Positions 1 to 64,000 of a DNA stretch of 64,000 nt are shown here, piece by piece. Source of the DNA: a virus (taxonomy: Duplodnaviria > Caudoviricetes); the IMG/VR virus record IMGVR_UViG_3300032038_000035, positions 38,743-102,742 of that record. One strand, given 5' to 3'. The translations under genes were made by a program, and so were the position numbers. The notes below the pieces were generated by a model that worked only from the letters and a program-made list of their open reading frames with translations, had not been told where the DNA came from and ran no database searches. Position 1 is the first letter of the stretch. Each line of letters begins with the position of its first letter.

Positions 1-1
1 A

Positions 2-358
2 CCCGATGAAGGTAAAGAAGCTTCTAATGATATAAGATTGGAAAAAGGTTTATGCTTTGCAATCATATATCTAAAAGAATTAAATGAAATTACTCTTATG
101 GGTAAAGCTAGGACTGCATTACCTATCAAAAGTGGTAATGACTTGGCAGTATTTATTCGTAATTCAGATTGGGTTATGGAAAAGAGAGGTCAATATAAAT
201 CTGAAGAAGATTTCAAAAAGTTATTGCAGAAATTCTCTCCTGTAAAGATATCCAATGCTCAGACTAAAAGAGCAGGAATGTCGACATCTAAAACTATAAC
301 TACTACTAAGACTACTTCTAGTAGAACCAGATCTGTTGCAAAGACAAAAAAAATATAA
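2..358 (+). CDS. hypothetical protein, 5'-truncated by window, basic Thr/Lys-rich C-terminus
   Basis: Frame is open from position 2 to the TAA ending at 358. Confidence 0.7.
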   Translation, partial: PDEGKEASNDIRLEKGLCFAIIYLKELNEITLMGKARTALPIKSGNDLAVFIRNSDWVMEKRGQYKSEEDFKKLLQKFSPVKISNAQTKRAGMSTSKTITTTKTTSSRTRSVAKTKKI

Positions 359-402
359 GCATCGCCAATTATGCTTATATTCCGGTGTGGTGTAACCTAT
401 AA

Positions 403-756
403 TCAGGTTGCACCGCACCATTTGCAGGCATATCCCCCGCGAATCTGTCTCCCGCCACAGCAGGGACAGGTTTCCGTGGTGAATATTATCTGCGGATAAT
501 ATTCACCACTGTCGCGATCGAAATGCATCACAGTGAGACCAATGTCTCGCTGCTGGCAAATCGTCACGACCGCAAGGAGAGCAACCGTCAGCCCTGTGGC
601 GTACAGGGTTAACTGGTCACAATCCTCGGGGAGCTCGCTGCGGACATGCTCAGTGAGCGCATCCACATCGAGGGGATTTACCTGAGTATCGAACAGAAAG
701 TCCGACACATCAGGTATGTCGTGCCTGCCACGACATAATCCATATGTGTATTTCAT
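403..756 (-). CDS. early small protein, Rossmann-like (possibly CARF/SAVED-like) domain plus C-terminal Zn ribbon
   Basis: AGGAGGTG RBS; own early promoter; GRH and LYATGLTVAL...MHFDRDSGEYY motifs; CPCC/CKWC; visibly higher GC than flanks. Confidence 0.6.
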   Translation of the reverse strand: MKYTYGLCRGRHDIPDVSDFLFDTQVNPLDVDALTEHVRSELPEDCDQLTLYATGLTVALLAVVTICQQRDIGLTVMHFDRDSGEYYPQIIFTTETCPCCGGRQIRGGYACKWCGAT

Positions 757-806
757 TATATCACCTCCTTATGATAAACAACACACATTTTGTTGATTGG
801 CACTAT

Positions 807-839
807 TAGAATATACATATCATTATAAAATAAATACGG
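807..839 (-). promoter_or_regulatory. putative early promoter CCGTA-N19-TATATTCTA
   Basis: Same bipartite motif with the same 19-nt spacer occurs at 5 sites upstream of minus-strand early units. Confidence 0.75.
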
Positions 840-852
840 ATAACAATATGAT

Positions 853-955
853 AGTAATTCATTATACAAATCCTTATACGGACCTAAAGTTTTATACCTC
901 CAAGTTGAAACTGGTAGAAAATTATTCCATGGGTATTCCCCATGGAATAATTTTC
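853..955 (+). ncRNA. candidate late sRNA with anti-SD motif TTTTATACCTCC
   Basis: AACA-ATATGA-TA at 842-853; no ORF; strong terminator hairpin 917-955. Confidence 0.4.
917..955. terminator. bidirectional intrinsic terminator
   Basis: GAAAATTATTCCATGGG / CCCATGGAATAATTTTC inverted repeat. Confidence 0.85.
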
Positions 956-988
956 CGCTTATTTATATAAAACGTATAACAAGTGCAT

Positions 989-1100
989 AACTGACATTCA
1001 AAGTCAGCTCCTATTATTAACCTCTTTTTATTAAACGGAAACTTTCATTTTCACGGGAAAATAGCTCTATAGGTCCCCCTACCCTATAGAGTTATTTTTC
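989..1100 (+). ncRNA. candidate late sRNA with 5' hairpin and CU-rich tract
   Basis: AACA-AGTGCA-TA at 978-989; CTGAC/GTCAG hairpin; CTCCT and ACCTCTTTT tracts; terminator about 1059-1100. Confidence 0.35.
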
Positions 1101-1101
1101 G

Positions 1102-2403
1102 TCATGGCTTTATTGGATATCCTGTATATGATTTGCCATCGAGATTTTGTTGATCTGTTATGGTAATATCATTTACTGCAAATGAATTGTAATATGCAAG
1201 ATTCAGATATATTATAAATCTATATGTCTTATATGGATCTGAATTCTTTATAGTCATTTCATACTTAGACCAATTTATAGAGAAGTCAGATTCATATTGA
1301 CCATCTATATCATTCATAATAAGTCTAGGTATTAACAATAGTTGCATATCATTACCATTGGCAATGATATCATCCATCACGCGTTTTAAATCTGGCTGTA
1401 TACACTCAGTTATACTAAATGTATCATCTTTACCTTCATTTTGTTTTTCTGTCTTTATTATATTAGAGCTATATAGAGTATAACCTTTCTCTATATATGG
1501 ATGATCTTGGAATGTTCTCTCAAATGTATAGAGAGGTATATATGCACTATGATCCGATTCATGGAGACATAACTTAAACTTCTTATGAAGAACTCGTCTA
1601 GTCCAAGCGTAATAAGATGCGATTGCATTAAATTCACATTCTATTTTAAATGTAACATTCGTAGGGTCTTCTACCATATTTTTTCTATTCATCTCTTCAC
1701 ATTGAAGATCCGTGAATGTTGAAATAATATTCTGCGGATAAAATAAAAAGTACTCATCACTACTAGTAGAATTTCTCATCTTATATGATATAGGATAAGA
1801 TGCATGTTTTCTAAGGTAATGAGTCAATACAGGAATATTATTCTTATCATCTAAATTAATACCAACTATTTCGCATACATGATATAATAATGCTTTGGGT
1901 ATTAAAGATTCCAAAGATGTTGGTATATAGATAGATCTATTAAACACAAATGTATTATTGAGATAATTATATAAATCTAATGCTGAATAATATGTATTAC
2001 ACTGAATCGCTATATCAAAATTTACTTTATATCTATTTATTTTGAATGCCAGTCCAATGCCAAAATCATTATCGGAAAAGAAATTCTGTTTAGCAAGACC
2101 AGAACCACCTGCTACACCCTGATGCCATACTATCTGAGTGCCTGATAAAAAATCATTGGATGTTGCGTTATCATAATTCTCTACAGTGGGTCTTATTATC
2201 ATAAACGGTCTTTGCTTAGCTTCAAATTCTTTATGTGTATGTAAATAACGTCTAAAGTATCTAAATGACGTTTTTGTACTTATGCTTCTATCTGCAAGAA
2301 AACCTTTTGGCATATTATGCTCCAGATACATCTGTACTGCATTAATAACATTGCCATACATTTGTGATATAGAGGTAGCTGCAACGAAGAAAATTTTATC
2401 CAT
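1102..2403 (-). CDS. putative virion structural protein (tail completion-like)
   Basis: 433 aa; GGAGG RBS; late-type GACA-AATCGT-TA upstream; jumbo phage structural context. Confidence 0.5.
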   Translation of the reverse strand: MDKIFFVAATSISQMYGNVINAVQMYLEHNMPKGFLADRSISTKTSFRYFRRYLHTHKEFEAKQRPFMIIRPTVENYDNATSNDFLSGTQIVWHQGVAGGSGLAKQNFFSDNDFGIGLAFKINRYKVNFDIAIQCNTYYSALDLYNYLNNTFVFNRSIYIPTSLESLIPKALLYHVCEIVGINLDDKNNIPVLTHYLRKHASYPISYKMRNSTSSDEYFLFYPQNIISTFTDLQCEEMNRKNMVEDPTNVTFKIECEFNAIASYYAWTRRVLHKKFKLCLHESDHSAYIPLYTFERTFQDHPYIEKGYTLYSSNIIKTEKQNEGKDDTFSITECIQPDLKRVMDDIIANGNDMQLLLIPRLIMNDIDGQYESDFSINWSKYEMTIKNSDPYKTYRFIIYLNLAYYNSFAVNDITITDQQNLDGKSYTGYPIKP

Positions 2404-2452
2404 TTCATTAACACCTCCTAGAATTAACGATTTGTCCTAGTGCATATCGTGA

Positions 2453-2464
2453 GAACATTATATT
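2453..2464 (+). promoter_or_regulatory. late-type promoter AACA-N6-TA
   Basis: AACA-TTATAT-TA matches the AR9 nvRNAP consensus. Confidence 0.6.
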
Positions 2465-2483
2465 AAACTCTTCATATCTGGGG

Positions 2484-2951
2484 GTGTTTAAATTGAAGCC
2501 GATATCTAATGACATCTATAATTTATTAGACTTTTTATTTAAGTTTGCCTTAGTGTATATTCCTTGTGTAATGGGTGCTATTTGTGGCATCTATTTTAAA
2601 ACCGAGTATTTACATAAGAATGAAAGGTCTAGAAAGCGTAGGCATGTATTATCCGATTTCGGATTATCATTATCTTCGTCTATAGTTCCGTCTTTAGTAA
2701 TACTCATAGCTGAATACTTATTACCAGAGCATACTCAAACTAATCACATCTTAAAATATGGTATCGCTATGTTATTTGGCTTTATTGGCTCTGATAGAAT
2801 AACTGAATATCTTATGAATATGACAAACTTATTTAAAGTCTTAAAAGCAATTTCAGAAGGAATGAGTGGACTATCAAAATTATCAGGTGAGGCAGAAACA
2901 TTGAATAGTATGAAATCTCTAACGGATGACACAAAAAAGAAGAATGAGTAG
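2484..2951 (+). CDS. putative holin-like membrane protein
   Basis: Three hydrophobic segments, charged C-terminus, late promoter. Confidence 0.5.
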   Translation: MFKLKPISNDIYNLLDFLFKFALVYIPCVMGAICGIYFKTEYLHKNERSRKRRHVLSDFGLSLSSSIVPSLVILIAEYLLPEHTQTNHILKYGIAMLFGFIGSDRITEYLMNMTNLFKVLKAISEGMSGLSKLSGEAETLNSMKSLTDDTKKKNE

Positions 2952-2979
2952 AGATGATTTATTCTCATCTCTACTCATT

Positions 2980-3348
2980 TTAAAGTACTTTTGAATTTAA
3001 ATAGACCATAATCTCTCTAGATATCATACTATAGAAACTATCTTTATTAAGATAGACAGTAACATGATTTACTAAGTCATCTGATAAAGATCCTAACACA
3101 TTTCTAAAAATGTCTTTATAGTAGTTATCGTAAGATGCCTTGTCTATTATCTTACCACCATTATCAAATATATTACGTTCATATAGAGAAATTTCATTAT
3201 TGATAATAATGTTAATTATCTCAAATAGTTCTTCAAATGTTAATTCGTCTAATTTACTTTTTTGTGGTTTATTAAGTATATTTGGTAATAGTGATGCAAT
3301 TAATAATAGTAATATGCATAATAAGCATATGAAGATTGCTACTAACAT
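2980..3348 (-). CDS. membrane-anchored hypothetical protein
   Basis: N-terminal TM helix, AAGGTGA RBS. Confidence 0.6.
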   Translation of the reverse strand: MLVAIFICLLCILLLLIASLLPNILNKPQKSKLDELTFEELFEIINIIINNEISLYERNIFDNGGKIIDKASYDNYYKDIFRNVLGSLSDDLVNHVTVYLNKDSFYSMISREIMVYLNSKVL

Positions 3349-3484
3349 TTAAATCACCTTCCTAGTTATTTTAATGTGATAGAGCGCAAAAAAATAAGCA
3401 GTGCCCGTGCAAAGGCACTGCTTATTTTGATGTAAGAAAGGAGAATTATTGATGATTACAATATAGTTCAAGCGAATTATATTT

Positions 3485-4066
3485 TTACTCTTCTTTGTTA
3501 GCTACCTTTTCATCATCTGATTTGTTTCCGCCATCCATTATTCTATGGTGATCAACTTCGTCATTGTACTCAGGTATTTGCTTATTTACATCAAAGTCGA
3601 AATCATATACCTTAAAGCCGCCACTGTGTCCTATAAATTCTTCATCATCGTCATATATTTCTTCATAATGTCTGGTGTCATCAAGTTTGATTTCGCCATT
3701 CACTATTATATAGTGCTCCGCGAAACCCATGCCGTCTTCTTCAGTATACAGCTCGATAGAGATATCATCTTTAATCTCTAATAATGAGGGCAATGTTTTA
3801 CGCTCATCGATTATTTCCTTGAGTAGTGCATCTATGTCTTCACCAAAAAGTTCATCAAATGGCGCATACTTGTCAAGATTCCATGCAGAAGTTGCTGACC
3901 ATTTACACCAACCGTGCGCATATACATCTCTCATTTTACCATCTTCAGAAAGTTTCTCATCGTGCACTTCGTATTCAGGTGAATGACTCTTGATGAACTC
4001 CATAGCTTTATTAACGGTTTCGGTTTTACCATATGCACGTAAATCATAATAACAACAGTTAGCCAT
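3485..4066 (-). CDS. hypothetical protein, YubB/DUF1281-like ferredoxin-fold
   Basis: MANCC start after GGGAGG; W-S and ELYTEEDGMGF motifs. Confidence 0.45.
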   Translation of the reverse strand: MANCCYYDLRAYGKTETVNKAMEFIKSHSPEYEVHDEKLSEDGKMRDVYAHGWCKWSATSAWNLDKYAPFDELFGEDIDALLKEIIDERKTLPSLLEIKDDISIELYTEEDGMGFAEHYIIVNGEIKLDDTRHYEEIYDDDEEFIGHSGGFKVYDFDFDVNKQIPEYNDEVDHHRIMDGGNKSDDEKVANKEE

Positions 4067-4083
4067 ATCGATTCCTCCCAAAA

Positions 4084-4551
4084 TTAATCGTATAGTTCGT
4101 CATCCTGAGATTGCTCATATGCATTATACATATATCTGCAATAGAATAACTTAAACTGCTCATCGGGAATATAATCCACAATAGTAGCAGCCATGAAATC
4201 TGTTATAGCATCATTAACTTTATTTAGTTTATCTTCGGTTTCTATATCAGATTCATTAATCGCCATTATTATATAATTTCTAGAAGATGCATCAACTTCT
4301 AGATTATTACCGATCATAAAAATTAATCCGGATAATGGTGATAATAATTCGGATCTACAAATAATTGCGTAGACCTTATATGAATTCTTTATTTCATACC
4401 GTTCCCTACAGTTTGCAGGTAATAATGTATTGAAATTTCTAAATATATCGCAAATGGTTATGTTTGCGGTATCCAAATCGATCTGGATTATCTCCACGTC
4501 TTTTGGAGGCGGAGATAATAGACCTTTTATAAAAGCTTTCTTGTCGTACAT
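4084..4551 (-). CDS. hypothetical protein
   Basis: 155-aa ORF with AAGGAG RBS, within an operon. Confidence 0.7.
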   Translation of the reverse strand: MYDKKAFIKGLLSPPPKDVEIIQIDLDTANITICDIFRNFNTLLPANCRERYEIKNSYKVYAIICRSELLSPLSGLIFMIGNNLEVDASSRNYIIMAINESDIETEDKLNKVNDAITDFMAATIVDYIPDEQFKLFYCRYMYNAYEQSQDDELYD

Positions 4552-4564
4552 AGATGATGCTCCT

Positions 4565-5302
4565 TTATAACAATAATCTTATTAATGGTAAGATTATATT
4601 AATATAGTTATATGAAATATCGCATGATGAATCTAATATCTCATACGAGATATCATCCATCATGACCATTATGCCATCAATGCAACATTTATACTGAGAC
4701 CTAGAGTTAAATTCTCTATACGCCTCTATTGATAACTTTTTGTTTTTATATAACTTTACCAATTCAGAAAGATATTCGTTTGGATCACCATTCTGCTCTA
4801 AATTGTCTACCAATGATTGTATCATTAGTAATATACCATCTTTATGTTGTCTATAGCTATCACCAATACCTTTTACATCTATATAGTCTGAAGCTATATA
4901 GAATTCTAGTTTATTGATATTGATAAATGCATGATAAACATTTTTTGGTATAAATTCAACTGGTCCGAATTTAGTCTGTGTAACTTTATGATTTATTACA
5001 TAGACTGCGTCTTTCTTTATCGATAAAACATCCATTAGAATATCTAGATCATTTGCTTCTAGGAATTCTTTTACGATTTTATTAAAAGATTCCTCTAGGC
5101 TCTTAGATAAATTCGGATTCTTCCTAAGAAGTAATCCGAATTTAACTTCACGATCTTTCTTTGGCAATGCGTCTAATGTATCGAGATACTCAAAATCTTT
5201 ATATAGATTGTAGTATTTCGATACATTAATATTCGCATGCTTTATATCATATTCTATAATTGATGAATTATATGACAATTGTCTATCATTTAAGTAATTC
5301 AT
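4565..5302 (-). CDS. small family-B DNA polymerase palm-like protein
   Basis: Motif A-like EYDIKHAN; motif C-like SIKKDAV; downstream VKGI. Confidence 0.5.
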   Translation of the reverse strand: MNYLNDRQLSYNSSIIEYDIKHANINVSKYYNLYKDFEYLDTLDALPKKDREVKFGLLLRKNPNLSKSLEESFNKIVKEFLEANDLDILMDVLSIKKDAVYVINHKVTQTKFGPVEFIPKNVYHAFININKLEFYIASDYIDVKGIGDSYRQHKDGILLMIQSLVDNLEQNGDPNEYLSELVKLYKNKKLSIEAYREFNSRSQYKCCIDGIMVMMDDISYEILDSSCDISYNYINIILPLIRLLL

Positions 5303-6036
5303 TCTTGTGCCTTACTACTATACTTCTTGACAAACTTTGCCATTGCCTTCAGTTGCTTCTTGGTATATTTCGCATATCTAATAAAGAGCTCTCTTATCTC
5401 TTTATTAGAAGTCGAATCCTCAAGAATCTCAGCAATATTCTTATTGTCAAGATATATGTCATATTCATCGTCTTCCAAATCCATATATGAATCATAGAAT
5501 GGATTTTTCTTTTCGTCGTTCCATTTGTCAACATCGAACTCATCGAGTTCTTTCTTAACCTGAGCTTCCAATGTGTTCTTCATATTTTCTGCACTATTCC
5601 AAGTGTAGAAAATCTTGTTGTCAAATATAGGATTCTCAAAGAAGTCATTTATTGTCGAGCTATACTTGTCGATATACCTCTCATATGCGAGATCCTCGAG
5701 AATGATGTATATATTGTCATCCGGGTGTTTGATCTGATATGCAGTTATCATAACTGTGAGATCGACAAAGTCAACACTCGCAAATGTCTGTGTGACTAGT
5801 TCGTTCCTACGTCTTATAGGAACATTCTCGTCAAATACTCTGTCATTGAGTTGATATGCCAGAGACTTTATACTGGACATCCTAAGGCCATCCTCATCTC
5901 TGACATGCTCTGCCATTACATTAGGCAAATCCCTTACTTTCGGTAAGGTGGTTGCGTTAACTATTACGAAGTTCCTAAATGGGAAGATCTTCTTCCTCTT
6001 CTTATAGAACTTTGTTACGGGTATCATGATAATCAT
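5299..6036 (-). CDS. hypothetical protein
   Basis: 245-aa ORF overlapping neighbours by 4 nt. Confidence 0.7.
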   Translation of the reverse strand: MIIMIPVTKFYKKRKKIFPFRNFVIVNATTLPKVRDLPNVMAEHVRDEDGLRMSSIKSLAYQLNDRVFDENVPIRRRNELVTQTFASVDFVDLTVMITAYQIKHPDDNIYIILEDLAYERYIDKYSSTINDFFENPIFDNKIFYTWNSAENMKNTLEAQVKKELDEFDVDKWNDEKKNPFYDSYMDLEDDEYDIYLDNKNIAEILEDSTSNKEIRELFIRYAKYTKKQLKAMAKFVKKYSSKAQE

Positions 6037-6329
6037 TCTTGGTTCCTCCTTGTAAAAAATGGACGTTGTTTATACCATTCAATGAATTCCTCACGAGTTT
6101 TAGGTTTAGCCTGAAGATCTTCCTCCAGTTCCTCCAGTTCCTCGTCAGTGTATGCTCGTAAACGCGATTCATCAGAATCTTGCTTTAGCATAGACTTTAG
6201 CATAGACCTAGTCCTGATAAGGCTGTATAGTGCCCTCTCAGCATTTCGTGAATGCTTCCAATAGGTTAAGTAATCCGCGTACGCTCTATCGCACTCTTCC
6301 TCACTTGGTATCTCTCTAATATCTTCCAT
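6033..6329 (-). CDS. hypothetical protein
   Basis: GGAGG RBS, 98 aa. Confidence 0.7.
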   Translation of the reverse strand: MEDIREIPSEEECDRAYADYLTYWKHSRNAERALYSLIRTRSMLKSMLKQDSDESRLRAYTDEELEELEEDLQAKPKTREEFIEWYKQRPFFTRRNQE

Positions 6330-6343
6330 ATCCGTCCTCCATT

Positions 6344-7345
6344 TTATAACTTTAAAGATTGATACGGGTCTTTCTTAACATTGTCATCATCGTCATTGTC
6401 ATTCCAATACGATTCTATATCTGTAACGATATTTACAGAGGATGCATCAAATGATGTTGCATCCTTATAGGAAGATAGAAGTTGCTCAGCTTCTGTCTTT
6501 TCTATCGTTTGGACTTCGCCTGTGTTTACACCTGATACTTTGATATACTTCTCAGTACCATCTGCCTCTAAGAATCTTATTGCTTCTTCATCTTCGGCAT
6601 CATAGTCAAACCTTGACATATTCAAAATCTCTGGTACATTATACTTCATAGAACATGCAGAGTTCTTGCATCGATAATACGTAAAGTCATCAGATGGAAC
6701 TATCTTTCCTCCACATGCACATGTAATCATATCCATATTTCTTATTGGATAGAAATATGCAATATCAATCAATACCAAAGATTCAGAACCGTCACTATTG
6801 GTTCTGATACCCCAATTGCAATAATTCTTAGTTGTTAGTCCTACATCGTCCATGATATAATAGTTTGACAATATGTCAAGAATAGCACGTATCTCATTTC
6901 GATGTGCTACGAAATATGGTTCCGATACTAACTCAACATACTCTCCTACTATTATTTGTCTATTTGTTTCATAGACTTTATAGAAATATTGAGGAAACTC
7001 AATACTTCTTTTATACTCGGAGATATTGTCTATCCATCCTCTTTCGTCAAGAGCTACTTTGAAAACATAATTGTGTTTTCTAAATGCGATTCGATTTGTA
7101 CCGCAGCCTATCTCAACAAAACCCAAATCAAACATTATCTTTTTTATCATGTCTGCTTTTAGATTGCAGTCAGTTATAGAGAAATCTGATGTGATTTTAT
7201 ATAAGGCGGCTTTCGCTTCAGCAGGAATATCTCGCTCTATCCTCGAGAATATTTTTGGTTGTTTCTCTCCATTCATTTTGGATAAGAGCTGATTAATATA
7301 CTTGGGATTTACTATTTGTAATCCCCTGTGTTTCTTCTTTCCCAT
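6344..7345 (-). CDS. protein kinase-like protein with Zn ribbon
   Basis: IGCGTNR glycine loop; VFKVA lysine; helix-C E; DD..N and IDIAY motifs; CAC...CKNSAC. Confidence 0.7.
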   Translation of the reverse strand: MGKKKHRGLQIVNPKYINQLLSKMNGEKQPKIFSRIERDIPAEAKAALYKITSDFSITDCNLKADMIKKIMFDLGFVEIGCGTNRIAFRKHNYVFKVALDERGWIDNISEYKRSIEFPQYFYKVYETNRQIIVGEYVELVSEPYFVAHRNEIRAILDILSNYYIMDDVGLTTKNYCNWGIRTNSDGSESLVLIDIAYFYPIRNMDMITCACGGKIVPSDDFTYYRCKNSACSMKYNVPEILNMSRFDYDAEDEEAIRFLEADGTEKYIKVSGVNTGEVQTIEKTEAEQLLSSYKDATSFDASSVNIVTDIESYWNDNDDDDNVKKDPYQSLKL

Positions 7346-7346
7346 A

Positions 7347-8396
7347 TCAATCGTCTCCTATTCCTAGCATCCTCGAAACTCTGCTTTTAGACGTTAGCAT
7401 TGTTTGCAACGCTCTATCGGCATTAGCTCTATGCTTTGCATAGGTATCCTCATAGCGTTTCTTTTCTTTGTCTCTTTGCTTCATAAGCTTCTCGGATTTC
7501 TTAACGAGTTTGCGCATATGCTTATAATCATATACGTTCTCTGCACCCAAGTACGCAGTAAGTCTTCTCTTCTCTGCATCAGACAACGTTTTACGACGTG
7601 CTTCAGGTATCGGGTTCATACCTGAATTGAGCATTATCTTCTTTACCAATATATCTATTGGTATTTTCTGACTATCCGTCAAGATATATTTAGGTGTATT
7701 TACTACACCATTACTTGCTATAGCACTTATCTCGGCATCTGTCAGTAGCTCATCTTGTTCTTTATGACGTTTATCATATAATGCCAAATGCTCTTCACAT
7801 GACAAACGACCAACGTTATTCTGTTCGTTTTCACTCTCGGATGCATAATTGCCATCTCTGATTTGAGATATTATATCTGTATCAAATACCACTGTACTTG
7901 CTACATGATTCCTCTTGGCTATAACAGATCTTAATGCTCTCTTCAGAGATCTTGTTACGTAAGGAATTTCTTCACCTGCAGGATTGCCGTCTTCTCCGAA
8001 ACGACCTTTATCCCACTCGATCTGTTCATCAGGAGTTATTGGATCATAATATCTACCAACTCCATAGAACGTTCCTTGCATATATTTTTCTCTAAGCTTT
8101 CCTTTAAGCTTAGGCGGTTTGATAATTCCTATAGGAATTGTGTCAAACTCGTCGATTATGAAATCTATGGCTTTCTCTCCGCCATAATAATTAATAATCT
8201 TGGGCTCATACTTATTGTACAAGTCTAGAGCATCTTCATAATCTGATATGTCTGAATACTTCTTGCCTATAGAAGTTATCGCTTCATATGCCTCAGGCAT
8301 ATCTTCTTGAAGTGACAAATCCCAATAGTTGTCGTCGTCGAATTCGTTAATTAAAACTTGGAAATTCCATGCAGGAATTTCGGTGATTTCGCCCAT
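7347..8396 (-). CDS. hypothetical protein
   Basis: 349 aa, GGGAGG RBS. Confidence 0.75.
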   Translation of the reverse strand: MGEITEIPAWNFQVLINEFDDDNYWDLSLQEDMPEAYEAITSIGKKYSDISDYEDALDLYNKYEPKIINYYGGEKAIDFIIDEFDTIPIGIIKPPKLKGKLREKYMQGTFYGVGRYYDPITPDEQIEWDKGRFGEDGNPAGEEIPYVTRSLKRALRSVIAKRNHVASTVVFDTDIISQIRDGNYASESENEQNNVGRLSCEEHLALYDKRHKEQDELLTDAEISAIASNGVVNTPKYILTDSQKIPIDILVKKIMLNSGMNPIPEARRKTLSDAEKRRLTAYLGAENVYDYKHMRKLVKKSEKLMKQRDKEKKRYEDTYAKHRANADRALQTMLTSKSRVSRMLGIGDD

Positions 8397-8487
8397 ATCG
8401 ATTACCTCCCATTATAAAAATTAATGTTAGTGTAGACTTTTTGCCTACACTAACATTTGTTATCATCATTATTATATATAAATATTT

Positions 8488-9459
8488 TTATACTGCTGAA
8501 TAGATTCTATACAGATATACGTTTGTAGAAGGTTCTTGTACAGATACATTGTTAAAGTTAACTACAGAGAAGAGTCGTACACCCACATAGTCATAGTATG
8601 TAGAAGTGATCTCTTTCTTTACACCTGTAAAGAGACCAATCTGGTTAAATCTTGCATTTGTAAGATTACCAGCAGCTACAAAGTATTCTCTAAAGTCATC
8701 TTCAGTGATTGTAAGCATGCATTCACCAAAGCATTCAATGAGGTCTGTACGCTGTTTCTGGCTATCAGTAAGAGTTGATCCTGTGATTTCTGTACCATCA
8801 TCAGAAGGATCAAGTGTATCTTGCCATAAGCACTTAATAGGTACTACAGGAGTATTAGATATTTCCTTAAGATACCAAGCATAGCCTCTATTCTGTCCAG
8901 AACTAAGAGCTATAGGCATTCTAAAGAAATAATTTGTAGGTACATTACCAGTCTCATCAGGAGATATTGTAGCACTATTGGAAACTCTGAAAGGTATCCA
9001 TGTGCCACCTGTTGACATTGAAGTACCATTAGCTATAGGATTACCTAACGAATACATCTTGAAGTCAGGATCTGATACAGAACCCCACTCAAGATCTGAA
9101 CCTCCTATACCACAGCCAAACAGAGCAATCCTTGTTTCACTATCTGAATACTGTATAGATGAGTTTATATTAAACTGTGCATTGAGAGTCTGAGGCATAA
9201 ATCCTATATCAGTAGTAGCTGTATCATTGCCATAGAATAATTTCTCAAGTGCAAGTACAGCTCCACCTATTACAACGGTATTTTCATTTACAAATTCAAA
9301 TATAGGTCTGCCATATTTGTCAAGATTCTGATCTATAGACCCTTTATGACAAAACAGCTTGCCTTTAAACAGAGGTATACCATGATTTCTGGCAGCTTTC
9401 TCTTTGCTACCACTAACAACTTCCATCAAAGGAAGACTATCTTTTATAATTTGCGGCAT
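8488..9459 (-). CDS. putative baseplate/tail-associated structural protein
   Basis: Start revised to MPQII after GAGGAGGG; NTVV..G, GIGG and NQIGLF motifs typical of tail collar/baseplate proteins; follows the large baseplate gene. Confidence 0.6.
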   Translation of the reverse strand: MPQIIKDSLPLMEVVSGSKEKAARNHGIPLFKGKLFCHKGSIDQNLDKYGRPIFEFVNENTVVIGGAVLALEKLFYGNDTATTDIGFMPQTLNAQFNINSSIQYSDSETRIALFGCGIGGSDLEWGSVSDPDFKMYSLGNPIANGTSMSTGGTWIPFRVSNSATISPDETGNVPTNYFFRMPIALSSGQNRGYAWYLKEISNTPVVPIKCLWQDTLDPSDDGTEITGSTLTDSQKQRTDLIECFGECMLTITEDDFREYFVAAGNLTNARFNQIGLFTGVKKEITSTYYDYVGVRLFSVVNFNNVSVQEPSTNVYLYRIYSAV

Positions 9460-9472
9460 TTTAATACCCTCC

Positions 9473-12400
9473 TCATATACTAATATTTTCGCTAGAGTTA
9501 TATAGCTCTCCAAAATATTGCCACCATTTTGCTTTATCATTAGCATATAGCCAATCTCGATATTCATCATCTGATTCGAATACCACAGGAATTCGATTAT
9601 TATTCTCATCCAATTTATAAGGATAAATCTTGTTGCCATGTTCATCCGTTGTATATGGTTGAGTTAAATCAAATTCATATACTACACGTTTTACTAATTG
9701 TAATGTATCGGTATGGGCTACCTTATCGATACTATATGCTTCATTATATGATATTTCAGGCATACGTATGATATTATTAGTTTCGTATTTTCTAATCTTA
9801 TCTATTGCAGATATATCACTATCTGATGCATTATATGGTTTTTGTGCATCAGGATGTAAACTAGGTATATTCCAATTACCGGAGCGTCCTATATATCTTA
9901 TAGAAGCATTATGCTTCATATAATCATATAGATGGTAATTAAGATCCGATGCTTCCACTTGAGAATGTGTATGTGATACTATCTGATCCATCATATAATT
10001 AGCCGAGAATAGATTTTTGTATTTACCAATAGCTAACAGTGCATCCGAGAATGTAAGTTTAATAGACTTATCTATATTAAGTCTAGTAGTGATCTCATGC
10101 ATTGCAGCAACATCAGTCATTCTCCATTGATCCGGAGTAACTTTGGTTTCTGTATTAAGCTTAGTCAATTCAGACATATATTTCATTAAGTTATCAGTTT
10201 TATCATCAACTCTAAACTCTAATGCATAATGCAATAAATCGACTTTAGCTGACTTAAAGAAGTATATCATCTTCCAGATGTATGACAATATCTTCTTCAT
10301 ATTAAATCCACCATATGCATGCAGATATAATAGGTCATCACTTATCTTATCAAGATACGATAATGAGTACTCAAGCTCAGTTATACGTTGCTTTTCTGTC
10401 ATATTATCTATTCTAAGAGTAAGCATTGGGTTGATAGAGTCTAAGAGATCTTTATAAGATTCAGCAACAGTATCGCTTCCCTTTAGTTTATATACATCCT
10501 GTGCATATTTAGTAGTCATTAGCATCTTATTGAGTCTACGCATAGCATGAAATGCTTTAGGATTCTTAATACCCCAAGTAAGCTTGGTAAACTCATTATG
10601 TAATTCTACTATTGCATTATATGAAGATTGAAGTTTACTCCAATCCTTATCAACACCTCTGCCAATTCCTATAGAAATTTCATAATCATTGATATCAGAT
10701 ATATTTCTATCTGCATCTATTATATCTCTTATATGATTCTTGATGTAATCAAATACATTAATAGGCTTATGTGTTATCGGGTCAAGTACTTGCGTCATAG
10801 TATCATTCATATATGAGTATGCAACATTAGCTCTATTATTCTGATAACCTTCTTGTGTACTTGAATGCCTATAAGAAAATTCAGACATATATCGAGCATT
10901 GTCATATAAGAAGAAATCATCTATCGTCTTAGACAATTCGGATGTAGTTTTAGTCTTATCTAAGAAATAATATCTCAGATACAATGCTATCCATCTAATA
11001 TCATCTATGCAAGTATAATAAGCATTATTAGGATCTAATACAATCGGTGTCAGTTCTTCTATCTGATCGGATATGAATAGTCTGAATTCTCTCTTAGTAC
11101 GTAATCCAACTAGAGCATTATACATATTAAGCTCTATTAAGATTTGACCAATCGTAGTTTCTTCAGACCAAATATAATCCTCAGAGAATAGATCAATATC
11201 TTCATCACAATCTATGAACTCAGATATTACTCCTATAAGATAATATAATGAATGAGTATAATTGTATTGATTGTGGTGTACAAGATCTCGTTGCTCTTGC
11301 ATTTCTTCATCTGTGTATGCAGATGGATCTATTTCCTTCTCTGCTTCCATTTCAGCTAAACGCTTAGAAGATGCTTCATATGCAACTCGAGCTTTAACAC
11401 CCTCAGTCATCATATAACACCATTCATCATATGTAACATTTACATTTCTGTATTTTATATCAACGATGTCATTAACTTTATAACTGATCTTCTTATTTAT
11501 AAGAATCTGATGATATCTAACAACAAGTTCATCCGGTGGTTCAACATCATATGTCGAACTTAAGATATCTACTACTTTAGCTTCATCTACACTAATAACA
11601 GTCTGACCAGATCTATGCTCAAGTCTTACAGTATTACCGGGTAATACATTTGATACATCGCCAAGTACATAAATGATATCTGTATCATCTCTGTCAAATG
11701 CAATGTATTCTGTAAGGCTTTCATTCATATCAATAACATCTTGTGGATATGTATTAAATCTGCGTATTATAGTTACTATAAACGGATTTATTAATTCGTA
11801 ATTAGTAACGAACTCAGCATATACTTGATTTCTAAATATTTTATCTTCTGTATCTTTAGATGTATCTATTTCTTTTACACTAGGAATACGACCTCTCATA
11901 TCTCTGAGAAGAGGTCCATTACCATCAAGATAATCATGATTAGAGTAACATGCAGTATTATGGCAATACTCAAATTGATTAGTCAAATCTTCTCTAGGTA
12001 CACCACAGAAACTGCATACACTATCGGAATAATATACTTTTACGAATCTGAAATCTAAGAGATTCTTCATCTTAGCTTCTTCATCAGTATAGCTTTCTAA
12101 TAAATGCTTAATACCATTGAATGCTATAGCCAATTTGGTTCTTATTCTCTCAGCCTCACTAGCCTCTGGGAAATTACCCATAGTTATAGGCTTTAAATAA
12201 CCTATAGAGATATATTCCAGCACGTACTGATAGAATCCTGTGAAATCATCATTATTGACATCAAGTTTATTCAATTCTGCTTCTTTCTCAGTATTATACA
12301 GTACTACTGAATTTGCATTTGCTGGTGTATATCCTTCATAGCTAACTGGCTTAAAATAGTATGAGCCGTCAGTTTCTTTTACTATAATTCCGGGTTTATA

Positions 12401-14332
12401 GTTATAGATAAATTGCCTAGATAAATAACCATATACCACAGTTAAATCTTCGATGAAATTGAATCCGTATATATTAGATAATTTAATTGGATCCGTTAAT
12501 GGTTTTAAACTACCACCTTTGGATAATCCAAATTCTTTACCTACAATATACATGATATATAGCACAAGAGTGTATACATCAATTTCTATACCGAGATTAC
12601 CATGATATACAGTGAGTTGATTTGTACCATTGTTACCACTGGTCTTATTATCCAGTAGCATTCTCATAATATATTCTGTCTCTATAGTAAATCTTGTCAA
12701 ACTAAATGCCATTTCTATTCCGATATATTTCGTTTCTAAGAAATTATATTCAGAATGATATAGCTTGTATAATAAATCATCATCATTCAACCAATATGTA
12801 TCTGGTTCTGTTACTCCATAATAATTCAGATAATTCATAGAGTCTATTATATAAGAATATGGATTTTCTCCTATATCAGCTTTGACTATACGAACATCAT
12901 ACATTTGCTCAGGTACTTCATTACCATTATCATCATAATAGTACATGGGTGTACCATTTCCAGTAAGTTTCTGAGTCTTAAGTATGTAGTATTGATACAT
13001 ATTAAGAGTTGAGTATCCGAATATTGCAAAGATATCTTTAAAGCAAGCATTAGATCCTTTCTTAGACAAGAGGATATTTATTGCTTTAATTATCTTAGTA
13101 TGATATGTAACAGGAATATCATCATAGAAAGGTACAGAATACGCGTTATAAACAACTTCTATTGATTCCAAATCATAGAAGTCGCGTGTGATATCGGTTT
13201 CCAGATATTTAGCCTGCATTCTCTGTAACGCCATAAATAAAATTGATAAGCCAATAAAACCTTCATATTCTTTATACTGATTTCTGAATGCTTCTGTGTA
13301 ATATCTATATTTCATATATAGCCTACACTCTTCATATACTTCTCTGAAGTCTTTGCCAAGTGCAGCTATATCAGCATCTTGTATATACAAAATTTCAAAT
13401 CTATCAGATAATCTAGCTACGAATGGATGAATCTTTGCATATGTTAAATGCTTCAGATATCTATAATGTCTATCATAAGTTACTTTCTCTAAGCAATCTT
13501 TAATAAACGTAGTTGAAAACTCTGCATATATTCTTTCTTTAAGAGGCTGGAGATAGATATATACAAGAGGATTGTATTCCATTCTTATCTGTTTACCATT
13601 AGCGTCTTTAGCATTTGTATAAGATGCTCCATCTTTTGGGTATTCTTCTTTAAGAGTACCTTCTTCATTCTGAGTAGGATAAACCCAGTCAGTAGTAAGA
13701 TCTCTATATATAGGACCACGATTCCATTCTGTATTGACAGGCTTATTAGTATACTTAGGGAATAAAGCTATACCTGAATACATAGATGGCGCAGTATGAG
13801 TTGGATCTATATTATTAGATCCACATTTAGGACAGACACTACCATTAGTATATCCGTGCCATTCATTTTCACATGTATTACAATGAGCTATTGTACCAGC
13901 ATATGCAGGTAAACCATATAGCTCTCTGTAATATGTATTCTTCTCTTCATATTTTTTATGATATCCAACTCTGGATCTATCTACTATAAGTAATCCCGTT
14001 AAAGGATCACGATCATATTCAATTTTAGTGCCATAATAAAACATGTCCCAATAGGGCATATTTGTATTTGCATCAGGAGATGTAAATTCGAGTTCTCTAT
14101 AACTCATGTATTCATCTTCTGACATATTTTCAACGTTTTCCAAATCGGTGCGTTTATATGTCATTAATAAATGCCTCGCACCTGTCAGGTAAGTATCGAC
14201 TTCAACCGCATCGACATATCTATCTTCTGTATCATATTTATCGCCAAGATACTTGTTATGCCAAACTAATGTCGAAACCATTTCTCTAAGGCTGTTTTCA
14301 AACAAACGACCCGAAATTGAAGTCTGTGCCAT
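9473..14332 (-). CDS. large baseplate wedge-like virion protein
   Basis: IKAINILLSKKGSNACFKDIFAIFG resembles the KGT motif of P2 gpI/T4 gp7-like proteins; about 1620 aa; two Zn-ribbon insertions. Confidence 0.6.
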   Translation of the reverse strand: MAQTSISGRLFENSLREMVSTLVWHNKYLGDKYDTEDRYVDAVEVDTYLTGARHLLMTYKRTDLENVENMSEDEYMSYRELEFTSPDANTNMPYWDMFYYGTKIEYDRDPLTGLLIVDRSRVGYHKKYEEKNTYYRELYGLPAYAGTIAHCNTCENEWHGYTNGSVCPKCGSNNIDPTHTAPSMYSGIALFPKYTNKPVNTEWNRGPIYRDLTTDWVYPTQNEEGTLKEEYPKDGASYTNAKDANGKQIRMEYNPLVYIYLQPLKERIYAEFSTTFIKDCLEKVTYDRHYRYLKHLTYAKIHPFVARLSDRFEILYIQDADIAALGKDFREVYEECRLYMKYRYYTEAFRNQYKEYEGFIGLSILFMALQRMQAKYLETDITRDFYDLESIEVVYNAYSVPFYDDIPVTYHTKIIKAINILLSKKGSNACFKDIFAIFGYSTLNMYQYYILKTQKLTGNGTPMYYYDDNGNEVPEQMYDVRIVKADIGENPYSYIIDSMNYLNYYGVTEPDTYWLNDDDLLYKLYHSEYNFLETKYIGIEMAFSLTRFTIETEYIMRMLLDNKTSGNNGTNQLTVYHGNLGIEIDVYTLVLYIMYIVGKEFGLSKGGSLKPLTDPIKLSNIYGFNFIEDLTVVYGYLSRQFIYNYKPGIIVKETDGSYYFKPVSYEGYTPANANSVVLYNTEKEAELNKLDVNNDDFTGFYQYVLEYISIGYLKPITMGNFPEASEAERIRTKLAIAFNGIKHLLESYTDEEAKMKNLLDFRFVKVYYSDSVCSFCGVPREDLTNQFEYCHNTACYSNHDYLDGNGPLLRDMRGRIPSVKEIDTSKDTEDKIFRNQVYAEFVTNYELINPFIVTIIRRFNTYPQDVIDMNESLTEYIAFDRDDTDIIYVLGDVSNVLPGNTVRLEHRSGQTVISVDEAKVVDILSSTYDVEPPDELVVRYHQILINKKISYKVNDIVDIKYRNVNVTYDEWCYMMTEGVKARVAYEASSKRLAEMEAEKEIDPSAYTDEEMQEQRDLVHHNQYNYTHSLYYLIGVISEFIDCDEDIDLFSEDYIWSEETTIGQILIELNMYNALVGLRTKREFRLFISDQIEELTPIVLDPNNAYYTCIDDIRWIALYLRYYFLDKTKTTSELSKTIDDFFLYDNARYMSEFSYRHSSTQEGYQNNRANVAYSYMNDTMTQVLDPITHKPINVFDYIKNHIRDIIDADRNISDINDYEISIGIGRGVDKDWSKLQSSYNAIVELHNEFTKLTWGIKNPKAFHAMRRLNKMLMTTKYAQDVYKLKGSDTVAESYKDLLDSINPMLTLRIDNMTEKQRITELEYSLSYLDKISDDLLYLHAYGGFNMKKILSYIWKMIYFFKSAKVDLLHYALEFRVDDKTDNLMKYMSELTKLNTETKVTPDQWRMTDVAAMHEITTRLNIDKSIKLTFSDALLAIGKYKNLFSANYMMDQIVSHTHSQVEASDLNYHLYDYMKHNASIRYIGRSGNWNIPSLHPDAQKPYNASDSDISAIDKIRKYETNNIIRMPEISYNEAYSIDKVAHTDTLQLVKRVVYEFDLTQPYTTDEHGNKIYPYKLDENNNRIPVVFESDDEYRDWLYANDKAKWWQYFGELYNSSENISI

Positions 14333-14441
14333 GTCTCTATCACCTCGATTTTGCAAGGTATTTTACTAAATTTGTCCTGCCTTTATGATTTTTAAAACTG
14401 GACATTTGATTAAAAATAATATCCGAAAGCGAGGCTTTATT

Positions 14442-15530
14442 ATGCGCGATGCTATGGGTTTAATAGGCGTTTACAACGCCTCTAACTTAAGATCAGATAT
14501 ATCATCGGTATATATGATTTCAGATTCAAGTACATCCTCATTATTCGTGTTTGTATTATTTCCCGGTGCTTTCCATGATGTATATGAGATTGCATCTCTC
14601 ACGATGTATCAAAACATTTTCATTATTCCTATCTCAATTTATCCTGAATATATCTCCGATCTGTATAGATTAGTATTAGAGTTAACTAAGATCAAATCAG
14701 TAGTAAAAGTCATGTCTCCTGACATGCTTCTTCCTTCTGTTAAGAATAAGCTCAACTCTATGTTTTTAAATTCCCTCGTTAAGGGAACTGCTAAATCTAC
14801 ATACGTATATTCGGATAATGGATTTATTGCATTTGACTGGAATGATGGTGATGGTGTTGCACCTTCCGGAAATACATGGCCCGATAACTTCCATGATATC
14901 TATTGTACCTTTGGCGATAAGAGAATTCTTCTCACTGTTAGCAAAGTAGATATTCCTAGAATAAAGGCTCTTCTCAGACAAGATCTTGTGGACTATGTAT
15001 ATATTCCATGGCAAAACCCTTCATATATGAGTACGATGTTTGCAACATTCGTAGATGTATATGAAGCGGTAGACAAAATGGATAAAGAATACCATACTGA
15101 GTATATCAATAAACTCGTAATATATGGTTTCCCGAATGATGCAGCAATACAGCTTGCTAGTGAAGTATATGGCAATAACTTCCCGATCAATGCACGTCAA
15201 TTATTCTTAAGTGATGCACCTACTACAGATGAGTGGTTAGAATGCATTACATTTGGCGAAGCAGTTAAGGTTGCTACAGAAGATTGGCATCTTACTCCCG
15301 TACACTGCTGCTGCAATACAAATCGATATCATCCTGTATGGCCTAGGCCTTACAATCCAATGATGTATGCACCTCCGATTCATCATCCAATGCCTTGCAG
15401 ACATTACGATAGAGATAAACACACTATCGAATGCCCTGTATGTGGACAATATGTTTGGGTAAAAGAAATAACGGTTTCTACTATTGAAGGTGCTACAATG
15501 ACCGTAACCGATAACGAACCAGAAGATTAA
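14442..15530 (+). CDS. degenerate metallo-beta-lactamase-fold (RNase Z/Apyc1-like) protein with Cys/His/Pro-rich tail
   Basis: Motif order follows MBL hydrolases but the HxHxDH position reads ISIYPEYIS; late-type GACA-TTTGAT-TA at 14401. Confidence 0.45.
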   Translation: MRDAMGLIGVYNASNLRSDISSVYMISDSSTSSLFVFVLFPGAFHDVYEIASLTMYQNIFIIPISIYPEYISDLYRLVLELTKIKSVVKVMSPDMLLPSVKNKLNSMFLNSLVKGTAKSTYVYSDNGFIAFDWNDGDGVAPSGNTWPDNFHDIYCTFGDKRILLTVSKVDIPRIKALLRQDLVDYVYIPWQNPSYMSTMFATFVDVYEAVDKMDKEYHTEYINKLVIYGFPNDAAIQLASEVYGNNFPINARQLFLSDAPTTDEWLECITFGEAVKVATEDWHLTPVHCCCNTNRYHPVWPRPYNPMMYAPPIHHPMPCRHYDRDKHTIECPVCGQYVWVKEITVSTIEGATMTVTDNEPED

Positions 15531-15552
15531 TTCGTAAAGGTGGTTGAGTATT

Positions 15553-15873
15553 ATGGGCGACTGGAGTCCTTATAATATTAACGAAAAGATTGATTCTACT
15601 AAAAGATCACTCAATGATGCGATCGCACTTAGAACGCGATACAATAACGATATATCAACATTAAATTTACAATTGAAGAATGTCATGAATAATGATTATA
15701 GTCCTGAAAGGATTCCTCGTATAAATAATATAAAATCATCTATAAGTAATCTTGAGTTTGCTTTAAGAGGTATATGCTCTAATGTAAGAGCAATGGAATT
15801 AAGATTAAAGCGACTGGAGGATGAAAAGCGTGACTCCTGTTATTACAATGAAACCGGGAACTGCAATACGTAG
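15553..15873 (+). CDS. coiled-coil hypothetical protein
   Basis: Heptad pattern; AAGGTGG upstream. Confidence 0.55.
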   Translation: MGDWSPYNINEKIDSTKRSLNDAIALRTRYNNDISTLNLQLKNVMNNDYSPERIPRINNIKSSISNLEFALRGICSNVRAMELRLKRLEDEKRDSCYYNETGNCNT

Positions 15874-16597
15874 TAAGAAGACTATAAATATCTCTGTAGA
15901 TGAAAAGCCTCAGAGAGTTGTACATCTTATTACAAATAACAGGTCCAGAGATAAGTTTATCAAACAGATTGAAAAGCTTATCAGAGGATCTGAAGAATAT
16001 AAAGAATATATCAAATTCTTAAAGACTAAAATGCACATGGATAGATGCTATATCAATCCAACTATAATGAGTGCTAATGGAAAGAAATATTCTATAGAGC
16101 TCCATCATGAGCCATTTACTCTATACGACTTAGTTGATATAGAGATAATGCGTAGAGAAAGTGAAGATGACAGTCTTGACAAATTCGCTATAGCAGAAAC
16201 AGTAATGTCTCTGCATTATGATGGATTAGTTGGATTGATTCCTCTTAGTAAGACACAGCATGAACTAGTGCATTCTAGTAAGGTATTTATTCCATTACAG
16301 CATATATATCAAGATTTCTATAAATACTATGAGATATATGCCGACATAATTGAATCCGAAGAATGCTCGCATATAAAACAAAAAATAGATACTAAGATAG
16401 CTCTTAGTTTAAAATGCGATAATATACAATCTGATGTCAATACACCTGAGTTTGTATATATAGACGTTGATGGATTCTGTGTACCTCAAGTTCCTGAGGA
16501 ATGGAAAAATATCGTTATGCAGACTAGAGAAGATCTAGCTGAAGCTGAAAAGCAACAAGAAAAAGAAGCAAAGAAATTAGAAAAGACGAAAAAATAA
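15821..16597 (+). CDS. HNH-like protein (paralog A)
   Basis: IELHHEPFTLYD and LSKTQHELVH motifs. Confidence 0.55.
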   Translation: MKSVTPVITMKPGTAIRSKKTINISVDEKPQRVVHLITNNRSRDKFIKQIEKLIRGSEEYKEYIKFLKTKMHMDRCYINPTIMSANGKKYSIELHHEPFTLYDLVDIEIMRRESEDDSLDKFAIAETVMSLHYDGLVGLIPLSKTQHELVHSSKVFIPLQHIYQDFYKYYEIYADIIESEECSHIKQKIDTKIALSLKCDNIQSDVNTPEFVYIDVDGFCVPQVPEEWKNIVMQTREDLAEAEKQQEKEAKKLEKTKK

Positions 16598-16622
16598 ATT
16601 AAATCATACAGGATGATTTTAC

Positions 16623-16775
16623 TCATCCTGTATGATCTATATTTTTGTATTCTTCATATGAATGTTTCATATCCGCAATAGCATCGTAAAGAAAGTCGAT
16701 TAATAAATGCATAAAGTGACGCATTGATATGATAAATATTGCTACCAATATTATACCTATTATAGTATCAATCAT
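16623..16775 (-). CDS. small membrane protein, 50 aa (not in ORF track)
   Basis: GAGGA RBS, MIDTIIGIILVAIFIISM. Confidence 0.5.
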   Translation of the reverse strand: MIDTIIGIILVAIFIISMRHFMHLLIDFLYDAIADMKHSYEEYKNIDHTG

Positions 16776-16785
16776 GGCTATTTCC

Positions 16786-17421
16786 TCATAATGTTACAAG
16801 TTTCTTTACCTTCTCTGTATCAAAGATATTATTGTCAAAAGAATCGGTAGATTCGCATAGATCCAAGTATTTCCATATACGATATTTCTGGTTGTCACTT
16901 AGATACTTATTATATTTCTCTATGAAGCCAGATACATCTCCGAAACCTTGTTTTATATTCAAGAAGATATCTCTATTATGTACAGCTTCATGGTTAGTCA
17001 CAGCAAGCATTACTACTTGTACATGTAAATCATAATGCTCTTGTATAAGCTGATTTGTAATCCTGTATGTAGTTATCTTCTTACCGGTTTCTATAAACTC
17101 TTCTAGTATAATAGATGCATAATCGTATAATGTAAATAGAGGACCATGGTGCATTTCAATTGTAGCATCTGTACTAAATATCTGTGATGATACCTGACAG
17201 AAATCTATACCAATTATATTGGTTACATACTTTACAAAGCCTGCATAGTCTTCATCGGATCTACACATCTTCTCACATGATTTTACAAATTTATTACGAT
17301 TATCTGCCATGACGAAAAAGTCTATCGGTTTATATAAAACTATATTATCAAATGCGTCATCTTCAGCTTGAATCTCTTTCTCGTAATTTCCGATGTATTT
17401 TATATTAGGAATTCCTATCAT
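16786..17421 (-). CDS. HNH-like protein (paralog B)
   Basis: IEMHHGPLFTLYD and LAVTNHEAVH motifs; similar to 15821-16597. Confidence 0.55.
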   Translation of the reverse strand: MIGIPNIKYIGNYEKEIQAEDDAFDNIVLYKPIDFFVMADNRNKFVKSCEKMCRSDEDYAGFVKYVTNIIGIDFCQVSSQIFSTDATIEMHHGPLFTLYDYASIILEEFIETGKKITTYRITNQLIQEHYDLHVQVVMLAVTNHEAVHNRDIFLNIKQGFGDVSGFIEKYNKYLSDNQKYRIWKYLDLCESTDSFDNNIFDTEKVKKLVTL

Positions 17422-17544
17422 ACTTAAACACCTTCTTTTAAATGGTTGTCGGATTTACGGAAAAATCTTACGGCAAATGATGGTTAATTTGCCGTAAGTA
17501 TATGAAATAATAACCGTTCCCGTAGGCTGGTTATTATATTGCCA

Positions 17545-18039
17545 TTACATTGTTTTCTGTATCTTAATAATACCATTTACAACTTCGTTATAGAAATTAG
17601 TCATATTTGGCATAGGAGCTATAGACTTTGGTACATATCTCTTTATAGCTGCAGTATCAGCAACCTTGTTTATAGGAACTTCATCTAAATTATCATCCAG
17701 ATAAACTTCTTCAAACTGAACTGTGTTCATAGGATATACTGCTGCTATAGAATATGTTTTGGGATCGTTTAATACAGCAGCCTTAATAACTAATATGTTA
17801 TACAAAGGATATACTGTATAAATGCCATTATTATAATCTGCTATAAGATCTCCGGTATGGGAGAACGGTATATAGAGTTTAAAATCTCTTACAAAGGTTT
17901 TTGTATACAAACCCGAAGAATTGAATATAAGTGCATTGTTTTCGTACTTATAGTCATTTACAAATACATCAGGCTTTAGCTTTATATTACTAGGTTGACC
18001 CGATAATATCTGGTATAGTGTCTTGGTAGATTCTATCAT
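17545..18039 (-). CDS. hypothetical protein
   Basis: GGAGG RBS. Confidence 0.65.
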   Translation of the reverse strand: MIESTKTLYQILSGQPSNIKLKPDVFVNDYKYENNALIFNSSGLYTKTFVRDFKLYIPFSHTGDLIADYNNGIYTVYPLYNILVIKAAVLNDPKTYSIAAVYPMNTVQFEEVYLDDNLDEVPINKVADTAAIKRYVPKSIAPMPNMTNFYNEVVNGIIKIQKTM

Positions 18040-18524
18040 GATATAGCCTCCAATATAAAAAAATTATTAAATACTATTGCTGCAAGTATAGCCCACACTA
18101 CAGCTATTATAGCCATTACAATAAATATCTTTTCCAAAATATGAATTACATATATGGCATTTTGTAATTTACCTTTCATACAAGATAATTCTCTTGTAGA
18201 GTAATATACGTCCGATATATTCACATCGTATATATCATAGTCTTGTCCAAATGCTATTTTCCCAACTTGTTTTAGATTACATTCTTTATGTAGCTTCCTA
18301 AGTGTATTATTCATATATAGATTTATGAATATCAATGTAGCTACAAGAAGTGGAATATTAGCTAATACAGACAAACAGAATATAGTAGCACATATATTAA
18401 ATATAATTAATGATTGTACATGAAGTCTCGTATATTCCATTAGTAGTTTTCTTACATTTTCAAACTCTTGCTCTAATATAATAACCATAGAGTTGTTTGT
18501 GTTTAATGATGATACTCCAGACAT
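18036..18524 (-). CDS. membrane protein
   Basis: Hydrophobic hairpin plus C-terminal TM; start revised to MSGVS. Confidence 0.6.
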   Translation of the reverse strand: MSGVSSLNTNNSMVIILEQEFENVRKLLMEYTRLHVQSLIIFNICATIFCLSVLANIPLLVATLIFINLYMNNTLRKLHKECNLKQVGKIAFGQDYDIYDVNISDVYYSTRELSCMKGKLQNAIYVIHILEKIFIVMAIIAVVWAILAAIVFNNFFILEAIS

Positions 18525-18605
18525 TTTATCACATCCTTTGTTAATATTCTGTATAGAGTACATCAAAAAAATATCATGATACACATATGTGTATCATGAT
18601 TTATC

Positions 18606-19802
18606 TCACCATGGTAAGATATAACCTTCAATATCCTTTATGAAACTACCATATATATCTAAGCGATATATATCAGATTCATTCATGAATACGAAGTCCT
18701 TGACATAATGTCCACCATAATTACCCTCAATATATACGTATCCCTTATCGTCGAATGAACCAGATGGCGCATAAGGAGTTAGTTTGAAATTGTATGAAAA
18801 ATATGGTACTGTTGATTCTCCAAACGGAATCAAACCATAGTCAATCGATGGATATAATCCATTAGTGTTAATCATAGATAATAGCTTATGAGTTACCCTT
18901 AGAATAGATACAGCCATCTTGGTATAAATCGTAAAATCAATGAGACTTAGAGCATTTCTGGTGCTTGTTCTCTTGGGTATAAAGCCAGATGTATCTGATG
19001 GATCTGTCCAATCATCATTCTTAAACACATTACCATATCCATATTCTACAACACCACTTTCAAAGAACGGAGTTGCATCTTTTATCATGATCCATTCCTC
19101 TTTTGATATGAATGTGTGAATTGGAATATCTTGCATCAATGATTTTGATATTATGGCATCTTTACATGCATCCAGAGTTATGTTTACTTCAGATGTATGC
19201 TTAACGACTTTTGCACGTTTATCATCATATATAACTAATGAGAACTTAGATATCAGTTTAGATAGATCCATGTCATATATAATACATAAATCACTTATAA
19301 CATGATCTAATCCATATATGGATTTAGGCTTAGCTCCATCTATAGAATATGATGATATATTGTATGCATACAATGGACCGGTTGGATTTAATTGAGAATG
19401 CTCATTTATCTTCGTTTCTATGTTGAATACGACATTGAAAATGATCAATTCTTCAAGATTAAATAAGAACGTGAATAATGAGTGTGGGGTATCTATATTA
19501 ACACTCATATCTTGAGAATGTATCACATTATTACCTGAATATCCAACACTTCTGAGCAATTCCAATTTGTATTTTACATGAATTTTTTGGAAAATCTTAG
19601 GCAATACTTCTCTTGGTAATATGAAGTATAAATTCTCAAATGCAGATACAGGAATTGCGACATATCTTATCTCAGTATCAGATACATACTTATGATAATT
19701 ACTATTGAATTTCTCTATAGTAATATACTTCGCTTTTAGTTCGTAATCTGATTCACCTTTTAGTAAAGCCAGATTAGCTTCAGGCTTAAATTTGTCTTTC
19801 AT
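18606..19802 (-). CDS. hypothetical protein (probable tandem paralog of 19814-20998)
   Basis: 398 aa, AGGAGG RBS, shared motifs. Confidence 0.7.
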   Translation of the reverse strand: MKDKFKPEANLALLKGESDYELKAKYITIEKFNSNYHKYVSDTEIRYVAIPVSAFENLYFILPREVLPKIFQKIHVKYKLELLRSVGYSGNNVIHSQDMSVNIDTPHSLFTFLFNLEELIIFNVVFNIETKINEHSQLNPTGPLYAYNISSYSIDGAKPKSIYGLDHVISDLCIIYDMDLSKLISKFSLVIYDDKRAKVVKHTSEVNITLDACKDAIISKSLMQDIPIHTFISKEEWIMIKDATPFFESGVVEYGYGNVFKNDDWTDPSDTSGFIPKRTSTRNALSLIDFTIYTKMAVSILRVTHKLLSMINTNGLYPSIDYGLIPFGESTVPYFSYNFKLTPYAPSGSFDDKGYVYIEGNYGGHYVKDFVFMNESDIYRLDIYGSFIKDIEGYILPW

Positions 19803-19813
19803 GCTATATCCTC

Positions 19814-20998
19814 CTACATACGACTCTTTATAGAAACTTTTACATCAGATATTAACATGGATAAGAAATCCAAATTATCTGTCTTAATGAGATTGCTTGT
19901 TATAGAATCTCCAATTAATGCATTATGTGCGAAATTATCTGTCATATTTATATTACAAGTATAGCACACAGATATATCGTCATCAAAAAGTAAATTGTTA
20001 TCAATCTCAGTCATCAGTACATCATTTATATCTGCTATGCCTGTAGCAATAAATAGAAATTGCTTAATTGAGTACATGTAGATCGTATCGTCAAACTGTA
20101 TATTGTATAAATAATCGGATAACTCATACAATGTGCTACAACTTATATCATGCTCATCTAAATAATCTTCATCATTAGGTAACTCTAGTTTAGAGTATAC
20201 ACAATATGATAAATCATATCTACGGCATCCACATAGCATCATATATTCTTTAAATAATATCGTCATATATAGAGGCGTACCTGTTGTCATTAGTAATAGA
20301 GTCTTATCGGATGATGTCACAAAATTTGTCTTTGTAGTATATGTAACATACTCATCATTATCAAATATCATATAGTCTTCATTACTGCCATTTAAACTGT
20401 CATATCTAGAGTCTTTATATGATATAGTATTCTCTATATAGTGTATTAATTCGCCAATGTGTATTGCATTAAAATCTGACCCATATACTATAGATGCTTT
20501 AGCATAACTATTTCCGGATTCTGCTAATTCGTTTATACTATTAGCAAATAATTCAGGATCTAATTTATACTCACATCCATCTACGCTAATATGGACTTCA
20601 AAGTTTATAAAGTATGGCTCAATATTATGATATTCTGTATACAATTCTTCACAACATAATTCCAAATTATATAGAGATCCTATTAAAGAATATGAACTAG
20701 CTATATCATTAGACTCTAAATGAATCGCATTGGAATATCCATAATCCAGTCCATCATCTGTAGGTGTACATAATAACATCTGTGCATCTATAGTTATCTT
20801 TATAGGAGATATTATTACTTTAGCGTCTTCTTTATAATATCTGGTAGAGTTCTTTCCATATACAGGAAAGAACATAAATTTTACGTGATCTTTCTTAGCA
20901 TAAGATAATATACTTGCATCTGTATTATCTATAAACTTATATGAATTATCGTCATATAATACAAATATATCTTTATTTACGTAATCCAATTTATACAC
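19814..20998 (-). CDS. hypothetical protein
   Basis: 394 aa; GAGGAGG lies immediately next to the GTG, so the start is uncertain. Confidence 0.65.
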   Translation of the reverse strand: MYKLDYVNKDIFVLYDDNSYKFIDNTDASILSYAKKDHVKFMFFPVYGKNSTRYYKEDAKVIISPIKITIDAQMLLCTPTDDGLDYGYSNAIHLESNDIASSYSLIGSLYNLELCCEELYTEYHNIEPYFINFEVHISVDGCEYKLDPELFANSINELAESGNSYAKASIVYGSDFNAIHIGELIHYIENTISYKDSRYDSLNGSNEDYMIFDNDEYVTYTTKTNFVTSSDKTLLLMTTGTPLYMTILFKEYMMLCGCRRYDLSYCVYSKLELPNDEDYLDEHDISCSTLYELSDYLYNIQFDDTIYMYSIKQFLFIATGIADINDVLMTEIDNNLLFDDDISVCYTCNINMTDNFAHNALIGDSITSNLIKTDNLDFLSMLISDVKVSIKSRM

Positions 20999-21087
20999 CT
21001 CCTCAATTACTTTCCATATAATATATAATTCATTTTTACTATATTTAACTTAGAGATAAAAAATATACTATTATGGAGGTAATAGAT

Positions 21088-21588
21088 ATGAAGAATAAAG
21101 AACGTTTTGATATGATGGATATTACTAGGAGAGCTATATTAACAGATAGAAAAGAAGTAATAAAGCATATCTTACATATAGTAGTTAAGGATTTTGGTCT
21201 TAGTGTCATATTTGCTTATCTTAATCCTAACTTTGGTGAATTAACTGACTATATTATTATAACTAAGAAACCTAATACTGATACTATGGTATTATTTAGT
21301 GCTATAGCATATGGTGAATGCTCTACTACTCAGTTTGACTTATTTGCATCTAAGAATAAGATAGAAGATTTTAAAAATAATCTTATTAATAATGCTACTC
21401 AATATCCGGTTAAACTATTTGATGAATCTCTTAGAGAGAAAGGTCTTTCTACTAATCCTAAGTCTGACAACTATTGGTTGGATACTAAATTAGAATCTAA
21501 TCAGAAAGTTATTAAGATATTAGAAGAACTCTTCCCTGAGTTATCTAATAAGAAGAGAATTGTATCTTCCAGACTTGGTAAGAGATAA
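21088..21588 (+). CDS. hypothetical protein
   Basis: GGAGG RBS; terminator 21588-21625. Confidence 0.7.
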   Translation: MKNKERFDMMDITRRAILTDRKEVIKHILHIVVKDFGLSVIFAYLNPNFGELTDYIIITKKPNTDTMVLFSAIAYGECSTTQFDLFASKNKIEDFKNNLINNATQYPVKLFDESLREKGLSTNPKSDNYWLDTKLESNQKVIKILEELFPELSNKKRIVSSRLGKR

Positions 21589-21622
21589 AAAATATATGGA
21601 TGGTTTAAACCATCCATATATT

Positions 21623-22045
21623 TTATGTCAATAATCCAACTATCAGTATTAACACCGTTAATACTGATATAACAGTAGTGATTATATTTATCACTGCTGT
21701 ATAGGTTCCTATCTTTAATACACTCATACTATCATCTATATAATCTTCATTAGTAGTATATGATTTATCATCGGGATGACTCTCATAAAATACATTTACC
21801 TTTTTCATAAATATACTTCTACTAATGATAGTTGATACTAATAATATTATAGCAGCTGACATCATAATTATGGTTAAATATGATGCTACTCCACTATATA
21901 TTAGTAATAATATAGATAATACTATTAACTCTGCACTAAATAGGATACCATCCTTAATACATTTATCCATTGTTAGTTTTGCATTCTTTGCGCCTTTAAT
22001 ATATGAAGATATAGATATAGTATTCATGATATTCACTTCTCTCAT
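21623..22045 (-). CDS. membrane protein
   Basis: Three hydrophobic segments. Confidence 0.6.
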   Translation of the reverse strand: MREVNIMNTISISSYIKGAKNAKLTMDKCIKDGILFSAELIVLSILLLIYSGVASYLTIIMMSAAIILLVSTIISRSIFMKKVNVFYESHPDDKSYTTNEDYIDDSMSVLKIGTYTAVINIITTVISVLTVLILIVGLLT

Positions 22046-22053
22046 ATATTTTA

Positions 22054-22470
22054 TTATATAAAAGTTCTTTTCAAATTCTCATAATCTATATCTAACTCAC
22101 ATAGTCTATCTAATTTATCTCTATAACTAATATATTCATCTATATTAGTTATATTAAATATAGGATGACTATATATAAATTGATATAGACTATATCTATT
22201 ATATATATGTGGATTATTTTCATATAGTATATTTAATATTCTATATTCTATAGTAGTCATATACATATCTTTATAAGGAGATATTAGTATATAATCTAAA
22301 TCATTATCTGTTATATAGTCTATATCTTCTATATGTATATTAGATATATTATCATCGGATATATTATTGAATATACTTCTTGTATTAATAAATTCTTTTA
22401 TATCTTCTTTACTATATGTAACTAATAATATATCTCTCTTATATAATACTCTATACTTATTATAATACAT
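22054..22470 (-). CDS. extremely AT-rich hypothetical protein
   Basis: AGAGGGGG RBS; Tyr/Ile/Asn-rich. Confidence 0.55.
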   Translation of the reverse strand: MYYNKYRVLYKRDILLVTYSKEDIKEFINTRSIFNNISDDNISNIHIEDIDYITDNDLDYILISPYKDMYMTTIEYRILNILYENNPHIYNRYSLYQFIYSHPIFNITNIDEYISYRDKLDRLCELDIDYENLKRTFI

Positions 22471-22694
22471 ATATGTATCCCCCTCTTTCTGTTTATTAAT
22501 CTTATTATATATAAACCATTATATCTTTAATATAAATCCGGATTTATAATAACTCTAAGGGGAATTTGAAAATTAGGGACCTTTGGTCCCTAATTTTCTG
22601 TAATAGTGCAGGTTAAGTTTAGAGTATTTGATAGTATTGACATAAACTGGTATTTTAAAGTATTGGTAGGTTAGACTTTGTATTATATATAGAA

Positions 22695-22978
22695 GAAAAA
22701 ATAAGTGGGAGACCCTTAGGCCTCTCATGTGTTGGTCTTATTGTCTTTTATGTATCTCTTAATTCTCTCTATTTTCTGGTCGTTTTTGGTCTCGGATGTG
22801 TTTGTGGGGCGGACCGCCCCCCTGAAAATTCGCTCCGCTCATTCTTTTTTTCTCCGACCTTCGGTCTCTAATAGGAAGCCCTACCTGACAATACGCTTCA
22901 GTTTCCCTAAACTCCGGATTTAGCCACTACCCCTTAAGGTCTGTTATCCTCACGTCTAGTCCCCCTGGCAACATCATT
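22695..22978 (-). ncRNA. candidate G-rich late ncRNA or origin-associated transcript
   Basis: AAAATAT-AACA-ATAACG-TA promoter at 22989-22978; G runs; terminal hairpin GAGGCC-TAAG-GGTCTC followed by a T tract; no ORF. Confidence 0.45.
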
Positions 22979-23029
22979 ACGTTATTGTTATATTTTTTTT
23001 TAAAAAAAAATAATTTATATTTTTATCTT

Positions 23030-23508
23030 TTTGGATAGAGATAAATCTATAAATTGGATATAGCAATATGTAACAATGCAACGTCTTGTTGAGTAATATC
23101 TAGAGAATTTAAAGTGAGCTCATGTAATGAAAGACATACAAATGAACGTATTAGATACGGGTGAGCTTAGATCGAAATCAATAAGCTCTTATGCTACAAT
23201 CATTACGGTGAACGAACTTTCAAGCTAAGCCTGACTCATAATCATGAGATTAACCTTTCTTCAGTGAACGTCTAGAAACCCCCTCCCTGGTGGTTAGCGT
23301 AGTGAGTTCAGGGGTAATCGAGTCTTTCGACAAGCCTACTTTTCATTCATAGTTTTACACCCTATTCGCATAATGTACTTTCGTACTTCTGTTTTTCACA
23401 CTATCATATGTACACCTTTTGAGCATACAAAGGACATGACTGTTCCATTCCCGCGGTCATATCCAGACAATCACCTTGCCATGTACTCGCGTACCTAGAT
23501 TCCGGTTT
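23030..23508 (-). ncRNA. candidate large structured late ncRNA (about 470 nt)
   Basis: AAAATAT-AACA-TATAGT-TA promoter at 23519-23508; hairpins GTAC-GCGA-GTAC, GTAC-GAAA-GTAC, GTC-GAAA-GAC; raised GC; no ORF of 60 aa or more. Confidence 0.6.
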
Positions 23509-23576
23509 AACTATATGTTATATTTTTATTTAAAAAAATATAGTGAATACCAAAATTTGGTATTCACTATATTATG

Positions 23577-23954
23577 CTATATAGCATAGCCTACTTTATC
23601 TATATTGTAAGTATAGACACCTTTACCTGAATAGGTAACTGATATAGCATACATATCACCAGATACAAATTCAGGTTTTAGTTTCTTAGTAGTATCTCCT
23701 GTTATGTAATTACACCAAGGAAGTATTCCTCTATTATATAAAGCTTCATCTATAGCTTCATATAATAGAGTACATTCTCTACCAGTGCCTTGGTATACTA
23801 TAGCAGTACTATGTGTGTTATAGCATTTATACTCTATGCTCTCATATAGATCTGGCCATATATGCTTCTGTTGTTCATACCATGTTTCATATAATGCTTT
23901 GGATTGACCTATAGCATTATCTACTAAAACAGAAATTTCATTAGGCTCTACCAT
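23577..23954 (-). CDS. hypothetical protein
   Basis: AGAAAGGAG RBS; terminator 23535-23573. Confidence 0.7.
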   Translation of the reverse strand: MVEPNEISVLVDNAIGQSKALYETWYEQQKHIWPDLYESIEYKCYNTHSTAIVYQGTGRECTLLYEAIDEALYNRGILPWCNYITGDTTKKLKPEFVSGDMYAISVTYSGKGVYTYNIDKVGYAI

Positions 23955-24017
23955 AATGAATCACTCCTTTCTTATATAGATATAATATACATTCCAAAAA
24001 AATATCATATTAGAGCA

Positions 24018-24215
24018 AAAAATAAATCATCAATAGATGATTTATTTTATTCATGGCTATTGCCATAGTATTCCTCCTTCCGGAGCTGTAGACGTCAGTC
24101 ACTTCGCCTCCACTATTGCAGAGACCACGCTCTCACGAGCAGGCTGACATCCATATAGGCATTACATACATCACGTGGTGTATGTAACGTTTTCCCTATA
24201 TGTCTACGTTTATTA
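24018..24215 (-). ncRNA. candidate structured early RNA (about 190 nt)
   Basis: Early promoter 24223-24255; nested stems; GCTC-GTGA-GAGC GNRA hairpin; terminator 24018-24048. Confidence 0.5.
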
Positions 24216-24222
24216 TTACTTA

Positions 24223-24255
24223 TAGAATATATAAAGCAACATACGTAATTTACGG
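24223..24255 (-). promoter_or_regulatory. putative early promoter CCGTA-N19-TATATTCTA
   Basis: Exact motif copy. Confidence 0.75.
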
Positions 24256-24267
24256 GGGGTACGTACA

Positions 24268-24301
24268 AAAAATATAGCCACCCGAAGGTGGCTATATTTT
24301 A
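24268..24301. terminator. intrinsic terminator
   Basis: ATATAGCCACC-CGAA-GGTGGCTATAT; the core recurs near 50985. Confidence 0.85.
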
Positions 24302-24308
24302 ATCGGAA

Positions 24309-24788
24309 TCAGTTATTGGGTTCAACCGAAGTGGGCATGTTAGGTAACGGGTATTCAAATTCTAGAGTCTGTGGATTGATCTGCGGATTTGGACGACTAT
24401 TTTCGAGATACCGTATAAGTTTGGACACTATATGCTTTCTTTTAATTGTTGATATCGAGCTAGTATCCACTCTCAAATATATATTGGATTCCAACTTATA
24501 AGCAGCATCCAATATTAATTCCGGTGGCACATGCCCAGATTCTGCAAGGCTAAGCAGAATCTGTTTTGCTGCAGCTGCTTCATCAACATATTCCATCACT
24601 TCACGATCTTCAAAGTATCTGAAGAAGTTGTTTATCTTATCTACTATAAGATAAACAACCGCGTCGTGTATCTCTTCTTGTCTTGCTGCTTCTTCTATAG
24701 ATTTTTTCTTGTCAAGCGCATCTTGATATATATCCATGTAATCAATTTCGAAATCTTCGTTGATATTATAATACTTATTTTTATTCAT
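24309..24788 (-). CDS. early hypothetical protein
   Basis: GGAGGT RBS. Confidence 0.7.
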   Translation of the reverse strand: MNKNKYYNINEDFEIDYMDIYQDALDKKKSIEEAARQEEIHDAVVYLIVDKINNFFRYFEDREVMEYVDEAAAAKQILLSLAESGHVPPELILDAAYKLESNIYLRVDTSSISTIKRKHIVSKLIRYLENSRPNPQINPQTLEFEYPLPNMPTSVEPNN

Positions 24789-25000
24789 GATATACCTCCA
24801 TATGATGTATCGATTAATTGCATGTGTCCAGATTCATCGAGACCCCAATGCTCTGGATCAGGTATATTTGTAACATACATTTCTCCAATCCTTATCAAAT
24901 CTTCTTTGGTCATTTCTGTAATAGGACGTAATTCGTCACCTTCTTTTGCGAAGTACTTCTTAATATTATCATCCAGCTTATCGAATTCTTCTTTTGTCAT
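24785..25000 (-). CDS. early hypothetical protein
   Basis: AGGAGGT RBS. Confidence 0.65.
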   Translation of the reverse strand: MTKEEFDKLDDNIKKYFAKEGDELRPITEMTKEDLIRIGEMYVTNIPDPEHWGLDESGHMQLIDTSYGGIS

Positions 25001-25010
25001 AAGATACCTC

Positions 25011-25259
25011 CTATGCGTTGTTGTTGGAATAAATGCTTACCCAACATTTTTCTTGTCCACACGGGTGTTTTGATGTGGTATTATTATATCTCCTCTCTTC
25101 TTCCTTAGGACATTTGTAACATTTGTAAACGTTATCTCTATTATTCATAAATGCATTGTAGGCATAGAGATAACTCTTGCCTATTCCTTTATAGGTTTCT
25201 CCATTAGCGTCGGGGAAGTCTTCATATAAAGACCGCCAATACTTTATGTTTTCGTACAT
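25011..25259 (-). CDS. early Cys-containing hypothetical protein
   Basis: AGGAGG RBS; CYKCP...PCGQEKCW. Confidence 0.65.
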   Translation of the reverse strand: MYENIKYWRSLYEDFPDANGETYKGIGKSYLYAYNAFMNNRDNVYKCYKCPKEEERRYNNTTSKHPCGQEKCWVSIYSNNNA

Positions 25260-25262
25260 ATA

Positions 25263-25673
25263 TTAGCCTCCTGTTAGATCTGTGCAACGACACTTTCTTG
25301 ATCCATAATGATATGAATCAAATGCCTGATAGACATCGTTGTGTCTATCTATTTTCTCTGCATTTGCTTTCAGAAATACGATCGTGTCTTCGATAAACTT
25401 ATGAAGCTCATTGTAATCGATCTCAGCAGTACCAGCTCTTTCGATGCAATCAAGAGCAAGTCGGGCAAGTATTGCATGGCCGCAACTAATAGTTGCGATC
25501 TCATGCATTTTGGTATTTGTCATTGACTCGTGAATGATGCCACCACCAGTTATCGTTTCGGATATCTGGAAACGATAACCTCTGAAGGGTGACAAATATC
25601 TTTCTTTTCCATCGACCATAACTGTCATAGTAGGTGTATTTTCGTATCTGTTAAACTCATATGTTATAGCCAT
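25263..25673 (-). CDS. early protein, YLSPFRxYRFQ family
   Basis: Paralog of 36439-36960. Confidence 0.7.
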   Translation of the reverse strand: MAITYEFNRYENTPTMTVMVDGKERYLSPFRGYRFQISETITGGGIIHESMTNTKMHEIATISCGHAILARLALDCIERAGTAEIDYNELHKFIEDTIVFLKANAEKIDRHNDVYQAFDSYHYGSRKCRCTDLTGG

Positions 25674-25687
25674 ATTTATACCTCCTC

Positions 25688-26104
25688 CTATGGGGTTAAA
25701 TTCCCCAAATCGGATCTATTCCTTCTCCATCGCCCCAAATTGAACTTATTCTTTCTTCTTCGTCTTGCCTTTTTCTCGTCGGCAGCTTCGTTCATACGAG
25801 CGAGATCAGCAGATCTTTCGGAGTTCAATTCTTTCTTAGCAATATAATCGATATTGCCAAGCAAGACTGGGAAGCCCTTAAATATACCTGAATTATATAT
25901 CGTATTTATCGCGATATGTATTTCAGTTGCGCTCAGACCTTCATCTTTAACATCATTAAATATCGCTTCCTCAACATCATCATTCGGAAAATAATCTAAC
26001 AACGGAATACCTTTGTCGATAACAGCCTTTAATATTTTTTCAGAATTGGGATTGATAGGATTACCCGCATCAACGATCTGCTTCATTCTGTCTAATCTAC
26101 TCAT
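25688..26104 (-). CDS. early protein, tandem paralog of 26107-26415, basic C-terminal tail
   Basis: Shared AIFND...GL..EIH.A motif. Confidence 0.7.
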   Translation of the reverse strand: MSRLDRMKQIVDAGNPINPNSEKILKAVIDKGIPLLDYFPNDDVEEAIFNDVKDEGLSATEIHIAINTIYNSGIFKGFPVLLGNIDYIAKKELNSERSADLARMNEAADEKKARRRRKNKFNLGRWRRNRSDLGNLTP

Positions 26105-26106
26105 AT

Positions 26107-26415
26107 TTATACCTCCTCGTTAAGACTGAGAATGTGATTTATTAAAGCATTATCGCCGTATAATTGTTTCACGGCAAGTTTATCGATGGCGAAAAGTAAT
26201 GATAGGAAATCATCATACCTATCAGAAATCCATAGCGCATTTACTGCGTTATGTATTTCGTCTGCGGTCAGACCTGCTTCGATAGCGTCATTGAATATCG
26301 CTTTCGAAACAGTGTGTTCATTAGAGAATGACATCGCCGGGATGGCCACACAAATCATATCCTCTAATACTTTTTCGGGCTCAACAGTTCTCTGCATGTT
26401 ATCAAAACTACTCAT
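26107..26415 (-). CDS. early protein, tandem paralog
   Basis: AGGAGGT RBS; variant early promoter near 26459-26494. Confidence 0.7.
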   Translation of the reverse strand: MSSFDNMQRTVEPEKVLEDMICVAIPAMSFSNEHTVSKAIFNDAIEAGLTADEIHNAVNALWISDRYDDFLSLLFAIDKLAVKQLYGDNALINHILSLNEEV

Positions 26416-26599
26416 ATTTACCTCCTAATAGGTTAAAGCGGGTTTATTATCACATATATAGAATATATAATACAAATTAATGTTAATTTTACGTATCGCT
26501 CGTAATTTACGACTCATATGACGTTTTACATTACAATTTATCACTTTAACATAGTATTAAATCATATATTTTTTATAAATATGATTGGAGGTTTTCAAG

Positions 26600-29500
26600 A
26601 TGCAAGATTGTAAATTTAGTGTCAAGTGTACGGTTAGAAAGCGTAATGGAACGCAAGATTCGTTCGACATTAACAAAATTCTATCCGGCATCAATAAAAG
26701 TGCTCAACGATCGGAACCGAAATTCTCTAAGCTATCATCCGCAGAACAAGAGAGATTTCTAGCCATCCTTGAGCAATTATTTTTCACCTATGAGATAAAA
26801 GATGGAGATGTTCTTGAGACATCTTTTATTGAAAAAATAGTTGGTACAGCTCTTGGTAAATTTGACACCAACATCCAGAAGACGTATTCAGAATACAATC
26901 TGTGGAAATCTAAGTATGCAGATTCGTTCTGTAAAATAAAATCCGAAGTAGAAGAAGTATACCTCCGTGGAGATCGCTCCAATGCAAATACAAATTCAGC
27001 ATACGTTTCCACCAAACGTTGTATTGGATATAATATATTCAATAAAGAAATGTACCAGATGAATTTTCTCACTCCACAAGAACTCCGTGAATGTCGTGAT
27101 GGATTCATCTATATACATGATATGGTAGCTCGTAATGATACATTTAATTGTATGCTATTCCGTATGGCAGACGTAATGACAAACGGATTCGAAATGGGAG
27201 ACATGTGGTACACAGAACCCAAATCCCTCGACGTCGCTTTTGATGTAATGCTAGCCATTACCAAAACCGCAGCAGCACAGCAATATGGCGGATTTACGAT
27301 TCCTCAAATAGATAAGCTTCTCTCTAAATACGCTGAGAAAAGTTACAAATCTTATCTCAAAGAGTATATAGACTTTGCTCCTCCTGACACACCCGTAACA
27401 CTTGCAGCATCTCTAGCAGATATTTATGCGATGCATAAAGTCCAAAGAGACATGGAGCAAGGTTTCCAAGCAATGGAATATGACTTAAATACAATAGGTT
27501 CCTCTAGAGGAGATTATCCATTTGTGACTATAACGTTTGGATTAGATACTTCTAAATTTGGTAAGCTTGTATCTTCAACTGCATTAAAGGTAAGAGCAAA
27601 TGGAGAAGGTAAGCCTGGTTATAAGAAGATAGTAGCATTTCCTAAGTTAGTTTTTCTATATGATGAAGAACTTCATGGAGAAGATAGACCTTCTTATGAT
27701 ATATATCAAGATGCAGTAAGATGTCAAGCTAAAGCAATGTATCCGGACATGCTTTCTCTATCAGGCGAAGGATACGTGTCATCCGTCTATCAGAAATACA
27801 AAACACCTATTTCTCCTATGGGATGTCACCCCCCACTGGAGGTACTCACCTATAAACTCAATAAACAACTTTTTGTTGAGTCTATCGCTCGTCTATATGG
27901 ACGTATACGAGAGTGCATGGTTGAGAAAATTCAACCCGGTTTAGACGAACGCTATACGTACTTCGATACATCCTATATGGACCTTGAAATATACGATACT
28001 CTTCATGGTTTTGTGAAGATGAAAAAGATTATCAAAAATTATAATGACAACGATTGGTATCAAGTTGTATTAGACAATGGACGCTATATACAGGTAACTC
28101 ACGATCACCCGTTTGAAACAGAAAACCGTGGCGTGGTTCATGCATGTGATCTTATACCGGGTGAAGACAAAATTCGAGTTAATTATGAGGGCTACTCAGA
28201 AGAGACTGAAACATGCCCAGATGATCTGGCATGGTTCCTCGGATTAATGTTATGCGACGGATGTTACCAGTGTGGCGTAGTCGTATCGATAGCGGCAGAG
28301 GGCGAAGACGAAATCCAAAATATGTTCCTTGAGGTTGTTGATAGATACTACAAGCTTCCCACTAGAGTTAAACTCCAAGAAAGAGGTCCCAAGGGCACAT
28401 ATAAAGATCTCAAGATTCTCAGTGACGGCTCGGGTGCTTTGGAGAAACTCAAGAGAGACTTCGCCGATCTCTTCGGCGGCATAAACAAAAAAGATCGTCA
28501 GATCCCACCAGAGGTATTTAGGTGGAATAGATCTGCCAAGTTGGCATTCTTAGGTGGTATGATAGATGCTGATGGATATGTAGTACGAGCAGGTTCTTAT
28601 GCAAATACTGGATATACACATCTCGGCAGTACCAATAGAGAATTAGCTATACAGCAATTACTGCTTATTCAATCTCTCGGAATGCCTGCCAAAGTATATG
28701 CTAATCATTACAAGAAAGGATCTAGCAAGATACGACATTCTGTGGAATTTTATGCAACAAATGAGCTTGGCGCGTATATAACATGCGCAAAGAAGTATCA
28801 AGCAATTCCAGAAGAGCCAGGTGCGTTTACAGATACTAATCAAGTCCGTACTGTAGCTAAAGTTATGAAGATTGATGATCCTGATGAGCATTACAGCTAT
28901 GATGTAGAGACAGAATCCGGACACTTTGAAGTATCAGGAATCTATTCTCATAACTGTAGAGCATTCCTCAGTCCTTGGTTTGAAAGAGGCGGAATGACTC
29001 CAGCAGATGAAAATGACGTTCCTGTATTCGAAGGTCGAGCTAATATAGGAGCTATATCTCTTAATCTACCTATGATATATCAGAAGTCTGTAGAAGAACA
29101 CAAAGACTTCTATGAGGTATTGGATTTCTATTTAGAGATGATAAGAAATCTACATCAACGTACATATGAATATTTAGGAAAGATGAAAGCCGGATGTAAT
29201 CCTATGGTATTCTGTCAGGGTGGAGCATATGGTGGACATCTAAAACCGGATGATGTGATTGCTCCTATAATTAAATCTTGGACTGCATCATTTGGTATTA
29301 CTGCATTGAATGAATTGCAAGTACTGTATAATGGAAAGACCATAAATGAAGATGGTGAATTTGCATTAGAAGTATTAACATACATCAACAAGCAGGTTGA
29401 GAAATTCAAGAAGTTGGACGGACATTTATATGCTATATATTCTACTCCTGCTGAGGCATTATGTGGTACTCAGGTAAAACAATTCCGGAAGAAGTATGGC

Positions 29501-29914
29501 ATTATAAAAGGCGTATCTGATAAAGAGTATTTTACCAATAGTACTCACTGTCCTGTATATGCGCATATAACTCCATTCGAGAAACAAGATTCTGAGAAAC
29601 GATTCTGGGATTTGTCTAATGGTGGTCATATACAATACGTGAGATATAACGATGATAAAAACTTGGACGCATTTGATACTACGAATAGACGTGGTATGAA
29701 GATGGGCTTCTATCAAGGACACAATCTGGATAAATGCTATTGTGAAGATTGTGGATACGAACAGTTAGACATGAAGATCTGTCCTAAATGCGGATCAAAA
29801 AATATAACTGAAATAAATAGATTGTGTGGTTATCTTGGCTATAGCAAGATAAAAGGAGACACTAGAATGAACGATGCTAAATTAGCTGAGATTGCTGATA
29901 GAGTATCGATGTAA
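26600..29914 (+). CDS. nrdD: anaerobic (class III) ribonucleoside-triphosphate reductase with intein
   Basis: N-terminal ATP cone (VRKRNG); IYIHD; PMG/CR catalytic loop; YSTPAE; Zn site CEDC/CPKC; glycyl-radical RLCGYLG. Confidence 0.95.
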   Translation: MQDCKFSVKCTVRKRNGTQDSFDINKILSGINKSAQRSEPKFSKLSSAEQERFLAILEQLFFTYEIKDGDVLETSFIEKIVGTALGKFDTNIQKTYSEYNLWKSKYADSFCKIKSEVEEVYLRGDRSNANTNSAYVSTKRCIGYNIFNKEMYQMNFLTPQELRECRDGFIYIHDMVARNDTFNCMLFRMADVMTNGFEMGDMWYTEPKSLDVAFDVMLAITKTAAAQQYGGFTIPQIDKLLSKYAEKSYKSYLKEYIDFAPPDTPVTLAASLADIYAMHKVQRDMEQGFQAMEYDLNTIGSSRGDYPFVTITFGLDTSKFGKLVSSTALKVRANGEGKPGYKKIVAFPKLVFLYDEELHGEDRPSYDIYQDAVRCQAKAMYPDMLSLSGEGYVSSVYQKYKTPISPMGCHPPLEVLTYKLNKQLFVESIARLYGRIRECMVEKIQPGLDERYTYFDTSYMDLEIYDTLHGFVKMKKIIKNYNDNDWYQVVLDNGRYIQVTHDHPFETENRGVVHACDLIPGEDKIRVNYEGYSEETETCPDDLAWFLGLMLCDGCYQCGVVVSIAAEGEDEIQNMFLEVVDRYYKLPTRVKLQERGPKGTYKDLKILSDGSGALEKLKRDFADLFGGINKKDRQIPPEVFRWNRSAKLAFLGGMIDADGYVVRAGSYANTGYTHLGSTNRELAIQQLLLIQSLGMPAKVYANHYKKGSSKIRHSVEFYATNELGAYITCAKKYQAIPEEPGAFTDTNQVRTVAKVMKIDDPDEHYSYDVETESGHFEVSGIYSHNCRAFLSPWFERGGMTPADENDVPVFEGRANIGAISLNLPMIYQKSVEEHKDFYEVLDFYLEMIRNLHQRTYEYLGKMKAGCNPMVFCQGGAYGGHLKPDDVIAPIIKSWTASFGITALNELQVLYNGKTINEDGEFALEVLTYINKQVEKFKKLDGHLYAIYSTPAEALCGTQVKQFRKKYGIIKGVSDKEYFTNSTHCPVYAHITPFEKQDSEKRFWDLSNGGHIQYVRYNDDKNLDAFDTTNRRGMKMGFYQGHNLDKCYCEDCGYEQLDMKICPKCGSKNITEINRLCGYLGYSKIKGDTRMNDAKLAEIADRVSM
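27824..28954 (+). mobile_element. intein (377 aa) with LAGLIDADG homing endonuclease
   Basis: Starts at C after PMG; block B VTHDHPF; LGLMLCDG and FLGGMIDADG; ends YDVET...SHN followed by the extein Cys. Confidence 0.92.
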
Positions 29915-29958
29915 GAGCAAAAAAATTAGATGCCTATGAAAATCCATAGGCATCTAAT

Positions 29959-30396
29959 TCATTTATTCAAATTGTACATTTTAGCCAATACGCAGCATGC
30001 ACGTCTGCTGCCATCGGTGTTTTTGTTCCACCGCATTGGCATTCCTTTACCAATATATGGTAATAATACCTTTGCTCTATCATAAGGATTATGAAAGCTT
30101 ATCTGGTATCTTTTACCATTATATTTAAAGGTAAAGTATACCAGAATGGATGCATATCCATTCTGATCAGGTGTTTTGGTCACCCAGTACACGAAATCAG
30201 ATTTCGTGCTGTTTGCTAATCTTATTGCATCTGCGATAAGATTAGTTTTGATATCATATCGCATATGCTCTGGTGTCCGTTTGAAATGCGGTTTCATGCG
30301 TAAACTTAGATTTGTATAGCAATTATATTTTCCATAATCGCTCGCCAATTGAGCTTTTATGATTAACTCAGCTATTTTTTTATTAATGTCTTTCAT
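29959..30396 (-). CDS. basic hypothetical protein
   Basis: GAAAGGAG RBS; QISFH motif. Confidence 0.7.
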   Translation of the reverse strand: MKDINKKIAELIIKAQLASDYGKYNCYTNLSLRMKPHFKRTPEHMRYDIKTNLIADAIRLANSTKSDFVYWVTKTPDQNGYASILVYFTFKYNGKRYQISFHNPYDRAKVLLPYIGKGMPMRWNKNTDGSRRACCVLAKMYNLNK

Positions 30397-30430
30397 TAGT
30401 GGCTCCTTTCAAAAAATATTAGTTTGATTA

Positions 30431-30808
30431 TAAATACAGCTGTGCCGTATAAGCACAGTTGTATTTATTTTGGGCGGACCACGAATAATCTCCAGCATGA
30501 GATCATCTCCTTTACAGAAATCCACTTTTGATAAAGTCGTCACGAGTTTATCTCATACCAGATCAATACCCCTAGGGCAAGTATATCACTGATATTTTTT
30601 GTGAGATGCTCGGCGTATCCAATCGTTATTATCAAGCTTGTGGTTGCTTCCAGATCGTTGGATAACAATTGGAATGCAATATAGAACGATCGTCATATAT
30701 TGCCACGCTCTTTTATCCATGAGAGCTCATGCAGTAATATGATAACCAGTTTATTTGATCAGGATAAACTAATGATATCTAACTATGTTTTGTCATAGCG
30801 TTTATTAC
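30431..30808 (-). ncRNA. candidate structured early RNA or long leader (about 370 nt)
   Basis: Early promoter 30815-30847; series of hairpins; no long ORF; hairpin at 30431-30471. Confidence 0.45.
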
Positions 30809-30814
30809 CATTAT

Positions 30815-30847
30815 TAGAATATATAAATTAGAGTATATCGAATACGG
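30815..30847 (-). promoter_or_regulatory. putative early promoter
   Basis: CCGTA-N19-TATATTCTA. Confidence 0.75.
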
Positions 30848-30922
30848 ACTATGTTTTCAGAGGCTCTTAGAAAATTAACAAAAAAATAAAGGCATCTTTA
30901 TGATGCCTTTATTTTTCTTTTG

Positions 30923-31093
30923 TCATTTTTCCACCTCCTTATCTGCATCATTGCCTAATGATGCAAACTTATATTCATACTCATCCTCGATGAGTCTGCG
31001 CGAGAGCTGAAAGTCCTCTACACAAGCTGCGTTCTCGCGAGCCTCTCTTATTGCCTTGTATAAATCCTGAGCGAGCTTTTCCTTAAGAGTCAT
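30923..31093 (-). CDS. early 56-aa protein MTLKEKLAQDLYKAIRE... (not in ORF track)
   Basis: AAGGAGGT RBS; own early promoter; terminator about 30880-30916. Confidence 0.7.
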   Translation of the reverse strand: MTLKEKLAQDLYKAIREARENAACVEDFQLSRRLIEDEYEYKFASLGNDADKEVEK

Positions 31094-31152
31094 AAGATTA
31101 CCTCCTTGAATTTGCCCCGATGCTGGGGCATTGTTTCCTTTATTATTACCTA

Positions 31153-31185
31153 TAGAATATATAACAAAAAATACGGAATATACGG
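31153..31185 (-). promoter_or_regulatory. putative early promoter
   Basis: CCGTA-N19-TATATTCTA. Confidence 0.75.
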
Positions 31186-31225
31186 ATAAAAAAATAGGGT
31201 ACCTGACGGTACCCTATTTCATCAT

Positions 31226-31639
31226 TTAGTTTTTCCACTCATTGGGAAACCAATTAATACCGGCAGCGGTTGATACGTTATTAAATGTATCAAATAGTGC
31301 CATATTTTTTAGATGCTTTACATCTTCCATTAAGTATCTCATAATATGATGGTCATGCATCACGATCCAGAATTCTTTCATCATATCGATTGCATCATCG
31401 ACATATTTCCATTTAGCATATGGCGTATTATTGATAATATACTCAGCGCCATTTTCGATTTGTGAAAGTTTTACTGCATAAAGTCTTGTTGCTAGTTTTG
31501 CGAATTCTTCTGTATGAATATAATCATTATACAGATCTTGTGCACATAGCGCCTCAACCTTGGCTACAACATCTTCACCAAGGTCGATGTTCTTTTTCTT
31601 AAGTGTTTCCATGCTCTCAATTCTTTCATTGTTTTCCAT
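31226..31639 (-). CDS. hypothetical protein
   Basis: AGGAGGT RBS. Confidence 0.7.
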   Translation of the reverse strand: MENNERIESMETLKKKNIDLGEDVVAKVEALCAQDLYNDYIHTEEFAKLATRLYAVKLSQIENGAEYIINNTPYAKWKYVDDAIDMMKEFWIVMHDHHIMRYLMEDVKHLKNMALFDTFNNVSTAAGINWFPNEWKN

Positions 31640-31728
31640 GGTTGGTACCTCCTATATAAAGACAAATATACTAGACAATAGATTTTATTGTCTAGTATAT
31701 AATATTCAAATGAAATATAATATGGTTA

Positions 31729-31989
31729 TCATCCATATACTGCATTGATACCCCACTGATACTTATTTTCACCATCTTTTTCTACCCAGAAGAATAATCT
31801 TTCTTCTGGAGCATCGAACCTTACATGCTTGCATGGAATTCCACGCATATCCATGTGTCTGGTTATTGCAGGCACATCTTCAGAAGTTCCTATTGTCTGC
31901 AGGCGGCATTCGATTTCGCCGCCAAGTCCATATGGGTTTCTCATTTTCTTAAGCTTGCGAATCATTTTGTCGATAAATCTTTTATCCAT
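31729..31989 (-). CDS. hypothetical protein
   Basis: GAGGT RBS before MDKRF. Confidence 0.6.
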   Translation of the reverse strand: MDKRFIDKMIRKLKKMRNPYGLGGEIECRLQTIGTSEDVPAITRHMDMRGIPCKHVRFDAPEERLFFWVEKDGENKYQWGINAVYG

Positions 31990-31993
31990 ATTC

Positions 31994-32239
31994 TTACCTC
32001 TCATTTATCTTGCTGAAGTAACCAAAAATTACTTCATTCATATGATTAACATGCGCTATAGCCAGAGCGTCAAGATGATCTTCTGAATAGCCCATGATTT
32101 TGTCATGGGCTATAGCTTCGTGCATTTTTACTGCTAGTGTATCTAGCAGGCAATACAGATAGCCATATTTATTAATTAAATCGGCATTCTGTTTAGTCAG
32201 TTTGTCTAGCTCTTTTTCAAATGATTTGTTATCGTCCAT
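31994..32239 (-). CDS. hypothetical protein
   Basis: GGAGGTATAAT RBS before MDDNK. Confidence 0.65.
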   Translation of the reverse strand: MDDNKSFEKELDKLTKQNADLINKYGYLYCLLDTLAVKMHEAIAHDKIMGYSEDHLDALAIAHVNHMNEVIFGYFSKINER

Positions 32240-32240
32240 A

Positions 32241-32705
32241 TTATACCTCCAGTAATTCAAAATCGTGCAATGCTTTATCATAATACAGCTTGTTATATGC
32301 GCATATTAACTGCTGTATACAACCATGCATACAATTCATATACAATATAAGATCGATTGGTGCTACGAGTTTATCCGATATAAGCTCACAGAATGCAGAA
32401 AAGCAATCTGTGATCGGTGGTGGGTAATCGGAATTCATTACGCACTTACCCAATTGCGCTGATATCATCATAATATTCCTACAAAGCCTTTTGAGAATAT
32501 TATAGTAGATACGCATAAAATCGTCGGTGTATCTATTAACGTGTGATTTACGTTTAGATATATCATCGTTTATTATACTTGCACATGCATTACACTTAAT
32601 GCAAATGGTATCAAGTACAATATTTTCGTCATGAGAATTGTATGCGTTTATGTCTTTAAGTATGTCGGTTAATGTATTGAGAATAACTGTTATACTTGGA
32701 TCCAT
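32241..32705 (-). CDS. helical hypothetical protein
   Basis: AGGAGG RBS. Confidence 0.65.
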   Translation of the reverse strand: MDPSITVILNTLTDILKDINAYNSHDENIVLDTICIKCNACASIINDDISKRKSHVNRYTDDFMRIYYNILKRLCRNIMMISAQLGKCVMNSDYPPPITDCFSAFCELISDKLVAPIDLILYMNCMHGCIQQLICAYNKLYYDKALHDFELLEV

Positions 32706-32724
32706 AATATTATCCTCCTATATT

Positions 32725-33009
32725 TTACATTGCACCTACAGTATCGTACACGTCTATCACTTCACTTACAGTATTCATTACCTCCTTGGAGAGCTCAGTT
32801 ATTTCGGGATTCTGATCCTTACATGTTGCGCATCTCTTTAGCAGCTCTCCATTTATCTTAACGACCTTCTCAAGAAATGCAACATTCACCTCTGCTATTT
32901 CGAGGTCACTACAACCTCTACGTTTCATATCCGCGATTTTTGCATCATTTTCTCGATCGAGTGCCATTACTTTCAATCCTACACTAGCACAGTATTCGTT
33001 ATTACACAT
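32725..33009 (-). CDS. hypothetical protein
   Basis: AGGAGGTATAAT RBS before MCNNE. Confidence 0.65.
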   Translation of the reverse strand: MCNNEYCASVGLKVMALDRENDAKIADMKRRGCSDLEIAEVNVAFLEKVVKINGELLKRCATCKDQNPEITELSKEVMNTVSEVIDVYDTVGAM

Positions 33010-33069
33010 ATTATACCTCCTATATTTCACATGGCACATACATTATCGCATGCTTCAATGAATATTGTA

Positions 33070-33713
33070 TCATACCACCTTTTCGCTAATAATCTTTTTT
33101 ACTTCATCGATGAATTCTGATTCACCAATGAATGGCCGATTTTCATCTAGTTTAACTAAATATAGATCCTTTGGATCACATCTTTCAATTAGTGTCGAGT
33201 TGAATACAGATTGCAATACGGATTTGAATAAATAATCACGCACATTCGCATCGGTGCTTCCACAGATGAATTTGATATCACCTGTTTTTTATCGCATTGT
33301 GCATATACCATTATGATAGCATTAAAGGTCATACCATCATCGTGCACGATATATACAACATGACGTGCATATATATAATCACGATTATCTCTGCGTCTGG
33401 GATAGGTCGACGAATTATGGTGAAAGCTGTTCCAGTCATCGGTTGGCTTTGTGATCCATATAGTCGGTGATGATTTTTTTGGGTTTTCATATACAGTGCA
33501 ATCATGGAATTCATCAGTTGCATGAATAAAACCGAAATCACTAATACATTTATACAATGTATTGTGAAGATATTCTGATATTGACATACAAAAACTGTGT
33601 CTCTTTGCACGGATTTCTTCATCCAGTGCATTATACTGTGCTGTTAAATTGGCCCAATTGATTTCAAGCGAATTTAATTCCTGTGCAATTGCATTTAAAT
33701 CTTTTATAAACAT
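33070..33713 (-). CDS. hypothetical protein, apparently split by a frameshift in an A6 run (33285-33290)
   Basis: 0-frame stop at 33189; -1 frame open from the A run to 33070 with protein-like composition. Confidence 0.5.
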
Positions 33714-33774
33714 ATTATATCTCCTTGGTAAAGAATGCACTAGACAATTAAGTCTAGTGCATTAAATGTGGGAC

Positions 33775-34572
33775 TTATATATTCCTGAATTCTTTGTGGC
33801 CGAAAGTTGGCCGCTTGTATCTTGGTCCATTCTTATTGAGGACAAGATTTGCGTGACTACTTACGATATATGGCGAATGCGTTACAACGATTGCTCTCAT
33901 ATCGTATTTATCACACATTTCTATGAGATCATCTAAGAATGTTTCCTGTATACATATATGCATGAATGTTTCTGGAGTGTCTATTAAGAGAAGTCTGTTT
34001 TCGTCATAACCAAATAAGATTTGATACCATAATTGTACCAGCCATTTATGACCAGCAGATAATTTACTAAATGATTGATCACACATATTCGTATGGAAAT
34101 CTCCAATAGTGTAATGGAATAAATTGTGATCGATATTAGTCGAACAATGAAGCATTCCACTACTGTCAAGTCTACCATTTAGCACATTCATATAATCCAT
34201 ATATCTTTCAGGATATCTAGATATATTTTTGTCAAGCACATCAGATAATGGAAATATATCATCTGCTTCTGGACTTATGAATACTGGGCTTATTGGTGAT
34301 ATTGGCAACGGCTTCTTCTGACGATTTGGGCGTTTGCAAATGTTCATATCGGTCTTATCAGATAACACGATATTGAATCTCTTAACTGGATAATCTGTAT
34401 TATAATTATTATGACAAAAATTATCGATCGTTTCGAGTATCTTTGTTTTGCCAGCACCGTTTGGTCCGGTCAGAAGACTAACCCGATGGTCTTCTGGAAT
34501 ATGAATATTAAAGTCATACAAGCCAAACATTTCACGGATATGGATCGACTTAATGAAAACATTGCCACTCAT
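33775..34572 (-). CDS. ABC-type ATPase (AAA_15/AAA_21-like) with altered Walker B
   Basis: GPNGAGKT; LSAGHK signature; LLLIDTPE; THSP. Confidence 0.8.
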   Translation of the reverse strand: MSGNVFIKSIHIREMFGLYDFNIHIPEDHRVSLLTGPNGAGKTKILETIDNFCHNNYNTDYPVKRFNIVLSDKTDMNICKRPNRQKKPLPISPISPVFISPEADDIFPLSDVLDKNISRYPERYMDYMNVLNGRLDSSGMLHCSTNIDHNLFHYTIGDFHTNMCDQSFSKLSAGHKWLVQLWYQILFGYDENRLLLIDTPETFMHICIQETFLDDLIEMCDKYDMRAIVVTHSPYIVSSHANLVLNKNGPRYKRPTFGHKEFRNI

Positions 34573-34627
34573 ATAAATTTCTCCTTAAAAAGAAATCGCG
34601 TTAGGTTGAGCCTAACGCGATTATTTG

Positions 34628-35959
34628 TTAATCGACAACCAATTCATATCTAACCTTGGTATTTGGATTGGTCATCTTCCTGAACGTGTCGGCGTATTTG
34701 CTATTCCATTCGTCATCTATCTTATTATCCAGTATAGGCTGGATAATTTCCGATAATTCCGTGTCGTCAAGATATGCCAGATAAACATATCGTCTATCTA
34801 GCTTTTTGTTCATGAATTCGATGTCTGATGATAATGATTGGATTGATAGTGCAAATACTTCGTCATAAACTTCAGCATATGAACTACTAGTATCATAGTG
34901 GTATCCACCGACATACAGTGTGCATTCTGTATATCTAGCGTACAGTTTGATTTTGTCGAGTATGCACTTCCATGCATATTCGGCATCTGACGCGTCTTCC
35001 ATGTCGAATGGATTATATTCTGTGTGCTGAATGCGCGCAGAATATAATTTTGTCAGCATATCAATTGCATCGTCGATTGACATGTCATAAACGATGTTTC
35101 TTGTTCTGCACTCTTTAGTCATTATGTCATTTATAACGTCGGGCATTTCGCATTTATCCATAAGCCAACCTGATACATCGCAGTCCAGATCGTCTTCAGC
35201 CACGTCATCCAATGTATCTCGGTAGAATATTCCGTCGCGATCAACCATGAGAGAAGCCTGCCCATTTGTCTTGTGATAATATCCGTCTAAATAATCTCCT
35301 TCCATAGGTGCCATTCTACATATGGATTTCATTGCGGTCTTTTTTACTAAGCTATCTATTAAGCTTGCAAATACGCTGAAAACTTTATCCGTTATATGTA
35401 TATGAAAATTCTCGACAAGTGCATATGTTAATGATGTATCTTTAATAGCGCTAATAAAAGCTATGAACTCGTCATAGCCCATATTAAAGATTTTATCATA
35501 TGCGTCAACGATTGCGTCACATATGTCATAGAACTCGTCATAGTCTTCATCGGCTGCCGAAATCGTTGCATCGTGAGAGATAGTGCACCTGATAACATCG
35601 GCAAAATCATCCGTTTTTAACAGATTTGTGTTGTCGGCGTATGATGGCGTAGCAATTTTCATTAGGATTTCGTGCCGCGTTTCCGAGATGCTGTAATCCA
35701 TTTCGAATCGGTATGTAATGCCGTAGCAATTTTTGCCCTCGGCATACAGCGTGTGCGTGTGTATATGGAATGATTTCGATATATCGAAATCATCCTTTTC
35801 CGATTCATCAAATTCATGAATGTAAAATTCATTGCGAGTATCAGACAGAAGTAAATGAACTTTGCGCTTATGACTTAAAGGTATAGTATCCATTGTCTTT
35901 ATATCAACCAGCTCGGTTGAATCTATGTTAAAATCCTTATCGTATAATCTTTCTCTCAT
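34628..35959 (-). CDS. acidic hypothetical protein
   Basis: 443 aa, GGAGG RBS. Confidence 0.75.
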   Translation of the reverse strand: MRERLYDKDFNIDSTELVDIKTMDTIPLSHKRKVHLLLSDTRNEFYIHEFDESEKDDFDISKSFHIHTHTLYAEGKNCYGITYRFEMDYSISETRHEILMKIATPSYADNTNLLKTDDFADVIRCTISHDATISAADEDYDEFYDICDAIVDAYDKIFNMGYDEFIAFISAIKDTSLTYALVENFHIHITDKVFSVFASLIDSLVKKTAMKSICRMAPMEGDYLDGYYHKTNGQASLMVDRDGIFYRDTLDDVAEDDLDCDVSGWLMDKCEMPDVINDIMTKECRTRNIVYDMSIDDAIDMLTKLYSARIQHTEYNPFDMEDASDAEYAWKCILDKIKLYARYTECTLYVGGYHYDTSSSYAEVYDEVFALSIQSLSSDIEFMNKKLDRRYVYLAYLDDTELSEIIQPILDNKIDDEWNSKYADTFRKMTNPNTKVRYELVVD

Positions 35960-35962
35960 AAT

Positions 35963-36355
35963 TTATTCCTCCACTTTCCAGTTTATTATTTCGGTTTTTA
36001 TTTTCTCTACTGTGTCATCGAATGTGCGCTTTGCTTCAATATACGGTTCAATTGCACATTCGATTTCGTCAAGTGCGTTATTTATGTCGTTGAACATTGA
36101 TTGCACGTCGTCTGAGCGTCCTGAAATTTTGTAACCATTGAAAATCTCTAGACGTTTACCAGTTTCGATGATTATGTTATATTCTGCTAACGTTTTAAAT
36201 ACAGCAATTGGACCCATTGTTATTTTAATGGTATAGTATACGTCATTGTCTCCGCTTTGTATTAATGGCCTTTTAAATGTTTCGGAATACGATAGTACGC
36301 TGTTTATTGGACAGTGTAACTTAGTTATATAATTTACTTTTTCTTTTGGTTTCAT
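35963..36355 (-). CDS. hypothetical protein
   Basis: GAGGAGG RBS before MKPKE. Confidence 0.65.
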   Translation of the reverse strand: MKPKEKVNYITKLHCPINSVLSYSETFKRPLIQSGDNDVYYTIKITMGPIAVFKTLAEYNIIIETGKRLEIFNGYKISGRSDDVQSMFNDINNALDEIECAIEPYIEAKRTFDDTVEKIKTEIINWKVEE

Positions 36356-36438
36356 ATGAATCCTCCTCATTCGGAAAATAAAAATTGAATGGATTATATA
36401 TGGCAGTGACACCCGTTAAAGTGCCACTGCCATATATT

Positions 36439-36960
36439 TTAATCAACTCTTACAGCCTCATCGCTGAGCTGTGTGAGGAAACTCATGCAAAGAGCAACGA
36501 ATGTATCTACCTTTGCAAGCTCTTTGCTTGTGAGGTGATCGCAGCCGCCCTTGTATATTGCTAGCTCTGCAAGACTGCAGAGTACTCTGTCGTCCTCTGC
36601 ATCTGCATATTTTTTGAGGTTCATCACGGGTGTTGAACCAAAGTCACCTTCGCCCTTGAAATTTCCAGAAACCTGAAATCTATAGGCTCTGAAAGGCGAC
36701 AGATAGCCTATAGTTTCTTTCCCTCTTATAACGGCAGGTACTGCCATTACAGGCATGCCTGTTTCGTCGAAGGCAATATCCCATGCCTTCATTTCATCAT
36801 GAAGAGGCGCATCCGTCTCTTCATTTCTATTCTTGACGATGTCCAGAATGTCTTCGGCAATTGCTGCCATGTGTGGATAAATTCTTGCGTTCTTTTTTAC
36901 ATCGTCAACGAGTACGATGTAATAACCATTTTTTACTACAACTTTAGAATTGATATTCAT
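36439..36960 (-). CDS. early protein, YLSPFRxYRFQ family
   Basis: AGGAGGT RBS; variant early promoter about 37003-37038. Confidence 0.75.
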   Translation of the reverse strand: MNINSKVVVKNGYYIVLVDDVKKNARIYPHMAAIAEDILDIVKNRNEETDAPLHDEMKAWDIAFDETGMPVMAVPAVIRGKETIGYLSPFRAYRFQVSGNFKGEGDFGSTPVMNLKKYADAEDDRVLCSLAELAIYKGGCDHLTSKELAKVDTFVALCMSFLTQLSDEAVRVD

Positions 36961-37134
36961 ACTTGTACCTCCTGTATGAAAAAGGGTTTATTATCTCGTA
37001 TATATAATATATAATCAAAAAGTATGTCTATTGTACGGAATTTGTGGATATTTTTATGAGCCCTGGGATGGTTTTTATTTATATCGACCAAAATAATTAT
37101 ATAACCAAGTTTATTAATTTAAGGAGGGCACAGA

Positions 37135-37308
37135 ATGAAAGAAATAATTCGTGAAGGCCATATGGCTGATGATATCCGTATTTTTAGATGTCGTTTTTGC
37201 AAAACGATCTTTAAAACGGATGAATACGAGGCAAAACCCGATTATCGTGGTGGTACAATTCCCGTAGCTATATGCCCTATGTGCAATAAAAACGCCTATG
37301 AAAAATAA
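37135..37308 (+). CDS. 57-aa Zn-ribbon protein (not in ORF track)
   Basis: AAGGAGG RBS; CRFC...CPMC. Confidence 0.7.
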   Translation: MKEIIREGHMADDIRIFRCRFCKTIFKTDEYEAKPDYRGGTIPVAICPMCNKNAYEK

Positions 37309-37459
37309 AAGATATTTTGTATATATGCTACTGCTTTTATGCGGATGCGCAGGAGCACAAGCAGAGAATAATGACATAGCCTTTTTCAGGCTTTTGTTTT
37401 TAATGGTTTTGTGGTCAATTTGGTTTTTATACTTATATATCAAGGATGATGCGGAATGA
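37298..37459 (+). CDS. small membrane protein (not in ORF track)
   Basis: Overlaps both neighbours; two hydrophobic stretches. Confidence 0.45.
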   Translation: MKNKRYFVYMLLLLCGCAGAQAENNDIAFFRLLFLMVLWSIWFLYLYIKDDAE

Positions 37460-37680
37460 ACAATCATACAGGCTGTCGTTGTATCTCGGATGAAGAAGTC
37501 CATGAGATATTCAAAGAAATGGAAGATGAAGCAAAAATACAGAATCTTGAACAGAAATTGGCAGACATGACTAAGAACCGCGACTGGTGGAAAGCACAGT
37601 GCAAAGAGCTTTATGAAGACTTTAAACCACTTGCAGAAAAATTTGAAAGACTATTTCCAACGCAAGGAATACAATTATGA
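37456..37680 (+). CDS. coiled-coil hypothetical protein
   Basis: ATGA overlap with the upstream ORF. Confidence 0.6.
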   Translation: MNNHTGCRCISDEEVHEIFKEMEDEAKIQNLEQKLADMTKNRDWWKAQCKELYEDFKPLAEKFERLFPTQGIQL

Positions 37681-37710
37681 TATTGGCGTATAGTTTTAGG
37701 AGACAACCAA

Positions 37711-38487
37711 ATGAGCATAAAAATAGATTTTAGAGACGATATATCGGTCAATCTTATTGGATTAAAAGATAAAGACTTCGAATACATCAATGACTATTGC
37801 AAAAAGCATAGTTACGTTGGATATGGAATGACTTTAGAAAATTTTGTTATGAATGCTCTTGGGTATTATCTGAAAAAGTTAAGAGCGGAAGATGACAAAG
37901 ATACTATGATCGTTGATAAAACCAACACTAAGGAGAGCTTTAATATGGAAAGCAAAACGATTGAGTTTGACGTTGGCTTAAGAAAGGTTAAGTTTAATGT
38001 AATTAAGCTTAAAGATTGTAAGTATTTTATAGAAGACGTTACGTATACTAATCCAATTGAATATACTGTAAATTTAATGTTATATCCAGAGGATTCTCTG
38101 AATGTTGATTGCGCAATTATAATAGTTGATCCTGCATCTTTTTTAACTCCTATAGAGGTTGAAGAAGATGAATTGGTTAACGATAAATCGATAAAATTGT
38201 ACTATGAATTTGATGGTGATTCAGATTATAATACAGCTTTCGAAGCCAAGTATGTTGATCGTATGCGTTCAATTTTAAGCTCAACTACTTCGGATATAAT
38301 GGATCGTAATTATATTCCTCAATTCCATGCTAATTGCATACAGGATGAAGAAAATGCAGTATCACATACGAAAGCGGAAATTGGTGCATTAATCGATGAT
38401 TGTGTATGTAGACGTCATAGTATGCCAAATCTGCTTTGGTATCTGATTAAACTACGTAAAGAAGAAAGAGATGAATTATATCAATGA
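37711..38487 (+). CDS. hypothetical protein
   Basis: AGGAG RBS, 258 aa. Confidence 0.65.
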   Translation: MSIKIDFRDDISVNLIGLKDKDFEYINDYCKKHSYVGYGMTLENFVMNALGYYLKKLRAEDDKDTMIVDKTNTKESFNMESKTIEFDVGLRKVKFNVIKLKDCKYFIEDVTYTNPIEYTVNLMLYPEDSLNVDCAIIIVDPASFLTPIEVEEDELVNDKSIKLYYEFDGDSDYNTAFEAKYVDRMRSILSSTTSDIMDRNYIPQFHANCIQDEENAVSHTKAEIGALIDDCVCRRHSMPNLLWYLIKLRKEERDELYQ

Positions 38488-38996
38488 ATTATCATGATAT
38501 AAAATATATGAATACTTTAAATGGTCCCGGTTTTAGGACTGTATTATTCGTATCCGGATGTAACCATCACTGTAACGGATGTCATAATCCTGAAACATGG
38601 CCTTTAGATAGTGGTATACCATTTTTACAACGTGATAAAACTGATATTATTGCTTCTTTAAGGGATCCATACGTTAATGGATTGACGATTACCGGTGGTG
38701 ATCCATTACATCCGAGTAATTGCACGGGCGTACAAGAATTATGTCAATTAATCAGAAATGATGATGTTACAGCTTGTAAATCTATATGGGTATACACAGG
38801 TTATATATACGAAGAATTAGATGATTCTATAAAATCTAATATATTACCACTTATAGATGTACTCGTAGATGGTCCATTTATATTGGAAAAACGAGATACT
38901 AAGTTTCTATACGCTGGTTCCACAAATCAGCGTCTTATAGATATAAAAGCTTCACTTGAATCAGGTGAAGTTAAATTATGGAAGTCAAAATTTTAA
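38484..38996 (+). CDS. nrdG: anaerobic RNR activating enzyme (radical SAM)
   Basis: NGPGFRTVLFVSGCNHHCNGCHN; TGGDP; DVLVDGPF; GSTNQR. Confidence 0.95.
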   Translation: MNYHDIKYMNTLNGPGFRTVLFVSGCNHHCNGCHNPETWPLDSGIPFLQRDKTDIIASLRDPYVNGLTITGGDPLHPSNCTGVQELCQLIRNDDVTACKSIWVYTGYIYEELDDSIKSNILPLIDVLVDGPFILEKRDTKFLYAGSTNQRLIDIKASLESGEVKLWKSKF

Positions 38997-39010
38997 CGGA
39001 GGAAACAGTT

Positions 39011-39499
39011 ATGGCTGATATGGTTAATCATCCCTCTCACTACAATCAAGGTAAGAGGGAAGTAATTGAAGAGATGCGCCTTCTCTTTGGCGATATTGCT
39101 GTGAAATATTTTTGTAATCTTTCTGCATACAAATATATTCGTAGAGCAGATTACAAAGGTAACAAAGAACAAGATCTTGCTAAGGCAGAATGGTATATGG
39201 ACTACGTCGCTAAGATGAATGATGAGCACGTTATAAAATATAACGAGTGCACGTTAGAATCAACAGAAGATGATAGTGCGCAAATCCCAGAAGACGCCGA
39301 TGCAATGTTTAGGGTAGTTGCTTATTGTGCGCTTAATGACGCAATTGAAGATGGTGTAATACCTAATGATCCTGAAAATAAGGATTATATTGAATTTGAA
39401 GAAGATGCTAAGCGCAGATATAAAGCAATGCGTGAATTATATTCTAAAAGACATATAAATGGAGGAAATAATTATGGCAAATTATTCTGTACAAAATAA
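39011..39499 (+). CDS. DUF3310-family protein
   Basis: DMVNHPSHY...KYIRRA..K...QDLAKAEWY. Confidence 0.8.
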   Translation: MADMVNHPSHYNQGKREVIEEMRLLFGDIAVKYFCNLSAYKYIRRADYKGNKEQDLAKAEWYMDYVAKMNDEHVIKYNECTLESTEDDSAQIPEDADAMFRVVAYCALNDAIEDGVIPNDPENKDYIEFEEDAKRRYKAMRELYSKRHINGGNNYGKLFCTK

Positions 39500-39755
39500 G
39501 ATGGACGATACCGCAATTAAGCTGGTCCATGATTGGATTGAAGGTCATCTTGACGCTTCTGATCCTGCACCCATGTATGAGATATTCACTGTATGGAAGT
39601 GCAAGACTCTTCAAAATTGGAAGTATCTGATTTCCACTTCTCTTCCTGACGGAATGTATTTCGAAGCTACTTATAACGGAGATAAGCATATCTGGTATCT
39701 CGATGCATATAAGAAGTTTGATCACCAGAATATTCCTGATCCTGCAGATGACTAA
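39474..39755 (+). CDS. DUF6275-like phage protein
   Basis: VWKCKTLQNWKYLIST..PDGMYFEATYNGDK...YLDAYKK. Confidence 0.7.
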   Translation: MANYSVQNKMDDTAIKLVHDWIEGHLDASDPAPMYEIFTVWKCKTLQNWKYLISTSLPDGMYFEATYNGDKHIWYLDAYKKFDHQNIPDPADD

Positions 39756-39766
39756 GGAGAATATTC

Positions 39767-40189
39767 ATGAAGATATTTATTTCTCAGCCTATGAGAGGCC
39801 TTGATGATGCTACTATTAAGGCTAGACGTGAAAAGGCAATAGCTTCTCTTATGGAAATGTATCCTGGATGCGGAGTAATAGATACTTTCTATGAAGGAGA
39901 ATCTACACCGGATAATCCACTTCAACTTCTTGGCAGAGCTATTAGTATGCTTAATGATGTTGACGCAATATACATGCTTGACGGCTGGGCAGATGCTAAT
40001 GGTTGTTGCATTGAGCATGAATGTGCTATCAGGTATGGCATTAAGGTTATTTACGAGAATGCAAATTTGCCGAAGTCTAGAGAAGCTTGGATAAAGAATA
40101 TAATATCAGAGCAAAATGAGCTTAGAAGAATACATTCGAGTCTCCGTGATCGTAAACCAGAAGACCCTGAAAATTCTTGCTCTAACTAA
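39767..40189 (+). CDS. DUF4406 / nucleoside 2-deoxyribosyltransferase-like protein
   Basis: KIFISQPMRG...DAIYMLDGW..ANGCCIEH. Confidence 0.75.
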   Translation: MKIFISQPMRGLDDATIKARREKAIASLMEMYPGCGVIDTFYEGESTPDNPLQLLGRAISMLNDVDAIYMLDGWADANGCCIEHECAIRYGIKVIYENANLPKSREAWIKNIISEQNELRRIHSSLRDRKPEDPENSCSN

Positions 40190-40200
40190 GAGGTACCGCA

Positions 40201-40878
40201 ATGATTGAAATATTTAAGGATACCGTTGAAGTTTGTGGTTTTAATCATGCCATTAGAGGCGTACGTAATAATCATGATTCATGGGATAAATCCGATACAT
40301 CTTCTGAAAAAGATAGTGAAATCAAAATCGGAGATAATGATCTTAAACTTCTTAAGAAGCTTGCAGTAGCAGGCGGATCTCATGCTAAATACATGAGATA
40401 TATTATAGTATACTTTGACATCAATGCACCTATGTATTGGTGGAAAGAGTTTGATACTTATAAAGTGGGCACTGTTAGAAATAGTTGCTCTACCATGAAT
40501 AGTGTCATGAAGAAACCTTTCTCTGAAGAAGATTTCTCATTAGATCATATTCAGTGGTCTAGAGAATCTTATATAAAGTCTATGATAGAAGAGCTTAATG
40601 AACTTAGAAGAATACATCTTGAAGCAAAAGAGCATATAAATTCCGTGAATCATTTGTTGGAAGAAGAAGCTATGAAAGGATCGTGGTATTCTCTCATACA
40701 GGTTCTTCCTAGTTCGTATATGACAAAGTCTACGATTATGCTCAACTATCAGGTACTTAGAAATATTTACCATAATAGACGTAATCATAAGTTACAAGAA
40801 TGGCATACATTCTGTGATTGGATAGAGACACTTCCATACTCAGAACTCATTACTTGCACAAAAGAAGACTTACAATAA
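40201..40878 (+). CDS. atypical ThyX (flavin-dependent thymidylate synthase)-like protein
   Basis: H.KYMR, APMYWWKEFDTYKVG, NSCSTM, LPSS, NYQVLRNIY..RRNHKL.EW; canonical RHR motif absent. Confidence 0.6.
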   Translation: MIEIFKDTVEVCGFNHAIRGVRNNHDSWDKSDTSSEKDSEIKIGDNDLKLLKKLAVAGGSHAKYMRYIIVYFDINAPMYWWKEFDTYKVGTVRNSCSTMNSVMKKPFSEEDFSLDHIQWSRESYIKSMIEELNELRRIHLEAKEHINSVNHLLEEEAMKGSWYSLIQVLPSSYMTKSTIMLNYQVLRNIYHNRRNHKLQEWHTFCDWIETLPYSELITCTKEDLQ

Positions 40879-40921
40879 CAAAAAAATATAGCTATTGCAT
40901 TTATTGCAATAGCTATATAAT

Positions 40922-42028
40922 TTATTTTTTGTCCCAATTCACATATGCTTTAGCAAATAAAGCTTCTACATTAATCGGATAATTACCCAATATCATAGGA
41001 TTATTAGATATCTCATTGATAGTTTCTGCATCCGGTATATCTTTTATCTGAGATAATAACATCGTCTTATTTACTTCTGACATTACATCATATCTTGACT
41101 TCATACTAAATGCCAGTATATTATTATTATAAGTCTTGATATATTTCTCCGTAGTAGCTTTATTTTTTGTCTGTAATACTTTCTCCAACTCATCCAACAT
41201 GGTTATTATAGAATGATCTTGATTAGTACACCATATCTCTTCTAATGTCTCTAATATAGTAACCCATCCTATAGATCTTATCTTTCTGACAGATCTTTCT
41301 ATATCACCAGCTATTGCCATAGTTGGTATAAATAATCTGGGATCAAATTCTGTTAAATGCGGTGTTGTTTTATGCTCTTTATCTCCAATAGTTTGCCATA
41401 GATTAGATGCATTGATTACTCTATCGCCAGTTATTTTAGATGGATATATAATAGAGAATTTATCATATGTGACATACTGTAATTCTAATCTGTCTTTAGT
41501 CAGTATATAATTCCAGTCTGCCGGTAATTTCTGCGCTATAAGATATGGAACAACTGAAGGTTCTTCTCCTTTAGAGTTGATTATATAAACTCCATCTATA
41601 TAATCGCATATTTTAGTCAGTATATTTATTCCGCCATTTATAGTTAGATTGACATAATAACAATCAGGATTATTTAAACTTTGACTTACAATGAAGTCTT
41701 GTCTATACGTTCTATGTATTAATGCAGATGTAAATCCACCTGTAGCATTTGTGTAATATATAAAGCATCTTGTATTTAAACCATGTCTAACGAACCATTT
41801 CTTATAGTGTGCTACAAGATTTAATACGTTAGATGCATATTGTTTAAATGCAGCAGCTCCACATGATTGGAATCTTGCATTGCTCTGTACATTCCTGAAT
41901 CTATAATTAATATAGTCTAAATTAAAAAATAGATTGCATGTTTTTATATTATTGCGTTTTATTTGCATGCCTATCAGTTCATCTAATGCCAGATATTTCA
42001 TTTTATATGAATTAAAAACTATATCCAT
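40922..42028 (-). CDS. 5'-3' exonuclease/FEN (RNase H-type) related protein, divergent
   Basis: EPSVVP, ILTKD, and IAGD..RS..KI..IGW (H3TH-like) motifs. Confidence 0.5.
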   Translation of the reverse strand: MDIVFNSYKMKYLALDELIGMQIKRNNIKTCNLFFNLDYINYRFRNVQSNARFQSCGAAAFKQYASNVLNLVAHYKKWFVRHGLNTRCFIYYTNATGGFTSALIHRTYRQDFIVSQSLNNPDCYYVNLTINGGINILTKICDYIDGVYIINSKGEEPSVVPYLIAQKLPADWNYILTKDRLELQYVTYDKFSIIYPSKITGDRVINASNLWQTIGDKEHKTTPHLTEFDPRLFIPTMAIAGDIERSVRKIRSIGWVTILETLEEIWCTNQDHSIITMLDELEKVLQTKNKATTEKYIKTYNNNILAFSMKSRYDVMSEVNKTMLLSQIKDIPDAETINEISNNPMILGNYPINVEALFAKAYVNWDKK

Positions 42029-42073
42029 ATAAATCACCTCCAACGGAAAATTAAATAAGTGTAGATACAATGA

Positions 42074-42325
42074 TTAATTGCTATCTACACTTATCACTAA
42101 AATGAGACTTATTAGCATGAATACTACAGATATTATATTGATTATAGAATATGCAAATTTAGATTCTTTTTGTGGTGCTCTGTCAAAATGATATAACTTC
42201 ATTATATATGAAGAATATCTCCTATAGATTAATAACAGTATTACAGCAAAAACAAAAACGTCCATGTTGATTACAATGGTACCAAATTCGCATGGGATTA
42301 TAATTGGTGGAACCATAGTGGACAT
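42074..42325 (-). CDS. small two-TM membrane protein
   Basis: Two hydrophobic segments. Confidence 0.55.
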   Translation of the reverse strand: MSTMVPPIIIPCEFGTIVINMDVFVFAVILLLIYRRYSSYIMKLYHFDRAPQKESKFAYSIINIISVVFMLISLILVISVDSN

Positions 42326-42378
42326 CTCCCTTAGGCAAACTTATATAGTTGTCTAAGGGAGATGCTTATGCGGATCCG

Positions 42379-44127
42379 TTAATCGGATTCAATGATTCCA
42401 CATTGTGCAACTTCTACAGAAGAATCAGGTTGCCCATCTTCTCTAATAGGTTGCTTATCTGATAAAGTAAATAGTTCGTTTATAATAGCTATCTCATCTT
42501 TACGAGGCAGCATTCCTTTATTTACTTTACCTGTTCTTGTATCTATGTACAGATACACTGATGAAAGCTGTCTGAAGATATACTCTATAGATGCTCCAAA
42601 AGGTCTATATATGTTAATTTGATCTCCGTCAAAGTCAGCATTCATGTTAGTTAATACTCTTGTATTAAGTGTAACAGTCTTGTCATCTATATTTGGTTTG
42701 ATGTATGCAATATTGAATGCTCCATGAGAACCCATATTGATGCAAGGATTTCGTGATATGATTACACTAAGACTATGATCTCCTTTATGCTCTTCAAGAA
42801 GTATTGTCATTATCTTATATACAGTTTCGTCGAATACATTAGATGCAACTTCCAATACATGATTAGCATCTTCTACAGAAGTATCATATATCTTGATATA
42901 CATATTCATGATTTCAAATCTGAATAACTTTAAGAAAGTAAGATATGGTACTTCAACTTCTTCTGCTCTAAGAGGTCTAGCACCCGGAACTATAATAGAT
43001 CTTCCGGAGAAATCATGTCTACCACCTATGAGCTTAGACTGTATTATACCTTTCTTACCTTCTATTACCTGATATTCTTCATTGAACACACTAGCTGCAT
43101 TCTCTTGAATCTTCTCAAGTAATATATCTATCTTTTCACTTTCTGTCTGATTGAGTCCAGATGAATCTGATACTACATCAGGCCTCTGTGATATTGTACT
43201 CTTTATGTCATTAGCACATCTGATTATAGCCTGAAAACATGTATTGATTTTCATTCTATAATTCTTGATGTCTTTCTCACCGGGCATTTCAGATCTCATT
43301 GCTGAAGAATATATAGGAATAGCACCGCAAAACATTTTGTACTGATCCTCATATAACTCTTCATATAAGTCATAGATCTTACCCGCATTACGTTTGCCCT
43401 TTTTCTTTTTGCACCATTCAAGTACATCGCTTATATGCTTAGATAACCAAGTCATTCCTTTACCGACATATGGAAAGTTATACTTAGTTACCATATCATA
43501 TTCTTCTGGAGAATATTCTTCACCAAATTTCTTATAGCGAACTTTGATAATCATATCCAGATATGATTTGCCATCTATAGTACCAAGGAGCTTTTTAAGT
43601 TTCTCATAGTATATAGGAGTAAGTATCTTATATCCATGAAAAACTACCCAACCAAACTTTTTCAAGTCTGTCTCGTTCTGAGTAATAAGTGTACCACATT
43701 CAGGACACACTGTATATCCATCAGCGTACATAGATCCAATCATCTTACCACAAGCACAAGAGAATCTCGAATTATATTCCTCATTGTTATTGTAGTCTGA
43801 TCCAAAGAATGGTGATTGTAAGCCTGATTCATTCTTCTCATTCTTTTTCTTAAATGACTCAGGATTATCGATAATCACAGCTTTACCATTAGCTAAGTCG
43901 TTCTTAAACTCTTCATCGAAGTCGTATGTAAAAACTCTTACGCTGTGTATAGTTGTATTGAATTTGATCCCTTTAGGGTCAAGGACTAATAGATCATTTA
44001 TTAGCGCAGCTGTTTGATCTATTGCCATCTGATCAAGCTTGCGTCTTTCTCTTAAAGCGTCCATGAGTTCTGTACGAGTCATCTCAACTGGCTCGTCCAA
44101 TTCTGTAACGTTAGTTTCGTCTATCAT
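42379..44127 (-). CDS. phage multisubunit RNA polymerase beta-prime N-terminal subunit (catalytic)
   Basis: Zn finger CACG...CPEC; GKKGIIQSKLIGGRHDFSGRSII; RNP; NADFDGD. Confidence 0.93.
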   Translation of the reverse strand: MIDETNVTELDEPVEMTRTELMDALRERRKLDQMAIDQTAALINDLLVLDPKGIKFNTTIHSVRVFTYDFDEEFKNDLANGKAVIIDNPESFKKKNEKNESGLQSPFFGSDYNNNEEYNSRFSCACGKMIGSMYADGYTVCPECGTLITQNETDLKKFGWVVFHGYKILTPIYYEKLKKLLGTIDGKSYLDMIIKVRYKKFGEEYSPEEYDMVTKYNFPYVGKGMTWLSKHISDVLEWCKKKKGKRNAGKIYDLYEELYEDQYKMFCGAIPIYSSAMRSEMPGEKDIKNYRMKINTCFQAIIRCANDIKSTISQRPDVVSDSSGLNQTESEKIDILLEKIQENAASVFNEEYQVIEGKKGIIQSKLIGGRHDFSGRSIIVPGARPLRAEEVEVPYLTFLKLFRFEIMNMYIKIYDTSVEDANHVLEVASNVFDETVYKIMTILLEEHKGDHSLSVIISRNPCINMGSHGAFNIAYIKPNIDDKTVTLNTRVLTNMNADFDGDQINIYRPFGASIEYIFRQLSSVYLYIDTRTGKVNKGMLPRKDEIAIINELFTLSDKQPIREDGQPDSSVEVAQCGIIESD

Positions 44128-44228
44128 ATCGATACCTCCCAATAAAATAGCTTATACTTTAGTGTTAGCTGCATCTTTAAAATATATAAAAGAAAATATG
44201 CTCTGGAAATTTTCCAGAGCATATCACA

Positions 44229-45302
44229 TCATGTGTTTTCTGTATCAGGTACTGGTATACTAAAGTGTAATACTGTAGAAATTGCACTAGCTTTTGCCAG
44301 TATAGAAGGATCATAAAGCATATCGGATATATCACAATCTCTTACATAGTTTTGCTCATAATAAGAAAGAATGTGATCCATATTTTTTATGAATTCTATA
44401 AGTCTAGTATAGTATTCATCGAAACCTTTAAATTCAGATATTACGAGTTTCTTAAGTAATGCTGCATACTTAAGATCTAACTGAGTTGCTTCATCTATGA
44501 GACTAAGATAGATATTATCATCTAAGTATCTCCATATATCAATACTTGTCAGATAATTTACAGCTTCTATTTCTACCCAGTGTTTATAATCTTTAAGCAC
44601 TGGTCCATTTATTGTAATCAGATAGGACTTCTTGTCTAATGCAGATTTTATATCTATTACAAGTTGAGTAAACTTGAGTAGTTCCGAATAAGAGTTAACT
44701 ATGAACTTAGATCTGTTATTGATATTAGTATCGGAGTTATATATTACAGTAAATTCATCTGTCTTCTCATATAATTGAGACATTAGTCCAAATAATCTGT
44801 TACATGTGTCTATAACTTTATGATTAGATGTGTCTGCACAGTTACATTCCAAAATGCCATCTAGTCTGGCATTATTCTTAACAGCGTTGATTTGTACTAT
44901 AATCAGATTAATAGAGTCTATTAACTGTTTTATAGGATCCTCAGGCTCTGGATTAGTGTTATCAGTAGCATTATCCCCAGTATTACTAGTACTAGCATCA
45001 TCGTCACCGTTGTCACTATCATCATTAGTAGGTTGATCATTTTCTCCATCAGTAATGTCTTCCGTATTGGATGATTCTTCGCCATCTTGATTGGTCACTT
45101 CGGTATCTGTAGTATCGTCTGTAGGCTCAGGATCAGGTGCTGGATGCGATTTAATTTCGTCTATTATGTCATCTAATGTTTGGCTAGGTATATCTTCACT
45201 TACAGGCGTCTCTTCTTTATAATTATCTATCATAAATGATAATTGGTTTATCAATTCTTTAGATAAATTAAATATATCGCTTATTTTTATCATTTTAATC
45301 AC
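44229..45302 (-). CDS. hypothetical protein with acidic low-complexity linker
   Basis: AAGGAG RBS; D/T/N/E-rich insert. Confidence 0.7.
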   Translation of the reverse strand: MIKMIKISDIFNLSKELINQLSFMIDNYKEETPVSEDIPSQTLDDIIDEIKSHPAPDPEPTDDTTDTEVTNQDGEESSNTEDITDGENDQPTNDDSDNGDDDASTSNTGDNATDNTNPEPEDPIKQLIDSINLIIVQINAVKNNARLDGILECNCADTSNHKVIDTCNRLFGLMSQLYEKTDEFTVIYNSDTNINNRSKFIVNSYSELLKFTQLVIDIKSALDKKSYLITINGPVLKDYKHWVEIEAVNYLTSIDIWRYLDDNIYLSLIDEATQLDLKYAALLKKLVISEFKGFDEYYTRLIEFIKNMDHILSYYEQNYVRDCDISDMLYDPSILAKASAISTVLHFSIPVPDTENT

Positions 45303-45306
45303 TCCT

Positions 45307-46503
45307 TTATCTTATAAGCGTATTGATATTAACATCGTCCATCTGAATTGCAGATTTGTGGAACTTTTTCATACCACCATCAACTGCAGCATTGGGAATA
45401 GTTGCGAATGTAATTCCCATATTCTTTATGCCTGTAATATATGGGAATTGACCAACACATATATTACATACATGCTCAGAAATACAGCACATCGGGGATC
45501 TAAGTTTAACAAACTTATTTACGTACTTGGATTTATTCTCCTGTGATAACATTACAGGTTTTCCATTTTCCATTACATACTGGAATTCGTATCTGCCAAA
45601 GTTCTTATCAGTTAAGTATACATTGATATATGACTTGGTCCCACAATCTGTTCCTTCGTCATCTACATATACGGATTGGAACGCTGCATAGTATTGCTTT
45701 GTAATATAACCAGAGTCTGCTGTAGCACAAGACTTAGGATATGCTGCAGATATAAGCATATTACCAGCTTTAGGAAGATCTTCCTTATTGAAACCTTCTA
45801 TGAAGTTCGTATTTACCGGTTCCATCTGAGATGTAGCAGGATTGTATACAGGACCTATCATAATAGATATATTCTTATACTGGTCACCTATCTCACCACG
45901 AGCACCAGAGTCATAAAGACCAATACCAGGATTGCTTCTTAACTTATCATTAGCTTCAGCTGTTATTTGTCTCTCAAAATCTGCATAATCTGCCGTAGTT
46001 GCATCGGGATTATTCTTTATAAAGTCATCTCTCTTCTTAATGAGATCTTTTCTAGGATTAAGGAGATCTGCATTATAAGACGAGTTATATATTATGGCAC
46101 CTTTAAGGGAATAAAACTCAATGGCTTTCTCCCATTTCCATGCAGCTTCTGTGCTAAGAGTACCATACTTAACAGCTTCTGATACTAAACTAAATAGTTT
46201 TCCAACTCCACCTTTATTCAAAGGTATATTCCAATAGTGGTCAGGAATTATATCTTTAATATAATTCTCTATACAGATCTTATTGAAAACTATTCTGCCA
46301 AGAGTTGTATCAACGTCAGTTGTATTAATATATTCCTTAGCCTTCAGCTTAACTCTATCAGTTACATTATATCTAGGCTCATTTATCTTCTTAGTCTTTG
46401 GGTCAGCGGTTCTTCCAAATAAATGTGTTTGCATCTTAATGCCTAATTGCTCAGGTTTTAAAGACAAAAAATATTTTTTAGTCACTTCATTTACATAAGC
46501 CAT
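45307..46503 (-). CDS. phage RNA polymerase beta-prime C-terminal subunit (probably virion RNAP)
   Basis: TTLGR; SGARG; TADSGYITK bridge helix; DCGT; RSPMCC..CNIC; MKKFH trigger loop; late AACA-TTTTGA-TA upstream. Confidence 0.88.
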   Translation of the reverse strand: MAYVNEVTKKYFLSLKPEQLGIKMQTHLFGRTADPKTKKINEPRYNVTDRVKLKAKEYINTTDVDTTLGRIVFNKICIENYIKDIIPDHYWNIPLNKGGVGKLFSLVSEAVKYGTLSTEAAWKWEKAIEFYSLKGAIIYNSSYNADLLNPRKDLIKKRDDFIKNNPDATTADYADFERQITAEANDKLRSNPGIGLYDSGARGEIGDQYKNISIMIGPVYNPATSQMEPVNTNFIEGFNKEDLPKAGNMLISAAYPKSCATADSGYITKQYYAAFQSVYVDDEGTDCGTKSYINVYLTDKNFGRYEFQYVMENGKPVMLSQENKSKYVNKFVKLRSPMCCISEHVCNICVGQFPYITGIKNMGITFATIPNAAVDGGMKKFHKSAIQMDDVNINTLIR

Positions 46504-46592
46504 ATTAATCATCTCGCTTTCGTGATATGCCTAAGTTATCAAAATGTTGGTACTGGAACTCCTTTATAACAATTTATAGAGGCGGTGTTTTT

Positions 46593-47918
46593 ATGGACCC
46601 TGAGAAACTTAAATACGAAGAATGTAAATATAGAGTAGCCGATGCCGCTATTATATTTCCTGATGGTAAAGAGCATAAAATAAATGGAGAATTAGATATT
46701 CCATATTTAATATTGAAAAAAGACTTTGAGAATGAGCAATACCCTTTCTTTGAATTGTGTATAACTGTAAGTAATAAAATATATAGGAAGATGCGTAAGA
46801 ATAGCGATAAATTAAAATTCAGGTTAAATATGCGATATGCAATGTTTAAGAAAGGTAAAATTGCAATCAATGAGCAGAATGTAAAAGAAAAGCCATTCAT
46901 ATCAAAAACATTCTATCTATTCTTAGAAGACCCTACAGCATATAATCAGGATTCACTACATGAGGAGATAGAAAGAACTACCAAATATGGTGAATATAAT
47001 GAAGATGTTACTGATCTAAATCACGCTACAACGATCAGAATATCTTTATATGATGGTGATGCTATAACGGAGCCAAAGAAACTTCATAAAGAAGTATTGC
47101 ATGCAGTAACAGTTACCGATGTAATGACATATATTCTCATGCAGAGAGTTAGATTCACAAAGATATTAATGTCACCTTCTACCAATGGAAAGATGTATGA
47201 TCAATTTGTATTACCTCCTGAGCAGGTAGATTATCAGTTAGATAGAGTAGCTAATGAGTATAATCTACATGAAAATGGAAGCATTTTATTTTTCGATTAT
47301 GATAGACTCTATATAACAGAGAAAATTAATAAATGTACAGCATGGGAACCTAATGAAGTTAAGAAAGTACATATAGTTACTATCCCTACTACAAAAAATA
47401 ATGTATTATCTGCAGGCGCATATTATGACGAACAAGCAAATGAAATATATCTGACTACAAAATCTCAAGTTATAAGTGCGCTTACTACAGAGAATGAAAT
47501 AGAATCAGGTTCTGGTTTACTTGTAATTAACAAGAGAACCGGTAGATCTGAATCATTTATAATAGATGGCGATAAGATACTAGCAGCTCCAAAATTTACA
47601 GGTAAAAATAACGAGAAGAGTATAAAGTATGATAAGACTATTGTAATCAATACAGCTGAAGATACTATAACTGCTCTCAAAGAAAGATTAAATGAAAGAG
47701 CTTTAGTTTGGACAGTATATCTGGATGATACAATGGTTGATGCATTAAAGCCAAATAGAGAATATAATTTTATATTTACTGATCCCAGTCAGGTTAAATA
47801 TAATGGAAGCTATAGATTAACAGGCGTAATGGCTAAGTTCGATGCTGCTATGGCTGATAATAAATGGCGAGGTGTAAATACTACTGCAACATTTGTTGGA
47901 GTATTGCCAAAAGAATAA
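46593..47918 (+). CDS. putative baseplate hub-like virion protein
   Basis: Size, G..FFDY pattern and YNGSYRL C-terminus; next to a gp25-like gene. Confidence 0.45.
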   Translation: MDPEKLKYEECKYRVADAAIIFPDGKEHKINGELDIPYLILKKDFENEQYPFFELCITVSNKIYRKMRKNSDKLKFRLNMRYAMFKKGKIAINEQNVKEKPFISKTFYLFLEDPTAYNQDSLHEEIERTTKYGEYNEDVTDLNHATTIRISLYDGDAITEPKKLHKEVLHAVTVTDVMTYILMQRVRFTKILMSPSTNGKMYDQFVLPPEQVDYQLDRVANEYNLHENGSILFFDYDRLYITEKINKCTAWEPNEVKKVHIVTIPTTKNNVLSAGAYYDEQANEIYLTTKSQVISALTTENEIESGSGLLVINKRTGRSESFIIDGDKILAAPKFTGKNNEKSIKYDKTIVINTAEDTITALKERLNERALVWTVYLDDTMVDALKPNREYNFIFTDPSQVKYNGSYRLTGVMAKFDAAMADNKWRGVNTTATFVGVLPKE

Positions 47919-47957
47919 AAAATAATCATAGTCGGTCAATTCCGACTATGATTATTT

Positions 47958-48386
47958 TCATATATTGGAGTATGTGTTATTTTGATAATTATCAACTACC
48001 ATATTGACAATTTCATCTGTAAGTGATACGAATGCAGATTTATGTATTGCTTTATCATTTATATTAAACGATAATGTCACATATAGTACATTGTTATCTG
48101 CATTTTCACCGCCTGCTGTTTGAACCGTTATATTTGATAATGGAATACCCGGCATATATGCTCCAACTTGTCTATTCAGTTCTTCTGTGATATATGTTAT
48201 AATTTCACTTACTTCCATATATGTGTGAGCTTTTAAATCTAAACCGATATCGGGAGCATCTGAATAAGTTCCATTCTCCAAGAATAACAGATTCAATACC
48301 ATCTCTGCCCAAGCATCGGCATTATTAATTATTTTAGGTACATTATAGTCAGATAATTCAAATATAACATCTTTTGCGAGTGCCAT
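47958..48386 (-). CDS. gp25-like baseplate wedge / sheath initiator
   Basis: NLLFLENGTYSDAPDIGLDL motif. Confidence 0.75.
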   Translation of the reverse strand: MALAKDVIFELSDYNVPKIINNADAWAEMVLNLLFLENGTYSDAPDIGLDLKAHTYMEVSEIITYITEELNRQVGAYMPGIPLSNITVQTAGGENADNNVLYVTLSFNINDKAIHKSAFVSLTDEIVNMVVDNYQNNTYSNI

Positions 48387-48391
48387 ATAAA

Positions 48392-49459
48392 TCACCTCGG
48401 TATAATTATTTTCTTATACGAAGGTTTAATCCTATTATTTGGCACGCCGAAATCTTTCTCATTAGGGAAGCTATTTCTAATTATCGACATATTGTCTATG
48501 TAGTTTACCAATCCTACTTTCTTATTTAAGAGCTGACGTTTTATAGCACTATCAGTCTTATCATTATCGGCATATACATATAGATTGATAGGACATGCTC
48601 CCATACGTATAATATTCTTTATAACGCCTGCATATCCAAACCCACATACTGCAAAGAATACATTATTATCTATCGGTCTGAATATATTATGTGTCATTAT
48701 TGAGAGTATATCAAATGGACCTTCTGATATATGTATATTGATTGGGTCTGTTGACATAATATCAAACTTAGTCGGTATTGTATAAAAGTTATTGGGATCT
48801 AAGTTTTTATCATCTATCATAAACTTAATGTATCTCAATGACTTACCTTGTTTACTACACTTAGTAGTAACCCTTCGGAAGATGATACAATTCTTATTGA
48901 CTGATAAGAATCCAACATAGTTATTGTCTATGTATTCAATATAATGTGTGTCTAGACTAATAGACTCATGTATCTTATTGAATACTATAAAGTCTCTGAA
49001 TGATAAGATTATTCTATATGCCGGTGCTTCAGCACAAGTTATGTCTAACCCAATACGGTCTCTTATATAATCAGTCTTTAATTTGATTACTGCTGGATCT
49101 GTATATTGCGAAACTAATGGAATTTCGAATGGCATAACCCTCACCTCTGTTATCTTGTTGGATATGGAATATATCTTATTTGACTTATACATCTGAGATG
49201 CCAATTCCTGTGGTAATGTTATTCCTAAATCTGACAATACTTTCTGATTTACTATGCCTCCTGCTGAGCACTTGAAACAGTGATATAATATCGGATCTTT
49301 TGATTCGAGATCTATTTTTAATCCAAAATGACCATGTCTTGGTGAATCGTCATTGCAATATGGACATTTTATCGTATGACTAGTACCATCTGGTGATACA
49401 TGATAAAATGGCATTCTTGATATCTCATCAATGACATATCGTTTAAAATCAGTATTCAT
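48392..49459 (-). CDS. DNA primase (DnaG/T4 gp61-like)
   Basis: CPYC...HCFKC Zn finger; TOPRIM SEGPFD and YADND; KDFG. Confidence 0.88.
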   Translation of the reverse strand: MNTDFKRYVIDEISRMPFYHVSPDGTSHTIKCPYCNDDSPRHGHFGLKIDLESKDPILYHCFKCSAGGIVNQKVLSDLGITLPQELASQMYKSNKIYSISNKITEVRVMPFEIPLVSQYTDPAVIKLKTDYIRDRIGLDITCAEAPAYRIILSFRDFIVFNKIHESISLDTHYIEYIDNNYVGFLSVNKNCIIFRRVTTKCSKQGKSLRYIKFMIDDKNLDPNNFYTIPTKFDIMSTDPINIHISEGPFDILSIMTHNIFRPIDNNVFFAVCGFGYAGVIKNIIRMGACPINLYVYADNDKTDSAIKRQLLNKKVGLVNYIDNMSIIRNSFPNEKDFGVPNNRIKPSYKKIIIPR

Positions 49460-49537
49460 TAAATAATCCCTCCTATAGAAATTAGTTAATCGAATATATG
49501 ATATACAAATTAAATTTATACGATTGGAGTGACTACG

Positions 49538-50536
49538 ATGAGTCGAGAAACTTTTATGGCTACTGCCCTAGACTTATTAGCGAATGAATCCGTTCCAACT
49601 GTACTTCGTAGAGATAGGGCTAAAGAGTTAGAGAAAGAGGATAATAAAGAGCCTAATTATATAGATTTAGAGTCCTTGTATAAACTTTACATGCAGCCTG
49701 CAGTTCTTAAAAAGTATGAAGAAAAATATAGACAATTATCTCATGTAGATAAGAATGCAAATAAACTCCGTGGCTATATCTACTTTGCTAATACTGCAGT
49801 AGGTGATAAAGGAGATCTTGTGGCATTCGTATCTGTTAAATTACAGTCCGGTAAAACATGGATAGATTGTCTGGAAGTAGATCCCAAATATAGAGGCAAT
49901 AAATTATCTCATCAGCTCTTAGATGTAGCATGTAAAGAATTCGGTGCTACTGACTTAAGAGTTCATAAAGATAATACCAAAGCTATTAATATATTCAAGA
50001 AGTATGGATTTACTGAATATGATAGCAAAGACAATTATCTCTATATGACAAATGAAGATGTACAGACAAGTAATCCTGTTCTTAAGAAAGACGATGCAGC
50101 TAAGGAGTCTTACGTTGACAGCTATGTTAAAGCACATGTTAAAGCTATCACAGGTATAGATACTTCATCAGCAACTGAATCTATCTTTGAAAAGAAATCC
50201 AAAGAGGAATTAGTTAATGATGCAATAGCTAAGGTTAAGAAGAAGTGCGATACCGAAGATAAGAAAGCGCTCTTCAAAGCTAATATAACCAATAATGAGA
50301 GAGCATTTAAGCAGTCTGTTAAATATCTCAAAGATCTTGACAAGAAGCATAACAAGGGTATCTTGAATGATGCAGACTATAAGAAAGAATATAAGTGTAC
50401 AATGAATCTCATCCATAAGATAATGATAGAATTCAATATCAATATAGATAGATTCATTGACAATAAGGATGCTCCCACAGCTGAAGAGATTGATCAGTTT
50501 AATGGTATAATCACAAAAATTAAAAAGTCGATATAA
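49538..50536 (+). CDS. GNAT acetyltransferase with flanking A-x-E sites and helical C-terminal domain
   Basis: LEVDPKYRGNKLS; N..A..IFKKYGF; ANES, AKES and ATES sites. Confidence 0.75.
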   Translation: MSRETFMATALDLLANESVPTVLRRDRAKELEKEDNKEPNYIDLESLYKLYMQPAVLKKYEEKYRQLSHVDKNANKLRGYIYFANTAVGDKGDLVAFVSVKLQSGKTWIDCLEVDPKYRGNKLSHQLLDVACKEFGATDLRVHKDNTKAINIFKKYGFTEYDSKDNYLYMTNEDVQTSNPVLKKDDAAKESYVDSYVKAHVKAITGIDTSSATESIFEKKSKEELVNDAIAKVKKKCDTEDKKALFKANITNNERAFKQSVKYLKDLDKKHNKGILNDADYKKEYKCTMNLIHKIMIEFNINIDRFIDNKDAPTAEEIDQFNGIITKIKKSI

Positions 50537-50577
50537 AATAATATGGTCTATGGTTTTATCCATAGACCATATTTTAA

Positions 50578-50886
50578 TTAGTCGTCAAGGCTATATCTAG
50601 CTCTGCCGAAAGATGATGCCGATACACGAACATCATTGTATACATTGCCCTCACATTCGAAAGGCTTATGTATGATTCTTGTCCCGTTCTCATCTATAGT
50701 AACGGAGATAACTTTAGTAGCATATTTGCCACACTGTCCATCTCCATCTACTATGTAGTAGATTCCTCCGGGGACATAGATAAACATATCAGAAAGCTTT
50801 GTTTCGATCTGCTTTCCGACAACCTTTGCAATGTCATTCATCTTGGAATTGATCTTGATGAATGGTGATACATTTAAGCTATTCAT
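50578..50886 (-). CDS. hypothetical protein
   Basis: AAGGAGG RBS before MNSLN. Confidence 0.6.
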   Translation of the reverse strand: MNSLNVSPFIKINSKMNDIAKVVGKQIETKLSDMFIYVPGGIYYIVDGDGQCGKYATKVISVTIDENGTRIIHKPFECEGNVYNDVRVSASSFGRARYSLDD

Positions 50887-51007
50887 TTGTTTTTCCTCCT
50901 TAGGTATATTAGACACTAATTATATAGTGTCTGTTGTACTTAAGATATATAAATAAAAAAATTATAATTAGTGCAAAAAATAAAGCCACCCGAAGGTGGC
51001 ATTATTT

Positions 51008-51277
51008 TTATGATGCCTTTGCTGCATGCGCAGCATAAATTGCATCAAACTGTCGTCTGATCTCTTTGAGAAGATCAGGTGTCCCGTCATAACCTGGGCA
51101 GTACTTATGGATGACGTACTTGACGTCATCCATAGTTGCTTCGGTCTCGTCTGCGGTTGTTGCAACTGCTGTGATGACAGCAATTGCTTTAGACGCTGTG
51201 CTGATCTGGAGCTGCTCAACAGCTTCGATCATAATTCCGAGGACTTCACTGAGGTTGAATCTTTTTATATTCTCCAT
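51008..51277 (-). CDS. early hypothetical protein
   Basis: Own early promoter and terminator. Confidence 0.65.
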   Translation of the reverse strand: MENIKRFNLSEVLGIMIEAVEQLQISTASKAIAVITAVATTADETEATMDDVKYVIHKYCPGYDGTPDLLKEIRRQFDAIYAAHAAKAS

Positions 51278-51331
51278 AGTATACCAGCCTTTCTGCCCGA
51301 TTTTGGGCAACTTAATTTATTTTATTACTTA

Positions 51332-51364
51332 TAGAATATATAACGAAAATAATCTGATATACGG
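51332..51364 (-). promoter_or_regulatory. putative early promoter
   Basis: CCGTA-N19-TATATTCTA. Confidence 0.75.
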
Positions 51365-51426
51365 ATAAATATCAGTATATTCCAAAACATTGGGATAATA
51401 CAAAATTTATAAAGGGGGCTAGTGAT

Positions 51427-52893
51427 ATGGCTCTTGTGCTTAGTTCAGAAAAGTCTCATTTTATCAATAAGATGACAGAGACTTTTTTAAACAATAAGCT
51501 TGGTCAGTATTCTAAGTACTTAGATACAACACCAACATTTGTAACATACTATGCTATAAATCAAGCACGTTCAAGAGCGGATGCAGGATCTGGAATGGTT
51601 TATGAATTAATAAACGATCAGTCTCCTATAAGATATAATAAGATAACTAATTTTCCTGTATATAAAATGAGTCAATTAATTCCTAATGGTGTTTTTGAAG
51701 ATGGTAACTATAATGTAGAATTAGAGATATCTGATATTACAGTATTACCAAATACAGTAAGACCAAGAGGAGATGACTTTGTACTAATAGAAATGCCTAA
51801 CTCTCCGAAGTTATTATTTAGAGTAACTAATTTCAAAATGAATACTATACAGTCTAATGACTTCTATATGTTCGATGCAGATCTATATGCAGTTGGAGAA
51901 GATGCGGATAAAATAGAGAAACTTGTAGTTGAGAAATATAGATGTATCTTTGAAAATATAGGTACTCAGAATAATTGCTTTGTTACAGATGAGACATTCG
52001 CTAGTGCAGAAGGATTATTAGCTACATTAAATACATTGGTAGATATGTATCATCATATGTATTATTATGATAATGAGAATATTTATGCATTTATAGATTA
52101 CATATACGACGATACATCTTTTACAGATCCCGATCCTAATTGGAATGACTATAGATATATATTTAGTGGAGATTATGTATATGATCCTAATCATATGCGT
52201 ATGCCACCACCTAAAGATGTAACTTATTACGATATATATCTGATAAAGTTTATTATGGATTCAGGAATATTCTTTAATTCAGAAGATAATTCTACTACAT
52301 CCATAGTAACATATGATGACTTTGAGCCACCTAGGTTTGATTATTTATTTAATCAGACTATATGGCGAGCTATTATTAAGAAAGATACATCACTGCTTAA
52401 TAAGTACATGTATTATTTCATTAATAAGATCAATAAATACACATCTGTGATAAAAAATAATTTCCCTAATGGAGTAGATAATACTCTGGTATCTTTAAAT
52501 AATGAAAGATATGGAGATTACTATTTCGATAAAGATTTATTAGCTATGCTCGCAGATGGTAAACCTGAAGATGATTCAAATAAAGATAACAATCAAGAAA
52601 TTGATATAGTTAACTTACAGCCATTAATGAATGGTGGAAATGAATTATCTCTCAAAGATCATATAGATATTAATCTGTATGATGTTGAAAAAGTTAAAGA
52701 TGATTCTAGTCAAGTTAATGCTGAATTACAATACATTTTTGATATAATCTATAATTACATATATGGTATAGATTTTAATATAGATGGTAAATTACTTATA
52801 AAGTATTTTAAAACTCCATCATTTTGGAATTTTAGATACCATTTGATTATAATTTATATCTTAAAGAAAAAATATGAAAGTATTTTTTCATAA
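51427..52893 (+). CDS. putative virion structural (neck/head completion-like) protein
   Basis: Late AACA-TTGGGA-TA upstream; LPNTVRPRGDDF pattern. Confidence 0.5.
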   Translation: MALVLSSEKSHFINKMTETFLNNKLGQYSKYLDTTPTFVTYYAINQARSRADAGSGMVYELINDQSPIRYNKITNFPVYKMSQLIPNGVFEDGNYNVELEISDITVLPNTVRPRGDDFVLIEMPNSPKLLFRVTNFKMNTIQSNDFYMFDADLYAVGEDADKIEKLVVEKYRCIFENIGTQNNCFVTDETFASAEGLLATLNTLVDMYHHMYYYDNENIYAFIDYIYDDTSFTDPDPNWNDYRYIFSGDYVYDPNHMRMPPPKDVTYYDIYLIKFIMDSGIFFNSEDNSTTSIVTYDDFEPPRFDYLFNQTIWRAIIKKDTSLLNKYMYYFINKINKYTSVIKNNFPNGVDNTLVSLNNERYGDYYFDKDLLAMLADGKPEDDSNKDNNQEIDIVNLQPLMNGGNELSLKDHIDINLYDVEKVKDDSSQVNAELQYIFDIIYNYIYGIDFNIDGKLLIKYFKTPSFWNFRYHLIIIYILKKKYESIFS

Positions 52894-52915
52894 TGTATAA
52901 TATGAGGTGATTAAT

Positions 52916-53452
52916 ATGCGTAACAATAAAACATTTGATTATTCCGATAGCGATATGGAAAATATCTATGGTGGAATAAACGATTTATTTGCACTTGAAG
53001 CTTTATCCGAAGATGAGGAAGAAGATCTTGATGATTATGATCCCGAGGAAGATTCGGATGAGGATATAGATGACGACGATGACGATGACGGATATGATTC
53101 TGAAATAGATGGCGATAGTGATCCTGCTGAAGATGAAGACGATGAGTATGATGACGTAGTTGAGAATGTTGGTATAAACAATCTCGATGAAGTACTCGAT
53201 ATAGATTCTCTTCTTGCAGAGGATATAATGAAAGCTAGAGCTACAGAAAGCGCTATAGATGAATTAATGAACGATTATCGCATGGATCGTGCACTCGAAG
53301 GTTCTGTTAATGTGGCTCTTACAAAGTCTGTATTAGACGATGAGCATTCCAGCAAATTCAATGATGATATTGATGCATTATATGGTTTAGACTTCGATGA
53401 TGATGACGAAAAAGGCGAAGACTTATTCGATTCAGAATATTTCAATGACTAA
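52916..53452 (+). CDS. highly acidic protein with multiple A-x-E sites (scaffold/inner head-like)
   Basis: D/E-rich; ALEA, ATES, ALEG; ends LFDSEYFND. Confidence 0.6.
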   Translation: MRNNKTFDYSDSDMENIYGGINDLFALEALSEDEEEDLDDYDPEEDSDEDIDDDDDDDGYDSEIDGDSDPAEDEDDEYDDVVENVGINNLDEVLDIDSLLAEDIMKARATESAIDELMNDYRMDRALEGSVNVALTKSVLDDEHSSKFNDDIDALYGLDFDDDDEKGEDLFDSEYFND

Positions 53453-53506
53453 TCAAAAAAATATCCGCAATGCATTTAGCATTGCGGACAATTATATCGC
53501 TTATCT

Positions 53507-53869
53507 TTAAAAGAAGCCTTTAGGATTGATATCATCATCTCCAATAGGTTTCTTTCCACTAATAATTTCTAACATGCTAGAAATTATATATTTTGAATAT
53601 TCAGGATTCTTTGGTACTGGATAAATTGACAATGCCTTTGATAATCTTGTCATTGCTTCTTTATTACCACTTGTAACATCCAGTAGAATTGCATTTGCAA
53701 TTTTATTATAGTCATGAGACTTTTGAAGTTCAGCTGCATCTGCCATAGCTATGCATGCAATTACATGCATGTATAATCCTTCATATTGACGTTTTTCATT
53801 GATTAATTCATGCAGGTGTGTAGTATTCATATTAGTTAATCTCACATATTCATTAGTAAGAATTGACAA
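53507..53869 (-). CDS. hypothetical protein, possibly RNAP omega-like
   Basis: Overlaps the end of the sigma-like gene; KYIISSMLEIISGK. Confidence 0.4.
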   Translation of the reverse strand: MSILTNEYVRLTNMNTTHLHELINEKRQYEGLYMHVIACIAMADAAELQKSHDYNKIANAILLDVTSGNKEAMTRLSKALSIYPVPKNPEYSKYIISSMLEIISGKKPIGDDDINPKGFF

Positions 53870-55392
53870 AATTCATCAATAACATCATCCTGTTTAAAAT
53901 TATTGCAGACAAGCCCATTAAGTTTTGGCGATTCGTCTATCAGAGTAAATGTGGAGTTAATAATGGATGATACATATTTCTTTATTATATCATCCTTTCC
54001 AGTAATCTCTTTTATATAAGAGAATTTGTTTGCCATTATCTCATTATTGATCTGAGAGTTTTCAAATTTGTCATTAAACTTCCTATTCTTAATGAAAGAT
54101 TCCTTTTCTATAATCATAGAAGCTGTGATTATATGAGGAATTATCCTGAAACCTTTAAGCTCTAAAAAGAACTTCATTATGAGCATAAGTTTAATTGTAG
54201 TTCGTCTGTCAAGAAGATCTATGAATGAAGATTCACCAAAGAACTTCTGATAAAAATATGTCACAAAGTATTTTGCCAATGGATTGATAGTAGTGATGTT
54301 TTCATTGTACCAATCTATCTGCTCGTTAGTAATGCTAGCGTTAAACCTGATGTCTATTTTACTGAGAGCTAATTCTATATTAGCTTGCTCTATTATGTTA
54401 TTTCCGTCATTAACTCTATATGTCTTCATTTCGATAGCTTCAAGGTGAGAAAAACCATCATCAACGTCCTTGATGATTTCTTCAGTAGATATACCAACGG
54501 TTTTAATCTTGAAGTTTTCTACATTATATTGCATATAGTTCTGTCTAATAATGCCGTCTATATAAGATACTACAGACTTGCTATAATCTATCTTATAGAG
54601 AGATTTAACAAGGAGTATCTCATCACTCAATTCATTACAATAAGATGCATCAGTTGCGCCATTCTTTTCCTTCTTCTTTTCATGTATAATAGCATCTGAG
54701 TTAAACTTCTTTTCAATCCTATGATTGATAAGTTGCTTAATCAGAATGTACACATTAATTGTACCAGAGCCTATCTTCTCAAGAACACTTTTGAATATAC
54801 AAACGAATGTTTGTATATAATTTTTCCCGTCTTCCACGCCCTGCGTTGTGGGAAGATTGTACCAATGAATTACGATAGGCAGAATTAATCTGAAGTAGTA
54901 CGAAAGCAACAGAATATTGTGCGCGTCTTCATTGGTGAGTTTGGGTGTCGATTTGTACGATGTCGTTTTCTCAGACTCAACATTAGCAGGTTCGAGATCG
55001 TCGATCATCTTGCTAATCTTGCTCGTCATAGACTCGGTAATCATGTCGTGTAAGAGCAATGTCTGGAATGTATTAACATCCTTGCATCTCTCTGAATCTA
55101 CATGGTACTTAAGAGACATTAATGCGGTCATGTACTCATCATCGTCATCGTAAAATCTAATGAAGTAGTTAATCGCTTTGGTTATGTCTGGCATTCTCAT
55201 CATATAGTGTTTCCACCTGATTGAGAATGTGGACAGTAACATGAGCTTCTCCTTAAGCTCATCAGGAGCATTCTCTAATGACTTGCACTTAAAGAGCATT
55301 GCTCTTATCTTGTTAGCATTAGGAATGACTTCAAAGATGACCTCTTCATTAGTTGGGTCCCAGTCATTTAGTTTTGGTATAAACTCGCCCAT
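53842..55392 (-). CDS. non-virion RNAP promoter-specificity (sigma-like) subunit, AR9 gp226/phiKZ gp68 homolog
   Basis: Recalled gp226-like blocks: FSI..K.Y, RLILP, NSDAII, SVVSYIDGIIRQ, E.IE....R...GN.II, F.IIP.I, C-terminal DEFCQFLL. Confidence 0.75.
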   Translation of the reverse strand: MGEFIPKLNDWDPTNEEVIFEVIPNANKIRAMLFKCKSLENAPDELKEKLMLLSTFSIRWKHYMMRMPDITKAINYFIRFYDDDDEYMTALMSLKYHVDSERCKDVNTFQTLLLHDMITESMTSKISKMIDDLEPANVESEKTTSYKSTPKLTNEDAHNILLLSYYFRLILPIVIHWYNLPTTQGVEDGKNYIQTFVCIFKSVLEKIGSGTINVYILIKQLINHRIEKKFNSDAIIHEKKKEKNGATDASYCNELSDEILLVKSLYKIDYSKSVVSYIDGIIRQNYMQYNVENFKIKTVGISTEEIIKDVDDGFSHLEAIEMKTYRVNDGNNIIEQANIELALSKIDIRFNASITNEQIDWYNENITTINPLAKYFVTYFYQKFFGESSFIDLLDRRTTIKLMLIMKFFLELKGFRIIPHIITASMIIEKESFIKNRKFNDKFENSQINNEIMANKFSYIKEITGKDDIIKKYVSSIINSTFTLIDESPKLNGLVCNNFKQDDVIDEFCQFLLMNM

Positions 55393-55532
55393 AGCAACGT
55401 ACCTCCCTTGTACATTTATTCGGGACTAAAATATATAATTTAATGTTTGGGCTCATATAAAAAAAATAAATTTTATAATTTATAAGACGTATGATAACAC
55501 TCATATTAATTTATCTAGTGAGGTGTTAATCT

Positions 55533-56297
55533 ATGGATAATTACAATTTAACTGAAGCAGATGATATTCTCGATTATTTTGACATAGATCGAATGACAGA
55601 AATAGTAAATGATCAGATTATCAATGCAACTGATTACTCCACATGTGGAGTAGTAATAGACTATTTAAAACCATTGTATGCTAAGTATAAAAGCATACAA
55701 CCAGATTTAGAACTTAATGTAGATGCAGCCAAGTATGGTGATTGCACTGAAAAGTTTAACATAATAGTTTTATTATTTGCAGATGCGATCTGTAATAAAT
55801 TTGATATAGTTATAGATGAATTTTGGTTGGATAATGCATCAGATGATGATAAATTCCTAATGATTCTATATCTATATTCTTTATTTGTAATAGACTTCAG
55901 GACGGTATTAACTGATATCTGTATTAATTATATAGACAAGAACTACGAAACACTCGGAGATATGTTGGATACTGAGAAAACACAGAAGAGTGCTACATAT
56001 AATTCTTTATTGTCTATTACGAATAATACCAAATTATCAATCATTGGCTCTAATATATTTGATGTGATATATTATATATTCGATACTCTTGATATGGATA
56101 CATTATTCGAATATATGCCAGAAGACTATCTTCCTATGAATGAATTGAAGACATATTTTGAAGATGGCATTATTGGAGGAGAAATCTATTCCAAGATACT
56201 TGCATATGTTAAGAGCAATTCTACATTAAGAAGTGCTATGGCATTTGATATTATTTCTTATATTAGAACCGAATATAAAGTAGAAACAACGGAGTGA
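55533..56297 (+). CDS. acidic hypothetical protein
   Basis: GAGGTG RBS, 254 aa. Confidence 0.75.
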   Translation: MDNYNLTEADDILDYFDIDRMTEIVNDQIINATDYSTCGVVIDYLKPLYAKYKSIQPDLELNVDAAKYGDCTEKFNIIVLLFADAICNKFDIVIDEFWLDNASDDDKFLMILYLYSLFVIDFRTVLTDICINYIDKNYETLGDMLDTEKTQKSATYNSLLSITNNTKLSIIGSNIFDVIYYIFDTLDMDTLFEYMPEDYLPMNELKTYFEDGIIGGEIYSKILAYVKSNSTLRSAMAFDIISYIRTEYKVETTE

Positions 56298-56302
56298 TAT
56301 AA

Positions 56303-57457
56303 ATGGTGGCAGAAAAGTTAATTCAAGAAGAGATTGATTTACAAAAGCTAAATCCTGATAGTGATGAGATTGTACCCTATAAGGATTTAGATGATGAAGC
56401 TAAAAAAGAGTTTATAAAGAAAATAATCAGATATGAAGCTGATCATTTTGTAATATCGGATCCACATAAAGAAGATCCTATCTTTGTATCAGATGAATCT
56501 ATAGATACAAACATGGATTTCTTTGTAGATGCATATAACGAAGTAATCAATATGCCATATCTGTCATTACTTGCATATCTGCGTAAGATTAAGGCAGCAA
56601 GAAAGTCTCTTAAAGCTAATGATCTTTTATTATATGCTAGAAGAGAATTCGCGAGAGTTGATCTTGGCATAGATGATAGTGAATCATATTTTGATTTAAA
56701 CTATGATAGCGGTGATATCATAGACTTCAATGCTATTAAGAAAGATGAAGCTGCTAATAAAGAAAACATCGTAAAGACAGATAGTACCAGACTTTTAGTT
56801 GAATACATAATTAAGTTGAGATATGGAGGATCTGATATGTCTCAGGTAGATTTAATAGTAGAGAAACTGGAAGATGATATTCGAATCTTAAATGCTGGCG
56901 ATGATCTTAATAAAGAGATGAATATCAAAGATATTACTAAAGCTATAGATATTATAAAATGTCTGGGATTAGTAGAAGAAAACGAGAGATATATGGATAC
57001 CAAATGGTATAAATATCTCATAGAGACTATAGTATATGATGAAAGAGCTGTTAAGCTTGCAAAAGAAATGGAATCGAATCCTAAGAAGGCTAAGCATCTT
57101 ATAGATAAGATATTTGGTCCTGATATGGTAATTGCATTTGTTGACAAATATAAGCGTGCTGTTGACTATGCAGCAGCTCCTTCTGATGTATTTATTAAAT
57201 CAGCTGTATCTCTTTTATTCTATACAATGGCTAAGAAGGTTAGATCTAACATGAAGTCTGGCAGTAGTAGATCTCTTATATATCGTGGATATCTTATCCA
57301 CTATATGCTGGATGACATTATTCCTGCAAATGAGATGGAAGCTATGACTAATCTTTATAAAGATTTATTTGATTTGTATCTGTCTAATGTTAAATTATCC
57401 AAGATACTTAAGAATAATAAATTCAATGAGATAGTAGCGTCTTCTAGTTTAGCGTAA
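56303..57457 (+). CDS. hypothetical protein
   Basis: GGAGTG RBS, 384 aa. Confidence 0.75.
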   Translation: MVAEKLIQEEIDLQKLNPDSDEIVPYKDLDDEAKKEFIKKIIRYEADHFVISDPHKEDPIFVSDESIDTNMDFFVDAYNEVINMPYLSLLAYLRKIKAARKSLKANDLLLYARREFARVDLGIDDSESYFDLNYDSGDIIDFNAIKKDEAANKENIVKTDSTRLLVEYIIKLRYGGSDMSQVDLIVEKLEDDIRILNAGDDLNKEMNIKDITKAIDIIKCLGLVEENERYMDTKWYKYLIETIVYDERAVKLAKEMESNPKKAKHLIDKIFGPDMVIAFVDKYKRAVDYAAAPSDVFIKSAVSLLFYTMAKKVRSNMKSGSSRSLIYRGYLIHYMLDDIIPANEMEAMTNLYKDLFDLYLSNVKLSKILKNNKFNEIVASSSLA

Positions 57458-57502
57458 AATTAATAGATAGAGTATCAATCGATACTCTATCTATTTTTTT
57501 GA

Positions 57503-57955
57503 TTAGTTCTCTTCAGTTTCAGCTTCCTTAGCAGCTTCGAGCTTAGCTTTCTTCTGAGCTCTCCTCTGTGCCTTAGTAAGTGCAGCTGTATCAGGTGTAG
57601 CTTCCTCTTCCTTCTCAGGAATGGTTGCTGTAGTTGTAGCAGAAACGCCATTGAATACCTTGCCTTCATCTATAGCAGGTGTTTCAACCTTTTCAGTTGC
57701 TACAGTCTTAACTGTAGATGCAACAGAAGCCTTGGGCTTAGCTGCGGGCTTGATCTTATCTGCAGTAACTATCTCGAAATCTGCACGAGTGAGTCTCTTA
57801 CTAGAGCCATCTGCAAATCTTTCATATACCTTATGACCTGCATCGATAAGCTGTCTTATAGTATTATCTTCACAGGAAATAGGTGTAGTTATAGGGCCAC
57901 TCATACCGAATACCCTAATATAGTTACTATCAAGAACCGTTATTCTTCTAGACAT
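57503..57955 (-). CDS. hypothetical protein with Ala/Thr/Lys-rich tail
   Basis: AAGGAG RBS; GPITTP N-terminal domain. Confidence 0.7.
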   Translation of the reverse strand: MSRRITVLDSNYIRVFGMSGPITTPISCEDNTIRQLIDAGHKVYERFADGSSKRLTRADFEIVTADKIKPAAKPKASVASTVKTVATEKVETPAIDEGKVFNGVSATTTATIPEKEEEATPDTAALTKAQRRAQKKAKLEAAKEAETEEN

Positions 57956-57970
57956 GATAAAACACTCCTT

Positions 57971-59302
57971 TTATTTACTATAATCTGTAGGATATTTTAA
58001 TATTTCGCTAAACTTCGTGACTGATACTTCTTTTGACTTAGTACCATCTATGAGTTCATTGAGTTTATTAGAACATCTATCGATCTTGAATTTATACGTG
58101 TCATATATACCATTAGATTGTACATAACTCGTAAATGTGTCAAGCTTTTCTTTAAGCTTATACAATTCATCTAATGTGGCTAATCTATCTATATTAGAAT
58201 GAATTTTATCCACATTAAGTGCAATCATCTCCAAATCATAATCTGTTGGTAATTTGGGCATGCACTTGCAGTCGCAACAACAGCATTCTTTAGCAGAGAA
58301 TGCATTCTCTAATACAGAACTAAATTCTGTATTTGTATCTACAATTTTGATTGTATTGAGAATACCATTGAGTTTGAGATCACCATTATCAATACGCTCA
58401 AATACAGACTCAGTTGCTATTATAGCATTGGTATATCTATCAGCATAGCCTATACCGAGACGACTGATTATATCGAGATATGCTTTACGTACAGATCTAC
58501 TGTGAGTATTTGCACTCTGGTATAACAGATCATCTTTAATGAGTCTTCTTCTTGTAGCAAGTTCTTTAATATTAATATTATTCTGTGCAACAAGATTGTC
58601 TACTGTTTTCTTATAGTCGTTATTGCTGGTAAATGTAGTTGTGCCATATGCTCTAATGATTTTGTCAATAGCGCTATATAAGTATGGCTTATACGTATCA
58701 ATTCCAAATAACTTATCCGCTATGTATTCTTCTCTTCTTCCATCAATACCAGTTCTTAATACATGCATTCCGCATGCTATAAGTGTAGGTACTGTATAGA
58801 ATAATTGCTGAGCAGCGCATACAACAGAGCGTCTTCCATACTTGAGTTCTTCTCTATGAATCATATACGAATTGTATATAACCTCAGGTATGGTAGAACT
58901 AAATGCAACATGACCCAATTCATGTAATAACATAGCAGTTAACTCTTTATTTGTGAAATTCAACCTATGCTTATCGAAACAGTTTTCATCTATTTCGACT
59001 ATATAATTATCCACAACAACGAGCCAGTCCTTGCAGAATTCAACCAATGAAGTTTTATCGAGATTAGCATATAATGATTTAAGCTTAGTTATATCAGGGT
59101 ATACTTTGATACCACAGAAATCACTTTTGCCATTAATCAATATAACTTTAAACTCTTTAGTCATCTTCAATTCAGCTGAGATCTTAGATAAACTACTCGA
59201 AATTCGTGTACTAAGTTCGTTTGAATTACAGTTTTTAGTCATATAATCAAGAAAGGCATTATCCATACTTTCGCAATAAGCTTCTATTTTAGGATTATTC
59301 AT
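57971..59302 (-). CDS. HExxH Zn-metalloprotease-like late (virion) protein
   Basis: LLHELGH...EYIAD; ATES site; late GACA-TTGACT-TA promoter. Confidence 0.7.
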   Translation of the reverse strand: MNNPKIEAYCESMDNAFLDYMTKNCNSNELSTRISSSLSKISAELKMTKEFKVILINGKSDFCGIKVYPDITKLKSLYANLDKTSLVEFCKDWLVVVDNYIVEIDENCFDKHRLNFTNKELTAMLLHELGHVAFSSTIPEVIYNSYMIHREELKYGRRSVVCAAQQLFYTVPTLIACGMHVLRTGIDGRREEYIADKLFGIDTYKPYLYSAIDKIIRAYGTTTFTSNNDYKKTVDNLVAQNNINIKELATRRRLIKDDLLYQSANTHSRSVRKAYLDIISRLGIGYADRYTNAIIATESVFERIDNGDLKLNGILNTIKIVDTNTEFSSVLENAFSAKECCCCDCKCMPKLPTDYDLEMIALNVDKIHSNIDRLATLDELYKLKEKLDTFTSYVQSNGIYDTYKFKIDRCSNKLNELIDGTKSKEVSVTKFSEILKYPTDYSK

Positions 59303-59407
59303 GACTTATTTCCACTCCTTTCGCACAAAAATACATTAAGTCAATGTCCTAAAATGAAATTAATAAGCAATGTATACCCACTAAAAATCATGGGTATACA
59401 TTGTAAT

Positions 59408-60049
59408 TTAATTGATTTGGTCTCTTATATTATTTATCGTACTCTGTTGTTTATCCAGATGCTTATTTACTGCAGCAGTTATTTGTTTATCTTTCTTAGC
59501 TAACCATGCATTGATTAGTGAACCCATATCAAATCCATCATATAATGTCATAATAATGCCAAAGATATCTTCTCCAAGCATTCCCATTAATACGCCTAAT
59601 AATATCTGAACGAATTCGTTTACGTTAGATGCATTCTCTAAGCTCTTAGATTTTGCTTCCACTGATTTCTTTATAGTAAATTCATCTATCTTACCAAGAC
59701 GCATATAGTAATTATCTATAAATTTTTTACCATCTTCTGTAAGATCTGTGTATTTTACTACAGTAGATTCCCTATTTATATTAGGCTTAACATAACGATG
59801 CTGTATAAGATATGATACAGATTTAGCTGTTTCTGTCTTTGCTGTATTCTTAGGAATACCATTCTTTACCATCTTATCATAGCTTACTATAGTAGCTTTA
59901 GATTTGAGATGCGTAGTTATTATTTTAACAAGACGATTTGCTACCCAAAGTGTGAAGTTTGCGACAGTAATCGCAGTAAGTGCATCTTCACTAGCAGGTT
60001 CAAAATAGTCTTCATCGAATATGGACTTAGAATCTATCATCAGTTTCAC
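59408..60049 (-). CDS. putative processed head protein with membrane hairpin (single-domain paralog)
   Basis: IFDEDYFEPASE propeptide; Y.DL..DGK motif; late AACA-TTTTTT-TA promoter. Confidence 0.6.
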   Translation of the reverse strand: MKLMIDSKSIFDEDYFEPASEDALTAITVANFTLWVANRLVKIITTHLKSKATIVSYDKMVKNGIPKNTAKTETAKSVSYLIQHRYVKPNINRESTVVKYTDLTEDGKKFIDNYYMRLGKIDEFTIKKSVEAKSKSLENASNVNEFVQILLGVLMGMLGEDIFGIIMTLYDGFDMGSLINAWLAKKDKQITAAVNKHLDKQQSTINNIRDQIN

Positions 60050-60132
60050 CTCATTAAATTCAATATTAAAAAAATGTTTTCCGCCATTATGCCATAAAAT
60101 ACGGGTATACCAATTTCGGTATACCCGTATAA

Positions 60133-60378
60133 TTAAAACTCTATCTCGGTAAATGTACCATCTTTGTTTTGTATAGTGAATTTAGCTTTATGTGCTTTAT
60201 GATTGAATTCACATAAATTTACTTTTTCGACGTTATTTAATATTTTTAAATGTGTACAGAATTCGATAAAGTTGTCATAATAATCACCTAATAATTGGTG
60301 ACATTTTTCTTCATCAAATTTGCCTTCACTGGTTACTACTCTGGATAGTACATTCATACGAGAGTTTGATTTATCCAT
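60133..60378 (-). CDS. hypothetical protein
   Basis: GGAGGTG RBS. Confidence 0.65.
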   Translation of the reverse strand: MDKSNSRMNVLSRVVTSEGKFDEEKCHQLLGDYYDNFIEFCTHLKILNNVEKVNLCEFNHKAHKAKFTIQNKDGTFTEIEF

Positions 60379-60401
60379 ATAAATCTACACCTCCGTATTA
60401 A

Positions 60402-60620
60402 TTATCCAAATAATGCTCCCAGAGCTCCAATAGATTTTTTCTGCTCTGCAACTATTGGAACTCTAAACTTTCTAAGATATCCTAATTCTTTATAGGTCAT
60501 ATTGTATATATCAGATATAGAAAGTTGACCTTTAAACAATTCGAGTGTTTCCACTATATAATGGAAATATGACTCTATTATTCTATACCCGATCCCATTC
60601 TCTGGGCTTTTAGAAAAACC
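60402..60620 (-). CDS. -1 frame extension of tail assembly chaperone (gpT/gp51-like)
   Basis: Open -1 frame from GGTTTTT (60620-60614) to TAA at 60402; SISDIYNMTYKELGYL motif; no RBS for an independent start. Confidence 0.6.
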   Translation of the reverse strand, partial: GFSKSPENGIGYRIIESYFHYIVETLELFKGQLSISDIYNMTYKELGYLRKFRVPIVAEQKKSIGALGALFG

Positions 60621-62128
60621 AGCGAGGGAATATCAATGGGTGTTGTTATTTCATTACCACACTTATCGCATGTGTATGTAAGCGTTGTCTCATATGTGTA
60701 AGACTTGTTGGCAACAAGTTTCTGTGTATACAGATTGAACTCAGGCTCTATAGCATCAGATACGATATCATAGATATCCTTGGGCTCTGTTACTTCAGTA
60801 TATACAGCTTCACCATCTTCTTCTCCACAATAGAGATAAATCTTTGCTATATGAATAGCAATGCTATAATATACTTCAGATAACTGATTTTCTGCATTAT
60901 CAGTTATGAAATCAGCAAATGCAAGTGCTCTAGCACAAGAAGGTGTCTCTATATCATAAATATTTTTTGTTATAGAAGACTGGTATCTATGACCTACATT
61001 CTTTTCATCTCTGAATTTTAACATCTTATCGATGTCATTATTATTCTTGATTATGCCATTATATATCTCTTTGAAATTGTCTTGCATCTTTTCAGTGTCA
61101 AACTTCAAGAGATCTTTTACATTATATGCAAAATCAAACTTATGACGTTCAGTCTTGCCATCCTTAACATCTACGCATAACTCATTTTGGCAATCGAACT
61201 TAGATGTTACTATCTCAGTAGATGATGCTACATATATTGCATACAGTGCAGCAGTGAGATCCGCATATGCAAACCAGTTTAAGAAGTTATCTTTAGTAAG
61301 AATCAGAGATCCAGATTCAGAATATTTCTTCTTAGTGGTAGATGATACAAACTTATCATAAATGAGATCCATCTGCTTTATAAGTCTGGTCTTATATGTG
61401 TCATTATCAGACCAATACAGATTAACCAGATTAAGAGTTGAAGTACCATCGAATGTGCACATATCTACAGTATTAATACACGGAATCATAAATCTTGTAA
61501 GATTGCATGTATTAAGCTTAGCTATACTAATAGGCATAGAAGACGGATGCTTCTTTATCTTGATATGCTTAAGCTCGGCATCTTCTACTTCAACCAGTCT
61601 TATAGCAGATGCCTTATGAACTTTAGCCTGATCTTCGGGAGCTATCACGATTTTATCAGAATCGGTCTTGTCTACCTTTATAATAGCTATCTCAGGATTG
61701 TTTGTCTTGTATTCGTTAACTTCTTCAATAGCTCTCTTCTCGGCACGCTTTTCTGCTGCAGCTGTAGCTTCTTCATCAGTAAAGCCTTTATTGATTATAA
61801 GATTCTTCTTATAAGCTTCTATCTCATCCTCAATAGCTTTCATCTTCTTAGCGAATACATTATCATCCTTAGTCGCAATATAAGAAAGATTCTGAGATAT
61901 AATATTCTGAAGTCTTTTCTTATCAGCGTCTCCTGATACAGGTTTATATGTACCTATATCATCAAAGTTGGAAGAATTGATATCGATTATACCAGAATCT
62001 TCTATATGTATGCTTTCGTTAGTGTTTGATTTCTCCGTTACCTCGTTATTGATATTAGATGCATCAACTATATCGTCGATACCCTCCATATCTTCATTAG
62101 TAATACCATTATTAAATTCATTATTCAT
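60578..62128 (-). CDS. T4 gp26-like baseplate hub / tail assembly chaperone
   Basis: ADL..LYAIYVAS; CQNELC and C-terminal CDKCG; LVF at the slippery site. Confidence 0.65.
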   Translation of the reverse strand: MNNEFNNGITNEDMEGIDDIVDASNINNEVTEKSNTNESIHIEDSGIIDINSSNFDDIGTYKPVSGDADKKRLQNIISQNLSYIATKDDNVFAKKMKAIEDEIEAYKKNLIINKGFTDEEATAAAEKRAEKRAIEEVNEYKTNNPEIAIIKVDKTDSDKIVIAPEDQAKVHKASAIRLVEVEDAELKHIKIKKHPSSMPISIAKLNTCNLTRFMIPCINTVDMCTFDGTSTLNLVNLYWSDNDTYKTRLIKQMDLIYDKFVSSTTKKKYSESGSLILTKDNFLNWFAYADLTAALYAIYVASSTEIVTSKFDCQNELCVDVKDGKTERHKFDFAYNVKDLLKFDTEKMQDNFKEIYNGIIKNNNDIDKMLKFRDEKNVGHRYQSSITKNIYDIETPSCARALAFADFITDNAENQLSEVYYSIAIHIAKIYLYCGEEDGEAVYTEVTEPKDIYDIVSDAIEPEFNLYTQKLVANKSYTYETTLTYTCDKCGNEITTPIDIPSLVFLKAQRMGSGIE

Positions 62129-62244
62129 AATAGGTTACTCTCCTTTATAATAATTTATGGTAATGTATGTATGCGTATTTTGCTATACATGCATTTTAAA
62201 AAACAACTTTGTAATATAATTTTAGTTTAAGGAGTGAGATAATA

Positions 62245-63612
62245 GTGAACGAACTTGCAATATTTAATGATTCGTATTTCGATATGCATGATAACTATGA
62301 CTACGAATTATATTCTGCAAACGAAGGTTTAAGTGATGTCGGCGATGCGATATCTGGGTTTTTTGCAAAAATCGGAGAAAGTATAAAGAAGCTCAGCGAA
62401 AAGAATGACATTCGTGTTTCAGATTATGTTAAATGTGGATATTCTAAAGGCGAAGCTGTTAAATTAGTAAAGAAAACCGCAAGCTTTTTAAATCAGAATG
62501 GACTCGTTAAGAACTATATAGATGTGAATGCAATAAATGAAAACTCTGTAATTTCTTATCATAAGGATTTAAATTCGGATGGTAAGAAATTGTATAAAGC
62601 CGCAGTTGATACGTTTAAGCAATGCTATAAGAACAAGGGCTCTGAAATTATACCTACATATATGCAAAGAGCTAGGACTCATTTAGACAACGCAGAATCA
62701 AAAGAAAAAACTGTCGTATTTATTATCAATTTAATCATTTCAATTGTTATTGCATTATTTAACATTGGCGCGGTAAGTACAGCGGTCGATTGGATACCGG
62801 TTCTTGGTCCAATGATATCCGGTGGTGCCGCAGTTGCTATTATAATTGCTGGTCTATTTGGTTTAGGATTAGTTACACTAATCGCGAACTATATTATCGG
62901 TAGTAAATATAATAAGAAACGTGATAAGGTTATGATGGCTACAAACTATCGTAGCACTGAATCCACTGATATATTTGATACTGATCACTTTGAAGATGTC
63001 GCTATGGAAGCCGACGTTGGATTAAAGCGTACTGTTGCTGGATTTTTAGGTTCATTACCGGCATTGATATATGAAGCAATTCACGATAGTCATATAGACC
63101 AGTCTGTTGTTGTAAGTGTTAATGCTATAATGGCTAATGGATTCAGTAGAGACAAAGCTAAGAAGATGGCTAGACAGACTATTGAATTCTTTAAGAAAAA
63201 AGGATTCTTAAGATATGCAGTATCTCCGGATACCGAAGTATTAATGTACAACGATCTTAATGATTATGGTAAACAATTTGTACGTGGCTATTATGATGCG
63301 ATAGATGATATACAACCTGCAGATATGCAGAAGATAATCAGAGCAAAACAGAGCAACCATAAATCTACCACAGGCGGCACTATATTTGCTTGGATACATT
63401 ACATATTATCAGCATTCGCGTTTGGTTGGAACGTTGGTACAGCTGGTTTGGCTGGACTAATCTTCTCATCAGTTGACTTTGGTATAAGCGCTGTTTCATT
63501 GACAAAAATTGAAAGTGAAAGAGCGAATAGAAAATTCTTTGATAATACGTATATCGATAGTTCAGATGTAAGAGAATCTGTAGACGTGTTTGATGAGGAT
63601 TACTTCATTTAA
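62245..63612 (+). CDS. putative processed head polyprotein with two homologous membrane-hairpin domains
   Basis: Acidic propeptides ending ANE and AME; duplicated domain; hydrophobic hairpins; late AACA-ACTTTG-TA promoter. Confidence 0.65.
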   Translation: MNELAIFNDSYFDMHDNYDYELYSANEGLSDVGDAISGFFAKIGESIKKLSEKNDIRVSDYVKCGYSKGEAVKLVKKTASFLNQNGLVKNYIDVNAINENSVISYHKDLNSDGKKLYKAAVDTFKQCYKNKGSEIIPTYMQRARTHLDNAESKEKTVVFIINLIISIVIALFNIGAVSTAVDWIPVLGPMISGGAAVAIIIAGLFGLGLVTLIANYIIGSKYNKKRDKVMMATNYRSTESTDIFDTDHFEDVAMEADVGLKRTVAGFLGSLPALIYEAIHDSHIDQSVVVSVNAIMANGFSRDKAKKMARQTIEFFKKKGFLRYAVSPDTEVLMYNDLNDYGKQFVRGYYDAIDDIQPADMQKIIRAKQSNHKSTTGGTIFAWIHYILSAFAFGWNVGTAGLAGLIFSSVDFGISAVSLTKIESERANRKFFDNTYIDSSDVRESVDVFDEDYFI

Positions 63613-63705
63613 TAATAATTCATTTATATATACTAATAGTAGAAGCTAAAGCAAAATTAGCTTCTACTATTATCAATTTCTTTCTTTATTAACAGGAGGT
63701 ATAAT

Positions 63706-64000
63706 ATGGCATTTTGTAGTTTTAAACTTGAGGATTTCACAAGGAGAATCAGTAGTGACAAATTCGAACTTGGTAGAGAGTATGCGATGACACTAGCTCC
63801 AGGATTTAACATGGATAGTCGTATAAGCTGGTTCAGGGCATTTGAGTTTACCAATAAAGGTAATAAGATCGCATCAGATGATGCAAAAATGTTTTCTAAT
63901 CCAGAATTTGGATCCTCACAGGCTATATGTAAACAGTCGTATGACATAGTGCATAAGGAAAAGTTTACTATAGTATATTTTAAATTCGTACCGAAAAATA
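63706..64000 (+). CDS. hypothetical protein, 3'-truncated by window
   Basis: AGGAGGTATAAT-ATG; frame open to the end of the window. Confidence 0.7.
   Translation, partial: MAFCSFKLEDFTRRISSDKFELGREYAMTLAPGFNMDSRISWFRAFEFTNKGNKIASDDAKMFSNPEFGSSQAICKQSYDIVHKEKFTIVYFKFVPKN

Follow-up and report, generated by a model that had tools for sequence, protein, structure and literature searches.

Two tandem promoter-to-terminator units with exposed C/U-rich boxes: candidate late small RNAs of an uncultured AR9-like jumbo phage

The stretch of DNA analyzed here (the window, 64,000 nt) comprises bases 38743-102742 of a 102,742-bp IMG/VR record with a G+C content of 34% and an estimated completeness of 41%. 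Among its genes are pieces of a multisubunit RNA polymerase, a β′ piece at 42379-44142 (PF00623 match) and a β piece at 45307-46512 (phrog_2962 match); in relatives, a large gene neighboring the locus described below (the neighbor of L015) has a weak Rpb2_6 match. Proteins encoded in the window bear merely a remote likeness to those of Listeria and Bacillus jumbo phages, and the close relatives are all metagenome assemblies, with contigs of up to 242 kb. Contigs from two cattle-gut-type runs are 90-99% alike to the phage, at low depth. A DNA search with positions 1-4000 of the window against 50,697 phage records returned no match, and scans of viral contigs with single proteins and with exact 22-mers found nothing. 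A profile scan of viral contigs recovered relatives at 27-29% only, and a scan of metagenome contigs recovered one locus, L019, which has no unit of the kind described here. On the strength of its own multisubunit RNA polymerase pieces, its remote jumbo-phage likeness, and its metagenome-only relatives, the source is an uncultured AR9-like, two-RNA-polymerase jumbo phage of the cattle gut. The window also carries, at 26585-29914, an anaerobic ribonucleotide reductase gene that is split by an intein with a LAGLIDADG domain.

The locus of interest is the gap between a 257-aa gene on the plus strand and a 433-aa gene on the minus strand, at the very start of the window. Its features and those of its surroundings are as follows (RBS, ribosome-binding site; SD, Shine-Dalgarno).

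2-358, plus strand: 3′ part of the 257-aa gene, which converges on the gap; its orthologs adjoin the gap in all relatives
361-822, minus strand: inserted GC-rich cassette (context only), with a GC content of 50-60% versus about 30% in the flanks
375-420: cassette hairpin of 15 bp, which takes in the 3′ end of the 117-aa frame
403-756, minus strand: 117-aa zinc-ribbon gene with a C-terminal CxxC...CxxC motif
761-770, minus strand: strong RBS, part of the cassette
~801-822, minus strand: early-type promoter of the cassette, with the early consensus; like sites occur elsewhere in the phage
842-853, plus strand: P1, late-promoter-like AACA-ATATGA-TA, an exact motif; predicted start at the A at 853
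853-960, plus strand: unit 1, predicted RNA of ~105-110 nt; fold of -32.4 kcal/mol, z of -5.2; no conserved ORF
888-912, plus strand: small stem-loop (predicted fold) with the anti-SD box in its loop and upper stem; CCUCC at 897-901
917-955, plus strand: hairpin 1, 17 pairs with A-/U-rich flanks; terminator-like in a plus-strand scan
978-989, plus strand: P2, late-promoter-like AACA-AGTGCA-TA, an exact motif; predicted start at the A at 989
989-1100, plus strand: unit 2, predicted RNA of ~110 nt; fold of -28.6 kcal/mol, z of -5.25
991-1007, plus strand: 5′ hairpin of unit 2 (predicted fold)
1008-1012 (CUCCU) and 1019-1029 (CCUCU tract), plus strand: single-stranded C/U boxes of unit 2, predicted 0.85 unpaired
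1056-1100, both strands: hairpin 2, 18 pairs with U runs on both sides; abuts the stop codon of the 433-aa gene (1102-1104)
1102-2403, minus strand: 433-aa gene, phrog_21946, function unknown; its terminator is hairpin 2

The gap at 842-1100 contains two AACA-N6-TA sites. Downstream of each come about 60 bases that are free of ORFs and include an unpaired C/U-rich box, and a strong hairpin follows. The initial annotation had described two promoter-to-terminator units in this gap, and their parts were recovered by our analysis. A motif scan placed both AACA-N6-TA words at 842-853 and 978-989, as claimed; the terminator proposed at 917-955 is a real hairpin of 17 pairs, and the second, proposed at about 1059-1100, was found to span 1056-1100. 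The 13-mer assigned to 890-902 is present, as are the 5′ hairpin, the CUCCU box, and the CCUCU tract of unit 2. The minus-strand GGAGG opposite the box (897-901) has, as had been stated, no ATG, GTG, or TTG at RBS distance.

Both units fold with z scores of about -5.2 relative to shuffles, a value owed mostly to the hairpins. In unit 1, the box is predicted to be 0.79 unpaired, versus 0.42 for the RNA overall; in unit 2, the box of the window is degenerate (CCUCU). The same tendency is predicted in the relatives, where the C/U box is mostly unpaired in 10 of the 11 box-bearing units, and in two RNAs of phage AR9 that are discussed below (0.6-1.0 versus 0.4-0.5 for the whole RNA); the box is usually flanked by a 5′ hairpin and the terminator. 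A 40-codon plus-strand frame in unit 1 has no SD sequence, and neither L003 nor L022 retains it. A small-ORF reading of the units was ruled out, no small ORF being shared among lineages. Searches of Rfam gave no match for the window at the gathering score, only chance-level matches for positions 300-1300 at E values of up to 10, and no match to the C4 family. A check for cis-antisense overlap indicated that both units stop before the stop codon at 1102: unit 1 overlaps nothing, and unit 2 overlaps only the shared terminator of the 433-aa message, although read-through is possible.

In phage AR9, dRNA-seq defined the late promoter as AACA-N6-TA/G, with transcription starting at the final base, and the early promoter as an AT-rich word followed by N6 and then G (Lavysh et al. 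2017, PMC5312081). The 12-nt late motif alone is not above chance in our phage, with 38 copies in the window versus 68.8 expected. This window-wide depletion looks like selection against stray promoters. At 15-80 nt upstream of start codons, AACA-N6-T[AG] was found 14 times on the coding strand and 3 times on the opposite strand, with 3.7 expected (P ~4e-5), and the head-tail joining gene is among the genes so preceded, at a distance of 41 nt. Enrichment ahead of genes means that the word behaves like a late promoter, and the AR9 scheme applies. The early-type word recurs before other genes of the phage. By analogy with AR9, transcription from P1 and P2 would be late.

Two further noncoding stretches were noted on the minus strand. 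The first, at 22480-23570, is 1.1 kb long, ORF poor, and G+C richer, and it contains late-promoter-like sites with the first A at 23519 and 22989, each just past a T-rich terminator; it may give rise to further late noncoding RNAs. The two late-promoter stretches in 22695-23508 had no Rfam match and did not fold better than shuffles. The second, at 24000-24290, has an early-type word at about 24231 and then some 150 nt rich in G+C, beyond which lie a strong RBS, a tiny frame, and a terminator; it could be a leader or a micro-gene.

Hairpin 1 is predicted to terminate unit 1 and, in the cassette-free relatives, also the upstream 257-aa gene; its U tract is modest, and the hairpin is weaker in L003. 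Hairpin 2 is predicted to be a bidirectional terminator common to unit 2 on the plus strand and the 433-aa gene on the minus strand. Because it touches the stop codon of the 433-aa gene, it is also, and perhaps first, the terminator of that gene; a hairpin is found directly after this stop in every relative.

Comparison of the stems among lineages bears on the question of which strand is selected. In hairpin 1, both sides are changed at four pairs, one pair runs G-C, G.U, A-U, and both wobble columns are G.U on the plus strand only. In hairpin 2, 9 of the 18 pairs are changed on both sides, and the one-sided changes yield G.U on the plus strand. The terminator stems have six columns with G.U on the plus strand and none with C.A, these covariation counts being small and drawn from a handful of lineages that are partly non-independent. 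The plus-strand fold is favored by 2.5-7.3 kcal/mol in 8 of 14 hairpins, the minus-strand fold in 1 of 14; for hairpin 1, the plus fold is favored in L010, L012, and L003. Taken together, the compensatory changes, the G.U pairs confined to the plus strand, and the fold energies argue that the plus-strand RNA is the selected form, hairpin 2 included.

The cassette at 361-822 is present or absent between near-identical phages (L010 versus L012 and a contig of run X1). In L012, with a 433-aa protein 99% identical to that of the window, precisely 361-822 is missing, while 823-1100 is almost unchanged and both units are kept, and the X1 contig joins 360 to 823, which is the same empty site. Since L012 keeps the units without the cassette, they are independent of the 117-aa gene, and readings of the units as a leader, stabilizer, or promoter region of that gene are out. 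Placement of the box within the 117-aa leader is out as well, since the early-type promoter at ~801-822 sits downstream of the box. The 117-aa protein had no match in Pfam or PHROG and few homologs, some of them in Bacillota assemblies. The cassette hairpin at 375-420 has two G.U pairs on the plus strand only and is probably a plus-strand terminator brought in by the cassette for the 257-aa gene.

The spot between the orthologs of the 433-aa and 257-aa genes is an insertion hot spot. Across L003-L026, its cargo ranges from nothing to one to three small-RNA-like units, a 186-188-aa gene, 104-, 136-, or 142-aa genes, and an IS605-type TnpB (L004/L005); in L008 (82%) and L015-17 (54%), the two convergent genes have a single hairpin between them. 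The 186-188-aa cargo gene is a paralog, with 36-39% identity, of the window gene at 3485-4081. When the cargo proteins of relatives (136, 178, 186, and 188 aa) were compared with the gap by tblastn, nothing credible was found in 823-1100. We found no support for the box being the leftover RBS of a deleted minus-strand gene, an origin that the initial annotation had itself raised as an objection: there is no detectable remnant and no conserved ORF, and in L012 and L022 the minus strand downstream of the box holds only the antisense of the convergent gene.

One to three units are found at the same spot and in the same orientation in the window group, L003, L022, L004, L009, and L025/L026. With each gap counted once, the independent homologous gaps contain 7 motif copies in 1,013 nt, versus 0.5-0.9 expected. 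The spacers between AACA and TA vary; AACA and TA themselves are kept, as is the box, UAUACCUCC or a variant of it. L010 and L012 retain P1. Both units are present in L003 (86%), where P1 is shifted by indels and has a different spacer and P2 aligns, with AACA and TA kept and five of the six spacer bases changed. Sites equivalent to P2 are present in L004, L009, L022, and L025/L026. In L022 (82%), a single unit occupies the space between the convergent genes and shares the 10-nt core around CCUCC, and L025/L026 (76%) has one unit with a UUCUCCUAC box. L004 and L009 (~80%) have three units of unrelated sequence in the same layout, with boxes of the ACCACCUUUCU or CUCC type. The box homologous to that of unit 2 is a perfect CCUCC in L003 and of the ACCACCUUUCU type in L004 and L009.

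The box region is conserved beyond its surroundings. Unit 1 as a whole shows only 65% identity between the window and L003, yet the block at 890-915 is a perfect 26-nt run, with 0.0007 such runs expected. The 10-nt core of the box does not vary among the window group, L003, and L022, and variants of it occur in three more lineages. No unit is present in L008 and L015-17, and none was seen in L006, L013, and L019 as far as the gaps could be read; given that several relatives lack any unit, the element is dispensable. Read on the minus strand, the loci of L004 (5467-5590) and L009 (5507-5648) contain a third late-promoter unit whose box is CUCCU and whose terminator is strong; its start falls within the early-promoter region of the 186/188-aa gene, from which the unit is directed away.

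The 13-mer in unit 1 had been described as complementary to the RBSs of early genes of the phage. Its complement does match the RBS over 10-11 contiguous nt at all six genes that were named, those starting at 24788, 25673, 26104, 32239, and 33009 on the minus strand and at 63706 on the plus strand. The 9-mer GGAGGTATA occurs 9 times in 102 kb, versus ~0.7 expected (an estimate from base composition), and seven of the nine copies are genuine ribosome sites, several of them behind early-type promoters. Because GGAGGTATA is so common at real sites, the complement in unit 1 matches a favored RBS type of the phage. A near-identical start region, consisting of GGAGGTATA, 2-3 bases, and ATG, is reused in at least seven genes, including genes upstream of the window.

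We then asked how far particular messages stand out in the 102 kb of the record, which represent 41% of the genome. The best duplex of unit 1 is with the start region of the gene at 25688-26104; its energy, -29 kcal/mol, is equaled by 2.5% of shuffled RNAs. When GGAGG was held fixed, the flanks matched at 14/21 positions, a value reached by 6.9% of flank shuffles (p = 0.07). The best duplex of unit 2 is at chance, 59% of shuffles equaling it. With unit 1 barely above and unit 2 not above the shuffled controls, the proposal that the named early-gene RBSs are specific targets is not supported. CCUCC in an RNA suffices for pairing with most ribosome sites. What stands of the suggested switch, in which late anti-SD small RNAs would silence early or host translation, is the generic anti-SD reading; a specific early-gene switch is not supported by the near-chance target tests.

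Comparable transcripts can be found in AR9, where the late starts 75478(-), with 3,757 reads, and 115851(+) are listed as "antisense" to g090 and g142, respectively (Lavysh et al. 2017, PMC5312081, Table S3). When the AR9 sequence was checked, both starts proved to lie in spacers, each with AACA-N6-TA, then an unpaired C/U-rich box, and then a hairpin terminator, and with no ORF. The window units share with these RNAs the intergenic AACA-N6-TA promoter, the ORF-less body, the C/U box near the 5′ part, and the terminator; the terminator at 115851 abuts the stop of g142 on the opposite strand, just as that of unit 2 does at the 433-aa gene. The two sets differ in having no detectable sequence similarity and in arrangement, since the AR9 RNAs are single whereas the window units are tandem, and the box of the 75478 RNA lies at the very 5′ end. 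The AR9 starts were mapped experimentally, whereas those in the window are predicted from sequence. In the literature searched, we found no description of such RNAs as regulators, those of AR9 included.

LhrC1-5 of Listeria, the streptococcal csRNAs, and RsaE/RoxS are groups of sibling small RNAs (sRNAs) whose C/U-rich seeds mask SD sites. The window units resemble them in being short and stand-alone, with their own promoter and terminator, in occurring as related copies (some in tandem), and in having unpaired C/U motifs complementary to RBSs. They are unlike them in residing in a lytic jumbo phage, in having a promoter for a phage polymerase rather than for a host sigma factor, and in matching no Rfam family. 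Small phage RNAs that block the RBSs of phage messages are also familiar, namely, c4 of P1/P7, sar of P22, and OOP of lambda, and these have defined targets in cis or near cis and long specific complementarity. In contrast, the window units conserve a generic anti-SD core only, and no target passes the chance test. Relative to the literature, the most likely reading is that the kind, an sRNA with a C/U seed, is already known and that its occurrence in a jumbo phage under a phage-polymerase promoter is new.

The X1 contig comes from an RNA library; it is 203 nt long, of low depth, and joins 254-360 to 823-915. Such contigs show no starts, ends, or strand; the end of this contig at 915 is not a transcript end, and the parts that it leaves uncovered are uninformative. 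It could fit read-through from the 257-aa gene, expression of unit 1, or DNA carry-over.

Our best explanation, to which we give about an even chance, is that the gap holds two sibling, late, protein-less small RNAs with exposed anti-SD boxes. Transcription of the units, its late timing, the pairing of the box with ribosome sites, and any given target are points that we infer. In this model, the non-virion (late) multisubunit RNA polymerase of the phage would read each plus-strand unit from its AR9-type promoter, starting at 853 and 989. Each transcript would be ~105-110 nt long and end at the hairpin at 917-955 or 1056-1100. The C/U-rich anti-SD box would stay unpaired, presented by a stem-loop in unit 1 and by a single-stranded stretch behind the 5′ hairpin in unit 2, and would most likely pair with the purine-rich RBSs of phage or host messages, so that ribosome loading would be blocked late in infection. 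C/U-rich-seed sRNAs of Gram-positive bacteria block ribosome loading by pairing with RBSs. A broader proposal, possible in our view but doubtful, is that gut AR9-like jumbo phages carry a mobile family of late sRNAs, in 0 to 3 copies and made by the phage polymerase, which would mimic the anti-SD tail of the ribosome and compete against ribosomes for messages with strong SD sequences, bringing about a late shut-off of host and/or early phage translation.

The main rival to anti-SD small RNAs is a terminator/antisense-promoter architecture, which we regard as somewhat unlikely. Here the locus would be an ordinary end of convergent genes: the hairpins end the 257-aa and 433-aa genes, the AACA words are late antisense promoters, and the product matters in cis only, be it through overlap of the 3′ end of the 433-aa message via the shared terminator, through transcriptional interference, or through insulation, with no role in trans for the C/U boxes. 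In L012 and L022, the first hairpin after the 257/240-aa gene is indeed the unit hairpin, with P1 14-22 nt past the stop, and the RNA-library contig goes from the 257-aa gene into unit 1; yet both units persist where the cassette parts them from the 257-aa gene, and unit 1 has no message opposite it. In every relative, the 433-aa stop is directly followed by hairpin 2, as this architecture would have it, but the unit-free relatives L008 and L015-17 manage with one shared hairpin, so the extra 240 nt are not required for termination. The near-chance target tests and the classification of comparable AR9 starts as "antisense" by the AR9 authors (PMC5312081) are both consistent with action in cis, which would nevertheless leave unexplained the perfect 26-nt block and the unpaired C/U boxes in six lineages.

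Alternatively, the RNAs could be real and the C/U box could be a protein-binding or decoy site (for ribosomal protein S1, a CsrA-like protein, an RNA chaperone, or a phage factor) or a sponge. The copy number of 0 to 3 is of the kind seen with titrating RNAs, and the conserved block reaches 14 nt past the anti-SD core with no matching target in 102 kb, although an absent target means little when 59% of the genome and the host lie outside the search. We consider this alternative unlikely, given that no such protein has been identified and that the anti-SD-like core is the sole feature common to all lineages. It is very improbable that the minus strand is the functional one, with its GGAGG words acting as RBSs of tiny or decayed genes or as ribosome-binding stabilizers in a read-through message. 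The minus-strand word at 893-901 looks exactly like a genuine GGAGGTATA ribosome site, because seven of the nine copies of that 9-mer are real ones; however, the word is not followed by a start codon at RBS distance in the window group or L003, it is upstream of the early promoter of the 117-aa gene and thus outside that leader, and L012 lacks any downstream minus-strand gene. In L022, an ATG 4 nt past the word does open a frame of 46 codons, but this frame runs antisense into the 240-aa gene; likewise, the minus strand of unit 2 has short frames with SD-like words, whereas minus-strand short frames are wholly different between lineages. The hairpin wobble pairs fit the plus strand only, and a fossil would not remain letter-perfect across 26 nt.

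AR9/phiKZ-type giant phages are noted for the takeover of transcription by their own polymerases, and little is understood of how they time translation. If the small RNAs with anti-SD boxes are real, conserved late RNAs that show the ribosome docking sequence would constitute a simple, RNA-level damping of SD-dependent translation. They would also give a meaning to the unexplained "antisense" late starts of AR9, in a system that can be cultured.

Follow-up and report, generated by a model that had tools for sequence, protein, structure and literature searches.

The window analysed here (a stretch of 64,000 nucleotides from an uncultured jumbo phage of ruminant guts) carries on its minus strand a dedicated non-coding RNA gene, RNA-A. 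The explanation we prefer, at somewhat better than even chances, is that RNA-A belongs to a bipartite, base-pairing, structured late RNA of a new family, which occurs in a small clade of jumbo phages of ruminant guts with AR9-like promoter motifs. The gene lies in a 1106-nt ORF-free gap that also contains a second GC-rich unit, RNA-B; an ORF scan found no ORF of ≥60 aa at positions 22471–23576. The GC content was 0.395–0.415 over 23100–23499, compared with 0.27–0.335 in the flanks and 0.34 in the whole contig. The ORF scan and the GC profile bear out the ORF-free, comparatively GC-rich stretch reported in a first-pass annotation of this DNA; the gene-free unit described there does exist, but it measures 507 nt (23508–23002) rather than ∼470 nt. 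RNA-A (23002–23508, minus strand) was taken to run from its predicted +1 through the end of a U9 run, and contains no conserved ORF. Its upstream limit is marked by an intrinsic terminator (23537–23573, minus strand; a 17-bp hairpin plus a T-run) that belongs to the upstream 125-aa gene and is kept in the related loci L006–L008. The presumed terminator of RNA-A (23002–23055, minus strand) is formed by an AT-rich hairpin (23055–23012; −8.7 kcal/mol) and U9 at 23010–23002; it was missed by a simple terminator scan because it has too few G-C pairs. A hairpin followed by a U-run lies 3′ of the pairing segment termed the seed (see below) in 7/7 lineages. RNA-A would most likely start at a box of the AACA-N6-TA type recognised by the AR9 nvRNAP, and stop, again most likely, at this AT-rich hairpin and U9.

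When RNA-A was compared with its closest relatives, it proved 98.8% identical in L006 (4 mismatches and 2 gaps in 487 nt) and 99.8% identical in L007 (1 gap), while the adjacent 125-aa gene showed 89.7% and 93.1% identity, respectively (39 and 26 mismatches in 378 nt). The ORF-free gap was syntenic in all relatives found via either flanking protein. A decayed gene or a spacer transcribed by chance, with no function, would fit the absence of a thermodynamic signal in the single sequence, the folding energy being ordinary relative to shuffles (z = +0.46 for the minus strand, +0.05 for the plus strand), and also the fact that large parts differ among lineages. This explanation is scarcely credible: RNA-A is far more conserved than the neighbouring coding gene, compensatory changes were found in four helices, promoter and terminator are conserved, and frame-consistent protein similarity is absent. 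As to coding capacity, the longest stop-to-stop frame was 70 aa, and the tblastn matches obtained were short and fell in several frames over the same bases, so that protein coding was rejected.

RNA-A was also recovered in RNA libraries. Four metatranscriptome libraries of rumen origin, from two studies, yielded contigs covering positions 23070–23494, 23071–23322, 23334–23496 and 23093–23340; such contigs carry no strand, end or level information, and may include DNA carry-over. Two of them reach 23494 and 23496, ending 12–14 nt inside RNA-A, at a palindrome. In the same four libraries, no contig at high identity was found for the flanking genes within 21000–25000. RNA-A is probably abundant, since it was the sole part of this 4-kb region recovered in these four rumen metatranscriptomes. 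No contig lay over RNA-B in the four RNA runs, which is not evidence of absence. Together, conservation, covariation and the metatranscriptome contigs show that the RNA is real despite its ordinary folding energy, and uphold the earlier suggestion of a dedicated minus-strand non-coding RNA gene.

By sequence comparison, the conserved core of RNA-A was shown to be small, consisting of the P1 helix, the P2 and P3 hairpins and a linker of 13 nt. P1 (23252–23507, minus strand) is a 4-bp helix in which AACC (23507–23504) pairs with GGUU (23255–23252), enclosing an expansion at 23503–23256; it covaries, being AUCC/GGAU in L026 and AACU/AGUU in L019. Hairpin P2 (23235–23248, minus strand; CUCAU-GAUU-AUGAG) becomes CCUAU/AUAGG in L024–L026, which gives two compensatory pairs. 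In hairpin P3 (23221–23233, minus strand; CAGGC-UUA-GCUUG), 100% of the cells are paired across the seven lineages, position 2 being A-U, G-C or G-U. The linker, or seed (UGAAAGUUCGUUC; 23210–23222, minus strand), provides the 5′ strand of a long-range helix, P4. Compensatory double changes were recorded in 12/23 core base pairs, with few non-pairs, over seven independent lineages, the short ones of which were hand-aligned for P1 and P4. P2 and P3 were 95.7% paired, compared with 17–40% when the partners were slid, and the covariation score observed for these two hairpins was reached by 0/500 shuffles. The structure is thus kept by compensatory changes among homologues, a point on which the first-pass annotation had made its proposal depend. 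A covariance model of the P2 and P3 core with its conserved junctions (R1) gave one match per locus, at 40.6–67.5 bits, in the window, L006, L007, L019, L021 and L023–L026, and no other match in 189 kb of sequence or in the 102.7-kb contig.

The three hairpins reported earlier are present on the minus strand (GTAC-GCGA-GTAC at 23494–23483, GTAC-GAAA-GTAC at 23386–23375 and GTC-GAAA-GAC at 23331–23322), and so are the stems ATGAC/GTCAT and GAGCTTA/TAAGCTC; the ornate GNRA-hairpin architecture built on the former, however, is a lineage-specific expansion. The region that holds it (about 23503–23256) is absent from 5/7 lineages, which have 4–100 nt in its place: the loop of P1 measures 4 nt in L024, L025 and L026, ∼33 nt in L023, ∼70–100 nt in L021 and L019, and 248 nt in the window. 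The GNRA-hairpin part is a clade-specific expansion within the P1 loop, a branched domain of ∼250 nt. In L008, L021 and L019 the site of its first hairpin (GUAC-GCGA-GUAC, 23483–23494, minus strand) is taken by a longer hairpin of another sequence, so pairing is kept there while the sequence is replaced. A variable domain of ∼200 nt follows (23265–23474, minus strand; constrained fold), closed by GUGAUUGUCUGGA and UUCUAGACGUUCAC and containing the GAAA hairpins at 23386–23375 and 23331–23322; its site is occupied by an 18-nt hairpin in L021 and by ∼38 nt in L019. The domain is retained in L008, where 39 nt are inserted at the 23386–23375 hairpin and the stem UGUAUGC/GUGUACA has undergone paired changes, and a variant contig from run X17 has 182 letters in it where the window has 117. 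Downstream of the linker, a post-seed domain (23063–23206, minus strand) is formed by GUAAUGA...UCAUUAC enclosing GAGCUUA-UU-GAU-UUCG-AUC-UAAGCUC; 9/33 of its predicted pairs were changed on both sides (RNAalifold; window, L006 and L021). Short-form relatives are without this domain, and comprise three hairpins, a 13–18-nt linker and then a hairpin plus U-run, ∼100–120 nt in total.

The second unit of the gap, RNA-B (22695–22978, minus strand; GC 0.46–0.47), ends at a terminator hairpin (22724–22709) plus U-run, and its 3′ domain is conserved in all lineages. It contains the 3′ strand of P4 (GAGCGAAUUUUCA; 22823–22835, minus strand), complementary to the seed over 13 bp, and directly after it a G-rich motif, C-R-GGGGG-N3-G-N2-CCG (22806–22824, minus strand), of which C, GGGG, G and CCG are invariant in alignment A5. 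The first bases of this motif repeat the P3 5′ strand, and their A/G identity matches that of P3 in 7/7 lineages. When the whole downstream region was searched, the best duplex partner of the 18 nt following P3 was the segment just 5′ of the G-run in 7/7 lineages, with duplex energies of −17 to −27 kcal/mol compared with −8 to −13 kcal/mol for the second-best partner. P4 exists in four different sequence versions, shows compensatory changes at 7/9 positions and covaries in all seven lineages; in the window, the segment at 22835–22823 is the best non-self partner of the seed in the whole 102.7-kb contig. The pairing of the P3 linker with the segment 5′ of C-R-GGGGG, by which the proposed family is defined, was accordingly found. 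Since the linker pairs with a segment of RNA-B, the two RNAs appear to be two halves of one RNA system. The earlier description of a large, dedicated RNA holds in that RNA-A is an RNA gene, but has to be amended in that RNA-A does not stand alone and is the 5′ half of a bipartite locus. A candidate mRNA site for the seed was noted separately at 62234–62263.

The way in which the two halves are transcribed differs among lineages. In L019 and L023–L026, the short-form relatives among them, both stand behind a single promoter; in the window and L021 they are separated by a terminator and a second promoter. This second box, AACA-ATAACG-TA (22978–22989, minus strand), lies behind T9-A9 and is the presumed promoter of RNA-B, with its +1 at 22978; L021 has a nearly identical box, and L019 and L023–L026 have none. 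Pairing in the 5/7 lineages without a second promoter must therefore occur in cis or after processing. These observations bear on whether the window locus could instead produce one long RNA, a single ∼810-nt transcript from 23508 to about 22695, in which the internal hairpin and U-run would terminate leakily or serve a structural purpose, and P4 would be an intramolecular helix closing a large central domain, perhaps as a processing stalk like those flanking rRNAs. The single promoter used for both halves by L019 and L023–L026 would agree with this, as would the RNA-library contig X20 (22961–23176), which spans the proposed RNA-A terminator and bridges 23176–22961 over the U9 run and the second box, and the minimum-free-energy folds of the short forms, in which P4 appears as a long internal helix. 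Against it, the second box behind T9-A9 is near-identical in the window and L021 despite flanking proteins that are only about 56–58% identical, the contigs of three RNA runs stop inside RNA-A with none over RNA-B, and each lineage has a hairpin and U-run 3′ of the seed. We consider a single long transcript improbable, with perhaps one chance in four. Given X20, a read-through (cis) form may occur, and pairing in trans is put forward as a proposal.

According to the preferred, bipartite reading, the linker of RNA-A would pair with RNA-B at 22835–22823, adjoining the conserved G-rich motif, and the active species would be the A:B duplex, formed in trans in the window phage. Within that duplex the G-rich segment could displace the 5′ strand of P3. 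RNA-A would probably be in excess, and regulatory, scaffolding or processing-substrate roles are candidates. The virion-assembly role raised in the first-pass annotation received no support from these observations. A more specific proposal, which we regard as possible but rather doubtful, is that of a naturally split RNA: an ancestral RNA of ∼340 nt would have been cut into two late RNAs, each transcribed on its own, by an inserted terminator and a second promoter, and the halves would rejoin in trans via the covarying 13–18-bp helix, the G-rich segment swapping with the P3 stem and thereby rebuilding a functional core. This core might act as a switch, as a scaffold for a ribonucleoprotein or in the manner of a ribozyme, and would be needed late in infection; RNA-A might have further mRNA targets, for example the start region of a late gene at 62245–63612.

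The promoter-like box preceding RNA-A, AAAAATAT-AACA-TATAGT-TA (23508–23527, minus strand), has its AACA at 23519–23516 and its predicted +1 at the A at 23508. An AR9-type late unit is one that is expressed late and requires the non-virion polymerase (in AR9, template-strand uracil). The late consensus of AR9 is AACA-(6N)-TA/G, its last base being the start site (PMC5312081). The AACA-TATAGT-TA box, located at 23519–23508 on the minus strand as first described, is identical to this consensus and is kept in every homologue, AACA-N6-TA being present in all seven lineages with a variable N6 spacer. Intergenic DNA of the contig shows a 2-fold enrichment of the motif, which also occurs inside genes at a chance-like frequency. 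We infer from the motif that transcription may be late and carried out by an nvRNAP. Among its genes the phage has one for a beta-like subunit of a multisubunit RNA polymerase of phage type, the sole such subunit gene seen in the window, and a second, AT-rich motif, TATATATT(C/A)TATA, is also found in the phage and resembles the AR9 early consensus.

Downstream of the locus, on the same strand as the RNA, lies a conserved 134–138-aa gene (22470–22054). Two conserved downstream proteins of 134–145 aa would be the leading candidates for protein partners of RNA-A. The 138-aa protein gave no Pfam match above threshold (Trans_reg_C was sub-threshold, E 0.006) and no PHROG family, and its AlphaFold model (pLDDT 88) had no fold match in the PDB at E up to 0.001. 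The position of the RNA, always directly upstream of this gene and on its strand, together with the attenuator layout of promoter-proximal structure followed by a terminator and the alternative pairings offered by P3 and the G-rich motif, could point to a cis-acting leader or attenuator, a long structured 5′ region of the 134–138-aa gene that controls read-through of the internal terminators. The linkage between RNA and gene, however, was partly built into the search, because the loci were found through that gene. In the window, moreover, RNA-B is separated from the start codon by two terminators and an AT-rich stretch of about 225 nt, RNA-A is found in RNA libraries without the downstream gene, and no known riboswitch or leader family was matched; a leader is accordingly an unlikely explanation. 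Less likely still is a DNA-level element such as an RNA-primed replication origin, in which a strong promoter would direct a structured transcript into an AT-rich, repeat-laden unwinding element, as in the T4 or ColE1 origins. Long AT-rich repetitive DNA does follow the locus in L019 (about 4380–4990), L021 and the short forms, but there is no GC-skew turn at the locus, the window transcripts end at terminators before the AT-rich stretch, and Pfam and PHROGs revealed no replication protein next to it. The covariation of P4 and the core hairpins, in addition, argues for a function at the RNA level.

Searches for known families were negative. In agreement with the initial view that this might be a new class, Rfam 15 yielded nothing at gathering scores, and cmscan at E up to 10 returned chance-level rows only; no row was obtained for ROOL, GOLLD, raiA, OLE or HEARO in the window, in 22400–23700 at E up to 10, in six related loci or in L025 480–1000 at E up to 10. 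Rfam, ARAGORN and topology likewise agree with the reported lack of tmRNA, RNase P and group I/II intron hallmarks. A tmRNA has a tRNA-like domain with acceptor stem and T-arm, and a tag reading frame; ARAGORN found 0 tRNA or tmRNA genes in the window and two further contig stretches, there was no Rfam tmRNA row, and visual inspection of the 3′ domain revealed no T-loop-like hairpin. RNase P RNA is recognised by its conserved, correctly arranged P4 strands (GAGGAAAGUCC ... ACAGAA/GGCUUA). In L025 the G-rich motif reads GGGGGAAAGAGCCG and loosely resembles the 5′ strand, with no matching 3′ strand or topology and no Rfam row. Introns are flanked by the exons of a split gene and have a catalytic core (P3–P7 with a G-binding site, or domain V with an AGC triad and a 3′-side bulge); the present unit is bounded by a terminator and a promoter instead of interrupting a gene and gave no Rfam intron rows, and the GAGCUUA hairpin that looks like domain V carries a UUCG loop and is bulged on its 5′ side. 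The fold of RNA-A is branched, with no 6S row in Rfam, whereas 6S RNA is a rod of about 180–200 nt with a central bubble. A hammerhead look-alike (CUGAAGA...GAAA) was rejected, since L019 has GUAA in place of the invariant GAAA and no match to an Rfam model was obtained. Also rejected were a CsrA-type sponge for RNA-B (GGA motifs are enriched in L021 only, not in the other six lineages), a type I toxin (no conserved small hydrophobic ORF) and stop-codon recoding (a seemingly ORF-free 3.5-kb stretch at the contig start is an ORF running off the contig end, with no in-frame stops).

Several searches for relatives were negative as well. A blastn search of 22500–23700 against 50,697 phage records gave no match, IMG/VR, which may lack the window's own record, yielded no relative in scans with four DNA patterns, the family alignment of the 138-aa protein, the RNA polymerase subunit or the 125-aa protein, and two scans of GTDB genome contigs found none. 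A metagenome scan with an 18-mer from the lineage-specific domain, a poor pattern, returned 10 chance loci and no homologue. RNA-A and RNA-B are best read as a new family outside Rfam (P1-P2-P3-seed / P4 / G-motif) with seven diverged lineages.

To our knowledge, jumbo phages with their own RNA polymerases are known mainly by their proteins, and their non-coding RNA genes have hardly been described. The present family, known from about seven lineages and from an uncultured host, combines a small, well-defined core with expansions particular to individual lineages and with a partner RNA to which a covarying helix links it. Its members grade from one-piece to two-piece loci, and it presents a concrete pairing of 13 nt with 13 nt which, if functional, would give a way into RNA-based regulation or assembly in the AR9-like phages of the rumen. 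The ORF-free gaps of such genomes deserve annotation as genes.

Among known systems, the late units of AR9 resemble RNA-A in promoter motif and spacing, and in having the last base as the presumed start (PMC5312081). Like AR9, the phage studied here has a multisubunit RNA polymerase beta-like subunit, although this is only about 24–29% identical to those of cultured relatives; the core covariance model found nothing in AR9, BpSp, LPJP1 or SA1, the best score (20.8 bits) lying inside a baseplate gene. GOLLD and ROOL are large ornate RNAs of Firmicutes and their phages. The strong AGGAGG ribosome-binding sites of the present phage make a Firmicute host probable. GOLLD (RF01998) and ROOL (RF03087) are likewise large, multi-branched, phage-borne non-coding RNAs with their own transcription signals; RNA-A differs from them in having no cmscan match and no tRNA neighbourhood, in a conserved core of only about 50 nt plus the pairing segment, and in being part of a two-part system. 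With trans-acting base-pairing sRNAs, the short forms have in common that a structured 5′ part is followed by a single-stranded seed and then by an intrinsic terminator, and the linker likewise pairs with a specific, covarying partner site. Unlike in those sRNAs, the partner here is an adjoining non-coding unit and not a known mRNA, and RNA-A is enlarged to about 507 nt in the window phage. Two-piece tmRNA and the crRNA:tracrRNA pair differ by their tRNA-like end, tag frame, repeats or nearby nuclease gene, none of which was found here (for the nuclease gene, by Pfam and PHROGs near the locus); they likewise occur as a single unit in some lineages and split, with separate promoters, in others, and are joined by a long covarying helix, a likeness of architecture only.

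The quoted hairpins, stems and AACA-TATAGT-TA box of the candidate non-coding RNA (RNA-A) were all found on the minus strand where the first-pass annotation had placed them. No ORF of at least 60 aa is present in 22471-23576, as expected of the ORF-free stretch described, and the GC content is indeed higher inside that stretch (0.40-0.415) than alongside (0.27-0.335). The predicted +1 at 23508 was kept, while the length of ∼470 nt had to be revised: RNA-A really extends over 507 nt and ends with nine U residues (U9; 23010-23002, minus), preceded by an AT-rich hairpin (23055-23012, minus). Upstream lies the strong terminator of a gene for a 125-aa protein (23573-23537, minus). Directly after U9 come an A9 run and a second AACA-N6-TA box (22989-22978, minus), followed on the same strand by a second GC-rich unit without an ORF (RNA-B, 22978 to ∼22695; terminator at 22724-22709) and the gene for a 138-aa protein (22470-22054). 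Folded by itself, the sequence was no more stable than shuffles on either strand; thermodynamics alone is uninformative here. The proposed Rfam check gave no Rfam 15 match at gathering scores in the window and related loci, and only chance-level matches at E values up to 10; ARAGORN found no tRNA or tmRNA.

Three relatives of the upstream 125-aa protein are encoded on the contigs L007, L006 and L008 (94, 88 and 82% identity, respectively). At the DNA level, RNA-A is 99.8% identical to the window in L007 and 98.8% in L006, against 93.1 and 89.7% for the 125-aa gene; judged from these identities, constraint on the non-coding stretch is much stronger than on the adjoining coding gene. Contig L008, which covers only ∼260 nt of the locus before breaking off, keeps the sequence blocks; its first GNRA hairpin is swapped for a longer one, its second hairpin carries a 39-nt insertion able to self-fold, and the stem UGUAUGC/GUGUACA is altered on both sides.

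Relatives of the 138-aa protein reach down to ∼34% identity, and contigs with DNA from six distant lineages (L019, L021, L023, L024, L025 and L026) were compared. All six have an ORF-free gap of ∼250-1370 nt just upstream of the gene for the 138-aa homologue, and a T-run plus the box ATAACA-N6-TAAAC open each gap. Given this position, the locus might be read as a leader of the downstream gene, which ranks second among the rivals to the bipartite, base-pairing RNA that we favour. The flanking small proteins had no family match above threshold, and a structure model of the 138-aa neighbour matched no solved fold. In L019 (4380-4990) and L021 (4560-4990), several hundred bases of extremely AT-rich repeat DNA, variations on TATAATAT and CTAATATA, separate the RNA locus from the downstream gene; the window has a far shorter stretch at this place (22471-22695).

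Read side by side, the lineages share a 5′ order of a 4-bp helix (P1), an AAU junction, two 5-bp hairpins (P2 and P3) and a 13-18-nt linker, followed by a hairpin with a U-run, an interior that is GC-rich and variable, a segment matching the linker by complementarity and, immediately after it, the conserved G-rich motif C-R-GGGGG-N3-G-N2-CCG. The P1 loop is 4 nt long in L024, L025 and L026, whose first part spans only ∼100-120 nt, and 248 nt in the window (23503-23256), where it holds in turn a junction, the GCGA hairpin, the conserved UGGCAAGG, a ∼200-nt domain closed by a 12-bp stem, and the conserved CUGAAGA. That domain is replaced by an 18-nt hairpin in L021 and by ∼38 nt in L019. The most ornate-looking part of RNA-A is, on this comparison, a lineage-specific expansion, the conserved core being 23255-23210 plus 23507-23504. 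Most lineages carry, in the second half of the locus, a recurring tandem pentamer, (R/U)AGCG-(R/U)AGCG (window 22829-22840; interiors of L019, L023, L025 and L026), which is enriched relative to shuffles in L019, L023, L025 and the window; it directly follows the internal U-run in short forms.

The search for covariation among homologues bore out a structured RNA: over seven lineages, 12 of the 23 core pairs had compensatory double changes, distributed as 2/4 in P1, 2/5 in P2, 1/5 in P3 and 7/9 in a long-range helix, P4. When the P2-P3 region was aligned with MAFFT, 95.7% of cells were paired, compared with 17-40% when the partners were slid, and none of 500 shuffles matched the real alignment in pairing or in covariation score. 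For the domain that follows the linker, common to the window clade and L021 only, RNAalifold predicted 33 pairs, nine of them changed on both sides. P4 was sought, with no use of homology, by comparing the 18 nt after P3 with everything downstream in each lineage. In 7/7 lineages the best duplex fell immediately 5′ of the G-run, at -17 to -27 kcal/mol, against -8 to -13 for second-best sites. The helix occurs in four sequence versions (GAAAGUUCG, GUAAGAUCG, GUAUUUUAG and GAAUCUAAA), each with a matching partner. In the window, the linker, or seed, UGAAAGUUCGUUC (23222-23210, minus) pairs with GAGCGAAUUUUCA in RNA-B (22835-22823, minus; overlapped by the tandem pentamer), its top partner anywhere in the 102.7-kb contig, on either strand, the seed's own antisense aside. 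The first bases of the G-rich motif, C-(A/G)-GG, copy the P3 5′ strand, with the A or G identical in every lineage, which would allow P4 to extend into P3 by strand exchange, a possible switch. The second-best seed duplex in the contig (-19.7 kcal/mol; next site -16.8) lies at 62234-62263 (plus) and spans the Shine-Dalgarno sequence, GTG start and first codons of a 455-aa late gene (62245-63612) with its own AACA-N6-TA box (62202-62213); it is a possible mRNA target of the RNA-A seed.

The seed is followed by a hairpin and U-run in every lineage, while only the window and L021 have the second AACA-N6-TA box behind a T-run and A-run, in nearly the same sequence. From these features, RNA-A and RNA-B look like separate transcription units in the window clade; in lineages lacking the second box, RNA-B would arise by read-through. 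A single RNA folded in cis comes first among the rivals to the bipartite RNA. The AR9 late consensus is AACA-(6N)-TA/G, the last base being the start site (PMC5312081). The short motif is not enriched across the whole window (38 matches versus 69 expected). In the contig, the last base of AACA-N6-T(A/G) was intergenic at 24 of 100 sites, intergenic DNA amounting to 11%, and 11 of these 24 lay in sense at most 100 nt upstream of a start codon; the extended form, T-run, A-run and TATAACA, occurs only at the two RNA promoters. The annotated match to the AR9 consensus stands, and from the motif and its placement a 'late, nvRNAP-type' promoter for RNA-A may reasonably be inferred.

Another promoter-like motif also recurs, TATATATT(C/A)TATA, in most cases with (G)TAATAATAAAC after it; it is similar to the AR9 early consensus AAATATATATTAT-(6N)-G. 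With at most one mismatch it has 16 matches versus 6.1 expected, a number equalled in 0/100 shuffles; minus-strand sites include 24221-24233, 26457-26469, 31151-31163, 37001-37013 and 51330-51342. Behind one early-like box lies a ∼180-nt GC-rich unit (24030-24210, minus; terminator AAATAAATCATC...GATGATTTATTTTTT) containing AGGAGG and an 18-codon ORF (MAIAMNKINHLLMIYFLL), either a small-peptide gene or another ncRNA. A further ncRNA candidate is at 30430-30830 (minus), where the early-like box TTTATATATTCTAATAATGGTAATAAACG precedes ∼340 nt without an ORF and a hairpin near 30465-30430, within an 829-nt ORF-free gap (30397-31225).

For expression, Logan contigs from four rumen metatranscriptome libraries (two studies) were compared with 21000-25000. 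One 426-nt contig spans 23070-23494, and others cover 23071-23322, 23334-23496 and 23093-23340; a variant has 182 letters in place of the window's 117 within the variable domain. One contig (22961-23176) crosses the U9 run, reflecting either read-through or DNA. The flanking genes and the remainder of RNA-B had no high-identity contig in these libraries. The contigs end at the GCGA palindrome and shortly ahead of the terminator hairpin, spots where assemblies tend to break. These contigs, blind to strand, ends and level and open to DNA carry-over, give moderate support to RNA-A being abundant and discrete.

Covariance model R1, which represents the core by 51 positions, found exactly one copy per related locus (40.6-67.5 bits) and no other match in 189 kb of collected DNA or in the 102.7-kb contig; in AR9, BpSp, LPJP1 and Staphylococcus phage SA1 it gave only matches of at most 20.8 bits, the best inside a baseplate gene. 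Pattern scans of IMG/VR and GTDB genomes yielded no additional copy. Within the range searched, the family is confined to uncultured phages of the ruminant gut that form a small clade. The window corresponds to bases 38743-102742 of this 102.7-kb IMG/VR contig (estimated completeness 41%). Among the proteins it encodes are an anaerobic ribonucleotide reductase, large virion proteins and a beta-like subunit of a phage-type multisubunit RNA polymerase; the subunit has 24-29% identity to its counterparts in Yersinia phage phiR1-37, Bacillus phage BpSp, Listeria phage LPJP1 and a Staphylococcus jumbo phage. The genes of the window have strong AGGAGG ribosome-binding sites. Gut metagenomes of cattle, goat and sheep contain near-identical DNA (20 of the runs listed, 12 studies). 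We take the source to be an uncultured ruminant-gut jumbo phage whose host is probably a Firmicute. The NrdD-like reductase (26585-29914, plus) has 1109 aa, far above the usual length; in its L021 relative (1-1062), two NRDD segments flank a LAGLIDADG_3 domain, which makes the insertion of an intein or homing endonuclease likely.

The 'new structured late RNA' of the first-pass annotation holds in part; RNA-A is better read as the 5′ half of a two-part RNA system whose conserved core is small. A bipartite, base-pairing RNA is the most likely mechanism, to judge from the layout of the short forms and the partner site next door; an RNA-primed origin comes third among its rivals. The RNA represents a new family within a general class already known, the phage-borne structured, base-pairing non-coding RNAs. 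Its short forms, in which three hairpins precede a single-stranded linker and a terminator, are laid out like a base-pairing small RNA, with the difference that the partner site is here encoded next door.
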